This document shows positions 1 to 64,000 of a stretch of 64,000 nucleotides of DNA, piece after piece. The stretch is from a virus. Positions within the stretch are counted from its first letter, which is position 1. Every line of letters begins with the position of its first letter. Where the stretch lies: IMG/VR virus record IMGVR_UViG_3300020165_000009; one strand, 5' to 3'. The notes under the pieces were generated by a model, which was given only the letters and a program-made list of their open reading frames with translations, was not told the DNA's origin and ran no database searches. Made by a program: the position numbers and the translations under genes.

Positions 1-153
1 CTATTATATTTAACACATGTGCTGTCCTGCGTTAGTATGAGCATTCCATCGCGTGGTGTAGTAGTTATGTATAAAATGTGATCCCCCTTGTTAGCGTAGA
101 TTGTCTTTGCAGCACACACTGTGTATTACGTGTAAGCATGGTAGGGTATAGAT

Positions 154-180
154 AAAAAAACCTCAGCTGGAAGGCTGAGG
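154..180 (-). terminator. Rho-independent terminator
   Basis: CCTCAGC/GCTGAGG 7-bp stem, 6-nt loop, A7 run on + strand (U-tract on - strand). Confidence 0.65.
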
Positions 181-231
181 TCTTAAATGATGTAGTTTGG
201 TAATACTAACAAAAAGCGATACATATACAAC

Positions 232-237
232 TAAATA
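232..237 (+). promoter_or_regulatory. T4-like late promoter core (TAAATA-N5-ATG); one of about 20 copies
   Basis: TAAATA exactly 5 nt before ATG 243; same spacing at many structural genes. Confidence 0.6.
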
Positions 238-242
238 TTAAC

Positions 243-563
243 ATGGTTGATCTAAACGAAAACACCAATATAAACATACCACTTCGTAACCTTTTAGCAC
301 TAATCTTTATGGTAGCGGTTAGTGTCACTAGTTATGTTAATGTTACTGCAAGAATTACTCAGCTCGAGCACGATCGAAATATTCGTGATGTAGAGATTGG
401 AGCGAATACAGAGTTTCGTATTAAATGGCCGAGAGGCGAACTCGGTGCCTTACCTGAAGATGCTGAACAAAATCTAAGATTACAGTACATCGAAAAGCAC
501 TTAGACGAAGTAGAAAAGATCGCTCGTACTTTAGAGATTACGGCAGACAACGCGAAGAATTAA
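243..563 (+). CDS. Late-expressed single-TM/coiled-coil membrane protein
   Basis: Hydrophobic helix LLALIFMVAVSVTSYV, heptad-like C-terminus, late promoter. Confidence 0.6.
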   Translation: MVDLNENTNINIPLRNLLALIFMVAVSVTSYVNVTARITQLEHDRNIRDVEIGANTEFRIKWPRGELGALPEDAEQNLRLQYIEKHLDEVEKIARTLEITADNAKN

Positions 564-570
564 AAGATAA

Positions 571-837
571 TTACTCCACCTCATATTTCGGACACTTATT
601 GATACTCTCTGAGAATGTATCTTCGAATCCTGCTTCATCATTACCCCGACCATTGAAACAATAATCAAATAGCCAATCGCGAATTTCGATCTTAGTCATA
701 CCTTCAACCCATTTCTCTTTCTCGACCTTAGCCATAAGCTTATCAAAGTACTCCTCTTGAATCTTACCCAATTCCTGAATAAAGTCTCCAGTCTTAAATG
801 CTTCGTCGTCTAGTTCTGCTTTGATTTTTACTTTCAT
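571..837 (-). CDS. Hypothetical protein
   Basis: ORF in tightly packed minus-strand run. Confidence 0.6.
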   Translation of the reverse strand: MKVKIKAELDDEAFKTGDFIQELGKIQEEYFDKLMAKVEKEKWVEGMTKIEIRDWLFDYCFNGRGNDEAGFEDTFSESINKCPKYEVE

Positions 838-839
838 AA

Positions 840-1049
840 TTATTTATGTCTCGGTACTTTCTTATTTGCGTCATCCATACCCATTGCTAACTCAACAACC
901 ATACGCTCACTCCATCCAGCAAACGGACCTCGCATAAAGACTTGAGTCAGTTCGTCAGGTTCGAATCTGTCATACTTCTCAAGAGTCAACTTAACCCAAT
1001 TGTCAGTCGCTTCTTGCCATGCATTTTCTTTTTCTTCGTATTCATTCAT
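840..1049 (-). CDS. Hypothetical protein
   Basis: ORF packed against neighbours. Confidence 0.6.
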   Translation of the reverse strand: MNEYEEKENAWQEATDNWVKLTLEKYDRFEPDELTQVFMRGPFAGWSERMVVELAMGMDDANKKVPRHK

Positions 1050-1050
1050 T

Positions 1051-1674
1051 TTATTTTACTGTAAGATAGTAAGCACCTGTTTTCGAATCATTATATTTGA
1101 TCTCCGTAACAGTTAAGCCTTCTAATTCCTTATGCACATCACCGAGATTTGTACCTACACCAATATATGGCCCACCACTTGGATCAACTGAGGATAACTT
1201 GCCTTCAGCGTCCATTGACATTCCAACATGATCATCATCTTCAAAGGAATACTCAACGCAATACTTAGATATGATAGTGAATTTTCGTTCCTCATTGTAT
1301 CGGCTTAGAATCGAGATTGTTTCTTCACCTTGAATTGGATCAGAGACACCTGAAGACACTACATCTTCAGTTGGCGATCCTGCCCAACTGGAATGTGCCG
1401 GCACACTGGCCCAACTGGAATGTAGTCTTTGAAGGCCGGCTGAAGACACTACATCTTCAGCAGAATCAAAATCAACTTCGATTTTATCGTTTGGATAAAG
1501 ATGCTCTGTCATTTCTCGACCTTTTTCAAGGAAACACTCACCTACAGAATCTGGATGATACCCAGCGGCGATGCATAGACCGTATAACTTCTCAGTCAGG
1601 TCACTCATCCCCATTGAATCGTGTTCACTTTCGTATGTAAACTTATCTGCGTAAACTTCTATTGTAATTTTCAT
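1051..1674 (-). CDS. Hypothetical protein; N-terminal domain paralogous to 2052..2366, repeat-containing linker
   Basis: MKITIE...YGLCIAAGY matches MKISIE...YGLCIAAGF; EDVVSS and HSSWA each occur twice. Confidence 0.65.
   Translation of the reverse strand: MKITIEVYADKFTYESEHDSMGMSDLTEKLYGLCIAAGYHPDSVGECFLEKGREMTEHLYPNDKIEVDFDSAEDVVSSAGLQRLHSSWASVPAHSSWAGSPTEDVVSSGVSDPIQGEETISILSRYNEERKFTIISKYCVEYSFEDDDHVGMSMDAEGKLSSVDPSGGPYIGVGTNLGDVHKELEGLTVTEIKYNDSKTGAYYLTVK
1350..1460. repeat. Nested direct repeats: 21-bp palindromic CTGAAGACACTACATCTTCAG x2 enclosing 15-bp GCCCAACTGGAATGT x2
   Basis: Copies at 1350-1370 and 1440-1460; 1382-1396 and 1409-1423. Confidence 0.9.
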
Positions 1675-1702
1675 AATTTTTTAGTATTCGAGTTGGTAAA
1701 CA

Positions 1703-1789
1703 TGGTAGTCGTGATGGGACTCGAACCCATATGGGGTAACCCCCAGCAGTTTTTAAGACTGCTCTGTAAACCGATTCCAGCACACGACC
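1703..1789 (-). tRNA. tRNA-Leu (TAA)
   Basis: GGTCGTG/CACGACT acceptor, GCAGT-CT-TAA-AA-ACTGC anticodon arm, long variable arm, GTTCGAGTC T-loop, encoded CCA. Confidence 0.93.
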
Positions 1790-1800
1790 TTTAAATGTTT

Positions 1801-1821
1801 TTCCAATTCCACCACACCTGC
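1801..1821 (-). pseudogene. 5' fragment of a second tRNA (Leu-like)
   Basis: GCAGGTGTGGTGGAATTGG = acceptor 5' strand plus D-arm; no anticodon or T-arm follows. Confidence 0.55.
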
Positions 1822-1833
1822 ATTTATTAGTAA

Positions 1834-2055
1834 CTAATCTTCAATTTCCTTTAGTTTAATTTTCTGCCGGCCAAACTTTCGTTCTGCGCCATCTACTGCA
1901 AGAATCCAACCTGTCTTTGTTGTTGTAAACTGCCACTCATTACTTAAACCAAAACGGTCACCTGTAAAGTGAATGCCCAGAGCGCCCCACATCGTCAGCG
2001 CTTCGATTATCACCTCCTTACCGCTATCATCGATAAGCCATTTCTTCTTTTTCAT
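1834..2055 (-). CDS. Hypothetical protein
   Basis: ATGA overlap with upstream gene. Confidence 0.6.
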   Translation of the reverse strand: MKKKKWLIDDSGKEVIIEALTMWGALGIHFTGDRFGLSNEWQFTTTKTGWILAVDGAERKFGRQKIKLKEIED

Positions 2056-2366
2056 ATATTTTTATTTTTATATTCACTACCAAATCGATAGTCTTTATCC
2101 AGTTCTACTTCGAACGATGTATCATCACGCAGTAGCCCGTCATACGGCTCTATACCCGATTCAAAAAATGGCATCTGGTCACTCGCATTACGTAATGGAG
2201 CACATTCTATAGACTTGTCCATAAATGCATCTGCTACATTATCTGCATCGAACCCAGCTGCGATGCATAGCCCGTACATATGACTGACTACCTCGCTGAT
2301 AGTAAGGTCATCGTTTTTAGTCTCCACTGTAATCGTATCGTCGTAATGTTCTATTGATATTTTCAT
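2052..2366 (-). CDS. Hypothetical protein, paralog of N-terminus of 1051..1674
   Basis: Shared YGLCIAAG motif and N-terminus. Confidence 0.65.
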   Translation of the reverse strand: MKISIEHYDDTITVETKNDDLTISEVVSHMYGLCIAAGFDADNVADAFMDKSIECAPLRNASDQMPFFESGIEPYDGLLRDDTSFEVELDKDYRFGSEYKNKNI

Positions 2367-2393
2367 TATTAGTTGTGTTGTGTCCGTATATAA

Positions 2394-2615
2394 TTAAGCA
2401 CCTTTTTCATCAATGACATCAAACTCACCGATAATATCACTTTCTTCAATGTTTGGAAACCGGTCTTCCATTTCACGGAGTTTCTGGACGTGTTCTACTC
2501 TACCCATATACCAATCATGCCACTGACCTGATGGTTTTCGCTTCCTATATTTTAAGTATAGGTCAAGCGCGTTATTCCATTCCTTATAGTTTAGTTCGTT
2601 TAATGTATACCTCAT
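2394..2615 (-). CDS. Hypothetical protein
   Basis: ORF in minus-strand run. Confidence 0.55.
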   Translation of the reverse strand: MRYTLNELNYKEWNNALDLYLKYRKRKPSGQWHDWYMGRVEHVQKLREMEDRFPNIEESDIIGEFDVIDEKGA

Positions 2616-2621
2616 ATAGTT

Positions 2622-2876
2622 TTAAGCGCAGGGATTTTTCGAAAAGTTTTTAACCGCGCTCCTAGCGCCATTAGGTACATAGTATTTACGCTTCTCTTTC
2701 CAGGAGTCAGCTGAGTGGATCTCAATCTCCCCGCCGACTTTTCCAGTGTATATCATTACCCCTTTAGGTCTCTCTACATCCGGGAGAGCAAACGCACACG
2801 TTTTACATCTCTTGAGATTGAGCTCTACTCGTGCCTCTTCTACCGGTCGACCGCAGCCGCATATTGTCATAGTCAT
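2622..2876 (-). CDS. TraR/DksA-type C4 zinc-finger protein
   Basis: CGCGRPVEEARVEL...RCKTC resembles the CxxCGxxIxxxRLxA...CxxC finger; directly behind a GGAAC-N5-TATAAT promoter. Confidence 0.6.
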   Translation of the reverse strand: MTMTICGCGRPVEEARVELNLKRCKTCAFALPDVERPKGVMIYTGKVGGEIEIHSADSWKEKRKYYVPNGARSAVKNFSKNPCA

Positions 2877-2882
2877 ATTATT

Positions 2883-2898
2883 ATTATATTGATGTTCC
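2883..2898 (-). promoter_or_regulatory. GGAAC-N5-TATAAT promoter
   Basis: GGAACATCAATATAAT; ATG 7 nt downstream (2876). Confidence 0.75.
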
Positions 2899-2910
2899 TT
2901 TATATATACC

Positions 2911-3438
2911 TTAGAAGAGTTCTAATTGAGTTTCACCAGGCACAACATCGACTCTGAACGCATTAAGCACCTTACGAGTAGGTCGAAACTCTTCGCCATA
3001 GTTGTCGATGAGTACACCATCCTTAACAGTGAATACGTGTTTAGATACAAATACTAGAAATGTACCCTTGCGGAAGGCATCGATGAACGACTTAACAGTC
3101 TTCTTACGATGCACTATCTCTCCGCGGAGCTTATACTCATTGCAGAGGCTAACAGTAGGTATTTTTTTGTATTTAAAATTAATATCACCTGCTGTTTGGA
3201 CAGGGTTATCATGATCAGTGAAAGCTTCGAGCTTATCAGTCATACCCTTTGCGCCCTTACGGTCCTTTCGACCTATGACATCTTTCATATATCTGTGAGC
3301 AGCGTCATAAGTTACGCCTACTGCAGTTGCGATTGCTCGGACTGAACAATCATTCTTTTCTCCGATCTTAGAGGCTGCGGATGCTTTACTGAAGTCGATC
3401 TCTGTCGACGAATGCTTATAGTCTAATACTTTGCTCAT
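2911..3438 (-). CDS. Phage protein with possible papain-like Cys-His-Asp motif
   Basis: NDCSVRAIA...KHVFTVKDGVLID pattern. Confidence 0.45.
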   Translation of the reverse strand: MSKVLDYKHSSTEIDFSKASAASKIGEKNDCSVRAIATAVGVTYDAAHRYMKDVIGRKDRKGAKGMTDKLEAFTDHDNPVQTAGDINFKYKKIPTVSLCNEYKLRGEIVHRKKTVKSFIDAFRKGTFLVFVSKHVFTVKDGVLIDNYGEEFRPTRKVLNAFRVDVVPGETQLELF

Positions 3439-3479
3439 TGTTATAATAGTTGGTTGTTATTGTTTCTTTCTTCTCTATA

Positions 3480-3495
3480 ATTATATCGGTGTTCC
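3480..3495 (-). promoter_or_regulatory. GGAAC-N5-TATAAT promoter
   Basis: GGAACACCGATATAAT; leader nearly identical to 9246-9292. Confidence 0.75.
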
Positions 3496-3571
3496 GTTCC
3501 GGAATTATCACCTTTAACATAGATCTGTCAGATACTCGAATCGACTTTTCTTTTATGTCGCTCTTACCACT

Positions 3572-3587
3572 ATTATAACGGTGTTCC
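3572..3587 (-). promoter_or_regulatory. GGAAC-N5-TATAAT promoter (tandem with 3480)
   Basis: GGAACACCGTTATAAT. Confidence 0.7.
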
Positions 3588-3842
3588 GGCTTGAAATCTT
3601 CTCATATCCAGCCAATTTAAGTAAAGCTCTTCAGCTTGACCGAGCCCTAGACCATAAGTATCTGCTAATATAGCGTGCGGGTATTGATCCGGGTATGTTT
3701 TCCCACTCTCTTCACTTAACTTAATTAAGTATTCGAAGAACTTATTAGCGTCTTCCTGCTCTATATGTAAGCGCCTCTCCATATTACTTCCAATTATAAA
3801 ATCTAGATGCATATGCATTATATACATACTCAGGATACGCAA
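3573..3842 (-). CDS. Hypothetical protein (true start probably the internal MERR)
   Basis: ORF; 5' part overlaps upstream ORF. Confidence 0.45.
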   Translation of the reverse strand: MRILSMYIMHMHLDFIIGSNMERRLHIEQEDANKFFEYLIKLSEESGKTYPDQYPHAILADTYGLGLGQAEELYLNWLDMRRFQAGTPL

Positions 3843-3946
3843 ATAGCATTGATTTTATTGTAATTAAACATGCAAAGATTGTCGCGGGTATGATAGCGAG
3901 CATAATAAAAAGATGTATACCCACCTCGAACCATATATTTTTATTA

Positions 3947-4168
3947 TTAATCATGTTTAAGAACATTAATTGCAGCGACCAAACCTGCCCCTGTGGTAAT
4001 AATAGCTTCTACTTGATCTGGAGCGAGACGCCATCCCAATAAAGTAGCGACGGTAATAATACCACGCCATGTGCTCTCTTGCTTAAGTCGAGTCATTATA
4101 CTATCTTGCACAAAGCTATGCTTACATTCAACTACCTCTTGTGTTGTTGTATTTGTTTCTTCACTCAT
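3947..4168 (-). CDS. Putative holin (2 TM)
   Basis: RLKQESTWRGII...LAPDQVEAII..GAGLVAAINV matches a common small phage holin pattern; TAAATA late-promoter core upstream. Confidence 0.55.
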   Translation of the reverse strand: MSEETNTTTQEVVECKHSFVQDSIMTRLKQESTWRGIITVATLLGWRLAPDQVEAIITTGAGLVAAINVLKHD

Positions 4169-4188
4169 ATATATATATTTATGTAAAA

Positions 4189-4265
4189 TGGTACACCAGG
4201 AGGAACTCGAATCCCCGACCCACGGATTAGAAATCCGTTGCTCTATCCAACTGAGCTACTGGTGC
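4189..4265 (-). tRNA. tRNA-Arg (TCT)
   Basis: GCACCAG acceptor, TAGCTCAGTTGGATAGAGC D-arm, ACGGA-TT-TCT-AA-TCCGT, encoded CCA. Confidence 0.93.
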
Positions 4266-4267
4266 AT

Positions 4268-4540
4268 TTATATCCGTTTAACTATAGGCGCACTTTGTTG
4301 ATATTTTTCTTCTAATTCTTTAGTTGGTCTCCACTCCGAGATTGGTTTCGTCTTCCATACCTCTCCTAGTTCATTATACGTCTTTGACGCAATCGGCCAA
4401 TCCGCCCCGACCCGCTTCCACATGCTCCAATCATATTTACCTTTACCATGACACTCATACGTCCTGCTCGCGAAACCCACTACTGATGTATTCCGGAGAA
4501 TATGATCTTCAGGTAGTTTATGTAGTCTTACGAACTTCAT
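4268..4540 (-). CDS. Hypothetical protein between tRNAs
   Basis: ORF fills the inter-tRNA gap. Confidence 0.55.
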   Translation of the reverse strand: MKFVRLHKLPEDHILRNTSVVGFASRTYECHGKGKYDWSMWKRVGADWPIASKTYNELGEVWKTKPISEWRPTKELEEKYQQSAPIVKRI

Positions 4541-4549
4541 TTATTATAT

Positions 4550-4635
4550 TGGTGGGCAGGGCTGGATTCGAACCAGCGAAGGCGATAGCCAGGAGATTTA
4601 CAGTCTCCCCTCGTTGGCCACTTGAGTACCTACCC
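4550..4635 (-). tRNA. tRNA-Tyr (GTA)
   Basis: GGGTAGG acceptor, GGAGA-CT-GTA-AA-TCTCC, long variable arm, GGTTCGAATCC, encoded CCA. Confidence 0.95.
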
Positions 4636-4648
4636 TTTATATTAATTT

Positions 4649-4852
4649 TTATTTGTCTTGGGATTTCTTTTTCTTTATTCTACTAATCTTCCACTGTCTA
4701 AAAAGAAAAGCTAATATAATAGTACCTGCAAAAAGGGCAGCAGTTTTTACAAAGAAACTGACTGGTGTCTTTTCAACTACTACGGCAGCGTCCATCATGT
4801 TTTGATGAAACTTATCATCAACCAATTGTTCTATCTGTGCTAGTATATTCAT
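4649..4852 (-). CDS. Small single-TM protein
   Basis: TAALFAGTIILAFLF followed by basic tail. Confidence 0.5.
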   Translation of the reverse strand: MNILAQIEQLVDDKFHQNMMDAAVVVEKTPVSFFVKTAALFAGTIILAFLFRQWKISRIKKKKSQDK

Positions 4853-4870
4853 ATATTATTATTTAGAGGA

Positions 4871-5161
4871 TTACCATACTCCATACACTACTCCCATTCC
4901 AAATATATTTACTACCATATAGTACGAAGTTAGTATCATTGGCCAGGCAAGCTTGCGCTTATAGTACCCGTACGTTGCAGCAGTACAACTAACAAAGAAC
5001 CCTGGGTATATATATGCCATGTTAGGCGCTTCAGCTGTTAACGCAAGCATTAAACTAGCAATAACAGCGAAGACCAAACTTACCAACTCACACGCAAAGG
5101 CAGCACGATCAGTTTCGTAGCTATGTAAGCAGAACTTTTTTATGCGCTTGAGCGTGTACAT
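4871..5161 (-). CDS. Small 3-TM membrane protein
   Basis: Three hydrophobic segments. Confidence 0.6.
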   Translation of the reverse strand: MYTLKRIKKFCLHSYETDRAAFACELVSLVFAVIASLMLALTAEAPNMAYIYPGFFVSCTAATYGYYKRKLAWPMILTSYYMVVNIFGMGVVYGVW

Positions 5162-5165
5162 GTAT

Positions 5166-5390
5166 TTAAAGTTTTAATTCTGTTAATACTTCACCCGCCT
5201 TTACGCGAAGATCGTCTCGGCTGTTGCTATACTCTCCGGAGCGTCGCTTACCAGCAACTACAAGATGTACGAAGTCTAATAGCATAGCCTTGTCGAGAGC
5301 TAGTTGATGGTGTTCATCGGCTAGCAGCTGCTTATATTGATGGGCTTGCTTCTCCTTTTCAATCGACTTGTTAGTATAAATCATTGCCAT
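5166..5390 (-). CDS. Hypothetical protein
   Basis: Packed ORF. Confidence 0.55.
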   Translation of the reverse strand: MAMIYTNKSIEKEKQAHQYKQLLADEHHQLALDKAMLLDFVHLVVAGKRRSGEYSNSRDDLRVKAGEVLTELKL

Positions 5391-5392
5391 AA

Positions 5393-5629
5393 CTATACTA
5401 CAATTTCAAAATCACCCTCAAGTCCTAGCATACCACTACAGAACCCTGCGACATCTAGCATCGTATACTCATAGAAGAATTCAATCATCTTTTCCTCTCC
5501 GCGCGTCCTAAAACAGAACCCGTTTCCGTTAATAAATGTATGACATGTATCATACGCCTTTTTAGTTTTAAACTTAATAATCATTTTCATATTAATTGAA
5601 TCGTCCAGTTTTGAGCATACCAATTGCAT
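5393..5629 (-). CDS. Hypothetical protein (start probably the internal MKMII)
   Basis: Packed ORF. Confidence 0.5.
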   Translation of the reverse strand: MQLVCSKLDDSINMKMIIKFKTKKAYDTCHTFINGNGFCFRTRGEEKMIEFFYEYTMLDVAGFCSGMLGLEGDFEIVV

Positions 5630-5840
5630 CCAGTTCAGTCTGAAGACAACATACTACTTCATCGAGCTTCTCAAGCTTCTTAATATTAGATGGTTTATGC
5701 TCTTCCATATTATCAGCCATTCTCTCAGCCTCGCCTAAAGCCTTACTATACGCTCTATCAAGGTCTCTGCTAATCTTCTTATACGCCACGGTAAGCTCTT
5801 TATTAGCTAACCCTTTATACCTTCTAATTGTTTGTATCAT
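5592..5840 (-). CDS. Hypothetical coiled-coil protein
   Basis: ATG 7 nt behind promoter 5847-5862. Confidence 0.6.
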   Translation of the reverse strand: MIQTIRRYKGLANKELTVAYKKISRDLDRAYSKALGEAERMADNMEEHKPSNIKKLEKLDEVVCCLQTELDAIGMLKTGRFN

Positions 5841-5846
5841 ACTATT

Positions 5847-5862
5847 ATTATATCGGTGTTCC
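5847..5862 (-). promoter_or_regulatory. GGAAC-N5-TATAAT promoter
   Basis: GGAACACCGATATAAT. Confidence 0.75.
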
Positions 5863-5962
5863 TTTTAAATAAATTGCCCTGTGAATCATTGCTTACGCTA
5901 TCACTCTCAGCCGGAGCCAGCCACAGACTACAGTAACGTAGTAGCCTATACGTTCGAAATTC

Positions 5963-6169
5963 CTACTTGATCATATAGTTATCGATCATCTTACGCAATA
6001 CACTGAACCACAGTCTATCGATCTTATCGATATCATCAGTACCGTACTTGGTAATAATGTTCTGGACACCTAACGATTGTATATTTTCTGCTTGCTCTTC
6101 AATGAAAGTATTTTCGTAATTACGGCGCTTAATTACCTCGAGGTCTGTTTCTTTTTGATCTAATCCCAT
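5963..6169 (-). CDS. Hypothetical protein (start moved to second Met, 6169)
   Basis: GGAACACCAATACAAT at 6176-6191 lies 7 nt before ATG 6169. Confidence 0.55.
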   Translation of the reverse strand: MGLDQKETDLEVIKRRNYENTFIEEQAENIQSLGVQNIITKYGTDDIDKIDRLWFSVLRKMIDNYMIK

Positions 6170-6175
6170 ACTATA

Positions 6176-6191
6176 ATTGTATTGGTGTTCC
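6176..6191 (-). promoter_or_regulatory. GGAAC-N5-TACAAT promoter variant
   Basis: One mismatch to consensus; same 7-nt spacing to ATG. Confidence 0.6.
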
Positions 6192-6202
6192 ATAATGGAG
6201 CG

Positions 6203-6544
6203 TTATTGCTGCCGTGCTGGACTAGCAAACCTGAACCAGCGCTTCTTCTTTTTTGGTTTAGTTTCCACTTCTTCTACGACAGCTGATTGTTCAGGTAGAT
6301 ACCTAATATGATCTACATAGTTATATATACCTTCTTCTTCGACCTCCGCGACTGGTAACCTGGGGAGAGGTAAATCAGACTCAGGTGTAATAATAGAATT
6401 ACTATCTATTAAAGCAGTAGGAGTAGCTCTAGTCTGCGGAGTAGCCTTTACGACCTCCCATGGCTTAAAAACAATGATGAGTAGGGTGGTGACTATACAT
6501 ACATAGCCAAGGATTAATATTGTAGCTTTACTGTGTCGCGGCAT
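6203..6544 (-). CDS. N-terminally membrane-anchored protein
   Basis: TM helix aa 8-27, basic C-terminus. Confidence 0.55.
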   Translation of the reverse strand: MPRHSKATILILGYVCIVTTLLIIVFKPWEVVKATPQTRATPTALIDSNSIITPESDLPLPRLPVAEVEEEGIYNYVDHIRYLPEQSAVVEEVETKPKKKKRWFRFASPARQQ

Positions 6545-6556
6545 GATGCGTATGAT

Positions 6557-6760
6557 TTAATCCTCGGTGAGTAGGGTCAGAATATCAGACTGATTAACAT
6601 AAGTCATTCTCTGCCCACCATTACCTTCTGATACAAGATAGACTACTTCAGTCTTACCTGAGATCGTTTTTTCTTCTATATTAATTACCTCACCATAAGA
6701 GTGAAAGTGCTCCCCTGACTTATAGTTAATTGTTTGACCTTTTCTATATTTTGGTTGCAT
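6557..6760 (-). CDS. Small beta-barrel (SH3-like) hypothetical protein
   Basis: KYRKGQTI...GEV...VYLV pattern. Confidence 0.5.
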   Translation of the reverse strand: MQPKYRKGQTINYKSGEHFHSYGEVINIEEKTISGKTEVVYLVSEGNGGQRMTYVNQSDILTLLTED

Positions 6761-6774
6761 AATTGTATTATATA

Positions 6775-7005
6775 TTATTCGTCGCTAATAGCAACTTCTT
6801 TTAATAGGTTATAAGCTAAGTCGAGATGTACGTATAAATCTGCGCCGAACTTGTGCTTTAACGTGCGGTTACTGATCTTAAGATTACTCTCTTTCATTGT
6901 AACAAAATCTCTGAATTCATCCATGTTATAGGTTGCTTCAAGGTCAAACTTAACGAGATGAGTATGACCTCTCTTAACAACTTCAAGTATTCGGCCTACT
7001 GACAT
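6775..7005 (-). CDS. Hypothetical protein
   Basis: Packed ORF. Confidence 0.5.
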   Translation of the reverse strand: MSVGRILEVVKRGHTHLVKFDLEATYNMDEFRDFVTMKESNLKISNRTLKHKFGADLYVHLDLAYNLLKEVAISDE

Positions 7006-7181
7006 GAGGGTAGCTCATTAAGGATATACGCAACTTCAATCTCGAAAGATTTCTGATCTGTGATATTACCATTAACACCAACATACACAGGATCCATTGC
7101 GTCTTTATCTGCATACACTATAACCACGCCCGTATCTGGATTAAGAGTAAAAGTGTAACCTTCTGTTTTAATATTATTCAT
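6996..7181 (-). CDS. Hypothetical protein
   Basis: Downstream of GGAGC-N5-TATAAT at 7206-7221. Confidence 0.55.
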   Translation of the reverse strand: MNNIKTEGYTFTLNPDTGVVIVYADKDAMDPVYVGVNGNITDQKSFEIEVAYILNELPSCQ

Positions 7182-7220
7182 ATATATATCTTTATTACTT
7201 GTCTTATTATATAGTCGCTC

Positions 7221-8225
7221 CTAGTTGATTGATGCAAGGTCTAGAAACTTTTTACCTCGTTGAATTGTCTTCTCACAAAGCTCGCGATTGTTAACCACTG
7301 TCCAGAATGCATTTTTATTCATGCGACCTAACCCGTGCTCAGACGAATAATACTGGCTAGCTTTATTCTTACCACCCCCACGCGTACTACTATGTGTGTA
7401 GTAGTCAGTGACTGCAGAGAACGCATCAGCGTAGTTCTCTCCACGGTTACCTGCACCCCTAGTAAATAACTCACCAAGACGTTCAACTGTGTTGAGGCAC
7501 CGGGCACTCGCACGCTCCCTGGGATTATTGCGAGTGAGGAAGCCTGTATACAGCTGCTGAGCTTTTTCAAGGTCAATGCGACGTTGTAGGAGTTTATCGA
7601 ATTTGGTTTTGAAATCTTCCTGTGTGCCGAGAAACTCATCTACTAATACTGTTAAATCGGCTAGCTTAAGCTCGACGTCCCCGCGGTGCACAGCTGAACC
7701 AACTAAGCCTTCATTACTCCGTAGGTTGAAGTTGAACGTATTCTCACATACAGTACATATATTCGTATTGTTGATCCATAGACGAGAGCTTTGATCATGA
7801 GCGTTACCGAAATTTAGGAAGTCTTGAAACTTACGGTCACCAATATTGTAATCTTTATGATCACTGAGGCTGATAGTTGCGAAAACCTTACCACGGTTAC
7901 TAACCGAACCTACACTCTCAAGCTTTGCCTTAGGCAGTCTATTCATTGCATCGCTGACGAGATCCATAAATGATTCATTCGAAATTTCTTTGTATGCCTT
8001 TGACATCGGCTTACCAATTAACTGCTCATCATCACTACCGACCAGGATATCGAATCCTGAATCAACATCTTCACCATCCACTTCGAACGAGAGAGTGCGT
8101 CGCTCAACATCCCACGATGTTAGGTAATTGTCATTCGGGTCAATTTTTTCCTTTACCCTCGTCAACCGGTGCCAGGCTTGCTTTAATCCGTGCTGTTGAT
8201 CCCTATTTGTGATATTATGTCCCAT
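7221..8225 (-). CDS. DUF932 / TIGR03299-like phage-plasmid protein
   Basis: AWHRL, ESVGSVSNRGKVF, NAHDQS, TVCENT, AFSAVTDYYTH motifs. Confidence 0.8.
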   Translation of the reverse strand: MGHNITNRDQQHGLKQAWHRLTRVKEKIDPNDNYLTSWDVERRTLSFEVDGEDVDSGFDILVGSDDEQLIGKPMSKAYKEISNESFMDLVSDAMNRLPKAKLESVGSVSNRGKVFATISLSDHKDYNIGDRKFQDFLNFGNAHDQSSRLWINNTNICTVCENTFNFNLRSNEGLVGSAVHRGDVELKLADLTVLVDEFLGTQEDFKTKFDKLLQRRIDLEKAQQLYTGFLTRNNPRERASARCLNTVERLGELFTRGAGNRGENYADAFSAVTDYYTHSSTRGGGKNKASQYYSSEHGLGRMNKNAFWTVVNNRELCEKTIQRGKKFLDLASIN

Positions 8226-8277
8226 ATTTTTGTTTTTTTAGTTTATTGCTGAAGGAATCGTTCCTTCTTACTCTTTA

Positions 8278-8293
8278 ATTATACCGTAGTTCC
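8278..8293 (-). promoter_or_regulatory. GGAAC-N5-TATAAT promoter
   Basis: GGAACTACGGTATAAT upstream of DUF932 gene. Confidence 0.7.
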
Positions 8294-8316
8294 TCTTTGT
8301 TCAAGGTCTTTTTCCT

Positions 8317-9237
8317 TTAAACTGCTGATACCATTGCATGCTTGTAGATGGAATTCTTACCTTTACCAAACTTCTCGAGCTTATTATTCAATACTAGCTC
8401 ACGTAAGCGGTTATATGCAGTATTGTAGTCGCAGTCAAGCTTATCCATAACACGATCGATACTAATATGAGGCGGCTCTTTCATATCAAGTATAGCTTCG
8501 AACTCTACCTGCTTCCGGCTTTTCTTTGAAGGAGCTTTATCAGCATCTTCAATCTTAACAGGGTTACCGAAATCGTATCCTCCATGTCCGAGAGATAAAG
8601 TTACCTCATTCAAGGCTCCAAAACGATTCTTACTAAAGTGAATCTTACGAAGACCATCTTCGAATTCACCCTCGATCGCGATTTCCATATTAACATCAAC
8701 AGTATGCGGTACAATAGTACTACCTTTTAGCTTACCGTCTTTAGTAAGGTGCATAACGAAGAATACAGTACACTCTGTATCTTTAGCAGCGCGCGTCAAA
8801 CGGCTTACTGCATAGCGCTCGAGCTCAGCTCGATTCATCTTCTTCTTGGAAGTTAAGGCCTGGAAAGAATCAACAACTAGAACATCGAATTGCTTCATAA
8901 CTTCACATAGAGTATCTATATCAGTCTCATTAGCAACCTTAACGTTCTTAACTTTAATACGATTACACGTAAAAGCTAACTGCACAGAACTTTCTTCACC
9001 TGAAGCATAAGCAGTCTCGTAACCTTGCTTAGATAAGCCTTCAAGCATCTGCAATAGGAGAGTAGTCTTACCACAGCCTGCAGGAGCAGTCATTGTAATT
9101 GCACTACCAGGCAGAACACCTTCGCCGAATAGATCATCGATGGTCTCTATACCTGATTTATAACGGCGATAAAAGAGGTCCGGTATCTTGATATTGCTAA
9201 CAGATTGGAATTGCGTTGTTTCGTATCCTAGATTCAT
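8317..9237 (-). CDS. radA: RadA/Sms-like ATPase lacking Zn finger and Lon-like domain; C-terminal winged-HTH-like region
   Basis: Walker A APAGCGKTT, SGEES, VVDSFQ, HLTKDG, RadA signature KNRFG. Confidence 0.8.
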   Translation of the reverse strand: MNLGYETTQFQSVSNIKIPDLFYRRYKSGIETIDDLFGEGVLPGSAITMTAPAGCGKTTLLLQMLEGLSKQGYETAYASGEESSVQLAFTCNRIKVKNVKVANETDIDTLCEVMKQFDVLVVDSFQALTSKKKMNRAELERYAVSRLTRAAKDTECTVFFVMHLTKDGKLKGSTIVPHTVDVNMEIAIEGEFEDGLRKIHFSKNRFGALNEVTLSLGHGGYDFGNPVKIEDADKAPSKKSRKQVEFEAILDMKEPPHISIDRVMDKLDCDYNTAYNRLRELVLNNKLEKFGKGKNSIYKHAMVSAV

Positions 9238-9275
9238 TATATTAATTGGTTGTTGTTGTTTCTTTCTTCCCTTTA

Positions 9276-9291
9276 ATTATATCGGTGTTCC
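9276..9291 (-). promoter_or_regulatory. GGAAC-N5-TATAAT promoter
   Basis: GGAACACCGATATAAT upstream of radA-like gene. Confidence 0.75.
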
Positions 9292-9293
9292 GG

Positions 9294-9455
9294 TTAATTT
9301 CCCTCACGACTACAATTATTTTTCCGGCATTTTTTCTGAGATTCTCGCTTTTTCTTATCTGCGAAAGAAAAACTCGGCTGTGGCATCGGATGTCTCACTA
9401 GATTCCGGCGCTTTATCGATGTATTTTCGATACGCTGAGATTTCTTATTTTTCAT
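9294..9455 (-). CDS. Unannotated 53-aa basic protein MKNKKSQRIENTSIKRRNLVRHPMPQPSFSFADKKKRESQKKCRKNNCSREGN
   Basis: Translated by hand; ATG 7 nt behind promoter 9462-9477. Confidence 0.6.
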   Translation of the reverse strand: MKNKKSQRIENTSIKRRNLVRHPMPQPSFSFADKKKRESQKKCRKNNCSREGN

Positions 9456-9461
9456 ATACCC

Positions 9462-9477
9462 ATTATAACGGTGTTCC
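9462..9477 (-). promoter_or_regulatory. GGAAC-N5-TATAAT promoter (start of accessory block)
   Basis: GGAACACCGTTATAAT. Confidence 0.75.
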
Positions 9478-9538
9478 GGTTACTATATCTGCACAAATGT
9501 GCAGTAATACCCGTTACATTAAATAAATATTAGTACAT

Positions 9539-10063
9539 ATGGCTAATAAACGTATAACCGACCTACCGATTAGTACACCCTTGATAGGCACTGAAGCTCT
9601 TGTTATGGATCAGGAGTCTACTCTTACGGTCACAGGTATTGATACCGTGCAGACCACGCTATCTTCAATACAAGAGTTTACCTTATCAGCAGCACCCTTT
9701 ATAAATGTTACTGGTGGTGCAACCTTTAGTGGTACGTCAGAATTTTTTGGTGATGTTATAATGACCAGTGCACGGACTGCCATCGGTGAAGAAGCTGGGC
9801 GCATTGAATTTCAAGTAACAGATGATCTCGTCGTAGAAGGTCCTTCAGAATTCAATGAAGACGTTGAAATCATCGGCGGTGACCTGGATGTCACAACCGG
9901 GGATATATTATCTGCAGGTGAAAATCTTGGCGACATTTTTGCCTACAAAGGTCAGTTCATACAGAACGGAGGAGGTGTTGAATTTATACAAAGACTAACT
10001 CAAGCGCAATATGATGCTATAGGTACACCTGACCCGACCATACTTTACATAATCGTAGGATAA
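9539..10063 (+). CDS. Tail fibre/adaptor protein
   Basis: N-terminal MANKRITDL; C-terminal LTQAQYDAIGTPDPTILYII motif common in phage fibre adaptors. Confidence 0.6.
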   Translation: MANKRITDLPISTPLIGTEALVMDQESTLTVTGIDTVQTTLSSIQEFTLSAAPFINVTGGATFSGTSEFFGDVIMTSARTAIGEEAGRIEFQVTDDLVVEGPSEFNEDVEIIGGDLDVTTGDILSAGENLGDIFAYKGQFIQNGGGVEFIQRLTQAQYDAIGTPDPTILYIIVG

Positions 10064-10064
10064 T

Positions 10065-11912
10065 ATGAGTGTTTTAACGTTTGTAACTATTGGCGATGAA
10101 GGTAACGCTGTTGATACCACCGGCTATGGTGATGTATCATATGCATATGATATTAGTAAGTTTGAAATTACTGAAGGTAACATTGCTGAATATAATGCTG
10201 ACCCTGCAAATAGCACTCGTCTGATTACAATAGATAGTCGTGGTACTGATAAACCAGCTACAGACATAACTTGGAACGAATGTGCTCGTTATGTTAACTG
10301 GCTTAATATAAATGATGGAGCTCAACCAGCGTATAATTTTGCTCTACCCGGCATTAATGAATATATTGATCTTTGGACTTCTGGCGAAGCATGGCAGCTT
10401 GATGGTGAGAATCTCTTTAGACATAAAGACGCAAAATACTTTATACCGAACGAAAATGAGTGGTATAAAGCCGCTTATTATAAGGGTGGCGGCACTAACG
10501 CTGGTTATTGGTTATATCCAACAGGATCCGATACTGCTCCAACAGCTGTAACATCTGGAACTGTTGATGATACCGCGGTATATGTCGGTGCCGGTGTAAC
10601 ACCTTTAAGCCCAGCTGATGTCACAGAGGCTGGTGGGCTCAGTCCTTATGGTACAATGGGACAAGGTGGTAATGTATACGAACATACGGAGAATACTTTT
10701 GATGGCGCTAACGTTAACGTCTTTGCTAATCGGGTATACCGTGGCGGTAGCTCTGGTACCCTTTCAAACACCTTGATAAATACCTCACGTGCGTTTGCCG
10801 GTGCACAAACCGGGAGCCCTTCGGTAGGTCTTCGTGTCGCAAAAGTGTCAGCTCCAGCACCTCCGCGACCACTAGTGCCGAATCAATTTGTTACAATTGC
10901 TAATACTAGTAATGTCGATGACACTACTGGGTATGGTGCTGTTAGTTACGAATACCAAATAAGTAAGTTCGAAGCTCCTGAGTCTGAGATTGATGCTTAT
11001 AATGCCGATCCAATTAACGCGAACACACTTATTACAAAAGATAGTCGTGGTGCTAATAAACCAGCAACAGACGTAACTTGGAATGAGTGTGCGAGATATG
11101 TAAACTGGCTCAATATTAAAGAGTCTAGATTGCCAGCATATCTATTTCTTGATGATGATATTACTAGTAATATTACTCCTTGGGATAGTGCTGATGCCTG
11201 GCAACTAGGTGGTGAAAATCTCTTTAGGCATAGAGATGCTAAGTACTTTTTGCCAAGTGAAGATGAGTGGTATAAAGCAGCATATTATGGTGGGGGAGTG
11301 TATTATACATACCCAACAGGAAGCAATAGTGCTCCAGCAACAACAACCGAAGGTACACTCCCTGACACTGCGGTATACATTGACGGAGTGAATCCAAACC
11401 CACCAGGTCCTGCTGATGTAGATCTAGCCGGCGGGCTTAGTCCGTATGGTACGATGGCTCAAGGCGGTAATACGTACGAGTGGAACGAATCGACATCGGA
11501 CGGTTTAAACAATGATACTAATGGAGCTCGTGTCCTCCGCGGCGGCGCCTGGTATTCCTCCTCCCTCGACTTGCAGTCGTCCTTCCGCAGCACCATCCAC
11601 CCCCCGGACTACGAGATCGCCGGCGTCGGTTTTCGTGTCGTAGCAATACAGCCACCGTCAGCGCCAAATACATCACCAGTTCTAAATTTAGCTGATAATC
11701 TTAAGGTTGGTGCTCTTCAAGTCACGGCGGCTTATCTTGATTCAACAAGAGTGTGGCCTAATGATCTCGCTCTCTGGAGCTTCGAATCACCAGGAGGCTC
11801 TACAATTACAGGTTTCAAGATAACCACCTCAAGTGGTGATGTTATCATTAATTGGGGTGACGGTACTGAAGATACTGTAAATTCAGGTCAGGTTATAAAT
11901 AAAACATACTAA
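10065..11912 (+). CDS. Putative receptor-binding protein with two FGE-sulfatase (C-type lectin fold) domains; probable DGR target
   Basis: Two about 260-aa repeats with ISKFE, EWYKAAY, QGGNxYE, RGG...GFRV; C-terminal LKVG...AYLD..VWP and INWGDG. Confidence 0.8.
   Translation: MSVLTFVTIGDEGNAVDTTGYGDVSYAYDISKFEITEGNIAEYNADPANSTRLITIDSRGTDKPATDITWNECARYVNWLNINDGAQPAYNFALPGINEYIDLWTSGEAWQLDGENLFRHKDAKYFIPNENEWYKAAYYKGGGTNAGYWLYPTGSDTAPTAVTSGTVDDTAVYVGAGVTPLSPADVTEAGGLSPYGTMGQGGNVYEHTENTFDGANVNVFANRVYRGGSSGTLSNTLINTSRAFAGAQTGSPSVGLRVAKVSAPAPPRPLVPNQFVTIANTSNVDDTTGYGAVSYEYQISKFEAPESEIDAYNADPINANTLITKDSRGANKPATDVTWNECARYVNWLNIKESRLPAYLFLDDDITSNITPWDSADAWQLGGENLFRHRDAKYFLPSEDEWYKAAYYGGGVYYTYPTGSNSAPATTTEGTLPDTAVYIDGVNPNPPGPADVDLAGGLSPYGTMAQGGNTYEWNESTSDGLNNDTNGARVLRGGAWYSSSLDLQSSFRSTIHPPDYEIAGVGFRVVAIQPPSAPNTSPVLNLADNLKVGALQVTAAYLDSTRVWPNDLALWSFESPGGSTITGFKITTSSGDVIINWGDGTEDTVNSGQVINKTY
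11529..11640 (+). other. DGR variable-region-like segment
   Basis: 75/112 GC, 11 A; 26 of 37 codons end in C, none in A; spans RGG..GFRV of the second CLec domain. Confidence 0.75.
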
Positions 11913-11920
11913 ATATTATT

Positions 11921-12649
11921 ATGGCAACATTGTTGAGTATAGCTCCCGTAGATGGTAATTCGTCAGTGACGCAAATCGACGTCGGTAATAGTTCTCCTAA
12001 ACTTGGTGGTACTCTTAATGTTTCTGCTTTTCCAAATTTAGAAGAAATAAGATGTGACGGGAATGACATAGCAGAGTTTACAGGGTATGCAGAAAATCCT
12101 AATATAAAAGTGGTGCTAGCAGCGCAAAACCAACTAAGCGGACCCATTCCGGACATCACTGGTATGACCAGCTTAGAATATTTCTGGGTTATGGTTAATG
12201 GCTTTACCGGATCGTTTCCGGATATTTCTCAAAATACTGAACTGAGACTTATAAATGTTGGTGGTAATAATCTGACTGGTACCCTACCAGCGTCGATAGA
12301 GTTTCCATCCATGTTCCGGTTCAACGTCTACGATAATTCCTTCACTGGGTCTATTCCAGACTGTAGTAACACACCAAACCTAGATTATCTTCTAGCTGAC
12401 GGTAATAGTCTCACAGACTTTACCGGGGGTTTTCCGACTGCGCTTCGTCGGATTTTCCTAAACAACAATAACCTTACAGAAACCGCGGTTGATAATGTAC
12501 TCCAAGCTGTCGTTGATGCTAATAGAACCACAAATATGAGTGGTTGTGTAATAAACCTTGGTGGGTCGGGTAATTCAGCTCCATCAGCAGCAGGTATTGC
12601 AAATAAGAATACCCTCATTGGTAGAGGGTGGTCTGTAAGTACAAACTAA
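11921..12649 (+). CDS. Leucine-rich-repeat tail-associated protein
   Basis: NQLSGPIPD, NGFTGSFPD, NNLTGTLPA, NSFTGSIPD repeats; C-terminal RGWSV. Confidence 0.75.
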   Translation: MATLLSIAPVDGNSSVTQIDVGNSSPKLGGTLNVSAFPNLEEIRCDGNDIAEFTGYAENPNIKVVLAAQNQLSGPIPDITGMTSLEYFWVMVNGFTGSFPDISQNTELRLINVGGNNLTGTLPASIEFPSMFRFNVYDNSFTGSIPDCSNTPNLDYLLADGNSLTDFTGGFPTALRRIFLNNNNLTETAVDNVLQAVVDANRTTNMSGCVINLGGSGNSAPSAAGIANKNTLIGRGWSVSTN

Positions 12650-12656
12650 TAATACT

Positions 12657-12881
12657 ATGGCATATCAAGTTATAACAGAAGTAGACAATATTCAGACATC
12701 ATCGACGGATTGGTGGATGATATATAGTTCGATTAATTTAGACACAATTTCGCCGCTAATGCAGTGTAGTGGATATACATCATCTCCGGATGTAATGGTT
12801 AAGGGAGACGATAAAGCAGAAATTGAACAATATATTATCGATAACGATATTAAGCCGTTTTCAGAGGAAGATAGTATCTAG
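12657..12881 (+). CDS. Small acidic protein (possible fibre chaperone)
   Basis: Position after the LRR gene. Confidence 0.5.
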   Translation: MAYQVITEVDNIQTSSTDWWMIYSSINLDTISPLMQCSGYTSSPDVMVKGDDKAEIEQYIIDNDIKPFSEEDSI

Positions 12882-13777
12882 TTATTTACTGAATCAAATA
12901 CTTCCTGCAGGTTAAATATATCTGATTGCGGGTACGGGAATTCATGCTCCGGTCCATTAAAGTCGTAATCGAATAGGAAGCTGTCAATACCAGCAGTATT
13001 CTGCCCCTCGATAGGTTTAACGGTCGGCTTAAAATTCTTATGCACATCATAACCGAATACATCTGGACTCGTACCAATCCATAGTACAGAAGACTCGACG
13101 CTAAATGCAGCTGCTGCATGCTGAAGACAGCTATCGATAAGTATACGTTTTTGAACGATCCCGGGTAATAGCATTAATGTACGTTTATCTATCTCAGGTA
13201 ACGCTTCAACTCCATGCAAGCTTGGACAGTTTGGCCTCGTTACATGTAGTATATGGTATTGTTCTTTTAGATTATCTACGAGTATTTGAGCCTGACCGTT
13301 AGGAATATCTCTCGTCCAACAATATCCTATCTCATTATCATGGAACATACCACCATTAGTCTGTAGTAGTAGAGTGGGTTTAGAGCGAGCAAACTGATTA
13401 CTCATTCTTTCCACCTCTGCAGGCGTATAGAATAAACCGGGCGTATTATCGCCATCCCATTTGATGCTGTGAGTATCACACCAGGACTCAGCAAGTACTC
13501 GCTTGTTGTATAGGTGACCTGTATTGAAATAAGGCTCGCCTTTGAGTATGATTGTATTACGACCTTCTATATAATCTTTATAGAAGTATGGAATAACACC
13601 GGATCTAAATACCCTGTATACATCAGGATTGTTTAAGTATACTTCAGGCCATGGAGTAACAACGATGATCTTTCTCTCAGGGTGGGCAGCTTTAATATTT
13701 CTTGTGACAGCCGTAGATGCAATAATTTTACCTAGCCCTCCTTCAGGGTTAAAAATTAAATATTCCTCCTTATCCAT
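12878..13777 (-). CDS. Glycosyltransferase, GT9 (heptosyltransferase)-like GT-B fold
   Basis: GGLGKII N-terminal motif; IDSCLQHAAAA resembles GT9 DSGxxHxAxA; start reassigned to MDKEE. Confidence 0.7.
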   Translation of the reverse strand: MDKEEYLIFNPEGGLGKIIASTAVTRNIKAAHPERKIIVVTPWPEVYLNNPDVYRVFRSGVIPYFYKDYIEGRNTIILKGEPYFNTGHLYNKRVLAESWCDTHSIKWDGDNTPGLFYTPAEVERMSNQFARSKPTLLLQTNGGMFHDNEIGYCWTRDIPNGQAQILVDNLKEQYHILHVTRPNCPSLHGVEALPEIDKRTLMLLPGIVQKRILIDSCLQHAAAAFSVESSVLWIGTSPDVFGYDVHKNFKPTVKPIEGQNTAGIDSFLFDYDFNGPEHEFPYPQSDIFNLQEVFDSVNN

Positions 13778-13855
13778 ATATATATATATTATTTTATACA
13801 CTAAACTCCAAAGGTCAACTATAGAATAAAGGTTTAACCGTCTTAAATAATATTA

Positions 13856-15820
13856 ATGAGTAAGGGAACGTCTATATACCATTTCAGTAGCACAGTCTTA
13901 TACAACGAAGTATTTGATCCTAGGGAAGATTTAATTGTATCTCTAGTACGTACAAACGAAGAGCAGGAAAACCTAGGTGCATTAAGACTCGAGGGAGGTA
14001 GTTTCGGCGGCAGCCTACTGGCACTTGAGCCTACGCGACAGAACCCGACTGGTACACTTGGTTATAATTTCTCTAATGAGTTTGAGAATCTATGTTTATA
14101 TCTCTTTGATGCATCAGTAGATACGTCGAACTTTTCCGGCATTGACGGGCCCTCGCGTAGCACGGCAATTTCTGCTTTTGATGTTGCTCACGTACCTGGT
14201 AATATTTTCCTAAGCGGCGATAACCCCGTACCGAATAGGTATTATAGGAGTTTTGGATCAGCTCCACTACCACCTGCAACCCCAACAGTATTATATGATA
14301 CGAGTGGTACTCCAGTAGTTTCCATAACAACAGATATACCAGATAACTGGAACACTAGCGGCTCATCTTACCCGACTGCGACTCGCTTAGAAATTGGAAC
14401 AAGCTGTACTGTAGTTGGCTTCCAAGCCTTTACATATTCGAACGTAGCTTCCGGATTAAATTCTACGGAATTACTAATACCTTATAGTGTAACTGATGTT
14501 GGCACTCAAGCCTTTCAAGGTACGGGATTTACATCAATAAGTTTAGATAGTGGATTGGTAAATATAGGAGATGCAGCATTTTACGAAATGGAGAAGCTAG
14601 AAGGTGAAGTAATAATTCCTGAAGGTGTTATAACTATTGGTCAAGCGGCCTTTGCAACCTCTGGCACTCTTGACGACGGGGGCGGTATCACATCGATAAC
14701 TATTCCAAGTAGTGTAACAAGTATTGGAGCAAATGCGTTTGCGCAGCCGACTGCCGGTTTCCCAGGTGATCGAGGCAGCGTGCTAGCCTTAACGAGGGTT
14801 AATTGCTATGTGAATAAATCGATTGTTGATGCAGGAGTTAATTCACTAGGCGGAAATAACGGCTTAACAGAGATTCATGTTCGTCAAAATGACTCTTCTT
14901 GGACTGCTGGCCCTGGGCAAACTGTTGGCGGGTTAACCTTATTCGTGATTAAAGATTTAGTGGAATCACCTACAAGTGCGGGGTGGAATGCAGATACTGC
15001 ATGGGTTGACTCAGCCGGTACTTCTGAATTCAGATATACTTACAACGATTCTAAATATGGTAGTCCTCAAAATGGGTGGGAGTTTAGATATACAACAGCC
15101 GAGCCAGGCAGCAGCACAAACTGCTTCTACACTACAGTCTCTTCTGCTAGTGGTTTATTTCCATGGGAGATACCAAGTTGGTACGTTACCAATAACAGCT
15201 CTAATACATATGCTCTTTCTACAGCTAGTACAGTCGATTTAACATTATCAGGATTTACAACCAAATATGGTCTGTCGATAGACAATGCTTATGAACTCGA
15301 TGGCCCTGGGGCTAGCGTTTTAACAGACCTAACTCAGCCAGTTACAAGATTGACTGACCCTACATCTTTCGGTTCATTCCTATCCGGTGCATTAGTATTA
15401 GCTTGTGTAGATAACAACGGAGCTTTTAGTTTATCAGGTAGTCAAGATGGATTTTATAGTGGCGGTACTGAGACATTATCATCAAAGGTATTCAGTGTTA
15501 GGGCATTATCTGCATTACAGAGCACTAGATCAGCAGAATTATGTACGTTTGACTTTAAAGGTGCTGTTGTACCTGAAGATGGTTATTCAACTATCGATGA
15601 TAGGTGGAAGCTTCTAAGAGTTGGATTTAAACGGAACCTACAAGATGTTGTTCTATATATACGTGAAAACGGCATATATGAAACTCAACAAGTTTTCAGT
15701 ACAGGATTTAACTTAGAACAAATACCAGCTGGCGTTAAGTTGGGGATTTCATACTCAGGTCATATGCCTATGGAAATTCAAAACCTAACCATTAATGGTA
15801 TATTAACATCAGCATCATAA
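13856..15820 (+). CDS. Virion structural protein with internal BspA-type LRR module
   Basis: IPYSVTDVGTQAF, IPEGVITIGQAAF, IPSSVTSIGANAF; late promoter core upstream. Confidence 0.7.
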   Translation: MSKGTSIYHFSSTVLYNEVFDPREDLIVSLVRTNEEQENLGALRLEGGSFGGSLLALEPTRQNPTGTLGYNFSNEFENLCLYLFDASVDTSNFSGIDGPSRSTAISAFDVAHVPGNIFLSGDNPVPNRYYRSFGSAPLPPATPTVLYDTSGTPVVSITTDIPDNWNTSGSSYPTATRLEIGTSCTVVGFQAFTYSNVASGLNSTELLIPYSVTDVGTQAFQGTGFTSISLDSGLVNIGDAAFYEMEKLEGEVIIPEGVITIGQAAFATSGTLDDGGGITSITIPSSVTSIGANAFAQPTAGFPGDRGSVLALTRVNCYVNKSIVDAGVNSLGGNNGLTEIHVRQNDSSWTAGPGQTVGGLTLFVIKDLVESPTSAGWNADTAWVDSAGTSEFRYTYNDSKYGSPQNGWEFRYTTAEPGSSTNCFYTTVSSASGLFPWEIPSWYVTNNSSNTYALSTASTVDLTLSGFTTKYGLSIDNAYELDGPGASVLTDLTQPVTRLTDPTSFGSFLSGALVLACVDNNGAFSLSGSQDGFYSGGTETLSSKVFSVRALSALQSTRSAELCTFDFKGAVVPEDGYSTIDDRWKLLRVGFKRNLQDVVLYIRENGIYETQQVFSTGFNLEQIPAGVKLGISYSGHMPMEIQNLTINGILTSAS

Positions 15821-15831
15821 ATATAAATAAC

Positions 15832-16500
15832 ATGGCTAATTTCAAATTAACAGAATTAAACGGCGTAAGCGATACGGCTGCTTCAGACTTAATATATATA
15901 GTACAACAGGATCTTTCAAAGAGTATTACAATTGAAAATTTCTTTAGCAATATACCAGCTTCGGTAACTACAACCGGGAATTTTGATATTGTGAATCCTG
16001 GTGTTAACGGTGGTAGTTATTTATCCGGTGGTCAAGATATAAGTTTAGGTCTAGCGAGCAGCTTTATGCCTAGGAATACACGCGAGGTGATAAATATAGA
16101 GACTCTTAATGCCCCTAGTGAGCCTTTCGAATGGCCAGGTGCTGGTGAAACACTAACACAGTATGGTAACAGCATTGTATGTATATCTGGTGGTGCCATT
16201 AATCCTCCCTCTTCACCACAGCGTATGAATGCTACTATACCTAATAGCACTCAGGAGGAATTACCGGTTGGATGGAGTGTTAAATTCATTCAAACCGGAG
16301 AACTGCCAATTTACCTCAGCGCCGGTCCTGGTGTTACAATTTTATCAGTCAATGATACTTTGAGTTCTGGATATAGTGGTGCAGCAGGTGAGATACCCTT
16401 CTCGTCCATGGAGGTGTATCGGGTGGCCGAGGATAAGTTTGTTGTCACACACAGTCTATCCTGTAATGGTCTAGGTACAAATAGATCTGACTGGGTATAG
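15832..16500 (+). CDS. Tail fibre-associated protein
   Basis: MANFKLTEL N-terminus; LPVGWSVKFIQTG..LSAGPGVTI C-terminal domain. Confidence 0.55.
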   Translation: MANFKLTELNGVSDTAASDLIYIVQQDLSKSITIENFFSNIPASVTTTGNFDIVNPGVNGGSYLSGGQDISLGLASSFMPRNTREVINIETLNAPSEPFEWPGAGETLTQYGNSIVCISGGAINPPSSPQRMNATIPNSTQEELPVGWSVKFIQTGELPIYLSAGPGVTILSVNDTLSSGYSGAAGEIPFSSMEVYRVAEDKFVVTHSLSCNGLGTNRSDWV

Positions 16501-16534
16501 TTCGAGACGTAGTCTCTAATTAAATATAATTAAG

Positions 16535-19500
16535 ATGCCTGTTGAGATAAAGAGCTATAGTAATATCAGACCAGTTAACTTTATGCTGGAGGATCCTGAT
16601 AGGGCGTTAGATCTCTCTATTCCGAATCCATTCGCTACCCAGCAGGGAATGAGTTTACTGGAATATAACTTCCTGTTGAGTGCTAATGATGTATTAAATA
16701 AAAACTACACCACAACATACTTAACGAATCCTCAAACTGAGCAGGATATCTTTGATCTTAATCAACCAGAAGAAATAGTAAATAGCTTCGCAACAACACT
16801 ACAATTTGGTGATAACCCAGCTGGGTATCTTACAATAGATAGGAATAACAGTACTCTCTCAAGTGTACAGAGCGTAACTACCTTTAATAATGTTAGTGCA
16901 CAATCGTTCACTGTTTTATTATCCACTATTGAAAATGATTTATATTGCAGCGTCTTTACATATGACGGTGATAACAGAAAGTACTTAGCTTATCACGCTG
17001 AAACAGATCAGTTAGTTTTTGATACAATACCTAATATTGACGGGTTAGTTACAACTACATACTTTAACGCTATTCGGAGTGATGCCAGTTTGCGGTTATC
17101 CTTGCAAGGCGAAACAGCTACAGGCGCACTAACCTCAAGTTTAATTAGTGTTGATGGTAGTGCATTAACTACTATACCTTCACCGAGTTTTACTGACTAT
17201 AAGGCCGGCACAATCACACTATCTAATAGTGGTGTACCGAATACAAAATACCTGGATGTAAGTAATAATTTTGTGTATTATGTTTCTGGCGCAGATATAG
17301 ATGAAGATAACACACTAAGCGGTAATAAGTACAACTTCTTAATGTACAGTAATTATGAGGATAATTATATTAAGAACGGTAATATATGCGCTAATTTAAA
17401 TTACTTTAACTTAAAAAATCAGATATCTAATCACCATAACGTTAATAAAAATTTACCGTTCGTAGATAAACAAATGCAGAGACAGTATTCATCTATATTG
17501 AATAACGAGACGCAGGAAACATCGGAAGAGTTCTTAAGGCTACAATATAACTTTAATACAGTAGAGTATAATTTCCGACCGGATACCTTTACGAAATTTG
17601 TATTGCCCGATAACATATTACCTTTTACTCAGATCAATCTCAATGATGCTGGGTTGCAGGCTGCAGGGGCATATGCAGCTGATTCACCTTACTTTAGTGA
17701 TAGGATATATAAAGATATTGGTAATCGAGAAGACGTTACTAATAATCTTAATGAAAATGGAGAGTACTTATGTAGCTGGTTATACGATAATGGGGTAGCA
17801 GGTATATGGTATGATAGATACTATCTACCTCAAGATATTACTGGCGTTGAGGCAGAAGAGGGTAATTTAAACAACCCACCGATACCATTATCCGAGTCGA
17901 CTCCTGTAATTGATCAAATAGTAGATACACTTGGTTTTAATGAGCTGAACTACGTCGATATTGAAAGCACATTAATGTTCGAGCCTAATGGCGTATATTA
18001 CTATGCACGTATAGGTCATAAATCTGTATCTACTGTTTTAAATAAACTCTCCGGGGACCTGGTTAAGAGAAACTTCACTCCTAGGCGTAACGACGACCCA
18101 GCTTATATCGGACCTTCTACTGATACATTAACTGTTAATGCATCTGCTTACGATACATTCTCCATACTTGCAGATAACCGCGGAAAGGTTAATGGCTTGA
18201 ATCTCTCTTTTGAATTAGATATACCGAATCTCGAAGACCCGAAAGCATTTCAATTAGCAGGCAACCTATTTAATGGAGGTCTAGGCATTCTTAAGAACTT
18301 TTACTTTACCCCGCTTATATACCTATATGAAGGTAATACCATTTATTACTACGACACAGATTTTAACTTAGTTAAAACGACGGTAATACCATCTTTAACA
18401 ATTATTAAGGATATCTTATATGTTAGTAAGAGTACAGATATTGTAGTCGTCGGCTCAGGCCCAGGTGGTGATAAAATCATGCGTGTAGCTTATACAGGCG
18501 ATGTCCAGAAGGAAAATAGTGACCAAATTGTAACAGATATTGTCGCCTCTGATTATAGTTCGCGCGTAATGTATGGAGCTGGTTCGAAGGTACTAATTAA
18601 GGACCTTAATTCTATTGCTCCAGGAGCTTGGGATCTCGATACACAGACTTTAATCTGTCAGCCATCAACTGAAGTATTTACAGCTGCAGATGAATCAATA
18701 ATTAGACGGAATAATAATACTGAGTATGGTACGATGCGAGGGCTGAGAGGTGTCAACTTAAATGATACTTTAGGAGCAGCTATAAGTGGTACTGGTAGTA
18801 ATTACGGTATGTCGGATAAGGTAATATTTAAGGATTTTATACAAGATACTACATTCTTAGCCCTCTCGACGAACACTAAAATATGGGATATTAATTCTTT
18901 TAATGAGGAACTTTATATACAGACTGATAATACCCTCCAAGTCTTCAATACCGAGAGAGAGTTACTCTCGAGCTTTACTTTATCCACCTCCGCAGTCTCA
19001 GGACATAAGATTGATTTTGTTACAGAAGATTACATAACTAAACCATTAGTGTTTTCAAAGGATATTAATGGTAAGCTAATCGCAGATAAAATTACACTTA
19101 CACCTACTACATCAAGCGGCTATACACTATCATCATATGCACTACCAATAACAGGTGCTGACCTCGGATATGACTTCGGTACTAAATTAGGTAACTTCGA
19201 AAACCCTACTAATGTATATAGTATGGAACAAACATTCAAAGAGTATGAAAATAAGTTTTGCGTACTAACTAGATTTGATAATGATTATGCTGGTTCACCA
19301 CTTGATATAATCTGGGATACCGCGGATGGTATATGGAGTGACATATCAAGTGGTAACTGGTCTGTTAACTATAGTGGAGGTGAAGGTGCCCTAGACGATA
19401 ACAGTGATATAATAATAATACCGAACCTAATACCTGGTAAGAATTGTATTGCACTGAACTGTGATCTGCTAACCGGTAAGACGACAGTGAATGTAAATGG

Positions 19501-20020
19501 TACCGAGGTAGCCAATATTAACATAACAGTAGGTATGAGACCTCTTAAGAATTATCTGAATAATAGCTTTTTTATAGGTCAGCCGAACTATAGTATCACG
19601 CCGATTTCAAATTTTATTACGAATCAGAATTTCAACGCCAAACTTATTACTGTTAAAAATTTCCGAGCGTATAATGCGCAGCTCTTCCAGGATTTAATAG
19701 ACTATGAGTTCTTAGAATGCGCTGAGATCGACCCTATAAATTTTGATATAACTTCCGGTACACGAAACAATGCCGAAACTATTGATAACTTATTCAGCTA
19801 CACTATACCAGGTAGCCTCGCAAATAGAGTAAAGATATATATTAAGAATGGCGGCTTAACGAGTAAAGAAGGTCAGATACTATCTGACACTCTTACATCA
19901 AAAGTTAAGACCTTCCTACCAAAAAATGTCACTCATGTTATTTTTGATTACAGTATAGGTAATAATTTCGAACCTGGAGATAGTGTTGAAATATTACGTG
20001 ATGTACCTTCGCCGGTGTAA
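16535..20020 (+). CDS. Large virion structural (baseplate/fibre) protein
   Basis: 1161 aa, N/T/S-rich beta composition, late promoter core, cluster context. Confidence 0.55.
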   Translation: MPVEIKSYSNIRPVNFMLEDPDRALDLSIPNPFATQQGMSLLEYNFLLSANDVLNKNYTTTYLTNPQTEQDIFDLNQPEEIVNSFATTLQFGDNPAGYLTIDRNNSTLSSVQSVTTFNNVSAQSFTVLLSTIENDLYCSVFTYDGDNRKYLAYHAETDQLVFDTIPNIDGLVTTTYFNAIRSDASLRLSLQGETATGALTSSLISVDGSALTTIPSPSFTDYKAGTITLSNSGVPNTKYLDVSNNFVYYVSGADIDEDNTLSGNKYNFLMYSNYEDNYIKNGNICANLNYFNLKNQISNHHNVNKNLPFVDKQMQRQYSSILNNETQETSEEFLRLQYNFNTVEYNFRPDTFTKFVLPDNILPFTQINLNDAGLQAAGAYAADSPYFSDRIYKDIGNREDVTNNLNENGEYLCSWLYDNGVAGIWYDRYYLPQDITGVEAEEGNLNNPPIPLSESTPVIDQIVDTLGFNELNYVDIESTLMFEPNGVYYYARIGHKSVSTVLNKLSGDLVKRNFTPRRNDDPAYIGPSTDTLTVNASAYDTFSILADNRGKVNGLNLSFELDIPNLEDPKAFQLAGNLFNGGLGILKNFYFTPLIYLYEGNTIYYYDTDFNLVKTTVIPSLTIIKDILYVSKSTDIVVVGSGPGGDKIMRVAYTGDVQKENSDQIVTDIVASDYSSRVMYGAGSKVLIKDLNSIAPGAWDLDTQTLICQPSTEVFTAADESIIRRNNNTEYGTMRGLRGVNLNDTLGAAISGTGSNYGMSDKVIFKDFIQDTTFLALSTNTKIWDINSFNEELYIQTDNTLQVFNTERELLSSFTLSTSAVSGHKIDFVTEDYITKPLVFSKDINGKLIADKITLTPTTSSGYTLSSYALPITGADLGYDFGTKLGNFENPTNVYSMEQTFKEYENKFCVLTRFDNDYAGSPLDIIWDTADGIWSDISSGNWSVNYSGGEGALDDNSDIIIIPNLIPGKNCIALNCDLLTGKTTVNVNGTEVANINITVGMRPLKNYLNNSFFIGQPNYSITPISNFITNQNFNAKLITVKNFRAYNAQLFQDLIDYEFLECAEIDPINFDITSGTRNNAETIDNLFSYTIPGSLANRVKIYIKNGGLTSKEGQILSDTLTSKVKTFLPKNVTHVIFDYSIGNNFEPGDSVEILRDVPSPV

Positions 20021-20089
20021 GTTAATACAGTTTTATTATAAATAGTGCAAATTAGTTTGAAGATTGATTTTTTAATATAAATACTTTTG

Positions 20090-21961
20090 ATGTCGCAGTA
20101 TACACTAAATAGCAATAGCATGTCTACCATTAACTTACAGGGGACTGGAGTACCTGTGGATGTTTTTAAGTATACAGAGGGCAATGCTTTCAAGTTCGAC
20201 GGAGAAGATTATATAGGGTACTATACAGTATCTGGTAATCGTATATATCGTGGTAGGGTGGTAGATAGTAATACCGGCATCTTGTCAGCTGTAGATAACA
20301 TTCGAGGTAATTTTATTATGGAGCGAAGCTTCTTCAATAGATCGGCGAACCAAGACTTTGAGCTTACAAATAACCTAGAACAACTAAGATTCCAGCCAAG
20401 TGAGTTTATTAACCAAAATTCTATTAATACTAAATTAACTAAACTATATGAAAATTTCTTAGATTTATATAACTACTCGTTTGCACGTAACAGTAATTTA
20501 CCACTTAACTACACTGGGTTCATCGGAGTAACAGGTAACAACCCTACTGAGTACTTAAATTACACCACAAATTTAAACAGTACGTATACAGATACAGGTG
20601 ATCTGGCCTTGCAAGACGCGAGAGGTTTTGAATTGATAGGTAACTTTAATAGCTCGAGTAACCCTCTGACGGTAGATACACCTAACACGTTTGCATCGAT
20701 ATATTACACCACGTCAGCCCTTCATGTATTTATAAATGCAAATACCCCTGATGCAGATAGTACGGCTACTTTTGTACTGTCCACAGATAGAGCAGACGGT
20801 TTATTCTCACAGCCGTTTCAAAATATTACTGATATTACGACGAATGACATGGACACGTTGTATGTCAGTGACTCTTTTCATAACCAAATTTATAGATTAT
20901 ACATCGATCCTGTTATTAATGATAAATCTCTCGGTGGCTCTTCTTTTGATCTTTTGAACGCAGGAGGATTTAAACTAAATACTGCCGGCCAAAGTACCCT
21001 ATCTGGAGTTAATAATATGTATTATTTCAACGATGAAATATATACGTGGAACGAGGGTCGTAAATCAATAGTCGTCTTAGGAGATAACCTAGCTAGGCTA
21101 AGGGAATACAATAATAACATTTTCACGGAAAAACAAGTAAAGGACTTTGCAGTTAATGCTGTGACCGGGGTATTGTTTATCGTATTTGATGATTTTACTA
21201 TATTAGAAATCGATTCATTGTTTAGATCCACAGCTATACTTCATACACCGGATGTTGGTCAGCTGTCACCAGGTACCCCGACACGTATTTTATTTTCACA
21301 GAATGATAGTAATATATACTATATTATTACCGATACTAACGTATTTAAGTTTCTGGTGTATAGTGGTACAGATGAACTGATAGGTACTTTTAACTTCACA
21401 GACTTGCCGGGTGTTAATTTTACTGGCACTCGTAAGATATTTGACGCCAAAATCCTCGCAGAGAATGAGAATAGAGACTCGTTATTCATACTTAATAAAG
21501 ATACTGTTAAGGTAGGTGATGAATATAGAGGTAGAGATAGATTAATGAGGTTTAATGAACCTAATAATCTCTTAAATGTATTAGAAGATGCTAATTTTAA
21601 AATATATGATAGAAAAGATGTAGTAGTTAAAGAACAGTATTTTAATAATATTACTTTTAATAAGAGTCTGCAGAAACTACTCTACAATCACGACAACCTT
21701 GCTTCAAATATTCAATTTCAATTCAATGTAGCATATGGTACAGAGAGGCTTTTAGCACTAACAGGTATATCAAGTCTATCAGCTTCTGTAGTACAAGAAC
21801 CCACCTATGATAATTTCGTTGGCGTAAATGAAGTTCTGACACCTCAAGTATTTAATAGATGTATTGAAAAGATTTACACTTACCAGCTAAGCATTATGAA
21901 GCACTTACAGTTTAATGTGACTAATTTAAAGTACCCATATAGTGAGATAGTACTCTTTTAA
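20090..21961 (+). CDS. Virion structural protein, beta-propeller-like centre
   Basis: LYVSDSFHNQIYRL-type blades; TATAAATA upstream. Confidence 0.55.
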   Translation: MSQYTLNSNSMSTINLQGTGVPVDVFKYTEGNAFKFDGEDYIGYYTVSGNRIYRGRVVDSNTGILSAVDNIRGNFIMERSFFNRSANQDFELTNNLEQLRFQPSEFINQNSINTKLTKLYENFLDLYNYSFARNSNLPLNYTGFIGVTGNNPTEYLNYTTNLNSTYTDTGDLALQDARGFELIGNFNSSSNPLTVDTPNTFASIYYTTSALHVFINANTPDADSTATFVLSTDRADGLFSQPFQNITDITTNDMDTLYVSDSFHNQIYRLYIDPVINDKSLGGSSFDLLNAGGFKLNTAGQSTLSGVNNMYYFNDEIYTWNEGRKSIVVLGDNLARLREYNNNIFTEKQVKDFAVNAVTGVLFIVFDDFTILEIDSLFRSTAILHTPDVGQLSPGTPTRILFSQNDSNIYYIITDTNVFKFLVYSGTDELIGTFNFTDLPGVNFTGTRKIFDAKILAENENRDSLFILNKDTVKVGDEYRGRDRLMRFNEPNNLLNVLEDANFKIYDRKDVVVKEQYFNNITFNKSLQKLLYNHDNLASNIQFQFNVAYGTERLLALTGISSLSASVVQEPTYDNFVGVNEVLTPQVFNRCIEKIYTYQLSIMKHLQFNVTNLKYPYSEIVLF

Positions 21962-21988
21962 TCTCGTTTTCTTTGATTAAATATTTGT

Positions 21989-22684
21989 ATGGCTGATTTT
22001 ACTGGAAAAAATATATGTAATACGTTCAAATCTATACTTAATTTAGGAGGCGCTAGTACTCAGAATTGTGTATTAAATGGTAATACCGCGTGTATAGTTA
22101 CGGATGGTACAGGGCAGCAATCGAGTCTATATCTTCGCACTAAGGGTAATGGTTTAATAGCCTGCGGTACAGTACAGGTTAGAGGAGGTAACCTGAATAT
22201 GTGCGGTAACAGTATTAACAACGCTAATCAGGTTAATGCTACCGGCGTATCTTCATCCGGACTAATTAGTACACAAAATAGCCTTGATGCTCAGGCTGAT
22301 GTACTTGCAAGGCAAGATCTGAGAGCTTGCCGTAATCTAGCAGTAGCAGGTGTTGCAACTGTAACAGGTGTTATTAGAGGGTGCTCTGATATTATAGCAT
22401 TCTACTCTTCTGATGAACGATTAAAAGAGAATGTAAATAAGATTGTAAACTCTAAAGAAGTAGTCAATAACCTAACTGGGTATTCCTTCGACTGGAAAGA
22501 AGAGGCAGATAGAGAAGGTAAGGACTTCGGTGTAATGGCTCAAGATGTTGAAAAGGTACTTCCGGAATTAGTACATGAAAGACCTGATGGATTTAAATCA
22601 GTCGACTACGTTAAGCTTATCCCATACCTTATTGAAGAGGTTAAGCGCTTAGACGCTGAGGTAGAAGAGTTAAAAGGTGCTTAA
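21989..22684 (+). CDS. Tail fibre/spike protein with C-terminal intramolecular chaperone (peptidase S74)
   Basis: SSDERLKENV, GVMAQDVEKVLPELV, VDYVKLIPYLIE. Confidence 0.85.
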   Translation: MADFTGKNICNTFKSILNLGGASTQNCVLNGNTACIVTDGTGQQSSLYLRTKGNGLIACGTVQVRGGNLNMCGNSINNANQVNATGVSSSGLISTQNSLDAQADVLARQDLRACRNLAVAGVATVTGVIRGCSDIIAFYSSDERLKENVNKIVNSKEVVNNLTGYSFDWKEEADREGKDFGVMAQDVEKVLPELVHERPDGFKSVDYVKLIPYLIEEVKRLDAEVEELKGA

Positions 22685-22721
22685 TCCTTTTTTGTTGTAA
22701 CATTATTAGCAGAGATATTAT

Positions 22722-23180
22722 ATGAGATTATATTATTATGTGCATAAATGCGATAATACCAATAAGTTGGTGCTAACTACTTCGTGTAAAAAAATTACCA
22801 TGGAATCTCAATGCATTGAGTTGAGCCAAGCAGAAACACAAGAATACAGCTTACATATTAAATACATAGATTGTTGTGAATTAGATAAAAATAGCAAGTT
22901 GGTATCTGACCCGGTGATGGTCTTAGCTCAAAGGCTTCAAACTTTATCTGCAGATATACAAGAGCGTATATATGAACTGCGAAAATTAATTGTTGAGGCA
23001 GCTGCCCTTAACAAGGTTGAGATCGCTGGTGAAATCGCACAGGCAATTACAGCACTAAATGATTTTATAAATGAAGATTTTTCAAGTCTTAAAACTATCA
23101 AAGAAATCGATACACTTACGTGTCCAGAATTAAGTATAGATTTCCCGAAGCATTATGCAAGTAAAATATACAGAATATGA
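22722..23180 (+). CDS. Hypothetical (possible fibre assembly protein)
   Basis: Position after fibre gene; helical C-terminal half. Confidence 0.45.
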   Translation: MRLYYYVHKCDNTNKLVLTTSCKKITMESQCIELSQAETQEYSLHIKYIDCCELDKNSKLVSDPVMVLAQRLQTLSADIQERIYELRKLIVEAAALNKVEIAGEIAQAITALNDFINEDFSSLKTIKEIDTLTCPELSIDFPKHYASKIYRI

Positions 23181-23691
23181 TATACACGGTAAAGGTGTAC
23201 CTAAATTACAACACGCTGAAGATTTAGCAGCTGCTTTAAAATCTCTGTCACCTAAAAGTGTATACGACAGATTAGAAAAAACAGTAAGAAGTGGGGCTCT
23301 AAATTCAGACGCTCCTCACGCTGTTAATGCATCGCTAGCAAAGCTCAGTGATTCAGATGCAATAGATTTATTACCGGTATTAAAGAAATGTTTCCCGTCG
23401 CTAAGATTTAGAATAAGCGGTAAATTCGTCTACGGCCCTGGTGATCGCATCGATGAACATACAAACTCCGATGACCCATCCGACACGCTATACATAACGT
23501 ATGCAACTGGTAGGTCCAAATTCTCATACCGCTTTTCTCTAGACGGTGACTTCATCGATACTTATGACGTTGTTGATGGTATTACGTTAAGAGCATTTGA
23601 AATTACCGGTAGGTCACCCTACACATATCATAAAGTTGAATGTGAATCAGGCTACAGAGTTTCAATCGGATTGAGATATGTCAGTGTTTAA
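23155..23691 (+). CDS. 2OG-Fe(II) oxygenase/cupin-like protein
   Basis: EHTN...LYITY...YHKV...RVSIGLR double-stranded beta-helix pattern. Confidence 0.55.
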   Translation: MQVKYTEYDIHGKGVPKLQHAEDLAAALKSLSPKSVYDRLEKTVRSGALNSDAPHAVNASLAKLSDSDAIDLLPVLKKCFPSLRFRISGKFVYGPGDRIDEHTNSDDPSDTLYITYATGRSKFSYRFSLDGDFIDTYDVVDGITLRAFEITGRSPYTYHKVECESGYRVSIGLRYVSV

Positions 23692-24019
23692 TCAAACATT
23701 TAGTAACCACTCCTTAGGAGAAGATAAATATATCGATATAAAATCACTGGTTGTTACACTCAATGCACTAAGAGTCTTAAAATATACTGATAGTTATGAT
23801 ATTAGTAATACACAGTGTAAAGCAAGTCCGTTAAAGTCTAGCGTTATTAATTTTTACAAAAAGGAAGGAGTGTGTAGAGAGCCTATTGTTGTGACTGATG
23901 ACGATTTTTGTTTAGACGGAAGACACCGTGTAACATATAGGAAGCAGATAAACAACTCGACATGCTCAGCATATATTGTACCGAGGGAGTATGTTAATAA
24001 GTTTATTAAAACTCGCTAG
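23678..24019 (+). CDS. ParB/sulfiredoxin-like N-terminal domain protein
   Basis: PIVV...LDGRHR. Confidence 0.6.
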   Translation: MSVFNQTFSNHSLGEDKYIDIKSLVVTLNALRVLKYTDSYDISNTQCKASPLKSSVINFYKKEGVCREPIVVTDDDFCLDGRHRVTYRKQINNSTCSAYIVPREYVNKFIKTR

Positions 24020-24023
24020 TAAT

Positions 24024-25760
24024 TTAATTAGCAATAATCACTTGGAACGGTACATCTGCATAGCTTCTAGTATACCTCGATATAGTATTACCATCATCTC
24101 GCCCAGGCTCACCGGATTTTGCTGATTTAAGTTCTACGCACTCGACATATACCGCGGTATTACTGTTATCTATACTTACAGAGATAGCATATTGACCAGT
24201 AAATACACTATTTACCTCTGATTGTAATGTCCAGTTGTTTGCTAAGGAACCAACTGCGGTCGGTCTAGAACCGAGATCGTCAACTGTTATAGTAAATCTA
24301 CCAATACCTGTTCTCGTTAATGTACAATTCCTGAGATACGATGTTCCCGGGAACGTAGGGTCATGCTCAACTGTTGCATTAACCCGAGTACCTGTTAGCT
24401 TTAATCTTCCAGAACCGTCAAAGTTAAAATCATCTGTTACTTTTAATCCGATTTCAGTGCTAGATAAATTCACACTTGATGTCTGAATACCGACTGCATC
24501 AAGAGCCGATAAACCACGACCAACACTCATGTCATACTGCTCTATATCATCAGGCTTAGCCTTAATGATGTAACTCATAGCAACGTATGGCTGAACGTTT
24601 TCGTGTGCAACATTATCCATATGCTGGTCATCATTTAATAGCTGCGTTGCAGTCATCGCATTGTAAGGCTTATTTGCATTCGGCCCTGCTGGCATGGTAT
24701 TAGGATTGGTGCCATTGCCTTCACCAGCTACCCATCTTCCGCAGTAACTAGTATTGGTAATGGCTCGAGCACCTGGGTTAAATGTTGTCGAACCCGGCTT
24801 GTTTATCAGGAAAGGGTACCAATCATCATTGCCCGGTTGGGAAAATGTACCTGTGAAGTGCATATGGTTTATTTCCTGGCGAACTAATTGATGACAATAC
24901 TGACCACCATATGTACCAAAAGGGGTATTGCATGACGAGTCCAGCAGAACCCTGTTTGTACCGTCATCACCTGTACCAGCGCCTACTATGGCTCTAGCTC
25001 TTACATCCGGAAGTGCATAATAAGCACCTGTAGGTGAAGTTGCACCACCCGATGTAGTTCGAGGTCCCCACTTCGTGCCGAGTAGATCTCGAAGCTCCGG
25101 GTAATCTGAACCTAAAAATCTGCGTTGCGATCCTAGGTTAATCCACTTATCATCTGGTATACTAGACTGACCCCCAGCCCATGGTATGATTGTACCGACA
25201 GGGGAGATATCATTGAAAACTAATGCAGTGCCGTCTCCAGGTACCGCTTCTGACCACGTTAGGTTACCAGATCCATCTGTCCGAAGAAAGTTCCGCGGTG
25301 ATTCGGTTGCTGGAAAATTGTATGGTATGCTATTAATAGTAACTTGACCAGTAGATACAGATAACCTATTTGATACTTGCACCGCCGGTGAAGCAACACT
25401 ACTAGTAGCAGTAATGCCTCTCACAGTATAATCACTGCCATTATCTAACACCCTGTTATTAACAGAGTTATCATCCAATACCCTATTAGTGATCGTACAA
25501 TCAGCTATTTGACTATCTGTAATTGTTCTGTCTGCGATCTTATTAGCAGTAATTGCTTGGCCAGCTAACTTATCTGTAGTTACTGAGAAATTATCTAGGT
25601 TATTAGTCTTTACTATACTATCTGTCAGTAAATTACTTACCTGAATCTTTTTAGAGATGCCTGTATCATTAGAGGATTCTCTACTATTAATAATAATTTC
25701 ATTAACATCGCTATTAACATTAATCTCGTTGAGTTCCGATATACGAATATCACTTGCCAT
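24024..25760 (-). CDS. Short-tail-fibre-like protein with tail collar domain
   Basis: PVGTIIPWAG, YPELRDLLG, LPDVRAR, HENVQPYVAMSYIIKA; MASDIRISEL N-terminus. Confidence 0.8.
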   Translation of the reverse strand: MASDIRISELNEINVNSDVNEIIINSRESSNDTGISKKIQVSNLLTDSIVKTNNLDNFSVTTDKLAGQAITANKIADRTITDSQIADCTITNRVLDDNSVNNRVLDNGSDYTVRGITATSSVASPAVQVSNRLSVSTGQVTINSIPYNFPATESPRNFLRTDGSGNLTWSEAVPGDGTALVFNDISPVGTIIPWAGGQSSIPDDKWINLGSQRRFLGSDYPELRDLLGTKWGPRTTSGGATSPTGAYYALPDVRARAIVGAGTGDDGTNRVLLDSSCNTPFGTYGGQYCHQLVRQEINHMHFTGTFSQPGNDDWYPFLINKPGSTTFNPGARAITNTSYCGRWVAGEGNGTNPNTMPAGPNANKPYNAMTATQLLNDDQHMDNVAHENVQPYVAMSYIIKAKPDDIEQYDMSVGRGLSALDAVGIQTSSVNLSSTEIGLKVTDDFNFDGSGRLKLTGTRVNATVEHDPTFPGTSYLRNCTLTRTGIGRFTITVDDLGSRPTAVGSLANNWTLQSEVNSVFTGQYAISVSIDNSNTAVYVECVELKSAKSGEPGRDDGNTISRYTRSYADVPFQVIIAN

Positions 25761-25771
25761 ATTATTATTTA

Positions 25772-26959
25772 TTACAATAATGTAATATTATCACCGTCAG
25801 GATCGGTTATTACTCTATTTATAGCACTTAACCCATAACCTGATGTTGGGTATGTGTAGAGAAAATCAGTATCACTAGAGATAAATATATTATTCGGATC
25901 TGATGTACCAGGTACATAACCTGTTGAAACAAGTGTACCGTATGTGTACACAGTAGCGTCTGGTGGTAATAAGTTAGTCTGATTAAAGGTTATCTTAATT
26001 GGATCGTAGCTTGTAGCTAGACTAGTAAACTCATTACCTATACCTACTATACCTAAATCGTTAAAACTACCTGTAATAGCATCAAAGAACGTGGCGTATG
26101 TTGAAAGTACACCAGTCTCTAACGTAGTTGCTGGTATATACGGCATAGCTATATCTGTATAGTTAATTAAGCTAGTAGATGATAAGGTTGTTATGTGTGT
26201 AGGTTCACTAGATAGTGAGAAAGCAAAAGCATATCGCCTGCCTGTATGTCCTTGTAGCTGAAACCCTGCACCGCTTAGAGCAATATCACCGAATGCTGAC
26301 AGCGCGCTCGATGGAGACAGCTCAGTCCTTGCTAAGAAGAAGTTATCAGGATACTGGACTGTGTCTTCAGGGTCAGTATTAAGATAGATACCAGAGAACA
26401 CACGTGACGTCGTTTGAAGTTCGAGATACGTTAACGGGTATATAATATTTTCATCCGTCTCTACGTTAAAGTACGGTACAGCACTCCCACCTACAGTAAA
26501 CAACTGACTGTTCAGGACCTCTATGTTTCTATCTACAATATTTTCTGGTGTTGTTCTAAACTCAATAATATGACCTGCTGATAAAGGGCCTGTATTCTGA
26601 TCTACCTGCTCGTACTTGATAGTAATGTTAGCTGATAAAGTAGTGTAAGATGAGGCGTCAGTAAAATATGTATGTGATATACTTGTGAACGGTAAAGTAT
26701 TTGTTACACCACCACTAAATTTAGCTGAGTATGTAGTAACACCTCTCGAAGCCGGGTCACCAAAATCGATTTCAACACTATTAAATCCAGGCTTATCAGA
26801 GTGAAAGTCTATTACATCGGTCTGAATGCCGGACAACAGAAAAGTGACTACCGTATTACCTTGAATAGCCTCTCTTGTTATAAAACTAACACTACTATCT
26901 TGAGGTTGATAGTTGGATAAGTTTACGGTTAGTGTATGTTTAGAATCTAAGTGTGCCAT
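25772..26959 (-). CDS. Virion structural protein (PKD/Ig-like)
   Basis: IDFGD...SHTY; T/S-rich. Confidence 0.55.
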   Translation of the reverse strand: MAHLDSKHTLTVNLSNYQPQDSSVSFITREAIQGNTVVTFLLSGIQTDVIDFHSDKPGFNSVEIDFGDPASRGVTTYSAKFSGGVTNTLPFTSISHTYFTDASSYTTLSANITIKYEQVDQNTGPLSAGHIIEFRTTPENIVDRNIEVLNSQLFTVGGSAVPYFNVETDENIIYPLTYLELQTTSRVFSGIYLNTDPEDTVQYPDNFFLARTELSPSSALSAFGDIALSGAGFQLQGHTGRRYAFAFSLSSEPTHITTLSSTSLINYTDIAMPYIPATTLETGVLSTYATFFDAITGSFNDLGIVGIGNEFTSLATSYDPIKITFNQTNLLPPDATVYTYGTLVSTGYVPGTSDPNNIFISSDTDFLYTYPTSGYGLSAINRVITDPDGDNITLL

Positions 26960-29312
26960 AAGTCAGGTCTTGTGCAGGATCGGATGTTATACTCCGAGCG
27001 TTAAAGTTATTTATAAACGTATTAGGAGAATAAAAGTTTATAGTTTCAGTAAGGTTGTCTGGAGCTATTATATAGTTATCAGCAACCGTAAATATATCAC
27101 CGTTAAGCTCAAACACAAGTACATGTATAAAGCAAGCGTGATTTAAATCTCTAAAGTTCGTGACCGCAATAAACTTGCCTTGCTTACTATTATACGCTAG
27201 CGCAATGTTTGTTATCTCGATAATATTAGTATCTAAGTTGAAAGTAAAATTGTCAGCGAAATAACTCTGATTTTGCGAGGTATTAGTTACAAGATTTACC
27301 TCTCTTTTAGTATCTTTATCGTACTTAAACATCTCGAACTGGAAGAACTTAAGGTTCGTTGGAGATGTCGTGGAGGGATCACTAGTAAGTTTAATATAGA
27401 AGATATCACGGCCGCGTCTAACAGGGTTACTGATATTACTAATAGTAGTGGTAGCTTGGTCGATTATTATCTCCTTATTATACTTCCTAACCGTTGAAGA
27501 GAATTGCGCCGGGGTAAATTTACCGTCTATATAGTCAATGCTATCAATGACGAGGTAACTCTCCGTCTTAAAGAAGAATATAGTTTCAAAAATATCTAGA
27601 TCTTGGTAATTACCACTTTGCAATTGCTCTCGTAAAACGGGATCATAAGTAAAGCGACTAAAAACGGTGCCGAATTCATCTGCTATAGGCCTTACTGTAC
27701 TATTAACGACGTTAGCAACCTCGATAAGCTTACCTTTATGTCTAATACCAGCTATTGTTTCTTTACGGTTATCAGTGGGTACAGTTTCAAATACAGTTGA
27801 ATATCTTTCTTGAACCGGTTCGGTTCCTTCAAAATTATCAAGATTTCTATTACTCGCATCCGTGACATTGGTAATATAAAATAGGTTACCGTAAATATCA
27901 CCTACCTCTTTATATATTTGACTCGGGACTGTAAGTTTCTCGATACCAACTAATGGAGTGATATTATTAGGATCAAACAATCTCTGCTCAGTCGTATTAT
28001 ATGAATGGAATGTTTGATCCTTACTATCTACTTCCGGCAGAAATCTACCAAATGATGATGATACATTTTTAAACCGGTTAAATGTACTATTAAATATGAG
28101 TGGATTAGGTCGCATACAACCCCCGACGCCCTCTACTGAACCATATCTAGATGGATTTGGTATGACGTATATATTATTACGTTCAAAATCATCAGTTACA
28201 ATATAGCTACTAAAGTCACACTCCATTTTAAGAGCACCTCTTACCGATGGCTTGAAGAATAGACCGACACTTCTTTCACTCTTAAACGAATTACCAGTAA
28301 CTGCCAGTGTAGAAGGGTGATTGACGTTTAATAAGTTTCTATGCGGGTATCTGGCTGTGAATAGTTTATCGTATACATAATCCGTGTTATCTCCAGTAGA
28401 GATATAATACATATCAGTACCTTGGCAGTTAACAGGAATCTCTTTTGTGAGATTAAAGTTTAAATCTACTCTATCACCAGTATTTTGGTAATTAACAAAT
28501 TGATTACTCGGTAATAATGATAGATCTGGTTGATTATATGTAACTAATAAGCCTGGAATCTCCTCTAAACCAACGCCATTAGTGTTTATAATGTCAATAA
28601 TAGCCTGATCATCGTTTATATAGAAAGAACTGCTTATCGTATTTGTATTAGACGTGAAATAGTCAGATCTATCGCCCGATACCGAATCATAGAAAGTCGA
28701 GGGCTTAGTAGGGTCCAGGTCAAAGTAATCGTTGAATGTATCATAGACTCTCTCGAAGCTGATATCGATACTATTAACGACCTCCTCAGGTGTCCTGCCG
28801 TTAGGGTTTATACCCGGTGCAACATCATCACCGTAAAATATATCAAGTATTTGATCCTTAATAAATGTTTCCGCCCCACCATCTGTGCCCTTTTTCTTAA
28901 TATACTCCAAGTTACTGGTTATACTATTACGTTTCTTTTTGAAATATATGGCTATTTCTTTAATCTTCGATGTGAAGAAGGGGAGTGCAATTGTTAATTG
29001 CTCGTTATTGTTTAAATCTATATTATCAAAATAACGCCTCTCCTCGTTAGTGAAAAAGAGCATATTGATCTCCGATAAGAAATTAATAAACTGCGTTCTA
29101 ACATCGATGTTAATAGAGGTTAACGAGGTATTTGTATACACCTCCCAGGATTGTAGATAACTCTGATAACTCGAGAGCTCATTCTCCTTATCATTGATAT
29201 CAGCATACTTTAAAAAGTCAAGAAAAGAAAAAGGTTTATTTAAATCTCTCTTTGCATCATCTAAAGTATTTGTTACACTGAAGTATACAGGGGTGTCGCT
29301 TAAGGCAGGCAT
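26940..29312 (-). CDS. Virion structural/baseplate protein
   Basis: 790 aa, late promoter, baseplate cluster. Confidence 0.5.
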   Translation of the reverse strand: MPALSDTPVYFSVTNTLDDAKRDLNKPFSFLDFLKYADINDKENELSSYQSYLQSWEVYTNTSLTSINIDVRTQFINFLSEINMLFFTNEERRYFDNIDLNNNEQLTIALPFFTSKIKEIAIYFKKKRNSITSNLEYIKKKGTDGGAETFIKDQILDIFYGDDVAPGINPNGRTPEEVVNSIDISFERVYDTFNDYFDLDPTKPSTFYDSVSGDRSDYFTSNTNTISSSFYINDDQAIIDIINTNGVGLEEIPGLLVTYNQPDLSLLPSNQFVNYQNTGDRVDLNFNLTKEIPVNCQGTDMYYISTGDNTDYVYDKLFTARYPHRNLLNVNHPSTLAVTGNSFKSERSVGLFFKPSVRGALKMECDFSSYIVTDDFERNNIYVIPNPSRYGSVEGVGGCMRPNPLIFNSTFNRFKNVSSSFGRFLPEVDSKDQTFHSYNTTEQRLFDPNNITPLVGIEKLTVPSQIYKEVGDIYGNLFYITNVTDASNRNLDNFEGTEPVQERYSTVFETVPTDNRKETIAGIRHKGKLIEVANVVNSTVRPIADEFGTVFSRFTYDPVLREQLQSGNYQDLDIFETIFFFKTESYLVIDSIDYIDGKFTPAQFSSTVRKYNKEIIIDQATTTISNISNPVRRGRDIFYIKLTSDPSTTSPTNLKFFQFEMFKYDKDTKREVNLVTNTSQNQSYFADNFTFNLDTNIIEITNIALAYNSKQGKFIAVTNFRDLNHACFIHVLVFELNGDIFTVADNYIIAPDNLTETINFYSPNTFINNFNARSITSDPAQDLTYGTLRF

Positions 29313-29332
29313 ATAAAATATTTATTCTTGAA

Positions 29333-30826
29333 TTACGATCCTGATATAAGACCTAGGTTAGTATATAGATTATGTGAAATGACCTTTTCCGCTATGCCCC
29401 ATTTATCAATATACTGGTCATATGAAGTTAAGCTAGTCAGATATGTATTATTTACATTATCAAAATCGATAAACTTCTGTAGATAAGAGCCCTCTATTGT
29501 ATCTATAAAGTCATAGAATACGTAGTACTTATTAATATCAGCACTCGTAATACTCGTAGGCATTATTAAGCCCCATCCCCAAGACGGGTTATATGCTGAA
29601 AGTGGGTACATATTATCGCTAGTATAGCCGATATCGGTAGCACTTAGAATATTAGTATTGAGCAATTTATACTGCTCACTAAATTTTTCATACGCCAATA
29701 TATTCTTTGAACCTACACCGGTCTCGAGTAAAGTAGTCTCTATTGGTAAGATGTCTCCTCGATTCTTACCATAAAATTCTTTACTAATATAACCTTTTGA
29801 ATCATAGTTGCCTTGGAATTGATTCTTACTACCCATCTGCCGACTTACACTAACAGATAGTATATCAATTAGCCGCGATAAGCTAGGTGGAAATTGCTGG
29901 TTATACTCATCCATAGTCATTGATAGCTGACGAATGAGAGAGTTCAGCGAATCTACGTTTGCATAATCCGGATCATTAATGTTAGCGACGTAATTACTAA
30001 CTTTCTCGTGAAGTTTAATCCCTAGTGTCTCGGGGTAGTTATTATTATCGCCGACGATTTGACCCAGTAGTTGTTCCATAAAGATCGGCTCGCGTTGCAG
30101 TACGGGTTGAGTAGCTAGGTCCTTATAATTCTGTGCCTGATTATTATCTTCTCCAATCTTCCTGATATCGTATATCGGCTCCGCCGGATATACATCAAAT
30201 GGTGTAGATACACCTGAAACTGTCACACCACCACTGGTGTAATTCACCTGAAGTCTCAGATCTGTATCGGCGACAGATGTCTGTATAATACCCTTGAGGT
30301 AACCACCACCAGGACTAGCGGTAAGATCTCCGTAATTAGTACGGTATGTTGATTCCCCATCTAAGACAACCGTACCGTCACTTCTTACTAAGAATACATC
30401 TAGACCGCCCTCCTCAACTATTATAAAATCCTCTATAGTATTTTGAACTTGTACTAGCTCATCCACCGGGCCTGGTGTCTGAGTCTTTAGTAGCTCGACT
30501 GAGCTTTCCAACACAGGGTACCTCTTTAAAGGCGTACCGCTAAGATCAACCATTTTAGCAGTAAAATATATATCTTGATTAACAAAATTAATTTTAGGTA
30601 TATTAAATGATGATATGGAGGTTATGAAACCCGTAATGCCGTTAGTAGTGATACTTAAAGTCTTATCTTCTAATGTTTCAGGTCTTGCTGATATAGAATA
30701 GGAAATGGTAGCAGGCCCAGCATTAATTGCTGGTAAATCTGGGTCAGCACCTATACCGACACTTTCAGGGTCTAGAAAAACACGCGGCTCAAAAGCAGCA
30801 AATAGTATAACATTATGTTCACCCAT
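29333..30826 (-). CDS. Virion structural/baseplate protein
   Basis: Late promoter, baseplate cluster. Confidence 0.5.
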   Translation of the reverse strand: MGEHNVILFAAFEPRVFLDPESVGIGADPDLPAINAGPATISYSISARPETLEDKTLSITTNGITGFITSISSFNIPKINFVNQDIYFTAKMVDLSGTPLKRYPVLESSVELLKTQTPGPVDELVQVQNTIEDFIIVEEGGLDVFLVRSDGTVVLDGESTYRTNYGDLTASPGGGYLKGIIQTSVADTDLRLQVNYTSGGVTVSGVSTPFDVYPAEPIYDIRKIGEDNNQAQNYKDLATQPVLQREPIFMEQLLGQIVGDNNNYPETLGIKLHEKVSNYVANINDPDYANVDSLNSLIRQLSMTMDEYNQQFPPSLSRLIDILSVSVSRQMGSKNQFQGNYDSKGYISKEFYGKNRGDILPIETTLLETGVGSKNILAYEKFSEQYKLLNTNILSATDIGYTSDNMYPLSAYNPSWGWGLIMPTSITSADINKYYVFYDFIDTIEGSYLQKFIDFDNVNNTYLTSLTSYDQYIDKWGIAEKVISHNLYTNLGLISGS

Positions 30827-30846
30827 AAGATTATTTATGTATAATT

Positions 30847-31659
30847 TTAATCTTCGTAGTAATAAAAGGAAGTACTACCTGATGTACCTAAAAATACTGT
30901 ACCTGCTTCTGGTTTATTATATAAAAAGTAAGGTGGGTCGGAGGTAACTGTATTTAGCTTACCATATATAAACTCATTACCAGTCTTTACTGATTCTGTT
31001 ATCAGCACCCCAGCATTATCTTCAATCTGCACAAAACTGTTAAACAGTTTTAAGTGAGCATTTATATCACTGTAATATTCTGCGTTTGTTAAAGTCTTAC
31101 TTCTATTACCCGATACACTCAAATTAATAGTATACCCATCATCGGCAGAGACAGATGGCCAGCTTTGATATGAATTAAACCTAGTCAGTATAATTGGATT
31201 TTCAAGAGTCGAGTTCAATGCGCTACTGCCTTCTTGATATGTTAGAAATAATCTATCAGGTATAACGTTACTTATGTTGAAAATAGGTCGCGTCTCAACG
31301 CTATAGAAGTTCGATGCACTATCTACTGCTACTAATGTAACTTTATATTCACCCGGGTATTTATAATAGTGGGATGCAGTGAGGTCTGTTGATATTGTAC
31401 CGTCACCTAAGTCTATAAAATACCGATAACTATCAGCTAGAGTTGAAGCAGATATTCCGTTAAGATCTGTACCGGAAAAATCAGGAAAGATTCTAAACAC
31501 ATACTGCTCATTTGCAAATCCTGGAATAGCGGATAAACCTCCCCATTTACTCTCTCTCGTAGACGGGTCGATGACTCGTACGGGTAGGTTTATAGGTGGT
31601 AGGGTACTATAATCTCTATCAAAATTATAAATCTGAGATTCTGGTGATGTTATAGGCAT
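30847..31659 (-). CDS. PKD-domain baseplate protein
   Basis: IDLGDG...HYYKYPGEYKVTL. Confidence 0.65.
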   Translation of the reverse strand: MPITSPESQIYNFDRDYSTLPPINLPVRVIDPSTRESKWGGLSAIPGFANEQYVFRIFPDFSGTDLNGISASTLADSYRYFIDLGDGTISTDLTASHYYKYPGEYKVTLVAVDSASNFYSVETRPIFNISNVIPDRLFLTYQEGSSALNSTLENPIILTRFNSYQSWPSVSADDGYTINLSVSGNRSKTLTNAEYYSDINAHLKLFNSFVQIEDNAGVLITESVKTGNEFIYGKLNTVTSDPPYFLYNKPEAGTVFLGTSGSTSFYYYED

Positions 31660-31661
31660 AA

Positions 31662-33494
31662 TTAATCAATAATTTCTACGTTAATTCTACTCTTCAAATC
31701 ACTACTATATAAGAACGGAAATTTGAAGTACGGCAATGATACGTTCGATCCTGTGCTTTCAATATCGACATCGGGATACGCAGCGTTGAAGTTATACATG
31801 TTCAAGAACGGCACACTTCTAACTACTTCACCAGTATCAGCATTACGTTTAACAGTTCTTATCCCTGCGACGCCTTCAATCGCTAGAATTTTAGTAGTGA
31901 TAGCTGTAATGTTAATTATACCACCGAGTTCTAGATTTGCCGGGTCGAACGCTTCCTCGAAAACGTTATTAGCTTCTTCTATAATACGTGCCGCACTAAT
32001 TCTATTATTCTGTTTACGTTGTATGACTAGTTCAGTGTACTCAATATCATCAACAGATGGCTTGTCATTAAATGTATCTTGCAACCCAACTGTAACTCCG
32101 ACATATACCGGATCCATTGGTTGTATTTCGGAGTTAATAATCTTCTGTACCCGAGCAGTATTAATAATTTCTGATTTCTGCGCCTGTGTTAAGTAAAATA
32201 AATTATTATCACTATCTGCTATCTTTATCTTCGGTACCATGAAAGCGTATACCTGGTTAGCCTGATTGGTAGTAGCGAATTTTACCTGATTAAACAAGAA
32301 CCTTGAATCTTGGTTAGGTCTATCTAAACCTAGATCATAATAATACTTTATAACATTATCGACGTATGCCTCATTACTCACAAGAGCGGTACTAGTGACG
32401 ATATTACTATAACGCTTTTCAATAAACGCTTGAAAATCATCATTTGTTACAATCCTGTTCTGCGCAAAGAAGGTTCTAGGGGCATTTTCTTTAATTTGAT
32501 CAACTGTTTCAATCTCACCGGGGCTAGTTGAGGCAACAGAATTTGTAAATGCTATTGCTGAAGCAAGATTAGGTGTTAATACCTGCACATTAGTCTCGTA
32601 TATATCGGGCGATATTGCTTCAAATTGTATCGATGTAAATACATTAATATTATTACCGTCTAGCTTACCAGCAGAAACTCTACCAGCGGTACCATCACTC
32701 TTTAAGTAATATATAAAGATCTTATCTGCGGTACCGAGCTGGACACCATTCACACCGTTACCAAATTTTATTTCATAAAACCCATTCTCGTTTAAACGCT
32801 TCTCGAATACATAACTCGTATTAGTAGCATTAAAGAGAGAATCAATCTCATTGAATTCATTGTATTTGTTGGTATTAGCACTCTGAACATATACGTTAAT
32901 GGAGTCAGCCTCGATATCAATCGGCGTCTGGTTAATATTATCTCTAACTAATAACGTTACAGTTTCAAACTCTTCGCCAATAGCCCTAATGACCGGGTGT
33001 TCTACATACTTCCCTTGATACAGCAGGGTATTGTCGGACAGTGTGGATAGGCTCTCATCTGCAATATTAGTCTTACTAAATGTTGCATCACTGATAAATG
33101 AGAAGTCAGTGCCATCGACTGTAAAATACGAGTACCTCTTTATGGTATATATGTTTACCGGTAACCTACTGCTAGCTTCTGCTTCAAAGGACAATACTCC
33201 TGTTTTGTAACCGGTAGGCTTGTACCCTATAAGCTTAGTAATCCTGTTAATATTCTCAAAAACAGTGGCTTCGTTGAATAAAGATTCAGCAGAGGTCTGG
33301 TTAAGATAGAATAGTGAAAGGTGATACGACAGGGCGATGATATCAATAATAGCAGATAGGTTACTACCTTCAAAATCTTGGTCAGTAAAGGTACCACCTT
33401 CTCTTAAACGGTCCTTAATTAAACCCTTTAAAGTTAGAGCATCGAAAGTCGCATACGCGTTCTTCGGTAAAGTAAAGTCAGTATTATCCGCCAT
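31662..33494 (-). CDS. gp6: Baseplate wedge subunit (T4 gp6-like)
   Basis: FTDQDFEGSNLS, YEIKFGNGVNG, QIKENAP..FAQNRIVTNDDF. Confidence 0.9.
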   Translation of the reverse strand: MADNTDFTLPKNAYATFDALTLKGLIKDRLREGGTFTDQDFEGSNLSAIIDIIALSYHLSLFYLNQTSAESLFNEATVFENINRITKLIGYKPTGYKTGVLSFEAEASSRLPVNIYTIKRYSYFTVDGTDFSFISDATFSKTNIADESLSTLSDNTLLYQGKYVEHPVIRAIGEEFETVTLLVRDNINQTPIDIEADSINVYVQSANTNKYNEFNEIDSLFNATNTSYVFEKRLNENGFYEIKFGNGVNGVQLGTADKIFIYYLKSDGTAGRVSAGKLDGNNINVFTSIQFEAISPDIYETNVQVLTPNLASAIAFTNSVASTSPGEIETVDQIKENAPRTFFAQNRIVTNDDFQAFIEKRYSNIVTSTALVSNEAYVDNVIKYYYDLGLDRPNQDSRFLFNQVKFATTNQANQVYAFMVPKIKIADSDNNLFYLTQAQKSEIINTARVQKIINSEIQPMDPVYVGVTVGLQDTFNDKPSVDDIEYTELVIQRKQNNRISAARIIEEANNVFEEAFDPANLELGGIINITAITTKILAIEGVAGIRTVKRNADTGEVVRSVPFLNMYNFNAAYPDVDIESTGSNVSLPYFKFPFLYSSDLKSRINVEIID

Positions 33495-33522
33495 ATATTT
33501 ATTTATGAATAAAAAACATTAA

Positions 33523-33999
33523 TTAAACGGAAAACCCGGAACGAGACAAATTACCGGTTAGATTAAATTTAGCGCCTTTAAATCTAGGAATACTGTATGT
33601 GAAGTTGCATATGTAACTATGATTCTCAATATCTGGTGTTATTGTCAGGTTAATAATGTTCACCCGTGGCTCATTTGCCGCTACATTATCAATAATACCT
33701 GTACCAATAGCATCAGCTCGTTCTTCTGTTACCGGTAAAAAAAGAAGGTCACCGAAATTGATACCAAATGTGGGGTTGAGTGGCTTCTCGCCAGGTGATG
33801 TTGTTATAAGATTAATAAATGAGTTTTGTATTGCCTCGACATTTACATCATCTAGAATGTCTCTAACTTCTTTAGCTTTATCAAGCGGGTTGTTATTTGT
33901 AAAACCTAAAACTAAATCTAGTCTAAGGTCATTATAAATAACTTTATTCGCTTTCTGTGGTTGAGCTTGTGTTAGTATGTTTAAGTTAATCTCGGCCAT
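33523..33999 (-). CDS. gp25: Baseplate wedge subunit (gp25-like)
   Basis: NLITTSPGEKPLNPTFG...NEPRV. Confidence 0.88.
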   Translation of the reverse strand: MAEINLNILTQAQPQKANKVIYNDLRLDLVLGFTNNNPLDKAKEVRDILDDVNVEAIQNSFINLITTSPGEKPLNPTFGINFGDLLFLPVTEERADAIGTGIIDNVAANEPRVNIINLTITPDIENHSYICNFTYSIPRFKGAKFNLTGNLSRSGFSV

Positions 34000-34052
34000 T
34001 GTATATATTATTTAAGCTATGGAATTATTAACTCGAAACCATAAATAATAAT

Positions 34053-34643
34053 ATGGCGAACAAATTTCTAAATCTTATCGAAGCAACTATAGAGAGAATG
34101 ACTAACGGTGGTATCCTGACTGGTGATAGAGTTCAGTTAGTAGACGGTTACAAGTCTCATGAAGGCTTTGCAAAATTACCCAAAGCAGTCCAGGACCATA
34201 TTGAAAAGATGTTCAAGGATACAGACCTTAATAAAAAGGTAATTAATATTAAAACCAAGTACCCTAGCTCCGCGCCAGGTAATGAGGACAACAGAGGAGA
34301 TTCTTTCATCGCTACAGTAGCTATTGAGCTTACTAACGGCCTATACGATAATCAGAATTCAGTAACTGTTCCCATGGGTATACTAGTTGCTGACGATGGT
34401 GGTCATGGAGCTGATTTTGGAAGTGCTCCAGTACCTGACTCAGTTAAGTACGATAACAAGGTTCAAATTGATCCTGTCGAAGCTGAGGAAAATGAAGAGC
34501 AGCAGCAAACGATGACCCAGCAGGGCGATAGTCTTAAAAAATCTGAGCGTTCGCTAGCTAAGAAGAACACTAAGATACCCTCAAAGCCAGCTACACCGTC
34601 TCCGGCGGTTAATGAGAACTATACTGCACAGTATATGTCCTAA
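34053..34643 (+). CDS. Late hypothetical protein (possible internal head protein)
   Basis: TAAATA-N5-ATG; MANKFLNLIE leader. Confidence 0.55.
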   Translation: MANKFLNLIEATIERMTNGGILTGDRVQLVDGYKSHEGFAKLPKAVQDHIEKMFKDTDLNKKVINIKTKYPSSAPGNEDNRGDSFIATVAIELTNGLYDNQNSVTVPMGILVADDGGHGADFGSAPVPDSVKYDNKVQIDPVEAEENEEQQQTMTQQGDSLKKSERSLAKKNTKIPSKPATPSPAVNENYTAQYMS

Positions 34644-35554
34644 ATCTTGCTTAATGCTACCCAGCAGGCAAATGCGTTAATTTCTTTGTCTAGTACAAAG
34701 ACATCTTTATACATATAATCACTAAGCACGAGAATATATTCTCGCTTCTTATCGTCATGGAGAGTACTTGAATATACAAAGTTCAAGTACTGCTTCATGA
34801 GATTATGATAGTCACCTTGAAACTCATTTTCATTCTCGATCAGATACTTGCGTAGTCCCATCACGTCACTACCTTGTACGTCAGTATGTATCCTATCGAC
34901 AAGCTCTTTACTATCTAGAGCGATATCGATATTAAAATCACCATTGATACACGCTTTCTGCACCGCGTTAATAATCTTACGAATATCAGGATAGTTCTGT
35001 TTAATTACATTTACAAAGTTAGTCTTCTGGTCATCATCGATCTTAATGTCTTCAGACTTTATAACGCTAACAATACGTTTCAACACATCATCAAACGGTG
35101 GATTAAGGTCGAAGGATTGAGCACGGCTCTGAATAGCCGGTATGATCTTATGCTTATAATTTGCAGTTAGAATAAAGCGAGTCTGCCCGCTATACTCTTC
35201 CATAGTATTACGTAGAGCACGTTGACCGTCGATAGTTATACCGTCAGCCTCATCAAGTATAACTACCTTAATACCACCAGTAAGCGACTTGGTCTGACTA
35301 AAGCCAACAACCTTTGAGCGAATAGTATCGATACCATTCTCGTCTGATGCGTTAATATACAGATACTGACACTTTAAGATATCCTCAATGAGAATTCTAG
35401 CTAATGTAGTTTTACCGAGACCTGGTGTACCTACAAAGAGTAGATTGGGTATCTCGTCTTCAATAGATTCGAAATACTTTCTATTAGTATCCGATAAAAC
35501 TAAATCAGCTAGCGTCCGTGGCCTATACTTTTCGACCCAAAGGTTGTTAAACAT
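34640..35554 (-). CDS. gp44: Clamp loader AAA+ subunit (gp44/RFC-small-like)
   Basis: WVEKYRP, GTPGLGKTT, INASDENGID, LDEAD. Confidence 0.92.
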   Translation of the reverse strand: MFNNLWVEKYRPRTLADLVLSDTNRKYFESIEDEIPNLLFVGTPGLGKTTLARILIEDILKCQYLYINASDENGIDTIRSKVVGFSQTKSLTGGIKVVILDEADGITIDGQRALRNTMEEYSGQTRFILTANYKHKIIPAIQSRAQSFDLNPPFDDVLKRIVSVIKSEDIKIDDDQKTNFVNVIKQNYPDIRKIINAVQKACINGDFNIDIALDSKELVDRIHTDVQGSDVMGLRKYLIENENEFQGDYHNLMKQYLNFVYSSTLHDDKKREYILVLSDYMYKDVFVLDKEINAFACWVALSKI

Positions 35555-35664
35555 TACTTTCTTTTCTTTTTCGGTGGTTTAGTAACAGTTACGGTTACTG
35601 TTTTACGTATCTTAGCGTTACCTACTTTCTTTTCTGTTATTTTCTGTCTAGTTGTCTTTCCCAT
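35554..35664 (-). CDS. Unannotated 36-aa basic peptide MGKTTRQKITEKKVGNAKIRKTVTVTVTKPPKKKRK
   Basis: Translated by hand; TAATG stop/start overlap with gp44; behind promoter 35690-35705. Confidence 0.55.
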   Translation of the reverse strand: MGKTTRQKITEKKVGNAKIRKTVTVTVTKPPKKKRK

Positions 35665-35689
35665 ATCTTTTTACTTTTAATGTTAATAT

Positions 35690-35705
35690 ATTATAATGGT
35701 GTTCC
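35690..35705 (-). promoter_or_regulatory. GGAAC-N5-TATAAT promoter
   Basis: GGAACACCATTATAAT. Confidence 0.7.
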
Positions 35706-35726
35706 TTTATTCTCAACTGCTTTATA

Positions 35727-36209
35727 TTACTTGCCTGTTGAACCGAATCCACCTTCACCTCTTTCAGCTACTTCAACCTCATCTGCCCACTCAATCGTGG
35801 TCGTCCAATTCTTTTCTACCTTAATTTGAGCTACCTTATCTCCTACTTTATAGTGGTAATCTTTATTAGAAAAATTATACATCTTCACTGCACAATCACC
35901 TCGATATCCGGTGTCGATCTCACCAAGATGCGGCTGTAGACCAGCTTTAAAACCTAAACCAGACTTAGGTTTAATTACAAACCCGAAACCGGGGGTAATA
36001 TAACCGACCTTAATACCAACAGGCACTACAGCACTACCAACAGACACCTTATGATCATAATGTGACCGAGCACCGGGGATGGTCGTATCTTCAACTGCGA
36101 ACAAATCATAACAGTTATCGTCATTATGAGCCTTTTCAGGTAGTTTAGCGGCGTCATGGGTCTTAACAAATTTAATCTCCGCGTCAATTTTTACATCAGT
36201 ACTATTCAT
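35727..36209 (-). CDS. dut: Trimeric dUTPase
   Basis: YDL, KSGL, GEIDTGYRG, GDKVAQ, RGEGGFGSTG. Confidence 0.93.
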   Translation of the reverse strand: MNSTDVKIDAEIKFVKTHDAAKLPEKAHNDDNCYDLFAVEDTTIPGARSHYDHKVSVGSAVVPVGIKVGYITPGFGFVIKPKSGLGFKAGLQPHLGEIDTGYRGDCAVKMYNFSNKDYHYKVGDKVAQIKVEKNWTTTIEWADEVEVAERGEGGFGSTGK

Positions 36210-36266
36210 ATGTATCTATTGTAACGGCTAATCTTGAATATTCAAGTGGTTATATTAAATATTTTT

Positions 36267-36743
36267 ATGTCGAAAGAGGAAACCAATCCAGATGTTAATG
36301 ATTTACTAGATGCGCTTAAAGTGAAAGGCGATATCAAGGTTAAGGCTACCTCAAACCAGAATGAAGAATTTACACTCGATAAGGATGATATCGAAGCTTT
36401 TATCTTGAATAATACCGGAAAGCTAATTAAAGATAGTATGTCATATATCGACGATATAGGTGCATATGTTTCTGCGGCTCCAGATAGTAGGGATGTTGAG
36501 GCGTTAGCTAAATTAATATCGTCATCAGCTACTGCACTAGACAGTTTGCAGAAGATACACATCGCAAATGAAAAAAATAAAAACTCTATCTTTATAAAGA
36601 CATTAGATATTGAGAGTAGGAAAGTACTGCAGCAGAGCGACCAAGATCATAAATTACTTCTCAATAGAGAAGAGCTAATGTCTAAATTAATTATAGATGC
36701 AGAAATTGTAGATGATGGAGAGGCTATATCGACGCAGGCTTAA
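36267..36743 (+). CDS. Putative terminase small subunit (gp16-like)
   Basis: APDSRDVEALAKLI resembles the gp16 PRAxEV helix region; TAAATA-N5-ATG at 36267. Confidence 0.5.
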   Translation: MSKEETNPDVNDLLDALKVKGDIKVKATSNQNEEFTLDKDDIEAFILNNTGKLIKDSMSYIDDIGAYVSAAPDSRDVEALAKLISSSATALDSLQKIHIANEKNKNSIFIKTLDIESRKVLQQSDQDHKLLLNREELMSKLIIDAEIVDDGEAISTQA

Positions 36744-37609
36744 GCGCCTGTGGCCGCATACCTATCATCTAGATCAGCTTCAATACCACTATTACCAGCA
36801 TCTATTTTATTCTTTAGCATATCTAGTGTAGTAGCTACTCCCTCGATCGTTGTATTATAGGCCAAATCAATACTGGTTCTATTAAGATCTCTATCCTGCC
36901 AGTTAACTTCTTTAAAGAAGTTAATAAAGTCTGCCATATTTTTAAGCAGAGTTTTAATCTTGGCGTTTACCGGGTCCTTCAGTAAAAATAACCGATCTAT
37001 ATATAGATTATCATTAACTAGATTATCACCGTGCGCAGTTTTAGCAATATTTACATCCGTAGTTGCTTGTAGGCCTGCAAGGCTCGTCTTCATTAAAGCG
37101 TCGGTGTAGACGGCGAGTTTTATATTGTTATCTAACTGCGTCTGTGATACTTTGTTGTACAGAGACGCAGGGAGAGCGTTGGGGTAGTTAAAAGACGTAT
37201 CGTAGGTATCAAAGAAGGGGGACGTGCTATTATCAATAACACTAGTCTGATTAACGATGTTACCTATATCGTCACTGAAAGCAATTAAGTATACATTACC
37301 GGCGCCTAAACTATCAGTAATAAAATCTTTAACAGATGTCAAGAGACTTTGATATTTTTCAATGAAGTATAATTGAAATTGCTCATTATAGCTATCGAGT
37401 TTTGAATTATTCAACTCTATATATACATTACTAATACTCTGTGCAATACCATCACTGCTCTTAGCCTTCTCTAGGTCTATACAAGTACCCAACTCATCTA
37501 AAAATTCTTGAAAGCTCTCGAATAGAGAGTTATTTGCTTGGTAAAAATCGGTACTAGTTTGCTGTACCATACCTACATACTCTGGTGTTAAAGAAACTTG
37601 ATTACTCAT
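36740..37609 (-). CDS. Hypothetical, baseplate hub operon
   Basis: Coupled to upstream hub gene. Confidence 0.5.
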   Translation of the reverse strand: MSNQVSLTPEYVGMVQQTSTDFYQANNSLFESFQEFLDELGTCIDLEKAKSSDGIAQSISNVYIELNNSKLDSYNEQFQLYFIEKYQSLLTSVKDFITDSLGAGNVYLIAFSDDIGNIVNQTSVIDNSTSPFFDTYDTSFNYPNALPASLYNKVSQTQLDNNIKLAVYTDALMKTSLAGLQATTDVNIAKTAHGDNLVNDNLYIDRLFLLKDPVNAKIKTLLKNMADFINFFKEVNWQDRDLNRTSIDLAYNTTIEGVATTLDMLKNKIDAGNSGIEADLDDRYAATGA

Positions 37610-39147
37610 TAAATTATACTCTCGTTAAAGTTGGGGTTACTGAAGTGATTGGTCTTTATACCAACTATCCGTTGAATGTAGTTAGATTCATCAATAAATT
37701 GATGCTCTACCTCTGTTAGTAGATACATACCTAATACCTTATTATCATATTGATTTTCTATATATGCTCCCTGCCTGTCAACAGAGAAGAAAGTACCTGT
37801 CTTTCTTAAGAGCTGGCCCTTAATTATAATCTCTATAGCCATATTAGAAAACAGACTAGACTTTAATAGCTTATTAGAACCGTATGACTTCCTGATTTCC
37901 GAAGATTCACCATACTCTGAAAAATTTGACTCAAACGTTTGATTCTCTTTTTGAAGATCTGTTAATGGAAGGTTAGGGTAAGGCTTGTTATTGTCACCTT
38001 TAAGTGGATTTACATATACATCACTAAACTTATCGCGTACCGTCGCGACGCTACTATCCTTAACTTCTATATTAAATCGCTTATTTTTAAAATCGTATGA
38101 ATTGACAACCTGGGTCTTAATCGCTTTTTTATATTGCTCACCATCAGTATCAAAGAATTTATAATTTAGTACATCACCCTTACTACCAAATTCTAATGCA
38201 CCTGCAGGTGCTTTTTTAGATGGCTCGATTATACTCGAATCACCGCTATCCATACCATTAATGGTAAAGTTCTCGACGAATAACTCACCACCTACGTTGC
38301 TATTTTTTTGAAAAGCTTTACCGAATATACTCTCCGCACTCTGTAAATTATATTCACCAGTGTAGTTTGATTTCTTTAAAAATGAAAAGTCGTTAGATGA
38401 ACTATTACTTACGTGCCGGTCTAAAAGATAATTTAAATCGTCATAAGCTGTGTTATTAATAGGTGAGGAGTAGAATAGCTTGGATGCTCCAGCCTCGAAC
38501 TCCGAATCATTAATAACATTTCCACCATCCAGATTATCATTTAGTATAGCTCTTATACTATCTCCTGTAGTAGCATACCTACCCTCGTTATTAGATTGTG
38601 CTGCTTCAACACCTTCCGGGGTTGCTAACTTACCAGTCGAAAAAAATGCTTTCTTCTCCTTTAGGATTTCCTCGTCTGCATCGCCAATATTAAAAAATTT
38701 ACACTCAGTACCATTAATAGTAGTATTACTACCTTGCTTAATACTAAAGATATATCTGAGACCAAATGTCGTTTTAAAGTCCTTATCATCATTAGTAAAC
38801 TCTGAGAGATCTCCGGAGTCTAGAGGAATAATTTCAATCTGAATAAAATCTCTACCATCACCGCGGTAAGTATAACCCTTTAATGGTGCAAGGTCGGGTT
38901 GAAATTCTCGGTCTGCCGGGTCAGTTACGAAACGCTCTATAGCGGATTGGGTATTATCGATGGCTATAGATCCCCTTACCCACGGGTCGCGGAGATTATC
39001 GATGAGCTTAAGTTCTTTGACTTCCCTTTTAGTTAAGGTAACTTTGTCACCTTCTGGATTGAACAAAGTTACTTTAAACAGATACTTCTGTGTATCAATA
39101 ATAGCGCTAAATCTCTCTTCATAAGAGGTGTCAAAGTTATATCTCAT
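37609..39147 (-). CDS. Baseplate hub protein (gp27-like)
   Basis: LIDNLRDPWVRGSI N-terminus, GMYLLTEVEHQF C-terminus; follows gp53. Confidence 0.6.
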   Translation of the reverse strand: MRYNFDTSYEERFSAIIDTQKYLFKVTLFNPEGDKVTLTKREVKELKLIDNLRDPWVRGSIAIDNTQSAIERFVTDPADREFQPDLAPLKGYTYRGDGRDFIQIEIIPLDSGDLSEFTNDDKDFKTTFGLRYIFSIKQGSNTTINGTECKFFNIGDADEEILKEKKAFFSTGKLATPEGVEAAQSNNEGRYATTGDSIRAILNDNLDGGNVINDSEFEAGASKLFYSSPINNTAYDDLNYLLDRHVSNSSSNDFSFLKKSNYTGEYNLQSAESIFGKAFQKNSNVGGELFVENFTINGMDSGDSSIIEPSKKAPAGALEFGSKGDVLNYKFFDTDGEQYKKAIKTQVVNSYDFKNKRFNIEVKDSSVATVRDKFSDVYVNPLKGDNNKPYPNLPLTDLQKENQTFESNFSEYGESSEIRKSYGSNKLLKSSLFSNMAIEIIIKGQLLRKTGTFFSVDRQGAYIENQYDNKVLGMYLLTEVEHQFIDESNYIQRIVGIKTNHFSNPNFNESII

Positions 39148-39515
39148 TACTGTAATTGCTGTTTTATGCTGTCTATAGTAGGTTTTAAGTATTGCTTTTT
39201 GATATACTTTACCCGGCTGCCAGCTGCTATCTTAGCAGGGTTTGAGATATTATTAACCACCATAATTAACCACCATAGGTAGGTAGTACCGTAAATTCTA
39301 TAGCTTAACGTTGTAATGGGTAGAGCATCATTATACGCTACTGTATTAAACAGTTCATCATCCATATCATCAGGCAGTTTTATTTTCTTAAGGATATTAT
39401 AATAGAAAAAATCCTTGTCACCTGTTTCGTAAATCTTAAAGATATTCTCATACCTATACTGTTCGAGTATAGTTAGATTAGTAATATCCTCTTGAAATTT
39501 CCCTAAGTCAGCCAT
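39147..39515 (-). CDS. gp53: Baseplate wedge protein (gp53-like)
   Basis: LSYRIYGTTYLWWLIMVVNNI. Confidence 0.8.
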   Translation of the reverse strand: MADLGKFQEDITNLTILEQYRYENIFKIYETGDKDFFYYNILKKIKLPDDMDDELFNTVAYNDALPITTLSYRIYGTTYLWWLIMVVNNISNPAKIAAGSRVKYIKKQYLKPTIDSIKQQLQ

Positions 39516-39571
39516 ACTAATATTTATAACAGGTTAACTCTTATATCACCTATTCGGAGTATTTATTCACC

Positions 39572-40843
39572 TTAGGGTCTCGGCGGTAGGAGGCTATCAC
39601 TGGCGATATCCTCTTTTGCCTTGTTACGTGATCTTGTAGGTAGGCCCTGTGTAGGTGCTTCTGCGGCAGCGTTCGCACCGCCAAAGGCGTCAAAAACGCC
39701 CTGAATGGGGTCTAGAGCGGCGTTTACTGTTAGTTTCGGCTTAGCTATATTAGCATATAAAAAGTTTCTAGTTTCAGGATTTAACCCGGTAACGGATATA
39801 TCGAGCTGATATGCGTCGGGTATTATTGTCTCAATAGAAGTTGACGCGGTATCGCTCCCGGGTGATTGTATAGGTACCTCTATCGTCATTTTTCTACGAG
39901 AGCCTACATACTTTACACTTAGTTCCGAAATATATGCATAAGGCATAAATGCAACACCTGGTAAGTGTAACTCATATAGTACAGGCTGGTCAATTATACT
40001 CTTACTGATTCTACCAGGTGTGTTCTGGTAGATTAAGCCGAATAATAATTGCCAATTTCTAGAGATATCATCAACAGATATGGTATTGAGGAGAGGTAAT
40101 GTAAAACTCAAAGTCTTACCCTCATCTTTCATTTCAAATTGTTTTGCCTTTTCAATATAAGTACCTGGCTTTACTAAATTTGCGGCGCCGGCAAGACCCT
40201 CCGCTAATCCCGCGAGTTTATTAGCAATTGGTGCCACTAAACCTTCATTAGCCTGACCGAAGGAGTTGTTACTCTTTATAAAGGTATCATCGAGGTATGG
40301 AAAATAATAACTAAACCCGGTATTCTCAAGACTATACAACCCGTCATACGGTGTAAGGGCCGGATTTTGGAATTTTGTCAACCCGCCTAACCGTACAGCT
40401 TCCTCTTGAAATTTATTCAGTAGGCCACTAACTGACTTACCTGCCTCAATGACCCCGTTAGCTAGTTGCCCTGCTAATCCCGGTGCCTCCTCATCACCGG
40501 TAGTAGTTACGGGGCCTACTAGACCAGTTATTGTGTTAACAGCGCCTTCTGCAGAATCTACAGTAGCGAGAGCACTATACGCGAGGTTTGTGACCGTAGA
40601 GTTGAGTTTAACTCTTTTCTCAATCAATTGAAGCCGTGGTACATCGTTTCTTGAACTCTTCGGACTTACAGTCCATGAGAAGTCATCTACGACATTAATT
40701 GGATCTGCCATTTTACCTTGTGTGTATCCTTCGAGGTTAGTTAGGTTAGTTAAGTCACCACCGGCGGCAGTGATACCTCCACCAGCCCTCTCCAGCATGG
40801 GTAATGTCTTCGTGCTGCCTTCTCTAAGATGCCATAGATTCAT
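39572..40843 (-). CDS. Baseplate tail-tube cap (gp48-like)
   Basis: Tube-like fold hints; position between tape measure and gp53. Confidence 0.5.
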   Translation of the reverse strand: MNLWHLREGSTKTLPMLERAGGGITAAGGDLTNLTNLEGYTQGKMADPINVVDDFSWTVSPKSSRNDVPRLQLIEKRVKLNSTVTNLAYSALATVDSAEGAVNTITGLVGPVTTTGDEEAPGLAGQLANGVIEAGKSVSGLLNKFQEEAVRLGGLTKFQNPALTPYDGLYSLENTGFSYYFPYLDDTFIKSNNSFGQANEGLVAPIANKLAGLAEGLAGAANLVKPGTYIEKAKQFEMKDEGKTLSFTLPLLNTISVDDISRNWQLLFGLIYQNTPGRISKSIIDQPVLYELHLPGVAFMPYAYISELSVKYVGSRRKMTIEVPIQSPGSDTASTSIETIIPDAYQLDISVTGLNPETRNFLYANIAKPKLTVNAALDPIQGVFDAFGGANAAAEAPTQGLPTRSRNKAKEDIASDSLLPPRP

Positions 40844-40883
40844 TATATATATTTATATTGCATGTGTATAGTCACTACACTAA

Positions 40884-42701
40884 TTACACCATTGGTCCTG
40901 TTGAGGTTGCGCGCATGTCTGCTACGGACATCCCGGTGAAGTCTGATGTACCAGCATATCCAGGAGTTGTACGTCCTCCTTCGCTTGGTGTCAACGTACT
41001 AAATAGTAATTTGCCGAGATCCAATAATAACGTATTACGCTCTTCATCCAGTTCAATTTGTGTAGCCATGTGATCTGCATGCATTTCATGTAGATTTATT
41101 AATATTTTACCATTACTTTCAAAACCGGCTGCTAATGTTGTTAGGAGTGGTCCTCCTTCTTTCATAGCATATATGGTGTCCATCGGATTAGCTTGAGCTA
41201 ATACTCGACCGTCTTGACTAAAGATAATGCCATCATCAACTTGTGCGAGTGGTTCACCAATTATTGGTTGTCTCAGGCCTTTAAACAATTTTGAGTTTAA
41301 TGCCCATTCTCCTAATGTTGAAGTCTTATCACCTAACTTTTTTGCAATAAGTCCCCCTAGGAGCCTACCACCTACGTCACCTAATACACCACCAGCAATA
41401 GCACCAACTATGTTACCTGCTATTGGGACCCCTGATCCAATTGCACCTCCGAGAATAGCGCCACCAGCTCCACCAATAACACCAGTTACTGCTTTAATTA
41501 ACCTTGTACCGACCTTTTCATTCAACTCAGCATCATCTATGTCACCGAGCTCATGCTGCTTTACCAACTCTTCCACATCTTTATATGTGAAAAAAGACTC
41601 GAGTATGGGTGCTAAAAGGGGACTTTTTAAAAGCCCTCTTACCAGTTTCAACGGTTTAACTTTTTGAATTGCGGCGCCTACTGGCTTTAAAACTGTATCC
41701 TTTGTAAATTTGAGTGCTCTAGTAGCTCCACTCCTCACTGCCCCGCCTACTGCCGCGCCGGCTCTTCCAACCGCTTGTGCTCCGCCCCTTACTGCCTGTG
41801 CGCCCCTGGCGGCTGCACTGCTCACTTTACTACCAACGTAGCTAGCAGCCCCGGAAAAAAAGCCTTTAGTTGCACTAGCGGCCTGACTGACTGCCTTACC
41901 GGCCGGTGACCCGGTTATCTTCCGAGCTATTTCAGCTGCTTTTTTCTTTGCTGCCTCCATTCCCTTCACGAGAGATGATCCAAACTTGGATATTCTACTT
42001 GCAATTCTTTCAAAGGCTCCGCCAAATTTAGTCGATATAGTATTAACTATTTCTTTAACTTTTGTACCGGCCTTTTCTATGCCTTTTTTGGCACTCGTGG
42101 CGGCGCTACTGAGCCTATTACCTATACGGGCAGCCATCTCCATAACCTTTTTACGCATAGGTGCAATAGCCTTGCTCACAGCCTTACTCGCTTTATCAAG
42201 TCGGCTAGTTACTCCTTTCCTAATAGATTTCGCCAAATCACTAATTCTAGTACCTATCCGTGATAATACATTCCCAGCTCTTACTGCAAACTTATCAATT
42301 CTCTTGTAAACTTGTTGTAAGCCTGATACAAGACCTACAATACCTTGACCATCAACTAATGCCGCAAGACCTGCACCGACTCCTACTAATTTTAATAGGC
42401 CCATTAGGTCACTATTATTTTTCTCCTGCTGTTTTTCTAAAGCTGCTTCAGTCTCGCGACCGAAAGCTCTAGCAAGATCATCTTCAGCATCAGGTCCAAA
42501 ATTAGTAATTACAACATCTTTAGGCCTTTCTACAATATCTCGTGGCCCTTGAGCTTCGCGCGGTGCAGTAGAGCCTCGCGATGTTGTTGATGCGCGCGCG
42601 CCCTTACCAACCTCTTTCTGAAGGATTTTTAGTTGGTTCGCCGTATCAGCTGATACTTTAGTTAGTAGCGAAATTGCTTCCGCAATAGTAGGTTCTGCCA
42701 T
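40884..42701 (-). CDS. Tape-measure-like protein (gp29 position)
   Basis: 605 aa helical, A/G/K-rich, GAILGGAIG..GAIAGG repeats. Confidence 0.65.
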   Translation of the reverse strand: MAEPTIAEAISLLTKVSADTANQLKILQKEVGKGARASTTSRGSTAPREAQGPRDIVERPKDVVITNFGPDAEDDLARAFGRETEAALEKQQEKNNSDLMGLLKLVGVGAGLAALVDGQGIVGLVSGLQQVYKRIDKFAVRAGNVLSRIGTRISDLAKSIRKGVTSRLDKASKAVSKAIAPMRKKVMEMAARIGNRLSSAATSAKKGIEKAGTKVKEIVNTISTKFGGAFERIASRISKFGSSLVKGMEAAKKKAAEIARKITGSPAGKAVSQAASATKGFFSGAASYVGSKVSSAAARGAQAVRGGAQAVGRAGAAVGGAVRSGATRALKFTKDTVLKPVGAAIQKVKPLKLVRGLLKSPLLAPILESFFTYKDVEELVKQHELGDIDDAELNEKVGTRLIKAVTGVIGGAGGAILGGAIGSGVPIAGNIVGAIAGGVLGDVGGRLLGGLIAKKLGDKTSTLGEWALNSKLFKGLRQPIIGEPLAQVDDGIIFSQDGRVLAQANPMDTIYAMKEGGPLLTTLAAGFESNGKILINLHEMHADHMATQIELDEERNTLLLDLGKLLFSTLTPSEGGRTTPGYAGTSDFTGMSVADMRATSTGPMV

Positions 42702-42721
42702 ACATATATTTATACATCACA

Positions 42722-43462
42722 CTACGATATAAATAGGTCTGGGGTAATATCTAGTTGCTCATCGGCCGTGAGGTGGTTAGTTAGCACTTCTTCAGCGGCT
42801 CTAACCTTACCAATATAGTCGTATACAGGTCGTAACTGCACTGTATCGAGCTCCTTAATAATATCTATGCTCTTAGTATCTTTTCTAATTTTAAGAGTCT
42901 GGTCACCAATAGAGATGGCTTTAATAAATTTTAATGATTCAAAATGATACACGTCACTCAGAAGAGATTTAGCTGAATTACTCTTATACTTACGTAGAAT
43001 AAGACCGTTAACGATATGGTCGTCATCCATTGAAGGTGGTGCAAGGTGAAATGTAATATCGTCAACTGTGACGCTTTCTGGTGCAACTTCAAGCTCAATA
43101 CTCTCATTTCTAGTGAGCATCTTTTTGATATCGAAGTCTATACTATCTTCGGTAGTAACGATACCATCAATATATCCTTTAAGCGCGAGGATAAAGTTAG
43201 TTCGGTCAATAGTATTAAAGACGGGTTGATACTCACTAATATTCTTTTTAAGAATAGAATACATCACGTTATTAAATTCTAAGATAGCTATAATAGGGCT
43301 GCCAGCACTTGATGTAATGTTTGCTACAGTTTCGATGATCTTAGATTGCTGTGCGAGTGTAATAGGAGCAATATCAATGCTACTCTTAAGTGTAGGTGAG
43401 AATACACTTATAACCTTTTTTGCTTTTTTAAGCTCTTGAATGATACTACTTACATCGGACAT
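42722..43462 (-). CDS. Baseplate hub assembly protein (gp26-like)
   Basis: PITLAQQSKII, DRTNFILALK; synteny. Confidence 0.5.
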   Translation of the reverse strand: MSDVSSIIQELKKAKKVISVFSPTLKSSIDIAPITLAQQSKIIETVANITSSAGSPIIAILEFNNVMYSILKKNISEYQPVFNTIDRTNFILALKGYIDGIVTTEDSIDFDIKKMLTRNESIELEVAPESVTVDDITFHLAPPSMDDDHIVNGLILRKYKSNSAKSLLSDVYHFESLKFIKAISIGDQTLKIRKDTKSIDIIKELDTVQLRPVYDYIGKVRAAEEVLTNHLTADEQLDITPDLFIS

Positions 43463-43470
43463 ATCAATAT

Positions 43471-44244
43471 TTACTCCCCGTTGTCCGGAGTTCTACTGTT
43501 TTCGGCTTCAGTTTTCTCAGCCTGTTCTTTGGTATAGAAGTTTAAATTAATTTTAAGCTCCGGTAGTGTATAGTACTGTAGGTCGTGTCCTTTTAAATTT
43601 AGACGTTGCGATATATTGTACTCGAATTCATACATCTCCATTAGATCACTAGTGAAAATTTCACGTAGGAAGTATAGTATCGATGCATTATACACATTAA
43701 TTTCTGCTCTATTTTCAAGAATATCCACGCCACTCCTATCCTTGATCTTATTTATAATGCCGGCAACCTTTATAATATGTATATCGGTTTCATTTAATAT
43801 TAAGATCTTATCGTGTATTGAAAACCTATCTACATCATTACCATTAACATCATAAAGATAATCCGCTACAGTAGCTGTAATATCCTTGCTATGAAAATAC
43901 TTAGGTGTCTTGAACTTACATCCACCGTACTCAAAAGCATCCTCTCGAAAGACACCTATACATTGTTCCTTCAATGAAAAATTAACATCTCTATCGTCGT
44001 GAGTGAGTGTTATATTATTACCTAGTATAGAGTTTCTAATATATATTAATGCTTCAAATTTATCGATAATATTGAGATCGTAACTAGATGATATGCGCTG
44101 TGTGATTGTCTCGAAGCAATTATTAATCTCCTCTAGATCACTTGAAAGGAGCATCTTACATATATTTTTATATTCTATGTAAGATAGCTCTTCAAAGCGT
44201 ACTAGGCCTCGTTGAAGAGGTATTGATAGTTGACTTGAGACCAT
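43471..44244 (-). CDS. Baseplate hub assembly protein (gp26/gp51-like)
   Basis: IDKFEALIYIRNSILG; C-terminal helix pattern like gp51. Confidence 0.5.
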   Translation of the reverse strand: MVSSQLSIPLQRGLVRFEELSYIEYKNICKMLLSSDLEEINNCFETITQRISSSYDLNIIDKFEALIYIRNSILGNNITLTHDDRDVNFSLKEQCIGVFREDAFEYGGCKFKTPKYFHSKDITATVADYLYDVNGNDVDRFSIHDKILILNETDIHIIKVAGIINKIKDRSGVDILENRAEINVYNASILYFLREIFTSDLMEMYEFEYNISQRLNLKGHDLQYYTLPELKINLNFYTKEQAEKTEAENSRTPDNGE

Positions 44245-45062
44245 TAAAATATTTTATCAATCAAGTCAGGTAATGGCAAGTATAAATTATCCTCTAATGT
44301 ATAGTGGGTGTATGCCCACCTGGTGTTATATGTTTCAAGTGCCTCCCTATCGTATGATAAATTTCTCGTATCTACACTCATAGGTACGCAGTTATAAAAC
44401 TTCCAGACCTTTCTAGGCACCTGTGATAGTTTTTGAAATGACCTCGTGTACTGTACTATAGTTACGTTAGTCTTAACATTTAGTGTCGAGCTCTCGGGCC
44501 TGGCGACCATACCGGCATGTGCACCTAAGATAACCCATGGTCTGACTAAACTATCAACGAATGATGTATTGGTCTCTCTAAAGTTTATGGTAAGCGGCGA
44601 GAATTTTACACGTCCCTGGCCTATGAGGCCAGGTATAAGTCCCATATTATTCGCGATCTCAGCATGGCTGGTCTGAAATGTATCGTCTGGAATAGCGGCA
44701 CCTTGCGCAAACATACACCCATTAATACCCTGAAATGGGTAAGACGTTAGTACCGCTCTAGCTCTATCGATATCGAAACCTTTCTTATCTGCTTGTACTG
44801 GTTCGAGATTTTGTATTACATTAGTCCGTAAACCACTTGGAAAATTATCGAAGAATATAATATACTGAGTTCTTAGTGGTATGGTACCGATCCATGACTC
44901 CATGGACTTTAAGAATGAATCTCTAAAACTCACTAATGGTACCCCAGGTATATTAGTACCAAGTAACTGTATATTAGGTTGACCTAGAGAACCGCCTAGG
45001 TTACCTTGCGTCACGCTTTTTACACCTTGCAGAAAATTGCCTGCAGCATTAAGAATACTCAT
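44244..45062 (-). CDS. Tail tube initiator (gp54-like)
   Basis: Tube fold (LTINFRET, WKFYNCVP); next to gp19; start reassigned to MSILN. Confidence 0.6.
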   Translation of the reverse strand: MSILNAAGNFLQGVKSVTQGNLGGSLGQPNIQLLGTNIPGVPLVSFRDSFLKSMESWIGTIPLRTQYIIFFDNFPSGLRTNVIQNLEPVQADKKGFDIDRARAVLTSYPFQGINGCMFAQGAAIPDDTFQTSHAEIANNMGLIPGLIGQGRVKFSPLTINFRETNTSFVDSLVRPWVILGAHAGMVARPESSTLNVKTNVTIVQYTRSFQKLSQVPRKVWKFYNCVPMSVDTRNLSYDREALETYNTRWAYTHYTLEDNLYLPLPDLIDKIF

Positions 45063-45078
45063 ACACAAATATTTAAGC

Positions 45079-45108
45079 AAAAAAAAGCCGTACCAAATAG
45101 GTACGGCT
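45079..45108 (-). terminator. Rho-independent terminator after tail tube gene
   Basis: AGCCGTACC/GGTACGGCT stem plus A8 on + strand. Confidence 0.85.
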
Positions 45109-45130
45109 CTTAAAGTTATAAAAATAAGTG

Positions 45131-45676
45131 TTACGCAGTCTTTCTATAAAACTGGTAAGCAATAGTAACAGTGAAGGTTTGTACGTCACCAGAAGCTGTC
45201 ACATCGTATGATAGATCACCGACTGAACGTATGCTAGCGCCAACCAATTGATACTGTGCTAGTTGATTTAGTTCCTTATCTAGCTGCACTAAGTCGATGA
45301 CAGAATCGGCCTTAGGTGTAAAGTAATTACCTGTAGATGTAGAGTCATCAAACGTATCATTAATGACCTGTTGGAACTTCTCATACAATTTATATGATTC
45401 ATCAGCTCTAAAAGTTAGAGAATATCCACCAGAGTTGTTATACTTAACAGTACCGGGTACATGAAAATCTAACCCCATGTAAGGTACTACAACATCTTGA
45501 ATTGTCTTACCAGGTAGAGTAGCTGTAGTCGCATATATTAGATCCTCTTCATCAATAGATATATCACTACCGCTACCGAAGTCAATGTTAAGTACCCTGA
45601 ACAAGTTATTTCTTGCGAAATCTCTTGCTTGCGCCTGAGTATAAAAGTCTTGTATCGTTTGTTTAACGTCTGCCAT
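45131..45676 (-). CDS. gp19: Tail tube protein
   Basis: ARNNLFRV, ATLPG, VPYMG, FTVTIAYQFY; follows sheath. Confidence 0.88.
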   Translation of the reverse strand: MADVKQTIQDFYTQAQARDFARNNLFRVLNIDFGSGSDISIDEEDLIYATTATLPGKTIQDVVVPYMGLDFHVPGTVKYNNSGGYSLTFRADESYKLYEKFQQVINDTFDDSTSTGNYFTPKADSVIDLVQLDKELNQLAQYQLVGASIRSVGDLSYDVTASGDVQTFTVTIAYQFYRKTA

Positions 45677-45717
45677 GTAATTATTTAATCTAGATTAGTT
45701 GTTTTTTATATGAGTTC

Positions 45718-45747
45718 AAAAAAAAGCCGACCCTTTCGGACCGGCTT
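45718..45747 (-). terminator. Rho-independent terminator after sheath gene
   Basis: AAGCCG...CGGCTT stem plus A8 on + strand. Confidence 0.7.
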
Positions 45748-45766
45748 AATTTGTTAGTGTTTAGTA

Positions 45767-48184
45767 TTAACCGACAATCTCGTTGAAGTCTGTACCTGTA
45801 CGAGTTGCATAGAAGTTAACAAGAATGAATTCAGCAGCGCGAACTGGCTTTAGGTAGATATCTACCACCATTTCATTTTGATCAATAACGTCTGGAGTGT
45901 TATTTCTTTCATCGCATACGATCAAGTAATCATACAATCCTTCAGTATTCTTAGCATTCTCGAATATTGGGGTGAGTGTATTAATAACTCTCGTTCTTGT
46001 GAGTAGCGTATTAGGCTCGAACAAGAAGTACTTAACTGTATTTCTTGTCGCTTTCTCAAGATTCAAGAACAGTCTACGTACATTGATTCTATCAAATGCA
46101 GTCGGAGCTGCTTGTAGAGTCTTCTGTCCGAATGTTACGAAGCCATCACCCGGGAAGAATGCAACTGGGTTGACCGAGTTCTTATAAAGTTGGTCTCTTT
46201 GCTTCTGCTTAGGGTACAGCGCGATATCATTAACACTACCTACTCTACCTCTAGTAAATCCAGCAGGTGCGAACCATGGTTGGAAGTTAGCATCTGTATT
46301 AGCCATTTGACTTGCAGCAGTACCAGAGAATGGCACCCATACTTGATCGTCTAATGAACTATCATAAACCTTATTCCAAGCTGCATATGTAGTAGAGTAA
46401 CTTGAATTAAGAATAGTCGTAAAGGCTTGCACGGGCTTTGATACATTCAACGAGAAGTTCTTTTCAGGATCATCTAGGGTCTTGAAGTTACGTCCTTGTA
46501 CGAATATAGGCCTTGGTAAATCGGCAATAAACATATGATCCTTCCTTCTCTTCTCCGCAAAGTCGTTAAACCTATTGTAGATTGTCTTCCAGTTATCTCT
46601 GTAAGTCTGTGCTTCTGATGATATCTTAGTAATATCTGATTTATAGAAACCGGACATTGCTGAGACATTAGTTAGATCGTCGAAGTATTTGTCATCGCCA
46701 TTGTCTTTTCTGGCAGCGTTAATTGTACCAAGACCAGCTTCAATAGTAATATCGAGATCAAAGACTTCAGGGTTCTCAATGGTGTCGAGTAATCTGTCAA
46801 CCTTTCTCGGTACACTACCTAGATCTTTTTGCTCCGCTTGTAAGTTAGCATTGGCATAAGCACCGACTGTGAATAGTGAGTCAGCTGCTCCTAAAGTATC
46901 AACCGCTCCAGATAAGGTACTAAAGACGTTATTAATAAGAGCAGCACTAGTAGCTGGTACTATTGATGTCTCAGGAATATAACCACTGGATAGTAGCTGG
47001 AAGTTTGCAAAGCCTGGATCAGCATCGATTGCATTAGCTTCATTTGCAGTAAACTTACTATTAGCAATTCTTATCTTGTTAATAGGGTTACCATTAAGAT
47101 CGAGCCACGTATCACCATTTCTGTGTGATAAGTTGTCATTAATCACGACTGATATATTAGGTGATTCATCTTCTCTGAATCCTAAGAAGAAGCTCTGAGG
47201 AGCTCCACCTTGCTGACTTTGCTGTTGTCTATGGAAGTCAAATGAACCTACATAATTTTCAGATAAGATGTAATCTAGTTTAATAACATCAGCAGCGAAT
47301 ACTGATTGTCTTAGTTTGAATAGACCGACTGATAATACATCATCGTACTGAGGTGTTGCAATATCGAAATCTGTGAGATTTTCCATGATCTCAGATATAC
47401 TATCAGTCTCTTGACCGAATGTATTGGTTGTTGCATCATTTGCACCAGATAGTGTAAAGTTTAATCTCTGAGTTGGCAGTCTTAGGTAATTAGATGTAAC
47501 AGTTGCGCTAGTAGCTACTGTCTCTGCTGTTAATATAGCATCAAAGTCTGTTGCATCGTTTAGGTTAGTATTGTCTGCAAGACCGAGATAATAACCTTCA
47601 AATCGGCCATTAACTGTCGTTTGCCCTTTGTTAAGAACAACTACTGCAGCGTTTCCTAGTTTTGCGAATGTGTCTGGAACCGCGGTTAAATCGTTAGTCC
47701 AGTTGAACTCGTCTTGTCGTAGTACTTGGAAGTATTCTTCCTGCGTTAACTCCATGTGGTAGGGTTTACCGAGTACGTAAATACCAGGTACATTTTGATC
47801 ACCAGACGTCGGCTGAGAGTATGTTGCTAAGGTCTCACCAGTACCAGATAGTGCAATACCTACTGCTGGGTATGCAAGTGCTCCGTAAGTGTTACCGAAG
47901 CCTGCTCCGGTTTGTTCACCATACGGTAACCTGTACGCTTGAATATTAGCTGGTGAATTGAATAGAGGTCTAACCGAATGATAGAAGTAGCGTTCTGCTG
48001 GTGTAGTGGGCAATCCGTAGATTTGCTCGAACTCACTTAAGCTCGTTACTTGAATAACTTCGTCTGTTGGTCCTTTGTCTGCGAAACCTGGGACTAATAT
48101 TGTGGTACCAGCTGGTATATTAGGTCTGAGAGACAAATCTATCTCATTAATCTCTACACCTGGTGATTGAATTGTACGTGCCAT
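45767..48184 (-). CDS. gp18: Tail sheath protein
   Basis: SPGVEINEIDLS, PWFAPAGFTRG, FDRINVRRLF, CDERNNTP, KPVRAAEFI. Confidence 0.95.
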   Translation of the reverse strand: MARTIQSPGVEINEIDLSLRPNIPAGTTILVPGFADKGPTDEVIQVTSLSEFEQIYGLPTTPAERYFYHSVRPLFNSPANIQAYRLPYGEQTGAGFGNTYGALAYPAVGIALSGTGETLATYSQPTSGDQNVPGIYVLGKPYHMELTQEEYFQVLRQDEFNWTNDLTAVPDTFAKLGNAAVVVLNKGQTTVNGRFEGYYLGLADNTNLNDATDFDAILTAETVATSATVTSNYLRLPTQRLNFTLSGANDATTNTFGQETDSISEIMENLTDFDIATPQYDDVLSVGLFKLRQSVFAADVIKLDYILSENYVGSFDFHRQQQSQQGGAPQSFFLGFREDESPNISVVINDNLSHRNGDTWLDLNGNPINKIRIANSKFTANEANAIDADPGFANFQLLSSGYIPETSIVPATSAALINNVFSTLSGAVDTLGAADSLFTVGAYANANLQAEQKDLGSVPRKVDRLLDTIENPEVFDLDITIEAGLGTINAARKDNGDDKYFDDLTNVSAMSGFYKSDITKISSEAQTYRDNWKTIYNRFNDFAEKRRKDHMFIADLPRPIFVQGRNFKTLDDPEKNFSLNVSKPVQAFTTILNSSYSTTYAAWNKVYDSSLDDQVWVPFSGTAASQMANTDANFQPWFAPAGFTRGRVGSVNDIALYPKQKQRDQLYKNSVNPVAFFPGDGFVTFGQKTLQAAPTAFDRINVRRLFLNLEKATRNTVKYFLFEPNTLLTRTRVINTLTPIFENAKNTEGLYDYLIVCDERNNTPDVIDQNEMVVDIYLKPVRAAEFILVNFYATRTGTDFNEIVG

Positions 48185-48189
48185 AATAT

Positions 48190-48195
48190 TATTTA
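48190..48195 (-). promoter_or_regulatory. Late promoter core of sheath gene
   Basis: TAAATA-N5-ATG. Confidence 0.65.
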
Positions 48196-48214
48196 TGGTC
48201 CAACGGGATAAAAA

Positions 48215-48838
48215 TTACGGTAACTTCACTAATAATTGCGAGAATGCGAATTCAAATTCTATTTCAATCTCACCAGCTTCTCGGTAATTATAGTTAATAC
48301 CACCAAGCGATACAGGAAATGCTTTTGTATAGTCAAATTGAACCATCGGTTTATCGAATTCATCAAGACCGTATATGGTAATAAGAGATTGATACAGCTC
48401 TGGTGGAGTAGAAGATCTATTCCTTTTTGTATCTGAAACACGAGATTCTGGCGATACTTTAACCGTGTTAGCAACATTACCCGCATCAAATACAGATTCC
48501 TTATCATCATTAAGGAGATCTAACCATTTGTATATAACCCAATAGTTTCTAAATTTACTATCAACAGTAAAGCTAACAGTTACATTTGCATAAGGAGGTC
48601 TTGTATTACTAGATATTTTATACGATTGACCGGCATAGGGTAGAATAACATCCGGTACTGTTACATCTGGCACAACAGCACCATATACAGAAAATTGTAA
48701 TGAATTTTCGTTAATCTTATTGTTGTCTGTAGCCCCGATGCTATTATCATTAATACCTCTAAGACCTTCAGGCAGGTTGATAACACATAGAAATTTATCT
48801 AACCTACTTTTATTTAACTGTGATTGCTGTACTGACAT
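48215..48838 (-). CDS. gp3: Tail tube terminator/sheath stabiliser (gp3-like)
   Basis: FTVDSKFRNYWVIYKWL, AFPVSLGG. Confidence 0.7.
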   Translation of the reverse strand: MSVQQSQLNKSRLDKFLCVINLPEGLRGINDNSIGATDNNKINENSLQFSVYGAVVPDVTVPDVILPYAGQSYKISSNTRPPYANVTVSFTVDSKFRNYWVIYKWLDLLNDDKESVFDAGNVANTVKVSPESRVSDTKRNRSSTPPELYQSLITIYGLDEFDKPMVQFDYTKAFPVSLGGINYNYREAGEIEIEFEFAFSQLLVKLP

Positions 48839-48839
48839 A

Positions 48840-50534
48840 TTATAAAGGTGTCCATCCCATCCCCATTAGTTGATCCAGGTCAGAGTCAGTATTTTGAGCA
48901 TTGCCTATTATAATAGGCGTTGTATCACTATAACCATCCTCTCTACCTTCACCACTATATATAGAGGTTGGGTTCATAAAATATTTAATCCCGAAGTCGA
49001 ATTGCTTAATCTTTAGAGGCTTGTTATTTTTATCAGTCTGTAGTACCTCAAAATATCTAGTTACTAATTCATCATCTAACATAATTAGGTTCCATAACAT
49101 GGCCATTACCTTATCATCATGATACCCGGCACCTTTTTTAGCTGCCCATGTACCGTTTGGATACCTTACAAAGTCCTTTAACTCCTTTACAGTATGTATA
49201 TCTTTTAAGTTAACTGCTTCGAGATCGTTGAGCCAGTATCTCATATTTGTAACTCCCTTCTGCTTTGTGTTAGTATGAGCAACAATACCTAATTGATTCT
49301 TCGCCCTACCAGCTGTAGATGCGCCCCATGATACAATATTATCATACTGATGGATCTTCTTTAAGTTATCGACGACTTGAGCTCCGCAATTATTTCTTTC
49401 AATACATGCCAGAGGACTTCCCCAGTGTTTTAGTATCTCGTGAACCTTCTCTGTAAAGTTAACTGGTGATATAGTATTAGAGGAGTATATAGCTACTTGG
49501 CGGATCTTAGTTAGATCAGAGTATTCGAAGATCTGTATAACTGAACTATCTGAACCTACCCCTTCAGCTGTATCTACACTCGCTATATATATACCATCCT
49601 TAATCGGCTCTTCCCAAAGCCGGTATTTACCCTCTTCAAATATAAATTTTGGATCTTCACATCCTGCCACCATACGGGCATATTGCTCTTCATTCAATGA
49701 ACTCTCGCCTAAGTCTAAGAACTCGCAGTTAAACTCCTGGTTAAAGGCTTCCATTGAGCCGATAGATGCGATTGTATCATCTTTCCATTTTTCATCTCGA
49801 CCAGGAATTTCATTCCATAAAATCTTATCACATGCCCAGTTAGATTCGCCTTTATCTGCTGCCTCGTATAATCTATGAAATAAGTTACCAGTACCATTAG
49901 CTGTCGATGCAACGAAGATCTTAGACTTCTTAGATGATGAAATAATAGGATATACTGATTTCCAGAACTCGTCGACGAGGTGAGGTTCAATAAAGGCAAG
50001 CTCGTCTAGTACAAGACAGTTTACGGATTGTCCACGAGCAGCTGTACCTGTCGTAGTAGATATACCGATTCGAGTACCGTTAGCAAATGTCACAGCAGTC
50101 TTACCGTACTCTTCAACACCAGGTTTAAGCCAGTTAGGGAGCTCCTCGTAAGCCATTCTTATACGCTGCATAATCTCAATAGCAGTCCCCTCCTTGTTTG
50201 CTACAACAAGTATCTTCTGGTCTCTATTAAAGCATGCTATCCATAACGCATAAATCGTCATCATTGTAGTCTTACCTATCTGACGCGACGCTAGTAATAT
50301 AAAGAACCTATTATCTCTCATCTTACGCAGAGCTCGTTTCTGAGCAGGGTGTAGTTTAATTTTCTGCTTACCGTCATCGAGTGAGATGATGTGAAAGAAA
50401 GTCTCAGCAAAGTATAGAAGGTTCTTAGATGCCTTCTTAAGCTGTTTAATCTGCACTGGTGAATATTCAAAAACCGACCCTTTACTGGGTAGATTAGGGT
50501 TATTCATATATATCTGTTTATTTTTGTCAACCAT
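48840..50534 (-). CDS. gp17: Terminase large subunit
   Basis: SRQIGKTT, LDELAF, STANG, FNQEFNCEF, VDTAEGVGSD, HDDKVMA. Confidence 0.95.
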   Translation of the reverse strand: MVDKNKQIYMNNPNLPSKGSVFEYSPVQIKQLKKASKNLLYFAETFFHIISLDDGKQKIKLHPAQKRALRKMRDNRFFILLASRQIGKTTMMTIYALWIACFNRDQKILVVANKEGTAIEIMQRIRMAYEELPNWLKPGVEEYGKTAVTFANGTRIGISTTTGTAARGQSVNCLVLDELAFIEPHLVDEFWKSVYPIISSSKKSKIFVASTANGTGNLFHRLYEAADKGESNWACDKILWNEIPGRDEKWKDDTIASIGSMEAFNQEFNCEFLDLGESSLNEEQYARMVAGCEDPKFIFEEGKYRLWEEPIKDGIYIASVDTAEGVGSDSSVIQIFEYSDLTKIRQVAIYSSNTISPVNFTEKVHEILKHWGSPLACIERNNCGAQVVDNLKKIHQYDNIVSWGASTAGRAKNQLGIVAHTNTKQKGVTNMRYWLNDLEAVNLKDIHTVKELKDFVRYPNGTWAAKKGAGYHDDKVMAMLWNLIMLDDELVTRYFEVLQTDKNNKPLKIKQFDFGIKYFMNPTSIYSGEGREDGYSDTTPIIIGNAQNTDSDLDQLMGMGWTPL

Positions 50535-50549
50535 CTATTAAATATTTAC

Positions 50550-51461
50550 ATGTCAAAACATAAAAATCTAACTGAAATTTGGGATGTCTATAAAGACTCC
50601 CTAATTAAAGAGTCAAAAGATAGTCGTAAAAAGGCTGCCGCCACCGGATGCATGCAAGGTGGTCTTAAGAATTTCGGCACTAAGGCAGGCCCTGGTCCAG
50701 TTGATGCCGATAGTAAGCAAGCTCATGATATTCAAAACAAGATGACATCAGACATCGCGGAGATCGACGGTTTCGAGCCAGCCATAGATCCGAAGAAGAT
50801 GAAAAAGAAGGATAAGAAGGGTAACCTATATACACCGGGTAAGTTTTCTGCTGAACAATTTGACGAAAAGCTTGCAAAAAGGTACAAGGTAGATATAAAT
50901 AATAATATGAAGTCAACATTTGATAAACTATTTGAAGAAGTAATGGGCGATGATACTGAGCTAGATGCTCTTGGTATTGAAGTGGATGAGGTAGAAGATA
51001 CCGCTGAAGGTGAAGATACTGGTGACATTACCATTACAATCGACCGTGATATGGCTGAAGGCCTTTGCGAATTACTCCAAGCTGCTATGGGTGATGAATC
51101 CGAAGATGCAGATGCAGATGCAGAGGATTATGAGGAAATGGAAGAGTGCGACGAAGATGAAGATGACACAATGGACGAAGCTGTTGATGCTGAAGACCAT
51201 GGTCACCCTCTTGTAAATCTTAAGGGTGGTCAACCAACTAAGATTAGTGCTGGATCAAATAGAGTTAAATCTACAGTAACTGGTAAAACAGCTGGTGGTA
51301 AAGCAGATGCTAAAGTTAAGAAGCAACAAGGTGTTGCAGATGAAGATCTTGGCGAGCCACTTGTAAATCAGAAGAAGGGTGACGCTACTAAGATTGCTGC
51401 TGGATCAAATAAGGTACACGCAACTAAGGCTAATAAGCCTGGTGAGTCACTATTCGCTTAA
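50550..51461 (+). CDS. Acidic late protein (probable internal head/core protein) with nested in-frame start at 50907
   Basis: D/E-rich centre, duplicated C-terminal 28-aa unit, two TAAATA-N5-ATG sites. Confidence 0.55.
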   Translation: MSKHKNLTEIWDVYKDSLIKESKDSRKKAAATGCMQGGLKNFGTKAGPGPVDADSKQAHDIQNKMTSDIAEIDGFEPAIDPKKMKKKDKKGNLYTPGKFSAEQFDEKLAKRYKVDINNNMKSTFDKLFEEVMGDDTELDALGIEVDEVEDTAEGEDTGDITITIDRDMAEGLCELLQAAMGDESEDADADAEDYEEMEECDEDEDDTMDEAVDAEDHGHPLVNLKGGQPTKISAGSNRVKSTVTGKTAGGKADAKVKKQQGVADEDLGEPLVNQKKGDATKIAAGSNKVHATKANKPGESLFA

Positions 51462-51485
51462 TATCAAATAAAAAAAACTTAGACT

Positions 51486-51520
51486 AAAAAAGGCTGTAAC
51501 TTAGGTTACAGCTTTTTTTT
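51486..51520. terminator. Bidirectional terminator
   Basis: A6-GGCTGTAAC-TTAG-GTTACAGC-T8. Confidence 0.85.
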
Positions 51521-51534
51521 GTATAAATATAAAT

Positions 51535-51852
51535 ATGAACAGCTTTGCTACCTTCTTCTCCAATCGTGGACCAAGACATAGAGGTCATGGATTCACAGAT
51601 ACGCATCACTCGTATAGAAGAAAGAAACTCAACCTAGTACCTGATGCATACAAGAAGGACCTTGCAAAGAATCAAAATATCGAGAGATTAAAAGAACATC
51701 CTGGTACATGCGTATGTAATAATAAAGATTTAGAATATATTAGAGATACATACGGTATCGTGCCGCATAAGGACAAGGAACAAAAGCTGGGTAAGACTGG
51801 TATTATTATCTCTTACAATCCGCAAAACAACACATTCGTATTAAAAAAGTAA
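51535..51852 (+). CDS. Late hypothetical protein
   Basis: TATAAATA promoter; MNSFATFF leader. Confidence 0.55.
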   Translation: MNSFATFFSNRGPRHRGHGFTDTHHSYRRKKLNLVPDAYKKDLAKNQNIERLKEHPGTCVCNNKDLEYIRDTYGIVPHKDKEQKLGKTGIIISYNPQNNTFVLKK

Positions 51853-52734
51853 ATGAGCGTCGATTATAACAATAACCCATTCCCTGGATTGGTTCAGAAT
51901 GATCAAACATGTTGGAGATTTACTGATAAGTCGAACCAAGAAAGTGAACGTATTCTATTTGATAACTGGTGGCGAGAGCTGATTAATCAGTTTGGTGTCA
52001 AGACTACCTACTATGTAAATACTTTCAATACATTATCAGCTGATAATCTATACGGTGAGCAACCTACGAAGAGATTTGCGCCACCTGTTAAGTTTGTAAT
52101 GGGTATAAACTTAAACGATAACGCTATAACTTTAAGTCAGTTCGGCTTTCTTAGTGATGATGAGGTTACAGGCTTTATACATATTGAGTCCTTCGAAGCT
52201 GCATTCAGCTCTTTAACGGCCGAAGGGTTATGGGGTACTCAGAATGACATAATTGAGCCGAAAGCTGGTGACATCTTCCAACTCTCTGAATTTGGTGAAG
52301 ATAGGCCATCCAGTAGACAGCCTAAGTATTTTGAAATAACAGAAAAGCTAGATGAGGATATCACTCAAATAAATCCACTGGCCGGTCATTACGTGTTCTT
52401 AGTAAAAGCTAAACGTTACGATTACAGCTTCGAGCCTGGTATACCTTTTACATCTATAGGGCCGGAGTTCTTAATAACGCAACAAGGGGAGCAGGTTGGG
52501 GGCGATCCTTTATTCGTCGGGGACCATCCGGGTGATGATACCCTAAGCGTCGGCTTCTCCGGTAATGATCAGATCTACGAAGATTCTTTTGCTGGTAGAC
52601 TATCAGGTGGTGAGAATCCAGAGTCGCTGCCTAAGCAAGTTAATTACGATGAATACGATGTTGATTCATTTAGTAAGGAGCAAGTATTCGATATGTCAGA
52701 AAACGATACAGACGTGTATGGTGAATATTACTAG
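51853..52734 (+). CDS. gp14: Neck protein (gp14-like)
   Basis: ELINQFG, LYGE, SQFGF..DDE, PKAGDI, FEI. Confidence 0.75.
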   Translation: MSVDYNNNPFPGLVQNDQTCWRFTDKSNQESERILFDNWWRELINQFGVKTTYYVNTFNTLSADNLYGEQPTKRFAPPVKFVMGINLNDNAITLSQFGFLSDDEVTGFIHIESFEAAFSSLTAEGLWGTQNDIIEPKAGDIFQLSEFGEDRPSSRQPKYFEITEKLDEDITQINPLAGHYVFLVKAKRYDYSFEPGIPFTSIGPEFLITQQGEQVGGDPLFVGDHPGDDTLSVGFSGNDQIYEDSFAGRLSGGENPESLPKQVNYDEYDVDSFSKEQVFDMSENDTDVYGEYY

Positions 52735-52946
52735 ATAACGAAGTTCGATAAAAACGCATCAGCCTCTTTCGTTGAGGCAAAAGTAATTTCCTTTCGACCA
52801 TCGCCAGCATCGAATACATATATAAAGCTCTTGTCTTCGCCTCTGCTAGGTTTAATATTAAGCAACTTGTAACGGGTGCCTCTCTTAAAGAACTTACCGT
52901 ATCTAGTTGTATTATTGAGAAATGTACTACCAGGAATATGTTGCAT
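52731..52946 (-). CDS. Hypothetical protein
   Basis: Packed ORF. Confidence 0.5.
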   Translation of the reverse strand: MQHIPGSTFLNNTTRYGKFFKRGTRYKLLNIKPSRGEDKSFIYVFDAGDGRKEITFASTKEADAFLSNFVI

Positions 52947-53196
52947 CTTCTCTACCTTCTAATACTCCTCTTTTAATATTAAACTTCATATCCTCATATC
53001 TCTCATCGATATACTTCTGGAAGACCATAGGCTTAATCCATTTATTATTCTTATCTGGATCCATACCTAACCTCTCTGCAGCTTCTGCCGCCACATTCAC
53101 GCCAACCATTAGGCATGCAAATCTAGCTAAATAATCTATATCGTTTTCCGCTAGAACTTCGTTACCTCTGCCTTTAATTACTTTGTTTTTCTTCAT
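52927..53196 (-). CDS. Hypothetical protein
   Basis: ATG 6 nt behind promoter 53202-53217. Confidence 0.6.
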   Translation of the reverse strand: MKKNKVIKGRGNEVLAENDIDYLARFACLMVGVNVAAEAAERLGMDPDKNNKWIKPMVFQKYIDERYEDMKFNIKRGVLEGREDATYSW

Positions 53197-53201
53197 ACGT
53201 A

Positions 53202-53217
53202 ATTATATCGATGTTCC
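53202..53217 (-). promoter_or_regulatory. GGAAC-N5-TATAAT promoter
   Basis: GGAACATCGATATAAT. Confidence 0.7.
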
Positions 53218-53221
53218 TCTT

Positions 53222-53608
53222 TTAAAGTGATTTAAGGAGAGCACCTACCATAAAGTGCTTTATGTCTTTTCTCTCAATTGACAGTTCTAATATGGAAACA
53301 ATAGTATTAAGCTGCTTCCGGAGGCCATCCTTAAACTTGTCATTAGATATTCTCGTTGTATTTTCACTATCTTTTGCTAAGTTCAGATTATCAATCTCTT
53401 CAAGTAGGAATGACCTTATAAGCGCGAGTGAGTCGCTTTTAACGTTACCTTGCTTAGCACATCCACGTAGCACTTCATCACCTAATTCTCGGCTAATGCT
53501 TGATACTATACCAGCGATTATATCGTCACGGTCTAGAGCTTTTTCTGATTTAAGCTGCTCGAACGCTGTTGGGCTAATTTCTGTAGTTATTTCTTCAAGC
53601 TTATTCAT
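53222..53608 (-). CDS. Hypothetical protein
   Basis: Coupled ORF. Confidence 0.55.
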   Translation of the reverse strand: MNKLEEITTEISPTAFEQLKSEKALDRDDIIAGIVSSISRELGDEVLRGCAKQGNVKSDSLALIRSFLLEEIDNLNLAKDSENTTRISNDKFKDGLRKQLNTIVSILELSIERKDIKHFMVGALLKSL

Positions 53609-53991
53609 TATCTTTCAAAGTATATCGGGTCAGTTGTTACGGCGGTACCTATACCAGCAGTGCATTTAATATTTTTCTTGCACTTACTACACTCAACAAC
53701 ATTTACCTCATCAAATCTATAATCTACGGTTAGTTCAGTTCTCTCATCACAAGGACATGCTATAGTAATAACATTCCTATTAGCTTCCTTTATCTGATTA
53801 GTTTTAACATCTTCAAACTCTCTGATAACTCTATTACTGTATATTTGTGAAAAAAATGATGATATAATAATCTGTCCCAATGTCGTGAGACCGAACACGG
53901 ACCAGAAGTACTCAGCAAAAATCGAAGCGAATATAAAGCTAACTAATGCTGTTACAGTTAACGATCTAAATAATTTATATAGGTTACTCAT
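53608..53991 (-). CDS. 2-TM protein with C-terminal zinc ribbon
   Basis: Two hydrophobic helices; CPC...CSKC. Confidence 0.55.
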   Translation of the reverse strand: MSNLYKLFRSLTVTALVSFIFASIFAEYFWSVFGLTTLGQIIISSFFSQIYSNRVIREFEDVKTNQIKEANRNVITIACPCDERTELTVDYRFDEVNVVECSKCKKNIKCTAGIGTAVTTDPIYFER

Positions 53992-54352
53992 CTCCCTTTA
54001 TTATAGCTAACTTACCGTCAAAATCCACTAGCTTTTTTGCTATATTCTGGAGTAACTCGTTTAGACTATCAATGTGCTTTACTTTCTTAGAGAGTACAGG
54101 GTTGAGCTTAGCTATATCGAGCATTTTAGATAGGTTAGATAGGTCGACAAATACATCTGCCATGGAAGTTTCTATAGCCTCTAACGGGTAAGGTACTCCG
54201 TTCATGGTCGGCGGTATTTCATTCCGCTGCTGTAGATAGTCTGCTGTCGTCATACCACCAGGGGTACCTGGATTTTTTGCACCCGGTCCTATGCCAGATA
54301 CTTGGCGGTCAGTATCTGGTTTTTGTTGGTCTTCAAATAATCTACGCTTCAT
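53984..54352 (-). CDS. Late hypothetical protein
   Basis: TAAATA-N5-ATG. Confidence 0.55.
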   Translation of the reverse strand: MKRRLFEDQQKPDTDRQVSGIGPGAKNPGTPGGMTTADYLQQRNEIPPTMNGVPYPLEAIETSMADVFVDLSNLSKMLDIAKLNPVLSKKVKHIDSLNELLQNIAKKLVDFDGKLAIIKGDE

Positions 54353-54386
54353 GTATATATTTAAGCTTTGGACTATAAATATAAAT

Positions 54387-54803
54387 ATGGCAAATAAATA
54401 CTATAACCGATTTACTAAGGTTCTCCGGGAGCAGGATGAAGATCCAGCGTTAACAGACGCAGAGGCTTTAGACGCTGAGCTTAGTGACATCACATCTGAC
54501 GAGCTAGGCGCAGATCTACCAGATAATGCTTCAGGTTCTCCCTTGAATAACCAGCAAAAGCAGATGTATGATGAGTTGAATAGCTGGATCTCTAAGATGG
54601 ATGAATTTGCATCTTACTTAAATGGCACAGACGACAGTATACAAACTACTCTTAACTCGGCAGAACCAGATACTATTTTCGATAGTATCAGTAATTCTGA
54701 AACAAAGAAGATTGCTAGAGTTGCTATGGAGGTAATGTCCTTAAGTGAAATTCTCAAGGGTTATCTTGCTGGTGCAAATGATCCTAAGTATAGATTTAAC
54801 TAA
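54387..54803 (+). CDS. Late acidic protein (probable internal head protein)
   Basis: TATAAATA-N5-ATG at 54387; leader ends VLRE. Confidence 0.55.
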   Translation: MANKYYNRFTKVLREQDEDPALTDAEALDAELSDITSDELGADLPDNASGSPLNNQQKQMYDELNSWISKMDEFASYLNGTDDSIQTTLNSAEPDTIFDSISNSETKKIARVAMEVMSLSEILKGYLAGANDPKYRFN

Positions 54804-54810
54804 TAAGCCG

Positions 54811-55485
54811 ATGCATAACAAGACCGATATTGATTTAATTTTTGAGAGCTACTCTAAGACTAAGCAAATTGCGCCTGATTTTGATGCCATGTTTAATAAG
54901 GTGTATGACAGGTTACCAGAGTCACAGGATGAGTCAGACTCATTTCTGTTCGATGTACTCGATGCTGAAGCTAGTAACGGTGTCAGTAAGGCAGAGCTGA
55001 TCAGTAAGTATGGTGAGGATGCTGTTGCAACATATGAGAGATTTGGAGAGCAAAACGATCTTTTTGAAGGCCCGTTTGAAGATGCCGAAGGTGACGATTT
55101 TCTTTCTCTTCAAAAAGGCCAAAAAGTTTATGTTACTCTTACCGATGGTAGTGAATTACAAGGAGTGCTTGATTTCGATGGCTTTGATCTAGCACGCTCT
55201 AATATGTTTACAATTGACGGTGGTGAAGAGATCGGCGTCGAGTACATTTCTGACGTCGGTCCTGTATCAACAGAAGACGCGGAGGAATATGAAAGTAATG
55301 TCTATGAGAAACTACAAGCGTTTATGGAGTATCATCCCGAAACAGTAGAATACTTGAGCTCACTTCTTAATGAGATCGAAGCCATTATGACTGACATTAA
55401 TGCTCTTGAAGCACCAGATCAGAAGATAGATGCAGTTGATCTAGGCATACATCTTGATAGATTATCTCCATTTACTAACATTTAA
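54811..55485 (+). CDS. Acidic protein with NKTDIDLIFESY leader
   Basis: Leader shared with the next two genes; start reassigned. Confidence 0.6.
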   Translation: MHNKTDIDLIFESYSKTKQIAPDFDAMFNKVYDRLPESQDESDSFLFDVLDAEASNGVSKAELISKYGEDAVATYERFGEQNDLFEGPFEDAEGDDFLSLQKGQKVYVTLTDGSELQGVLDFDGFDLARSNMFTIDGGEEIGVEYISDVGPVSTEDAEEYESNVYEKLQAFMEYHPETVEYLSSLLNEIEAIMTDINALEAPDQKIDAVDLGIHLDRLSPFTNI

Positions 55486-55489
55486 AAAT

Positions 55490-55798
55490 ATGAAAAACAA
55501 CACAGATATCAATTTAATATTTGAGAGCTATATCAAAAATAAAGCTCTAACCGAAGACAATGATCAATATGCACCTGATCCAATGGAAGATCCAACTAGA
55601 GATGGTGAGGGTGATGTTGTGTATATCGTCCAATCAAATGCAGAACACGAAGATACTGACACACATGGTGTTTTTACTGATTTTGAAACAGCTAAGAAGC
55701 ATGCAGCGGAGGTTGAATTAGTACCTGGGTTTTGGGTTGGTATAATGGAAATGCCGCTTAATGCACCAAACGCTGAAGGTAAGTATCATAGACTCTAG
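55490..55798 (+). CDS. Acidic protein with MKNNTDINLIFESY leader
   Basis: First 89 bp duplicated in next gene; start reassigned. Confidence 0.65.
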   Translation: MKNNTDINLIFESYIKNKALTEDNDQYAPDPMEDPTRDGEGDVVYIVQSNAEHEDTDTHGVFTDFETAKKHAAEVELVPGFWVGIMEMPLNAPNAEGKYHRL

Positions 55799-55915
55799 TA
55801 GCTACTAGATAATATTTAATAATAATATGAAAAACAAAACAGATATCAATTTAATATTTGAGAGCTATATCAAAAATAAAGCTCTAACCGAAGACAATGA
55901 TCAATATGCACCTGA
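55490..55915 (+). repeat. 89-bp direct repeat (55490-55578 and 55827-55915, 1 mismatch)
   Basis: Direct sequence comparison. Confidence 0.95.
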
Positions 55916-56138
55916 AGATGCTCCTGAAGATGATCAATTTGGAGAAATTGAACCAGAAGAAGATGAGTCAGTAGGGGAATTCGACGAGTTTATCGAAAAG
56001 GCTGAGAAGTTCGTCGACGCTATTGGAGATGATGAGTTAGAATTCTTATCGACTCTACGTAAAGATCAATTTGAACTATTAATGGAGGTTGTCAGTGACC
56101 AGGTCGGTTACCGAGATAGAACAGATTATCATAACTAA
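55827..56138 (+). CDS. Acidic protein with MKNKTDINLIFESY leader
   Basis: Same duplicated leader. Confidence 0.65.
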   Translation: MKNKTDINLIFESYIKNKALTEDNDQYAPEDAPEDDQFGEIEPEEDESVGEFDEFIEKAEKFVDAIGDDELEFLSTLRKDQFELLMEVVSDQVGYRDRTDYHN

Positions 56139-57172
56139 CTATTCTTAATTGCAGTTAATAGTAATTTAGCTTTAAGACCTGAATGAGTATTTTTTAATAT
56201 GAATTCAGGTTTTATTTTGTCTCTATTACCTGCCACGCATATATCATTAAAGTCTTTAAACTTTCTCAACTCCTTTGGCCATATAAAGACTCTTTCGTTA
56301 TTATCAGCGAGTATGATACTCTTATTAAGCGCTGCAGTATCTATGTATTGATTATCTAGTACGAATACCTTATCGTGTAGATACAAACTATTAATTTGTT
56401 GCTGTTGTAGGGCAGTAAATACTTTTGAACCTCTCTCCGTAATACCGCATGTAGCTAGACCATTCTGTACGAAGTAACTGTCAATAGGCCCCTCAAATAT
56501 AAACACAGCATCGAGATCAGCACTAACGTTCTGTATACCATACAACGTCTTCTCAGCACCTACCTTAGATAGATACTTTGGCCTGTCTCGCAAGTCTTTG
56601 TTATCTAATCCTCTCGTCTGATAGAAGACTATATTATTATTACTATCATAGAACGGTAACACCAATCTATTTTTATGAACAGGATCAGTAAGAGATATAT
56701 AAAATGTCTTAGGGCTATTGACGCCTTTATCTAGTTTACGTGTCTTGATACAATGTAGAGCCATTCTAACAAACGGGTTATCTTTATAGTACTCGACCTG
56801 ACTCTCATCAGTTAAATTAATGCAGTCTTTAGGTAGACTCTCAGTCTTAATTACCTGTTCAGGCTTCTCCTGCTTCGGAGCTTCGAGAGATATCTCGGTA
56901 TCGAAGTCTTTTATCTCAGAGATAATAACCTGTAAAGGTTTGTTAGCTATCTCTGAGATAAAAGCGATAGGCTTCTTACTATAGCCACAGTTATGGCAGT
57001 AAGCGACTTCTTTATCGACAATATAATAGAATCGTTTCTTTCTACCCCATGAATCACCTTCACGACAAATAGGGCAGCATCCATTATATGTCTTATTAAA
57101 TTTATTATACGAGATCTTATATATATTCTCGTAAAGAAATTGAATTATATACTGTTCAGGTATGGGTATCAT
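56135..57172 (-). CDS. gp61: DNA primase
   Basis: CPIC..CHNC Zn finger, FIFEGPIDS, VLDN, KDFND toprim motifs. Confidence 0.92.
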   Translation of the reverse strand: MIPIPEQYIIQFLYENIYKISYNKFNKTYNGCCPICREGDSWGRKKRFYYIVDKEVAYCHNCGYSKKPIAFISEIANKPLQVIISEIKDFDTEISLEAPKQEKPEQVIKTESLPKDCINLTDESQVEYYKDNPFVRMALHCIKTRKLDKGVNSPKTFYISLTDPVHKNRLVLPFYDSNNNIVFYQTRGLDNKDLRDRPKYLSKVGAEKTLYGIQNVSADLDAVFIFEGPIDSYFVQNGLATCGITERGSKVFTALQQQQINSLYLHDKVFVLDNQYIDTAALNKSIILADNNERVFIWPKELRKFKDFNDICVAGNRDKIKPEFILKNTHSGLKAKLLLTAIKNS

Positions 57173-57197
57173 CTACCTGATTATAGTATATAGTTTA

Positions 57198-57458
57198 CTA
57201 AGATCTACTCTGAGTTGTATTTGATGCAACTGCATGTACTGTTTGCCAATCAACAAGAGTCTCTCCAGTCTCTTTAGACTTAATAGAGGTTATGCCCTTT
57301 TTAATTATATGCCCAGTTACTGGGTCTGTAAAAATTGCCTGTTCATAGGTATTACCACCCTGGTCATATTGACTAATAACCGGGCGCGCTGTTTCTCCGG
57401 AGTATGGGCTTCTTACTTGCATCGGGTTAACGAAGTCGTTTGGATTATAATCATTCAT
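57198..57458 (-). CDS. Hypothetical late protein
   Basis: TAAATA-N5-ATG. Confidence 0.55.
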   Translation of the reverse strand: MNDYNPNDFVNPMQVRSPYSGETARPVISQYDQGGNTYEQAIFTDPVTGHIIKKGITSIKSKETGETLVDWQTVHAVASNTTQSRS

Positions 57459-57466
57459 ATATTTAT

Positions 57467-58351
57467 TTAGGACAAAATCTCCTCTAATCTATTCTTTTGA
57501 AAGAAGGCACTATACCACTTTGCTTCATGTTTGATTATTTGCTCAAACTTTAACTCCTTGCAAGTAGATAAAAAAGTCTCCCAATTAGTATTATAATTCT
57601 GACGTGCTAGCTGAGACCTTACGTACGCCACCTCATCCTTATCCGATGTAAGTGTTACTAATTGTACGTTTTTCTCGTAGAGTTCTTGCTCTTTATCAGT
57701 TAGTTTATATCTGCCAGCAAGGTAGTTACCTACCTTAACCTTACCCATGCCCTTAATGCCGGGTATATTATCGCTCTTATCTCCTGTAAGAGCTTTTACC
57801 TTTATGAAATCGGCGTGTGAGTACTTTAATACCTCCTTAAAGTTATCTTCTGTAATCTCGATCTTTTTAATAGGATCATACACAGACACCTTATTAGATA
57901 TTAGCTGACACAGGTCTTTGTCTACAGTAACGATAACGTGCTTGTAGTGTTGTCTAGTTTTATAAAATTGACTACGAGCCTCCTTGTCCATATACTGGTC
58001 AATTATTTTAATAACATCATCTGCCTCGTATCTCTGCGGAAAGATAGACGGTACACCCATACTGGTAAGGAGCTTTTTAATTATATCGTTCTTAGTATGA
58101 ACCACTTGATTGCGTTCCTGGTCTCTATTACCCTTATACTCCTTTAGTAATTCTTTTCGCTTATTAGGTAAGCCGTCAGGCTTTTCATCCCATGCACAGA
58201 AGACTTTATCAGGCTTAAACTGATCTACATAGCTACGGACGCTATTTAGAAACATATAAACATGCATATTATCAGCCTTATGCTTCATATTATCCGCTAC
58301 CCAATATACCCTATGTACTAGGTTATTGCCATCAATTGTCAGTATTTTCAT
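57467..58351 (-). CDS. rnh: RNase H / 5'-3' flap exonuclease
   Basis: IDGNNL, YKGNR, EADD, DKDLCQL, GDKSDNIPG. Confidence 0.9.
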   Translation of the reverse strand: MKILTIDGNNLVHRVYWVADNMKHKADNMHVYMFLNSVRSYVDQFKPDKVFCAWDEKPDGLPNKRKELLKEYKGNRDQERNQVVHTKNDIIKKLLTSMGVPSIFPQRYEADDVIKIIDQYMDKEARSQFYKTRQHYKHVIVTVDKDLCQLISNKVSVYDPIKKIEITEDNFKEVLKYSHADFIKVKALTGDKSDNIPGIKGMGKVKVGNYLAGRYKLTDKEQELYEKNVQLVTLTSDKDEVAYVRSQLARQNYNTNWETFLSTCKELKFEQIIKHEAKWYSAFFQKNRLEEILS

Positions 58352-58592
58352 TTTTCTTATATTGTGCTTGTATTACTTTATAAACATCTCCTGGAACGGT
58401 TTTCATCAACTGTAATATCTCCTTATGGACTCCATTATAGAAATCCTCATGAGGTACAGATATATTTGCCATATCAGGTATTCTAAGAAAATTATACGAC
58501 AGTTCCTCTTCCTTAATGAAGACGAACGATTGACCAGCGTAATCACCGTGATGACACGCGTATATCTCTTTCTCTTTCGGCTTATCGGTCAT
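58332..58592 (-). CDS. Hypothetical protein
   Basis: Packed ORF. Confidence 0.55.
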   Translation of the reverse strand: MTDKPKEKEIYACHHGDYAGQSFVFIKEEELSYNFLRIPDMANISVPHEDFYNGVHKEILQLMKTVPGDVYKVIQAQYKKNENTDN

Positions 58593-59556
58593 TACTAATA
58601 TAATAACCTATGTAGTCAGTTAATTCAACTACAAAGTCATTATATGTGCCTTGTTGCATGCCAATTTTCTTAGCCTTACTGCAATCGATGGCGTATCTAA
58701 AGTCATGACCCAGGCGATCCGCGACGAACTCTATATTATCGACAGGTTCTTTACCCATAATCTCACAGACTAGCTTAACAAGCTCTAAATTTGTTAACTC
58801 TACACCACTACCAATATTGTATACCCCGGCATCACCCTTAATAGCGACGTTCCAGACGGCTTCATTATGAGATGTAACGTGAATCCATTCCCGAACGTTA
58901 TTACCTTTACCATATACCGGAATCTTATTACCATTCTTTAAGGAGTCAATAATAGTCGGTATAAATTTCTCTTTATATTGATTAGGTCCGAAGTTATTAC
59001 AACAACGTGTTATCCCAATGTCTAAGCCATACGTCTTCATATATGATATACACATCAGGTCACTCGATGCCTTACTAGCAGCATAGGGAGAGCGTGGGGA
59101 TAACGGGGTCTCCTCAGTGAAGGCAGGGTCAGTTAGATCTAAGTGACCATACACCTCATCAGTAGATATATGAATGAATCTGCCATGACCTTTATTCCGG
59201 ACACGGTAACATTCTAGAAGATTCTGAGTACCTAATACATTCGATTCGACAAAAACAGTAGGTCCGGAAATGCTATTATCTACATGAGACTCAGCAGCAA
59301 AGTGAAAGATATAATCATATGGCTCATCTTCATCGAATCGCATCTCAAGCGCCGGTACATCCGTAATATCAATATCATAAGTCTCATCACAGTACGGGCT
59401 AGCATACTCTTTGTTTGACGCGTAACCGTTCTTGTCAATATTAACAATGTATACACTCTGCTGAAAAGTCTCACGTAGGTATTGTATAAAATTACCACCA
59501 ATAAACCCATAACCTCCTGTGACAAGTATTTTAGGTCTATTAATAGCCGTCGTCAT
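58582..59556 (-). CDS. rfbB: NDP-glucose 4,6-dehydratase
   Basis: TGGYGFIG, AAESHVDNSI, HISTDEVYG, SPYAASKA, DRLGHDFRY. Confidence 0.93.
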   Translation of the reverse strand: MTTAINRPKILVTGGYGFIGGNFIQYLRETFQQSVYIVNIDKNGYASNKEYASPYCDETYDIDITDVPALEMRFDEDEPYDYIFHFAAESHVDNSISGPTVFVESNVLGTQNLLECYRVRNKGHGRFIHISTDEVYGHLDLTDPAFTEETPLSPRSPYAASKASSDLMCISYMKTYGLDIGITRCCNNFGPNQYKEKFIPTIIDSLKNGNKIPVYGKGNNVREWIHVTSHNEAVWNVAIKGDAGVYNIGSGVELTNLELVKLVCEIMGKEPVDNIEFVADRLGHDFRYAIDCSKAKKIGMQQGTYNDFVVELTDYIGYYISNDR

Positions 59557-60061
59557 CGCGAATATTTGGGTTCTGCTTAATTGTTTGTTTTGTAATTAGG
59601 TCTTTAAATTTTGTAGTAGACCATTCATGTGACCGAGTAGTATATATAACTTCTGCTCTGAGCTCGCTACCTGTAAAATCTTTACCTAAATAATCTTCAC
59701 CTAATATACGAACATCGCAATCGAATGTCTTCATTAGCTCGTATAATTCTTCTTCCGTCTGGTACATATATACCTCATCAATATGCTTAATAGACATAAG
59801 CATTTTATAACGATCGTAATACGGTACGACAGGCTTATACTTTGTATTACGAGTAGCAGAAGGGTCGCCGTGTAGGAAGACAATAAACTTATCACAATGT
59901 CGCTTAGCTTCTTCAAACGTTGCAGTATAACCCGGGTGAATTATATCAAAGTTACCAGCTGTAAAGGCTGTAATGTCACCGGTCGGTTTGTATTTTTTGA
60001 TACGCTTATATACCTCACTTTTATGCTGGTCGATAAGTCGTTGTAATTGGTAATTATCCAT
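59540..60061 (-). CDS. Cytidylyl/adenylyltransferase (TagD/RfaE-II-like)
   Basis: AGNFDIIHPGY, LGEDY, RSHEWSTT. Confidence 0.8.
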   Translation of the reverse strand: MDNYQLQRLIDQHKSEVYKRIKKYKPTGDITAFTAGNFDIIHPGYTATFEEAKRHCDKFIVFLHGDPSATRNTKYKPVVPYYDRYKMLMSIKHIDEVYMYQTEEELYELMKTFDCDVRILGEDYLGKDFTGSELRAEVIYTTRSHEWSTTKFKDLITKQTIKQNPNIRDDDGY

Positions 60062-60073
60062 ATTTTTTTATGC

Positions 60074-60940
60074 TTATTTCTCTTCTTCTTGCAATATCTC
60101 TGTCATCGCCTGAAAGCTTTTTCGAATGTAATACTCTTCATCACCCCAATCAAAATCAAATACTAGTTTACTCTTATCGTTACTCAAGACGCAATTACTT
60201 CTACCACACTTCGTGTTTAAGTCTTCAAAATCCACAAACTCCCACTCTGGGTTAACTGTGAGTGGATATTCTTTAGATATCTCTATTACTTCTTTTGTAG
60301 TGAGTGCGTTACTATGAACCGCATTAAATATACCAGGTTCAAAATCATCGATAACAGTCTCAATAAACTCACACAGAACTGTTACATCTGTCTTACTGTT
60401 CCTATAATCAATCAGCTTACTATAGCCTTTTAGTTTATGTAACAGGTTTTTTGAATCTAGAGTACCTTCAATTGGCATTCTAATTCTAATGATGTTAGTA
60501 AAGTTGGTATCGAGGTTAAGTTCACCGGCATGCTTTGTCTTACTATAAAAACTAGAATCACTATCAAACATTCCGAAGTTAGGTTCATCATCTTCAGTAT
60601 ACTCTTTATCATACCCGGTGTAAATGCAGCCAGAACTAACATGAATTAGGTTCACTCTTTTAATCTTGCAAACCTCTTCAATATCTCGAGGTAGAATTGA
60701 ATTCTGAATAAAGCATTCTTCTTTTCGAACCTCACATTCATCAACATTAGGCTTACCGGTGAACCCTGCACAATTAACAACAGCATCAATAGCTGTCTTA
60801 TCTAAAAAATTAAAAAAGCGACTTTTATCGCCGTAGTCTAGCTCTTCTCTAGAGAAGTTGTATACTGTATGCTTCTCGCGAATCAAGTATTCAGTCAAGC
60901 GAGAGGCAATAAAGCCTTTTGATAGTACGAGTATATTCAT
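60074..60940 (-). CDS. NDP-4-keto-6-deoxyglucose 3,5-epimerase/4-reductase (NRS/ER-type RmlD-like SDR)
   Basis: CAGFTGKPNVDECE, SSGCIY, FYSKTK, RIRMPI, RSNCVL. Confidence 0.8.
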   Translation of the reverse strand: MNILVLSKGFIASRLTEYLIREKHTVYNFSREELDYGDKSRFFNFLDKTAIDAVVNCAGFTGKPNVDECEVRKEECFIQNSILPRDIEEVCKIKRVNLIHVSSGCIYTGYDKEYTEDDEPNFGMFDSDSSFYSKTKHAGELNLDTNFTNIIRIRMPIEGTLDSKNLLHKLKGYSKLIDYRNSKTDVTVLCEFIETVIDDFEPGIFNAVHSNALTTKEVIEISKEYPLTVNPEWEFVDFEDLNTKCGRSNCVLSNDKSKLVFDFDWGDEEYYIRKSFQAMTEILQEEEK

Positions 60941-60983
60941 ATAGGTATTTTATATGACAGACTCCGATAATCAACTATTCAAT

Positions 60984-61349
60984 CTAATCCATGTATGAAA
61001 CAATTGTGTGAAGGTATTGCTGCAGATACTGCCCTAGGGCATCGACCTCGAGTTGGTTTTTGGCATGTATTACCGGTTGAATCGGATTGCCATCCAGGTC
61101 GTACCCCATAATGATAAAGTTATTCATGAACTCAGAACACGTTGCCACCATTGCATCAAGATTATCCTTAACAGGTACACCCTCACTCCCTCTTGGAGTG
61201 ATATCCGTTAGCATACCAGATAACGCATCCCTTATGAGAGTTTCGATGTCCTGTTGATCGGATAGTGCGATAGATACGCTATCTACTTTATCAATCTTAT
61301 GCTTCAATGGCGCTCGTGACCTCTTTTTAGGGGTACCGTCTCGTTTCAT
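60984..61349 (-). CDS. Hypothetical protein
   Basis: Packed ORF. Confidence 0.55.
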   Translation of the reverse strand: MKRDGTPKKRSRAPLKHKIDKVDSVSIALSDQQDIETLIRDALSGMLTDITPRGSEGVPVKDNLDAMVATCSEFMNNFIIMGYDLDGNPIQPVIHAKNQLEVDALGQYLQQYLHTIVSYMD

Positions 61350-61357
61350 AAAAGTAC

Positions 61358-61720
61358 TTATACTTTTGCGAAACGATTTCCATCTGGATCATTAGATATA
61401 CCCTTCTGAATTAGATGAGATACTAAAACTTCAACACTTTCAGTTTGTATGTAAAAGCCTCGAGGAAAGTTAATTCCTCCATCATCAAACTCAAACATAA
61501 TTTCATTAATATTATCTTTATTATGATAACAGGTCAAGAATACAGAAGATCTACCTGGATCTATCAGTATCGTCCATCTACGGAAATCAACTTCACTGTA
61601 TGCATTGAACATTTTAAATACAACAAACCCGTTATCTTTAAGCCGCTTAATAACATAACCTGCTGTTTTTAGCTTATTACTGATGCGCTTAACTCGTACC
61701 TTCTCATGTCTATTAGCCAT
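61358..61720 (-). CDS. Hypothetical protein
   Basis: Directly after sliding clamp. Confidence 0.55.
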   Translation of the reverse strand: MANRHEKVRVKRISNKLKTAGYVIKRLKDNGFVVFKMFNAYSEVDFRRWTILIDPGRSSVFLTCYHNKDNINEIMFEFDDGGINFPRGFYIQTESVEVLVSHLIQKGISNDPDGNRFAKV

Positions 61721-61721
61721 A

Positions 61722-62459
61722 TTAATTAATTAGGGCTGAAATTACATAAATCAATGATGTATTACTCTTTTTCATATCGCAAACTATAACACCCATATCT
61801 TGATTAACCCTAAATTGAACTTCCCTACTATTGTTAAAGCTTATTAGTCGAAAGCTTTCGAAGTTAAGAGCTAAAGGTGTTGTAATCCCAGAGCCTTCAC
61901 AATCTTCACTCATAACACAAACAAAGTTATCTGTATTATGTCGGCTTCTATCACCTAACTCACCTACAATATTACCATCTTCAGTATATAGATATAGCTT
62001 AGACGTCTCAGTAGTAAACGAACTACCCTTAAATACTGTAGCTAGGCTACTCTCTTTTACGGAGAAGGTACTGCTAAACTCTAAATCATTAATTTTATTA
62101 ATATTAATATTAGGCTGCCTGATAATACCATCGTCGAGTAGATGGTATTTAAATTTAAAACCACTCTCATTATATGAGATGCTATTCTCGTTAATTTTAA
62201 TAGTAATATCTTCTTTAGGTATGATATCTAATACTCTATGCAACTTCTTAATATCTGGGATATTAAGTGTTACTGTTCCCTCTACATCGCTCTCAACTTC
62301 AATTGACGTCCTACATACAATAGTAGAGTCTTCTGATGCTACGATACAACTAATTTCATCCTTTGAAAGATGAACTACACACATATTATGTAGATTGGAA
62401 ATAGGTCCAATAAAGTTATTAACGAAGTCCTTTTTATTTTTTACTCTTAAATAAGCCAT
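61722..62459 (-). CDS. gp45: Sliding clamp (gp45/PCNA-like)
   Basis: Two-domain clamp pattern, 245 aa, C-terminal YVISAL; replication cluster. Confidence 0.75.
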   Translation of the reverse strand: MAYLRVKNKKDFVNNFIGPISNLHNMCVVHLSKDEISCIVASEDSTIVCRTSIEVESDVEGTVTLNIPDIKKLHRVLDIIPKEDITIKINENSISYNESGFKFKYHLLDDGIIRQPNININKINDLEFSSTFSVKESSLATVFKGSSFTTETSKLYLYTEDGNIVGELGDRSRHNTDNFVCVMSEDCEGSGITTPLALNFESFRLISFNNSREVQFRVNQDMGVIVCDMKKSNTSLIYVISALIN

Positions 62460-62476
62460 TTACAATTTTGATTATA

Positions 62477-63064
62477 CTATACCTTGGACGTCGTATCAAC
62501 GGCTTTTCTCGGCCTACCGGGAGATTTTTTTTTTGATGTCTTAATAAGACTATCAATTTTATCTTTTAATAGATCTATCTCTTTTCGCTGCGCTTTAACA
62601 CTATTAACAAGAGTGCGTACCATCGATAGTAATTCTTGTTTCTCGTCAACGTTGAAGTTGAACTCCAACTGATTAGTATCTACCGGAATGTCAGGTTCCA
62701 TTACATTAAGCACCGGGACAGCAGCAGGCTGAACCTGCTGCTGTTGTGGTACTACTGGTGGCGGGATATCTACCGGCGCGGTGGCATGTGTACGTTCAAG
62801 TACCTGTGCTACCTGCTGCTTTACCTTTGCAGAACTACCTTTACCGAGGGCGCCATGACCTTCAATTTGACCATCTAATTGATTAAGTGCACCATATTGC
62901 GCACCCATAAATTGAATTAATGCATTGCTCTTTTCTACGGGGCTTAATTCCTTAGTGTACGAAGCCGGTTGTGCCTCTTTATCATCCATTGGCAACGGAG
63001 CTGGCATCGGTATCTGTTCAGGCATCTGAGAGCTTACCTCAGGTAATGGTAGTTCTGGGTCCAT
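62477..63064 (-). CDS. Hypothetical Pro/Gln-rich coiled-coil protein
   Basis: Low-complexity N-terminal half, heptads, basic tail. Confidence 0.55.
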   Translation of the reverse strand: MDPELPLPEVSSQMPEQIPMPAPLPMDDKEAQPASYTKELSPVEKSNALIQFMGAQYGALNQLDGQIEGHGALGKGSSAKVKQQVAQVLERTHATAPVDIPPPVVPQQQQVQPAAVPVLNVMEPDIPVDTNQLEFNFNVDEKQELLSMVRTLVNSVKAQRKEIDLLKDKIDSLIKTSKKKSPGRPRKAVDTTSKV

Positions 63065-63079
63065 ATATTAGAGGTCTAA

Positions 63080-63949
63080 TTAGAGGTCTAAGCCTGCGAG
63101 TAGGTCTTTGATTTCAGCGTCGCTGTCATTAGCTGGTTGAGCAGGAGCTTCAGCCGGCGCAGCAGGTGTCGGCACACTTTCAACAGCAGGTACAGCATGA
63201 GTAGCTGCTGGTAATACACTCGGCTGTGAAGACTCTGCAGAGTCACCAGTACCAGCGATATGCTCATGCACCATCTGAACTAGCTCATCGTAACCCTTAA
63301 TAGTAAACACTTCATCTAGCTTATATAGATTACTCATCGCTGCTTCAGCTTTAGTATCATCCATACCAGGAATCTCAGATGGGAAACTAAATTTGGACGA
63401 CACATAGGTAGGATAATCGCCTTGCTTCTCTACAACGATCTTGAGGTTGCAGCCGTTAGGAGATACATCAAAGATCTTAGCACCAAGATCAGCTGCATCT
63501 TCACCTTCAATAGCGCTAGCAATAACTTTATGCAATTGCTTACCATAACGAAGGATCATTACCTTACCGTTATTATCAGGGTTAACAGGATCATTAACTA
63601 CATATGCGTTCGCCAGCCATTTTTCGGAACGATTAATCTTACTAGCCATGGCTTTTTCGTCGTCATTACCACGATAAAGCTTATAACGAGCTTCACCGAT
63701 AGGGTCTCGCTCACCAAAAGTCTGAGGCGAAATAGCATTTACATATTGACCGGTCGCAAAACTATTCCAGCCATGCTGGTAATAATGGAAGAAGGTCTTA
63801 CTAGCGTCACTAGCAAACGGTAATAGACGTACAGTATAGGTATTACCAGGCTCTGTACGTAAGATATTAGTAGGTCCGGAAGACTTCTCTTCAGTACTCG
63901 CAAGAGCGCCGCGGATAGATTCGAACATTGAATTTGATATATTTGTCAT
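63080..63949 (-). CDS. gp32: Single-stranded DNA-binding protein
   Basis: VRLLP, VVNDPVNPDNNGKV, YGKQL, GDYPTYVSSKF, acidic/hydrophobic tail. Confidence 0.92.
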   Translation of the reverse strand: MTNISNSMFESIRGALASTEEKSSGPTNILRTEPGNTYTVRLLPFASDASKTFFHYYQHGWNSFATGQYVNAISPQTFGERDPIGEARYKLYRGNDDEKAMASKINRSEKWLANAYVVNDPVNPDNNGKVMILRYGKQLHKVIASAIEGEDAADLGAKIFDVSPNGCNLKIVVEKQGDYPTYVSSKFSFPSEIPGMDDTKAEAAMSNLYKLDEVFTIKGYDELVQMVHEHIAGTGDSAESSQPSVLPAATHAVPAVESVPTPAAPAEAPAQPANDSDAEIKDLLAGLDL

Positions 63950-63955
63950 AATTTA

Positions 63956-63971
63956 ATTATAGTTTAGTTCC
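63956..63971 (-). promoter_or_regulatory. GGAAC-N5-TATAAT promoter of gp32
   Basis: GGAACTAAACTATAAT, ATG 7 nt downstream. Confidence 0.7.
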
Positions 63972-64000
63972 TTTTTGTTTTTACGAATTTTTTAATATTT

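What the first reader, a model, noticed from the sequence alone, without database searches (positions are those of the whole stretch)
11529..11640. Orphan DGR variable region inside a tail-cluster lectin: possibly diversified in trans
Seen: a sharply bounded 112-nt patch with 67% GC and only 11 adenines in an AT-rich gene; 26 of 37 codons end in C and none in A. It encodes RVLRGGAWYSSSLDLQSSFRSTIHPPDYEIAGVGFRV, the ligand-binding end of an FGE-type CLec domain. Established: DGR adenine mutagenesis turns template AAC codons into NNC at exactly this position of FGE/CLec targets. The inferred template would read about RGGNWNNNSNNLQSSNRNNNNNPxNENNNIGFRV. Unusual points: no reverse transcriptase, Avd or template repeat is visible in 64 kb; the VR is internal, with about 90 aa after it; and even its invariant codons are GC-rich (CGC, GGC, CCG, TCG). 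Inference: a remote target served either by a distant phage DGR cassette or by a GC-rich host's chromosomal DGR, i.e. a T4-like phage borrowing host hypermutation for a receptor-binding protein.
Basis: partly seen in the sequence, partly recalled or inferred. Interest (0 to 1): 0.9.

Follow-up and report, generated by a model that had tools for sequence, protein, structure and literature searches.

The report
Phage lectin loop templated by bacterial DGR
A 106-base GC-rich patch in a tail-cluster lectin gene of an AT-rich marine T4-like phage is a genuine DGR variable region, but its template, reverse transcriptase and helper gene lie in the chromosome of Oceaniferula-like Verrucomicrobia, so a bacterial hypermutation system and a phage binding protein appear coupled across genomes.

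Summary
Window 11529-11640 (core 11535-11640) is 67% GC, with 11 adenines and GC3 of 0.86 against 0.28 in the rest of the gene.

- **Template found.** A metagenome scan found the predicted template almost word for word. It is a 126-nt AAC-rich TR lying behind bAvd and a DGR-type RT (contig L158). The RT is 90% identical to one in an Oceaniferula sp. MAG, where the cassette sits among housekeeping genes.
- **Fit to the template.** Against this TR the window differs at 23 of 34 adenine sites but at only 1 of 69 other sites (Fisher p = 1e-13). It also has one extra codon inside the (AAC)4 run.
- **Phage lacks the machinery.** The window, a complete 170-kb relative, 30 related phage loci and IMG/VR hold no RT, Avd or TR of this kind.
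- **Shared ancestry.** The phage lectin scaffold is an AT-ameliorated homologue (55% aa) of the DGR's own bacterial target.
- **Open points.** Whether the patch was written in by host-made cDNA or picked up finished from a bacterial VR is unresolved. Contig consensus sequences are static, phage VRs lack the downstream hairpin, and there is no independent host evidence.

This scan has reported the same kind of coupling on other DNA (cyanobacterial and planctomycete hosts).

The parts
10065..11912 (+). Gene for a 615-aa protein with two tandem FGE-sulfatase (C-type-lectin-fold) domains, in the tail/receptor-binding cluster
   Evidence: ORF list. Pfam PF03781 E 6e-29 with two stretches. AF2 model of domain 2 (pLDDT 60.7) matches CarF, Treponema TvpA 2y3c (E 1e-4) and FGEs.
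11535..11640 (+). Fresh DGR variable region (VR core) of domain 2. It runs from CTCCGCGGCGGC to GGTTTTCGTGTCG, and BLASTN to the template spans 11529-11643.
   Evidence: Against TR L158:1631-1756, 34 A sites have 23 changed and 69 non-A sites have 1 changed. One 3-nt insertion lies in the (AAC)4 run. GC3 is 0.86.
11473..11534 (+). Phage-type (AT-rich) stretch just upstream of the VR. Together with the VR it forms the only block that differs from the orthologue L001.
   Evidence: Window vs L001: about 100% identical over 10890-11472 and 11641-11745, divergent over 11473-11640. Window 11470-11547 matches the L001 domain-1 allele up to CGCGGCGGC.
10740..10841 (+). Eroded VR-equivalent of domain 1 (CGTGGCGGT ... 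GGTCTTCGTGTCGCA), with mixed codon endings and many non-A differences from the template
   Evidence: Alignment A1; coordinates. BLASTN with the TR does not hit it.
11643..11909 (+). 89-residue C-terminal tail after the VR, conserved in L001 and L002, with no Pfam match
9539..10063 (+). Upstream neighbour, a 174-aa protein with the Phage_tail_C tail-tip motif
   Evidence: Pfam PF24243 E 5e-11.
11921..12649 (+). Downstream neighbour, a 242-aa leucine-rich-repeat protein
   Evidence: Pfam LRR_4/LRR_1.
13856..15820 (+). 654-aa BspA-type LRR protein in the same plus-strand receptor-binding run
   Evidence: Pfam LRR_5 E 1e-15.

Best explanation
Tier 1 (about 0.9): the patch is a true DGR variable region in the ligand-binding end of the second C-type-lectin-fold domain of a phage tail-cluster protein. 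Its sequence was copied, with adenine-specific scrambling, from the template repeat of a chromosomal DGR (target - bAvd - RT - TR) of Oceaniferula-like marine Verrucomicrobia. The phage carries none of that machinery. The phage lectin domain is an old, AT-ameliorated homologue of that DGR's own bacterial target; only the TR-homologous 106-126 nt are kept in, or returned to, the template's GC-rich spelling.

Tier 2 (about 0.55, inferred): the copying happens in trans during infection of a DGR-bearing cell. Host Avd-RT makes adenine-mutagenised cDNA from TR RNA. That cDNA replaces the homologous stretch of replicating phage DNA, anchored at the common 3' end (GGTTTTCGTGTCG) and resolved 5' at short homologies such as CGCGGCGGC. 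Such events are rare and episodic. New alleles then spread among phages by cassette recombination, and unused copies erode towards phage composition.
For: Template and cassette:
- TR found at L158:1631-1756 with 15 AAC codons, directly behind bAvd (PF22296) and an RVT_1 RT carrying IGNLTSQ and YVDD.
- The RT is 90% identical to one in Oceaniferula sp. MAG CBFHPA010000012 and 67-69% identical to RTs in Rubritalea profundi and Verrucomicrobiaceae E54.
- In those genomes the cassette lies beside fumarase, MnmE, UbiE and LptF/G.
- L157 overlaps the L158 start at 97.6%. It shows the cognate target to be a 616-aa collagen-repeat + FGE protein.

Fit of the window VR:
- Against the TR, 23/34 A sites and 1/69 non-A sites differ, p = 1e-13.
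- The Rubritalea TR gives 8 non-A mismatches and other TRs 9 or more.
- The extra codon lies in the (AAC)4 run and also occurs in bacterial VRs L150/L159.

Phage and bacterial VR alleles compared:
- Seven other phage-type VR alleles have 14-26/34 A sites changed and 0-5 non-A mismatches.
- They show the same A-site spectrum as bacterial VRs, and none equals a sampled bacterial allele.

Scaffold against VR:
- The scaffold is 55% aa identical to the bacterial target.
- Third-position identity in conserved residues is 0.18-0.5 in most scaffold bins, with phage GC3 of 0.07-0.47.
- In the VR, third-position identity is 0.71-0.83 and GC3 is 0.8-1.0.

Phage lacks the machinery:
- No RVT_1 in 10 related phage records, including a complete DTR genome.
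- No RT or Avd by tblastn and no A-tolerant TR.
- No TR or RT relative in IMG/VR.

Tract boundaries:
- Fresh tracts never exceed the TR span and share the 3' end, while the 5' ends vary. They are full length in L017, L002 and L098, and start at CGCGGCGGC in the window and L015.

Laboratory precedent:
- Plasmid-borne avd-TR-brt retrohomes into a phage lacking them during lytic infection, with residual activity when the hairpin is absent (PMC3240598; PMC12875486).
Against: - Phage VRs lack the GC hairpin that follows the bacterial VRs. In BPP-1 its loss cuts homing more than 1000-fold.
- Consensus VRs are identical across several assemblies.
- In a 61-member protein cluster the VR varies at only one A-site codon, while other lectin loops vary more.
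- Differences between near-identical phages are cassette swaps that include non-TR scaffold.
- There is no independent host link. The phage RmlB-like gene is at most 50% identical to Verrucomicrobiales genes. DNA search of 61 Oceaniferula relatives gave only tRNA and target-gene hits.
- The known TR differs from the window by one non-A base and one codon, so the exact cognate TR was not found.
- The rest of this phage's genome could not be read.
Confidence: 0.55

Rival explanations
1. Picked up finished. The phage never receives cDNA. Instead, fragments of the host's already diversified target gene recombine with the phage homologue through the short conserved VR ends, during T4-like degradation of host DNA. 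The phage VR is then a captured bacterial allele.
For: Phage and bacterial VRs are statistically indistinguishable. Recombination clearly moves these cassettes among phages. The phage VRs lack the homing hairpin. An earlier check of the same claim on other DNA left this question open.
Against: Outside the TR span, phage and bacterial genes are only about 45-65% identical at the DNA level in most bins. The arms available for crossover are therefore about 11-24 nt. In the window lineage the nearest allele (L001 domain 1) has an eroded interior and arms of only about 11-13 nt. No bacterial scaffold or downstream flank is co-transferred in any of the eight or so phage alleles. No phage allele matches a sampled bacterial allele: maximum A-site identity is 0.56 and the median 0.32. 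Sampling is thin.
Confidence: 0.27
2. The phage has its own DGR cassette elsewhere in the unsampled part of its genome, or a co-infecting mobile element or temperate phage of the same host carries it.
For: Only 64 kb of a genome of at least 150 kb was readable. Another reader noted a GC-rich non-coding island about 84 kb beyond the window.
Against: A complete 170,716-bp DTR relative with a fresh VR has no RVT_1, RT, Avd or TR. Nine other related records have none. IMG/VR holds no relative of this RT and no TR of this type. Notes on four windows of this genome mention no RT. The matching cassettes sit among housekeeping genes.
Confidence: 0.06
3. Relic. The whole lectin domain, VR included, was acquired once from a bacterium and the patch merely survives, kept GC-rich by selection or by chance, with no later rewriting.
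For: The consensus is static across assemblies. Eroded copies exist: window domain 1, L001 domain 2, L013.
Against: The scaffold is saturated at synonymous sites and fully AT-ameliorated, while VR non-A sites, synonymous ones included, are 98.6% identical to the TR. Phage alleles whose scaffolds differ by 25-50% share near-perfect non-A sites yet have unrelated A-site contents. The orthologue L001 is about 100% identical on both sides but carries an eroded VR.
Confidence: 0.05

Closest known systems
Bordetella phage BPP-1 DGR (mtd VR - avd - TR - brt)
   Same: A phage receptor-binding protein with a C-type-lectin-fold variable region, AAC-to-NNC adenine mutagenesis, and a VR at the end of the lectin domain.
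   Different: In BPP-1 the whole cassette is phage-encoded and adjacent, and the VR is followed by IMH and a hairpin. Here the phage has only the VR, with no hairpin, 90 residues follow it, and the cassette is in a bacterial chromosome.
Chromosomal DGRs with remote FGE/CLec targets (Treponema denticola TvpA family; Lineage 4 of Wu et al. 2018, PMC5758913)
   Same: FGE-sulfatase-type lectin targets. One TR serves targets that are not next to the RT. The fold search hits TvpA 2y3c.
   Different: Known remote targets lie in the same genome. That survey argues that remote targets make sense only for non-phage DGRs. Here the extra target sits on an infecting phage genome.
Laboratory trans system: donor plasmid avd-TR-brt acting on BPP-1 phage lacking them (Guo et al. 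2011, PMC3240598) and the E. coli reconstitution (PMC12875486)
   Same: Template and enzymes supplied by the cell rewrite a target on a replicating phage or plasmid. The hairpin is helpful but not absolutely required.
   Different: That system is engineered, and its targets carried IMH and a hairpin. Here the pairing would be natural, between a bacterial chromosome and a T4-like phage, without the hairpin.
Verrucomicrobial chromosomal DGR (Oceaniferula MAG L193, Rubritalea profundi L194, metagenome L157+L158)
   Same: It supplies the TR that matches the window. Its own targets (PEP-CTERM or collagen-repeat FGE proteins) are homologous to the phage domain over its whole length.
   Different: Those targets are bacterial surface proteins with the VR at or near the C-terminus and a GC hairpin after it.

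Membership tests
Diversity-generating retroelement (DGR) system | TR/VR pair whose differences fall almost only on template adenines | tested here: met
   23 of 34 A sites and 1 of 69 non-A sites differ, Fisher p = 1e-13. The same pattern holds in seven other phage alleles.
Diversity-generating retroelement (DGR) system | DGR-clade reverse transcriptase next to the TR | tested here: met
   This was met only in bacterial DNA. L158:516-1601 gives RVT_1 at E 2e-23 and carries IGNLTSQ and YVDD, as do L193 and L194. It was not found in the window, G001 or related phage loci.
Diversity-generating retroelement (DGR) system | Accessory variability determinant (Avd) | tested here: met
   The bAvd family PF22296 lies upstream of the RT in L158, L193 and L194. 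None is present in phage DNA.
Diversity-generating retroelement (DGR) system | Target, TR and RT on one replicon | tested here: not met
   The phage records lack a TR and RT, and the cassette is chromosomal in Verrucomicrobia. The rest of this phage's own genome was not readable.
Diversity-generating retroelement (DGR) system | Cis homing signals at the VR 3' end (IMH-like end plus adjacent hairpin/cruciform) | tested here: not met
   The shared 3' end GGTTTTCGTGTCG is present. However, the GC hairpin seen after bacterial VRs (e.g. GCAGCTCTTGAGCTGC) is absent after every phage VR examined.
Diversity-generating retroelement (DGR) system | Ongoing hypervariability of the VR within a population | tested here: inconclusive
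   No reads were available. Contig consensus sequences are identical across assemblies. A 61-member cluster shows four VR cassettes, but only one A-site change within the main allele.
FGE-sulfatase / C-type-lectin-fold DGR variable proteins | FGE-type lectin fold with the VR forming the C-terminal part of the domain | tested here: met
   Pfam PF03781 E 6e-29. A moderate AF2 model matches CarF, TvpA and FGEs. The VR aligns with the VRs of the bacterial targets.
T4-like (Straboviridae-related) myovirus | T4-type terminase, tail sheath and baseplate wedge genes | tested here: met
   PHROG hits for baseplate wedge, tail sheath and large terminase. The terminase is 31-36% identical to those of T4-like cyanophages and other T4-like phages.

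The most novel reading that the evidence does not exclude
Virulent T4-like marine phages routinely use the chromosomal DGR of the Verrucomicrobia they infect as an outsourced mutator for a receptor-binding lectin. They keep only short homology arms in an otherwise AT-rich gene. TR-VR matching then becomes a sequence-only way to assign hosts to uncultured phages, and a DGR template acts as a shared resource, or a battleground, between a cell and its viruses.
Probability: 0.5. Interest if true: 0.9.

Novelty: new variant of a known kind. Interest (0 to 1): 0.85.

Why it matters
DGRs are described as self-contained cassettes. Published surveys search for targets next to the RT, or at least in the same genome, and argue that phage-associated DGRs should not have remote targets. 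Here a phage gene carries a fresh VR whose only known template and enzymes are in a bacterial chromosome, and the phage domain is a homologue of that DGR's own target.

If host-made cDNA writes phage DNA, three things follow:
- Host range evolution of abundant marine phages partly depends on a host-encoded mutator.
- DGR surveys undercount targets.
- TR-VR matches give a new culture-free phage-host link, here pointing an uncultured T4-like lineage to Oceaniferula-type Verrucomicrobia.

Even under the rival (capture of finished bacterial VRs), it documents repeated, precisely bounded flow of hypervariable binding loops from bacteria to their viruses. The question is directly testable with amplicon sequencing.

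Tried and rejected
- **TR inside the window.** An A-tolerant ungapped scan found only noise. Other GC-rich stretches (41.7 kb, 62.7 kb) are Ala/Gly- or Pro/Gln-rich coding low complexity, not templates.
- **The phage in GenBank phages.** Neither megablast nor tblastn with the lectin gene gave a match.
- **Whole genome of the window.** It is not held. An exact look-up of the protein found no record, so the rest of the genome could not be scanned.
- **Exact patch in IMG/VR.** None.
- **TR or RT in IMG/VR.** The pattern scan found only VRs. No RT relatives were found.
- **Independent host evidence.** The RmlB-like gene is at most 50% identical to genes of Verrucomicrobiales, which is uninformative. 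A 20-kb DNA search of 61 Oceaniferula relatives gave only tRNA and target-gene hits, with no spacer-like match.
- **Sequence search of PDB.** Only spurious antibody hits.
- **L047.** This locus matched a loose regex but is unrelated.
- **Assembly chimera.** Rejected. The patch is in frame, flanked on both sides by phage sequence, and recurs in many independent assemblies and alleles.
- **Literature.** I found no report of a natural host-to-virulent-phage DGR pairing in the searchable library.

Full report
**1. The observation**

Window 11529-11640 is 112 nt with 46 C, 29 G, 26 T and 11 A. That is 67% GC in a window of 38.6% GC.
- Of the codons it touches, 26 end in C. In the rest of the gene 15% do.
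- For the core 11535-11640, GC3 is 0.86 against 0.28.
- Arg, Gly, Ser and Pro are spelled CGC, GGC, TCC/TCG and CCC/CCG inside the patch. Outside it they are mostly CGT/AGA, GGT, AGT/TCA and CCA/CCT.
- Only one other place in the window is as GC-rich over 106 nt. That is an Ala/Gly-rich stretch of the tape-measure-like gene.

The protein has two FGE-sulfatase domains (Pfam E 6e-29). A moderate AlphaFold model of domain 2 (pLDDT 60.7) finds CarF, the Treponema DGR variable protein TvpA and FGEs.

The gene sits among receptor-binding-type genes: a tail-tip-motif protein, LRR proteins, an endosialidase-chaperone protein and a tail fibre. The same window holds baseplate wedge, tail sheath and large terminase genes. 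The terminase is 31-36% identical to those of T4-like phages.

**2. Relatives carry homologous patches**

IMG/VR holds 75 loci encoding relatives. Several AT-rich, phage-type contigs carry homologous GC-rich patches. Blocks such as CGCGGCGGC, CTGG, TTGCAGTCGTCC, CCGC, CCG and GGTTTTCGTGTCG are conserved, and the codons between them are unrelated NNC codons. This is the look of a DGR variable region (VR).

**3. The phages lack the machinery**
- An A-tolerant scan finds no template repeat (TR) in the window.
- None is found in G001, a 170,716-bp relative with direct terminal repeats rated 100% complete, which carries a fresh patch.
- RVT_1 is absent from ten related phage records.
- tblastn with the RT and Avd found later gives nothing in the window, G001 or 30 loci.
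- A pattern that the true template satisfies finds only VRs in IMG/VR.
- IMG/VR has no relative of the RT.

**4. The template exists in bacteria**

- One, L158 (2,151 bp, GC 0.57), holds a 126-nt AAC-rich copy at 1631-1756 with 15 AAC codons.
- Immediately upstream lie a bAvd-family gene and a 362-aa RVT_1 protein with IGNLTSQ and YVDD.
- The RT is 90% identical to one in an Oceaniferula sp. MAG. It is 67-69% identical to RTs in Rubritalea profundi and another Verrucomicrobiaceae genome.
- In those genomes the order is FGE-sulfatase target (with PEP-CTERM) - bAvd - RT - TR. The neighbours are fumarase, MnmE, UbiE-type methyltransferase, sulfate permease and LptF/G, so the cassette is chromosomal.
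- L157 overlaps the start of L158 at 97.6%. It shows that cassette's own target: a 616-aa secreted protein with collagen repeats and a C-terminal FGE domain ending in the VR.
- TR-like sequence occurs in 38 of 401 sampled Verrucomicrobiales genomes.

**5. Fit of the window to the template**

Against L158 and the Oceaniferula TR, the core differs at 23 of 34 adenine sites and at 1 of 69 other sites. That one site is the third base of TAT. Fisher p = 1e-13.

There is also one extra codon inside the (AAC)4 run. Bacterial VRs L150/L159, which share Oceaniferula flanks, have the same extra codon. A TR length variant or slippage in that repeat is therefore likely.

The Rubritalea TR gives 8 non-A mismatches and other TRs 9 or more. 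The donor lineage is thus Oceaniferula-like.

**6. The patch is younger than the gene**

The phage domain is homologous to the bacterial targets along its whole length: 55% aa to L157 and 47% to Rubritalea. In the scaffold the synonymous sites are saturated.
- Third-position identity within conserved residues is 0.18-0.5 in most bins.
- Phage GC3 there is 0.07-0.47, against 0.33-0.93 in the bacterium.
- Inside the VR, third-position identity is 0.71-0.83 and GC3 is 0.8-1.0.

Phage alleles whose scaffolds differ by 25-50% all keep near-perfect non-A sites, with 0-5 mismatches. Their A-site contents are unrelated to one another.

The orthologue L001 is about 100% identical to the window over 10890-11472 and 11641-11745 but has an eroded VR. 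The window's 11470-11547 matches L001's domain-1 allele up to CGCGGCGGC, after which the window follows the template to GTGTCG.

Domain 1 of the window (10740-10841) is an eroded equivalent. So there is a series from fresh to decayed copies. Fresh tracts never exceed the TR span and always include its 3' end. Their 5' ends vary.

**7. Written in, or picked up finished?**

Both routes use the same short homologies, so sequence alone cannot decide.

For writing by host cDNA:
- The arms available for ordinary recombination are only about 11-24 nt.
- No bacterial flank is ever co-transferred.
- No phage allele equals a sampled bacterial allele: maximum A-site identity 0.56, median 0.32. The A-site spectra match.
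- The laboratory has shown that plasmid-borne avd-TR-brt rewrites a phage lacking them during lytic infection, with residual activity when the hairpin is absent (PMC3240598; PMC12875486).

Against:
- Phage VRs lack the GC hairpin present after bacterial VRs.
- VR consensus sequences are identical across assemblies.
- In a 61-member cluster of one phage protein the VR changes at a single A-site codon, while other lectin loops vary more.
- Near-identical phages differ by swaps of cassettes that include scaffold.
- I found no independent evidence that these phages infect Verrucomicrobia.

An earlier check within this scan, on other DNA, left the same question open.

I put trans writing at about 0.55, capture at about 0.27, a hidden phage or mobile-element cassette at about 0.06, and a pure relic at about 0.05.

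**8. Comparison with what is known**

Remote targets in the same genome, and trans action on plasmids, are established (PMC5758913). A large metagenome survey states that it could not detect remote targets (PMC8144416). RT-less VRs have been read as fossils or remote targets (PMC4372165).

I found no paper describing a natural pairing of a bacterial chromosomal DGR with a VR on a virulent phage.

This scan has reported the same kind of pairing on other DNA: a cyanophage with cyanobacterial templates, and two large phages with planctomycete-type templates. The present case adds Verrucomicrobiota. It has a template recovered at 1/69 non-A mismatches, its full cassette, and its cognate bacterial target homologous to the phage domain.

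**9. Verdict**

The feature is a new variant of a known kind: a DGR whose variable region sits on another genome. The route and the present activity remain to be shown.

Noticed in passing
window 4189-4265 and 4550-4635 (minus strand): Two phage tRNA genes, tRNA-Arg(TCT) and tRNA-Tyr(GTA). They gave the only widespread DNA hits to Verrucomicrobial genomes (78-96% identity), which is not host-specific.
   Followed up: partly
window 10740-10841: The equivalent segment of lectin domain 1 is an eroded VR: CGTGGCGGT ... GGTCTTCGTGTCGCA, with mixed codon endings. It serves as an internal control for what the patch looks like without rewriting.
   Followed up: yes
window 41699-41866 (minus-strand gene 40884..42701): A second GC-rich island (up to 70% GC). 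It is simply an Ala/Gly/Arg-rich low-complexity stretch of a tape-measure-like protein and is not related to the TR.
   Followed up: yes
L015 vs L017, locus coordinates 10980-11549: Two phage contigs are 95% identical overall and almost identical around the gene. They differ by a 560-nt block (25% divergent) covering most of one lectin domain and ending at the VR 3' end, which indicates cassette swapping between alleles.
   Followed up: partly
proteins P0002-P0016 (cluster of the L015/L017 1565-aa protein), residues 569-576 and 626-644: Two other loops of the lectin domain are more polymorphic in the population than the VR itself. No template-type pattern was examined for them.
   Followed up: no
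L097 1-4644: An AT-rich contig carries two consecutive genes that end in TR-type VRs (…GFRVAAVPE, then stop). One is a 951-aa protein with two FGE domains. A Cys-rich HNH-like gene follows. This appears to be a second phage-like lineage with orphan VRs of the 'ATA' TR variant.
   Followed up: partly
L157 3213-5063 and L158 1-1760: The bacterial cognate target is a secreted protein with a signal peptide, NTA-type repeats, collagen triple-helix repeats and a C-terminal FGE domain. An autotransporter-repeat-like protein lies nearby. What it binds is unknown.
   Followed up: no
L194 (Rubritalea profundi scaffold, 21 kb around the DGR): Local GC is only 0.38, although other cassette-bearing loci are 0.52-0.64. 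Its TR and VR are nevertheless GC-rich, so the GC-rich spelling is a property of the TR family and not only of the genome.
   Followed up: no
window 58582-60940 (minus strand): A dTDP-glucose 4,6-dehydratase-like gene and an RmlD-like epimerase/reductase gene. The best Verrucomicrobiales matches are only 43-50% identical.
   Followed up: partly
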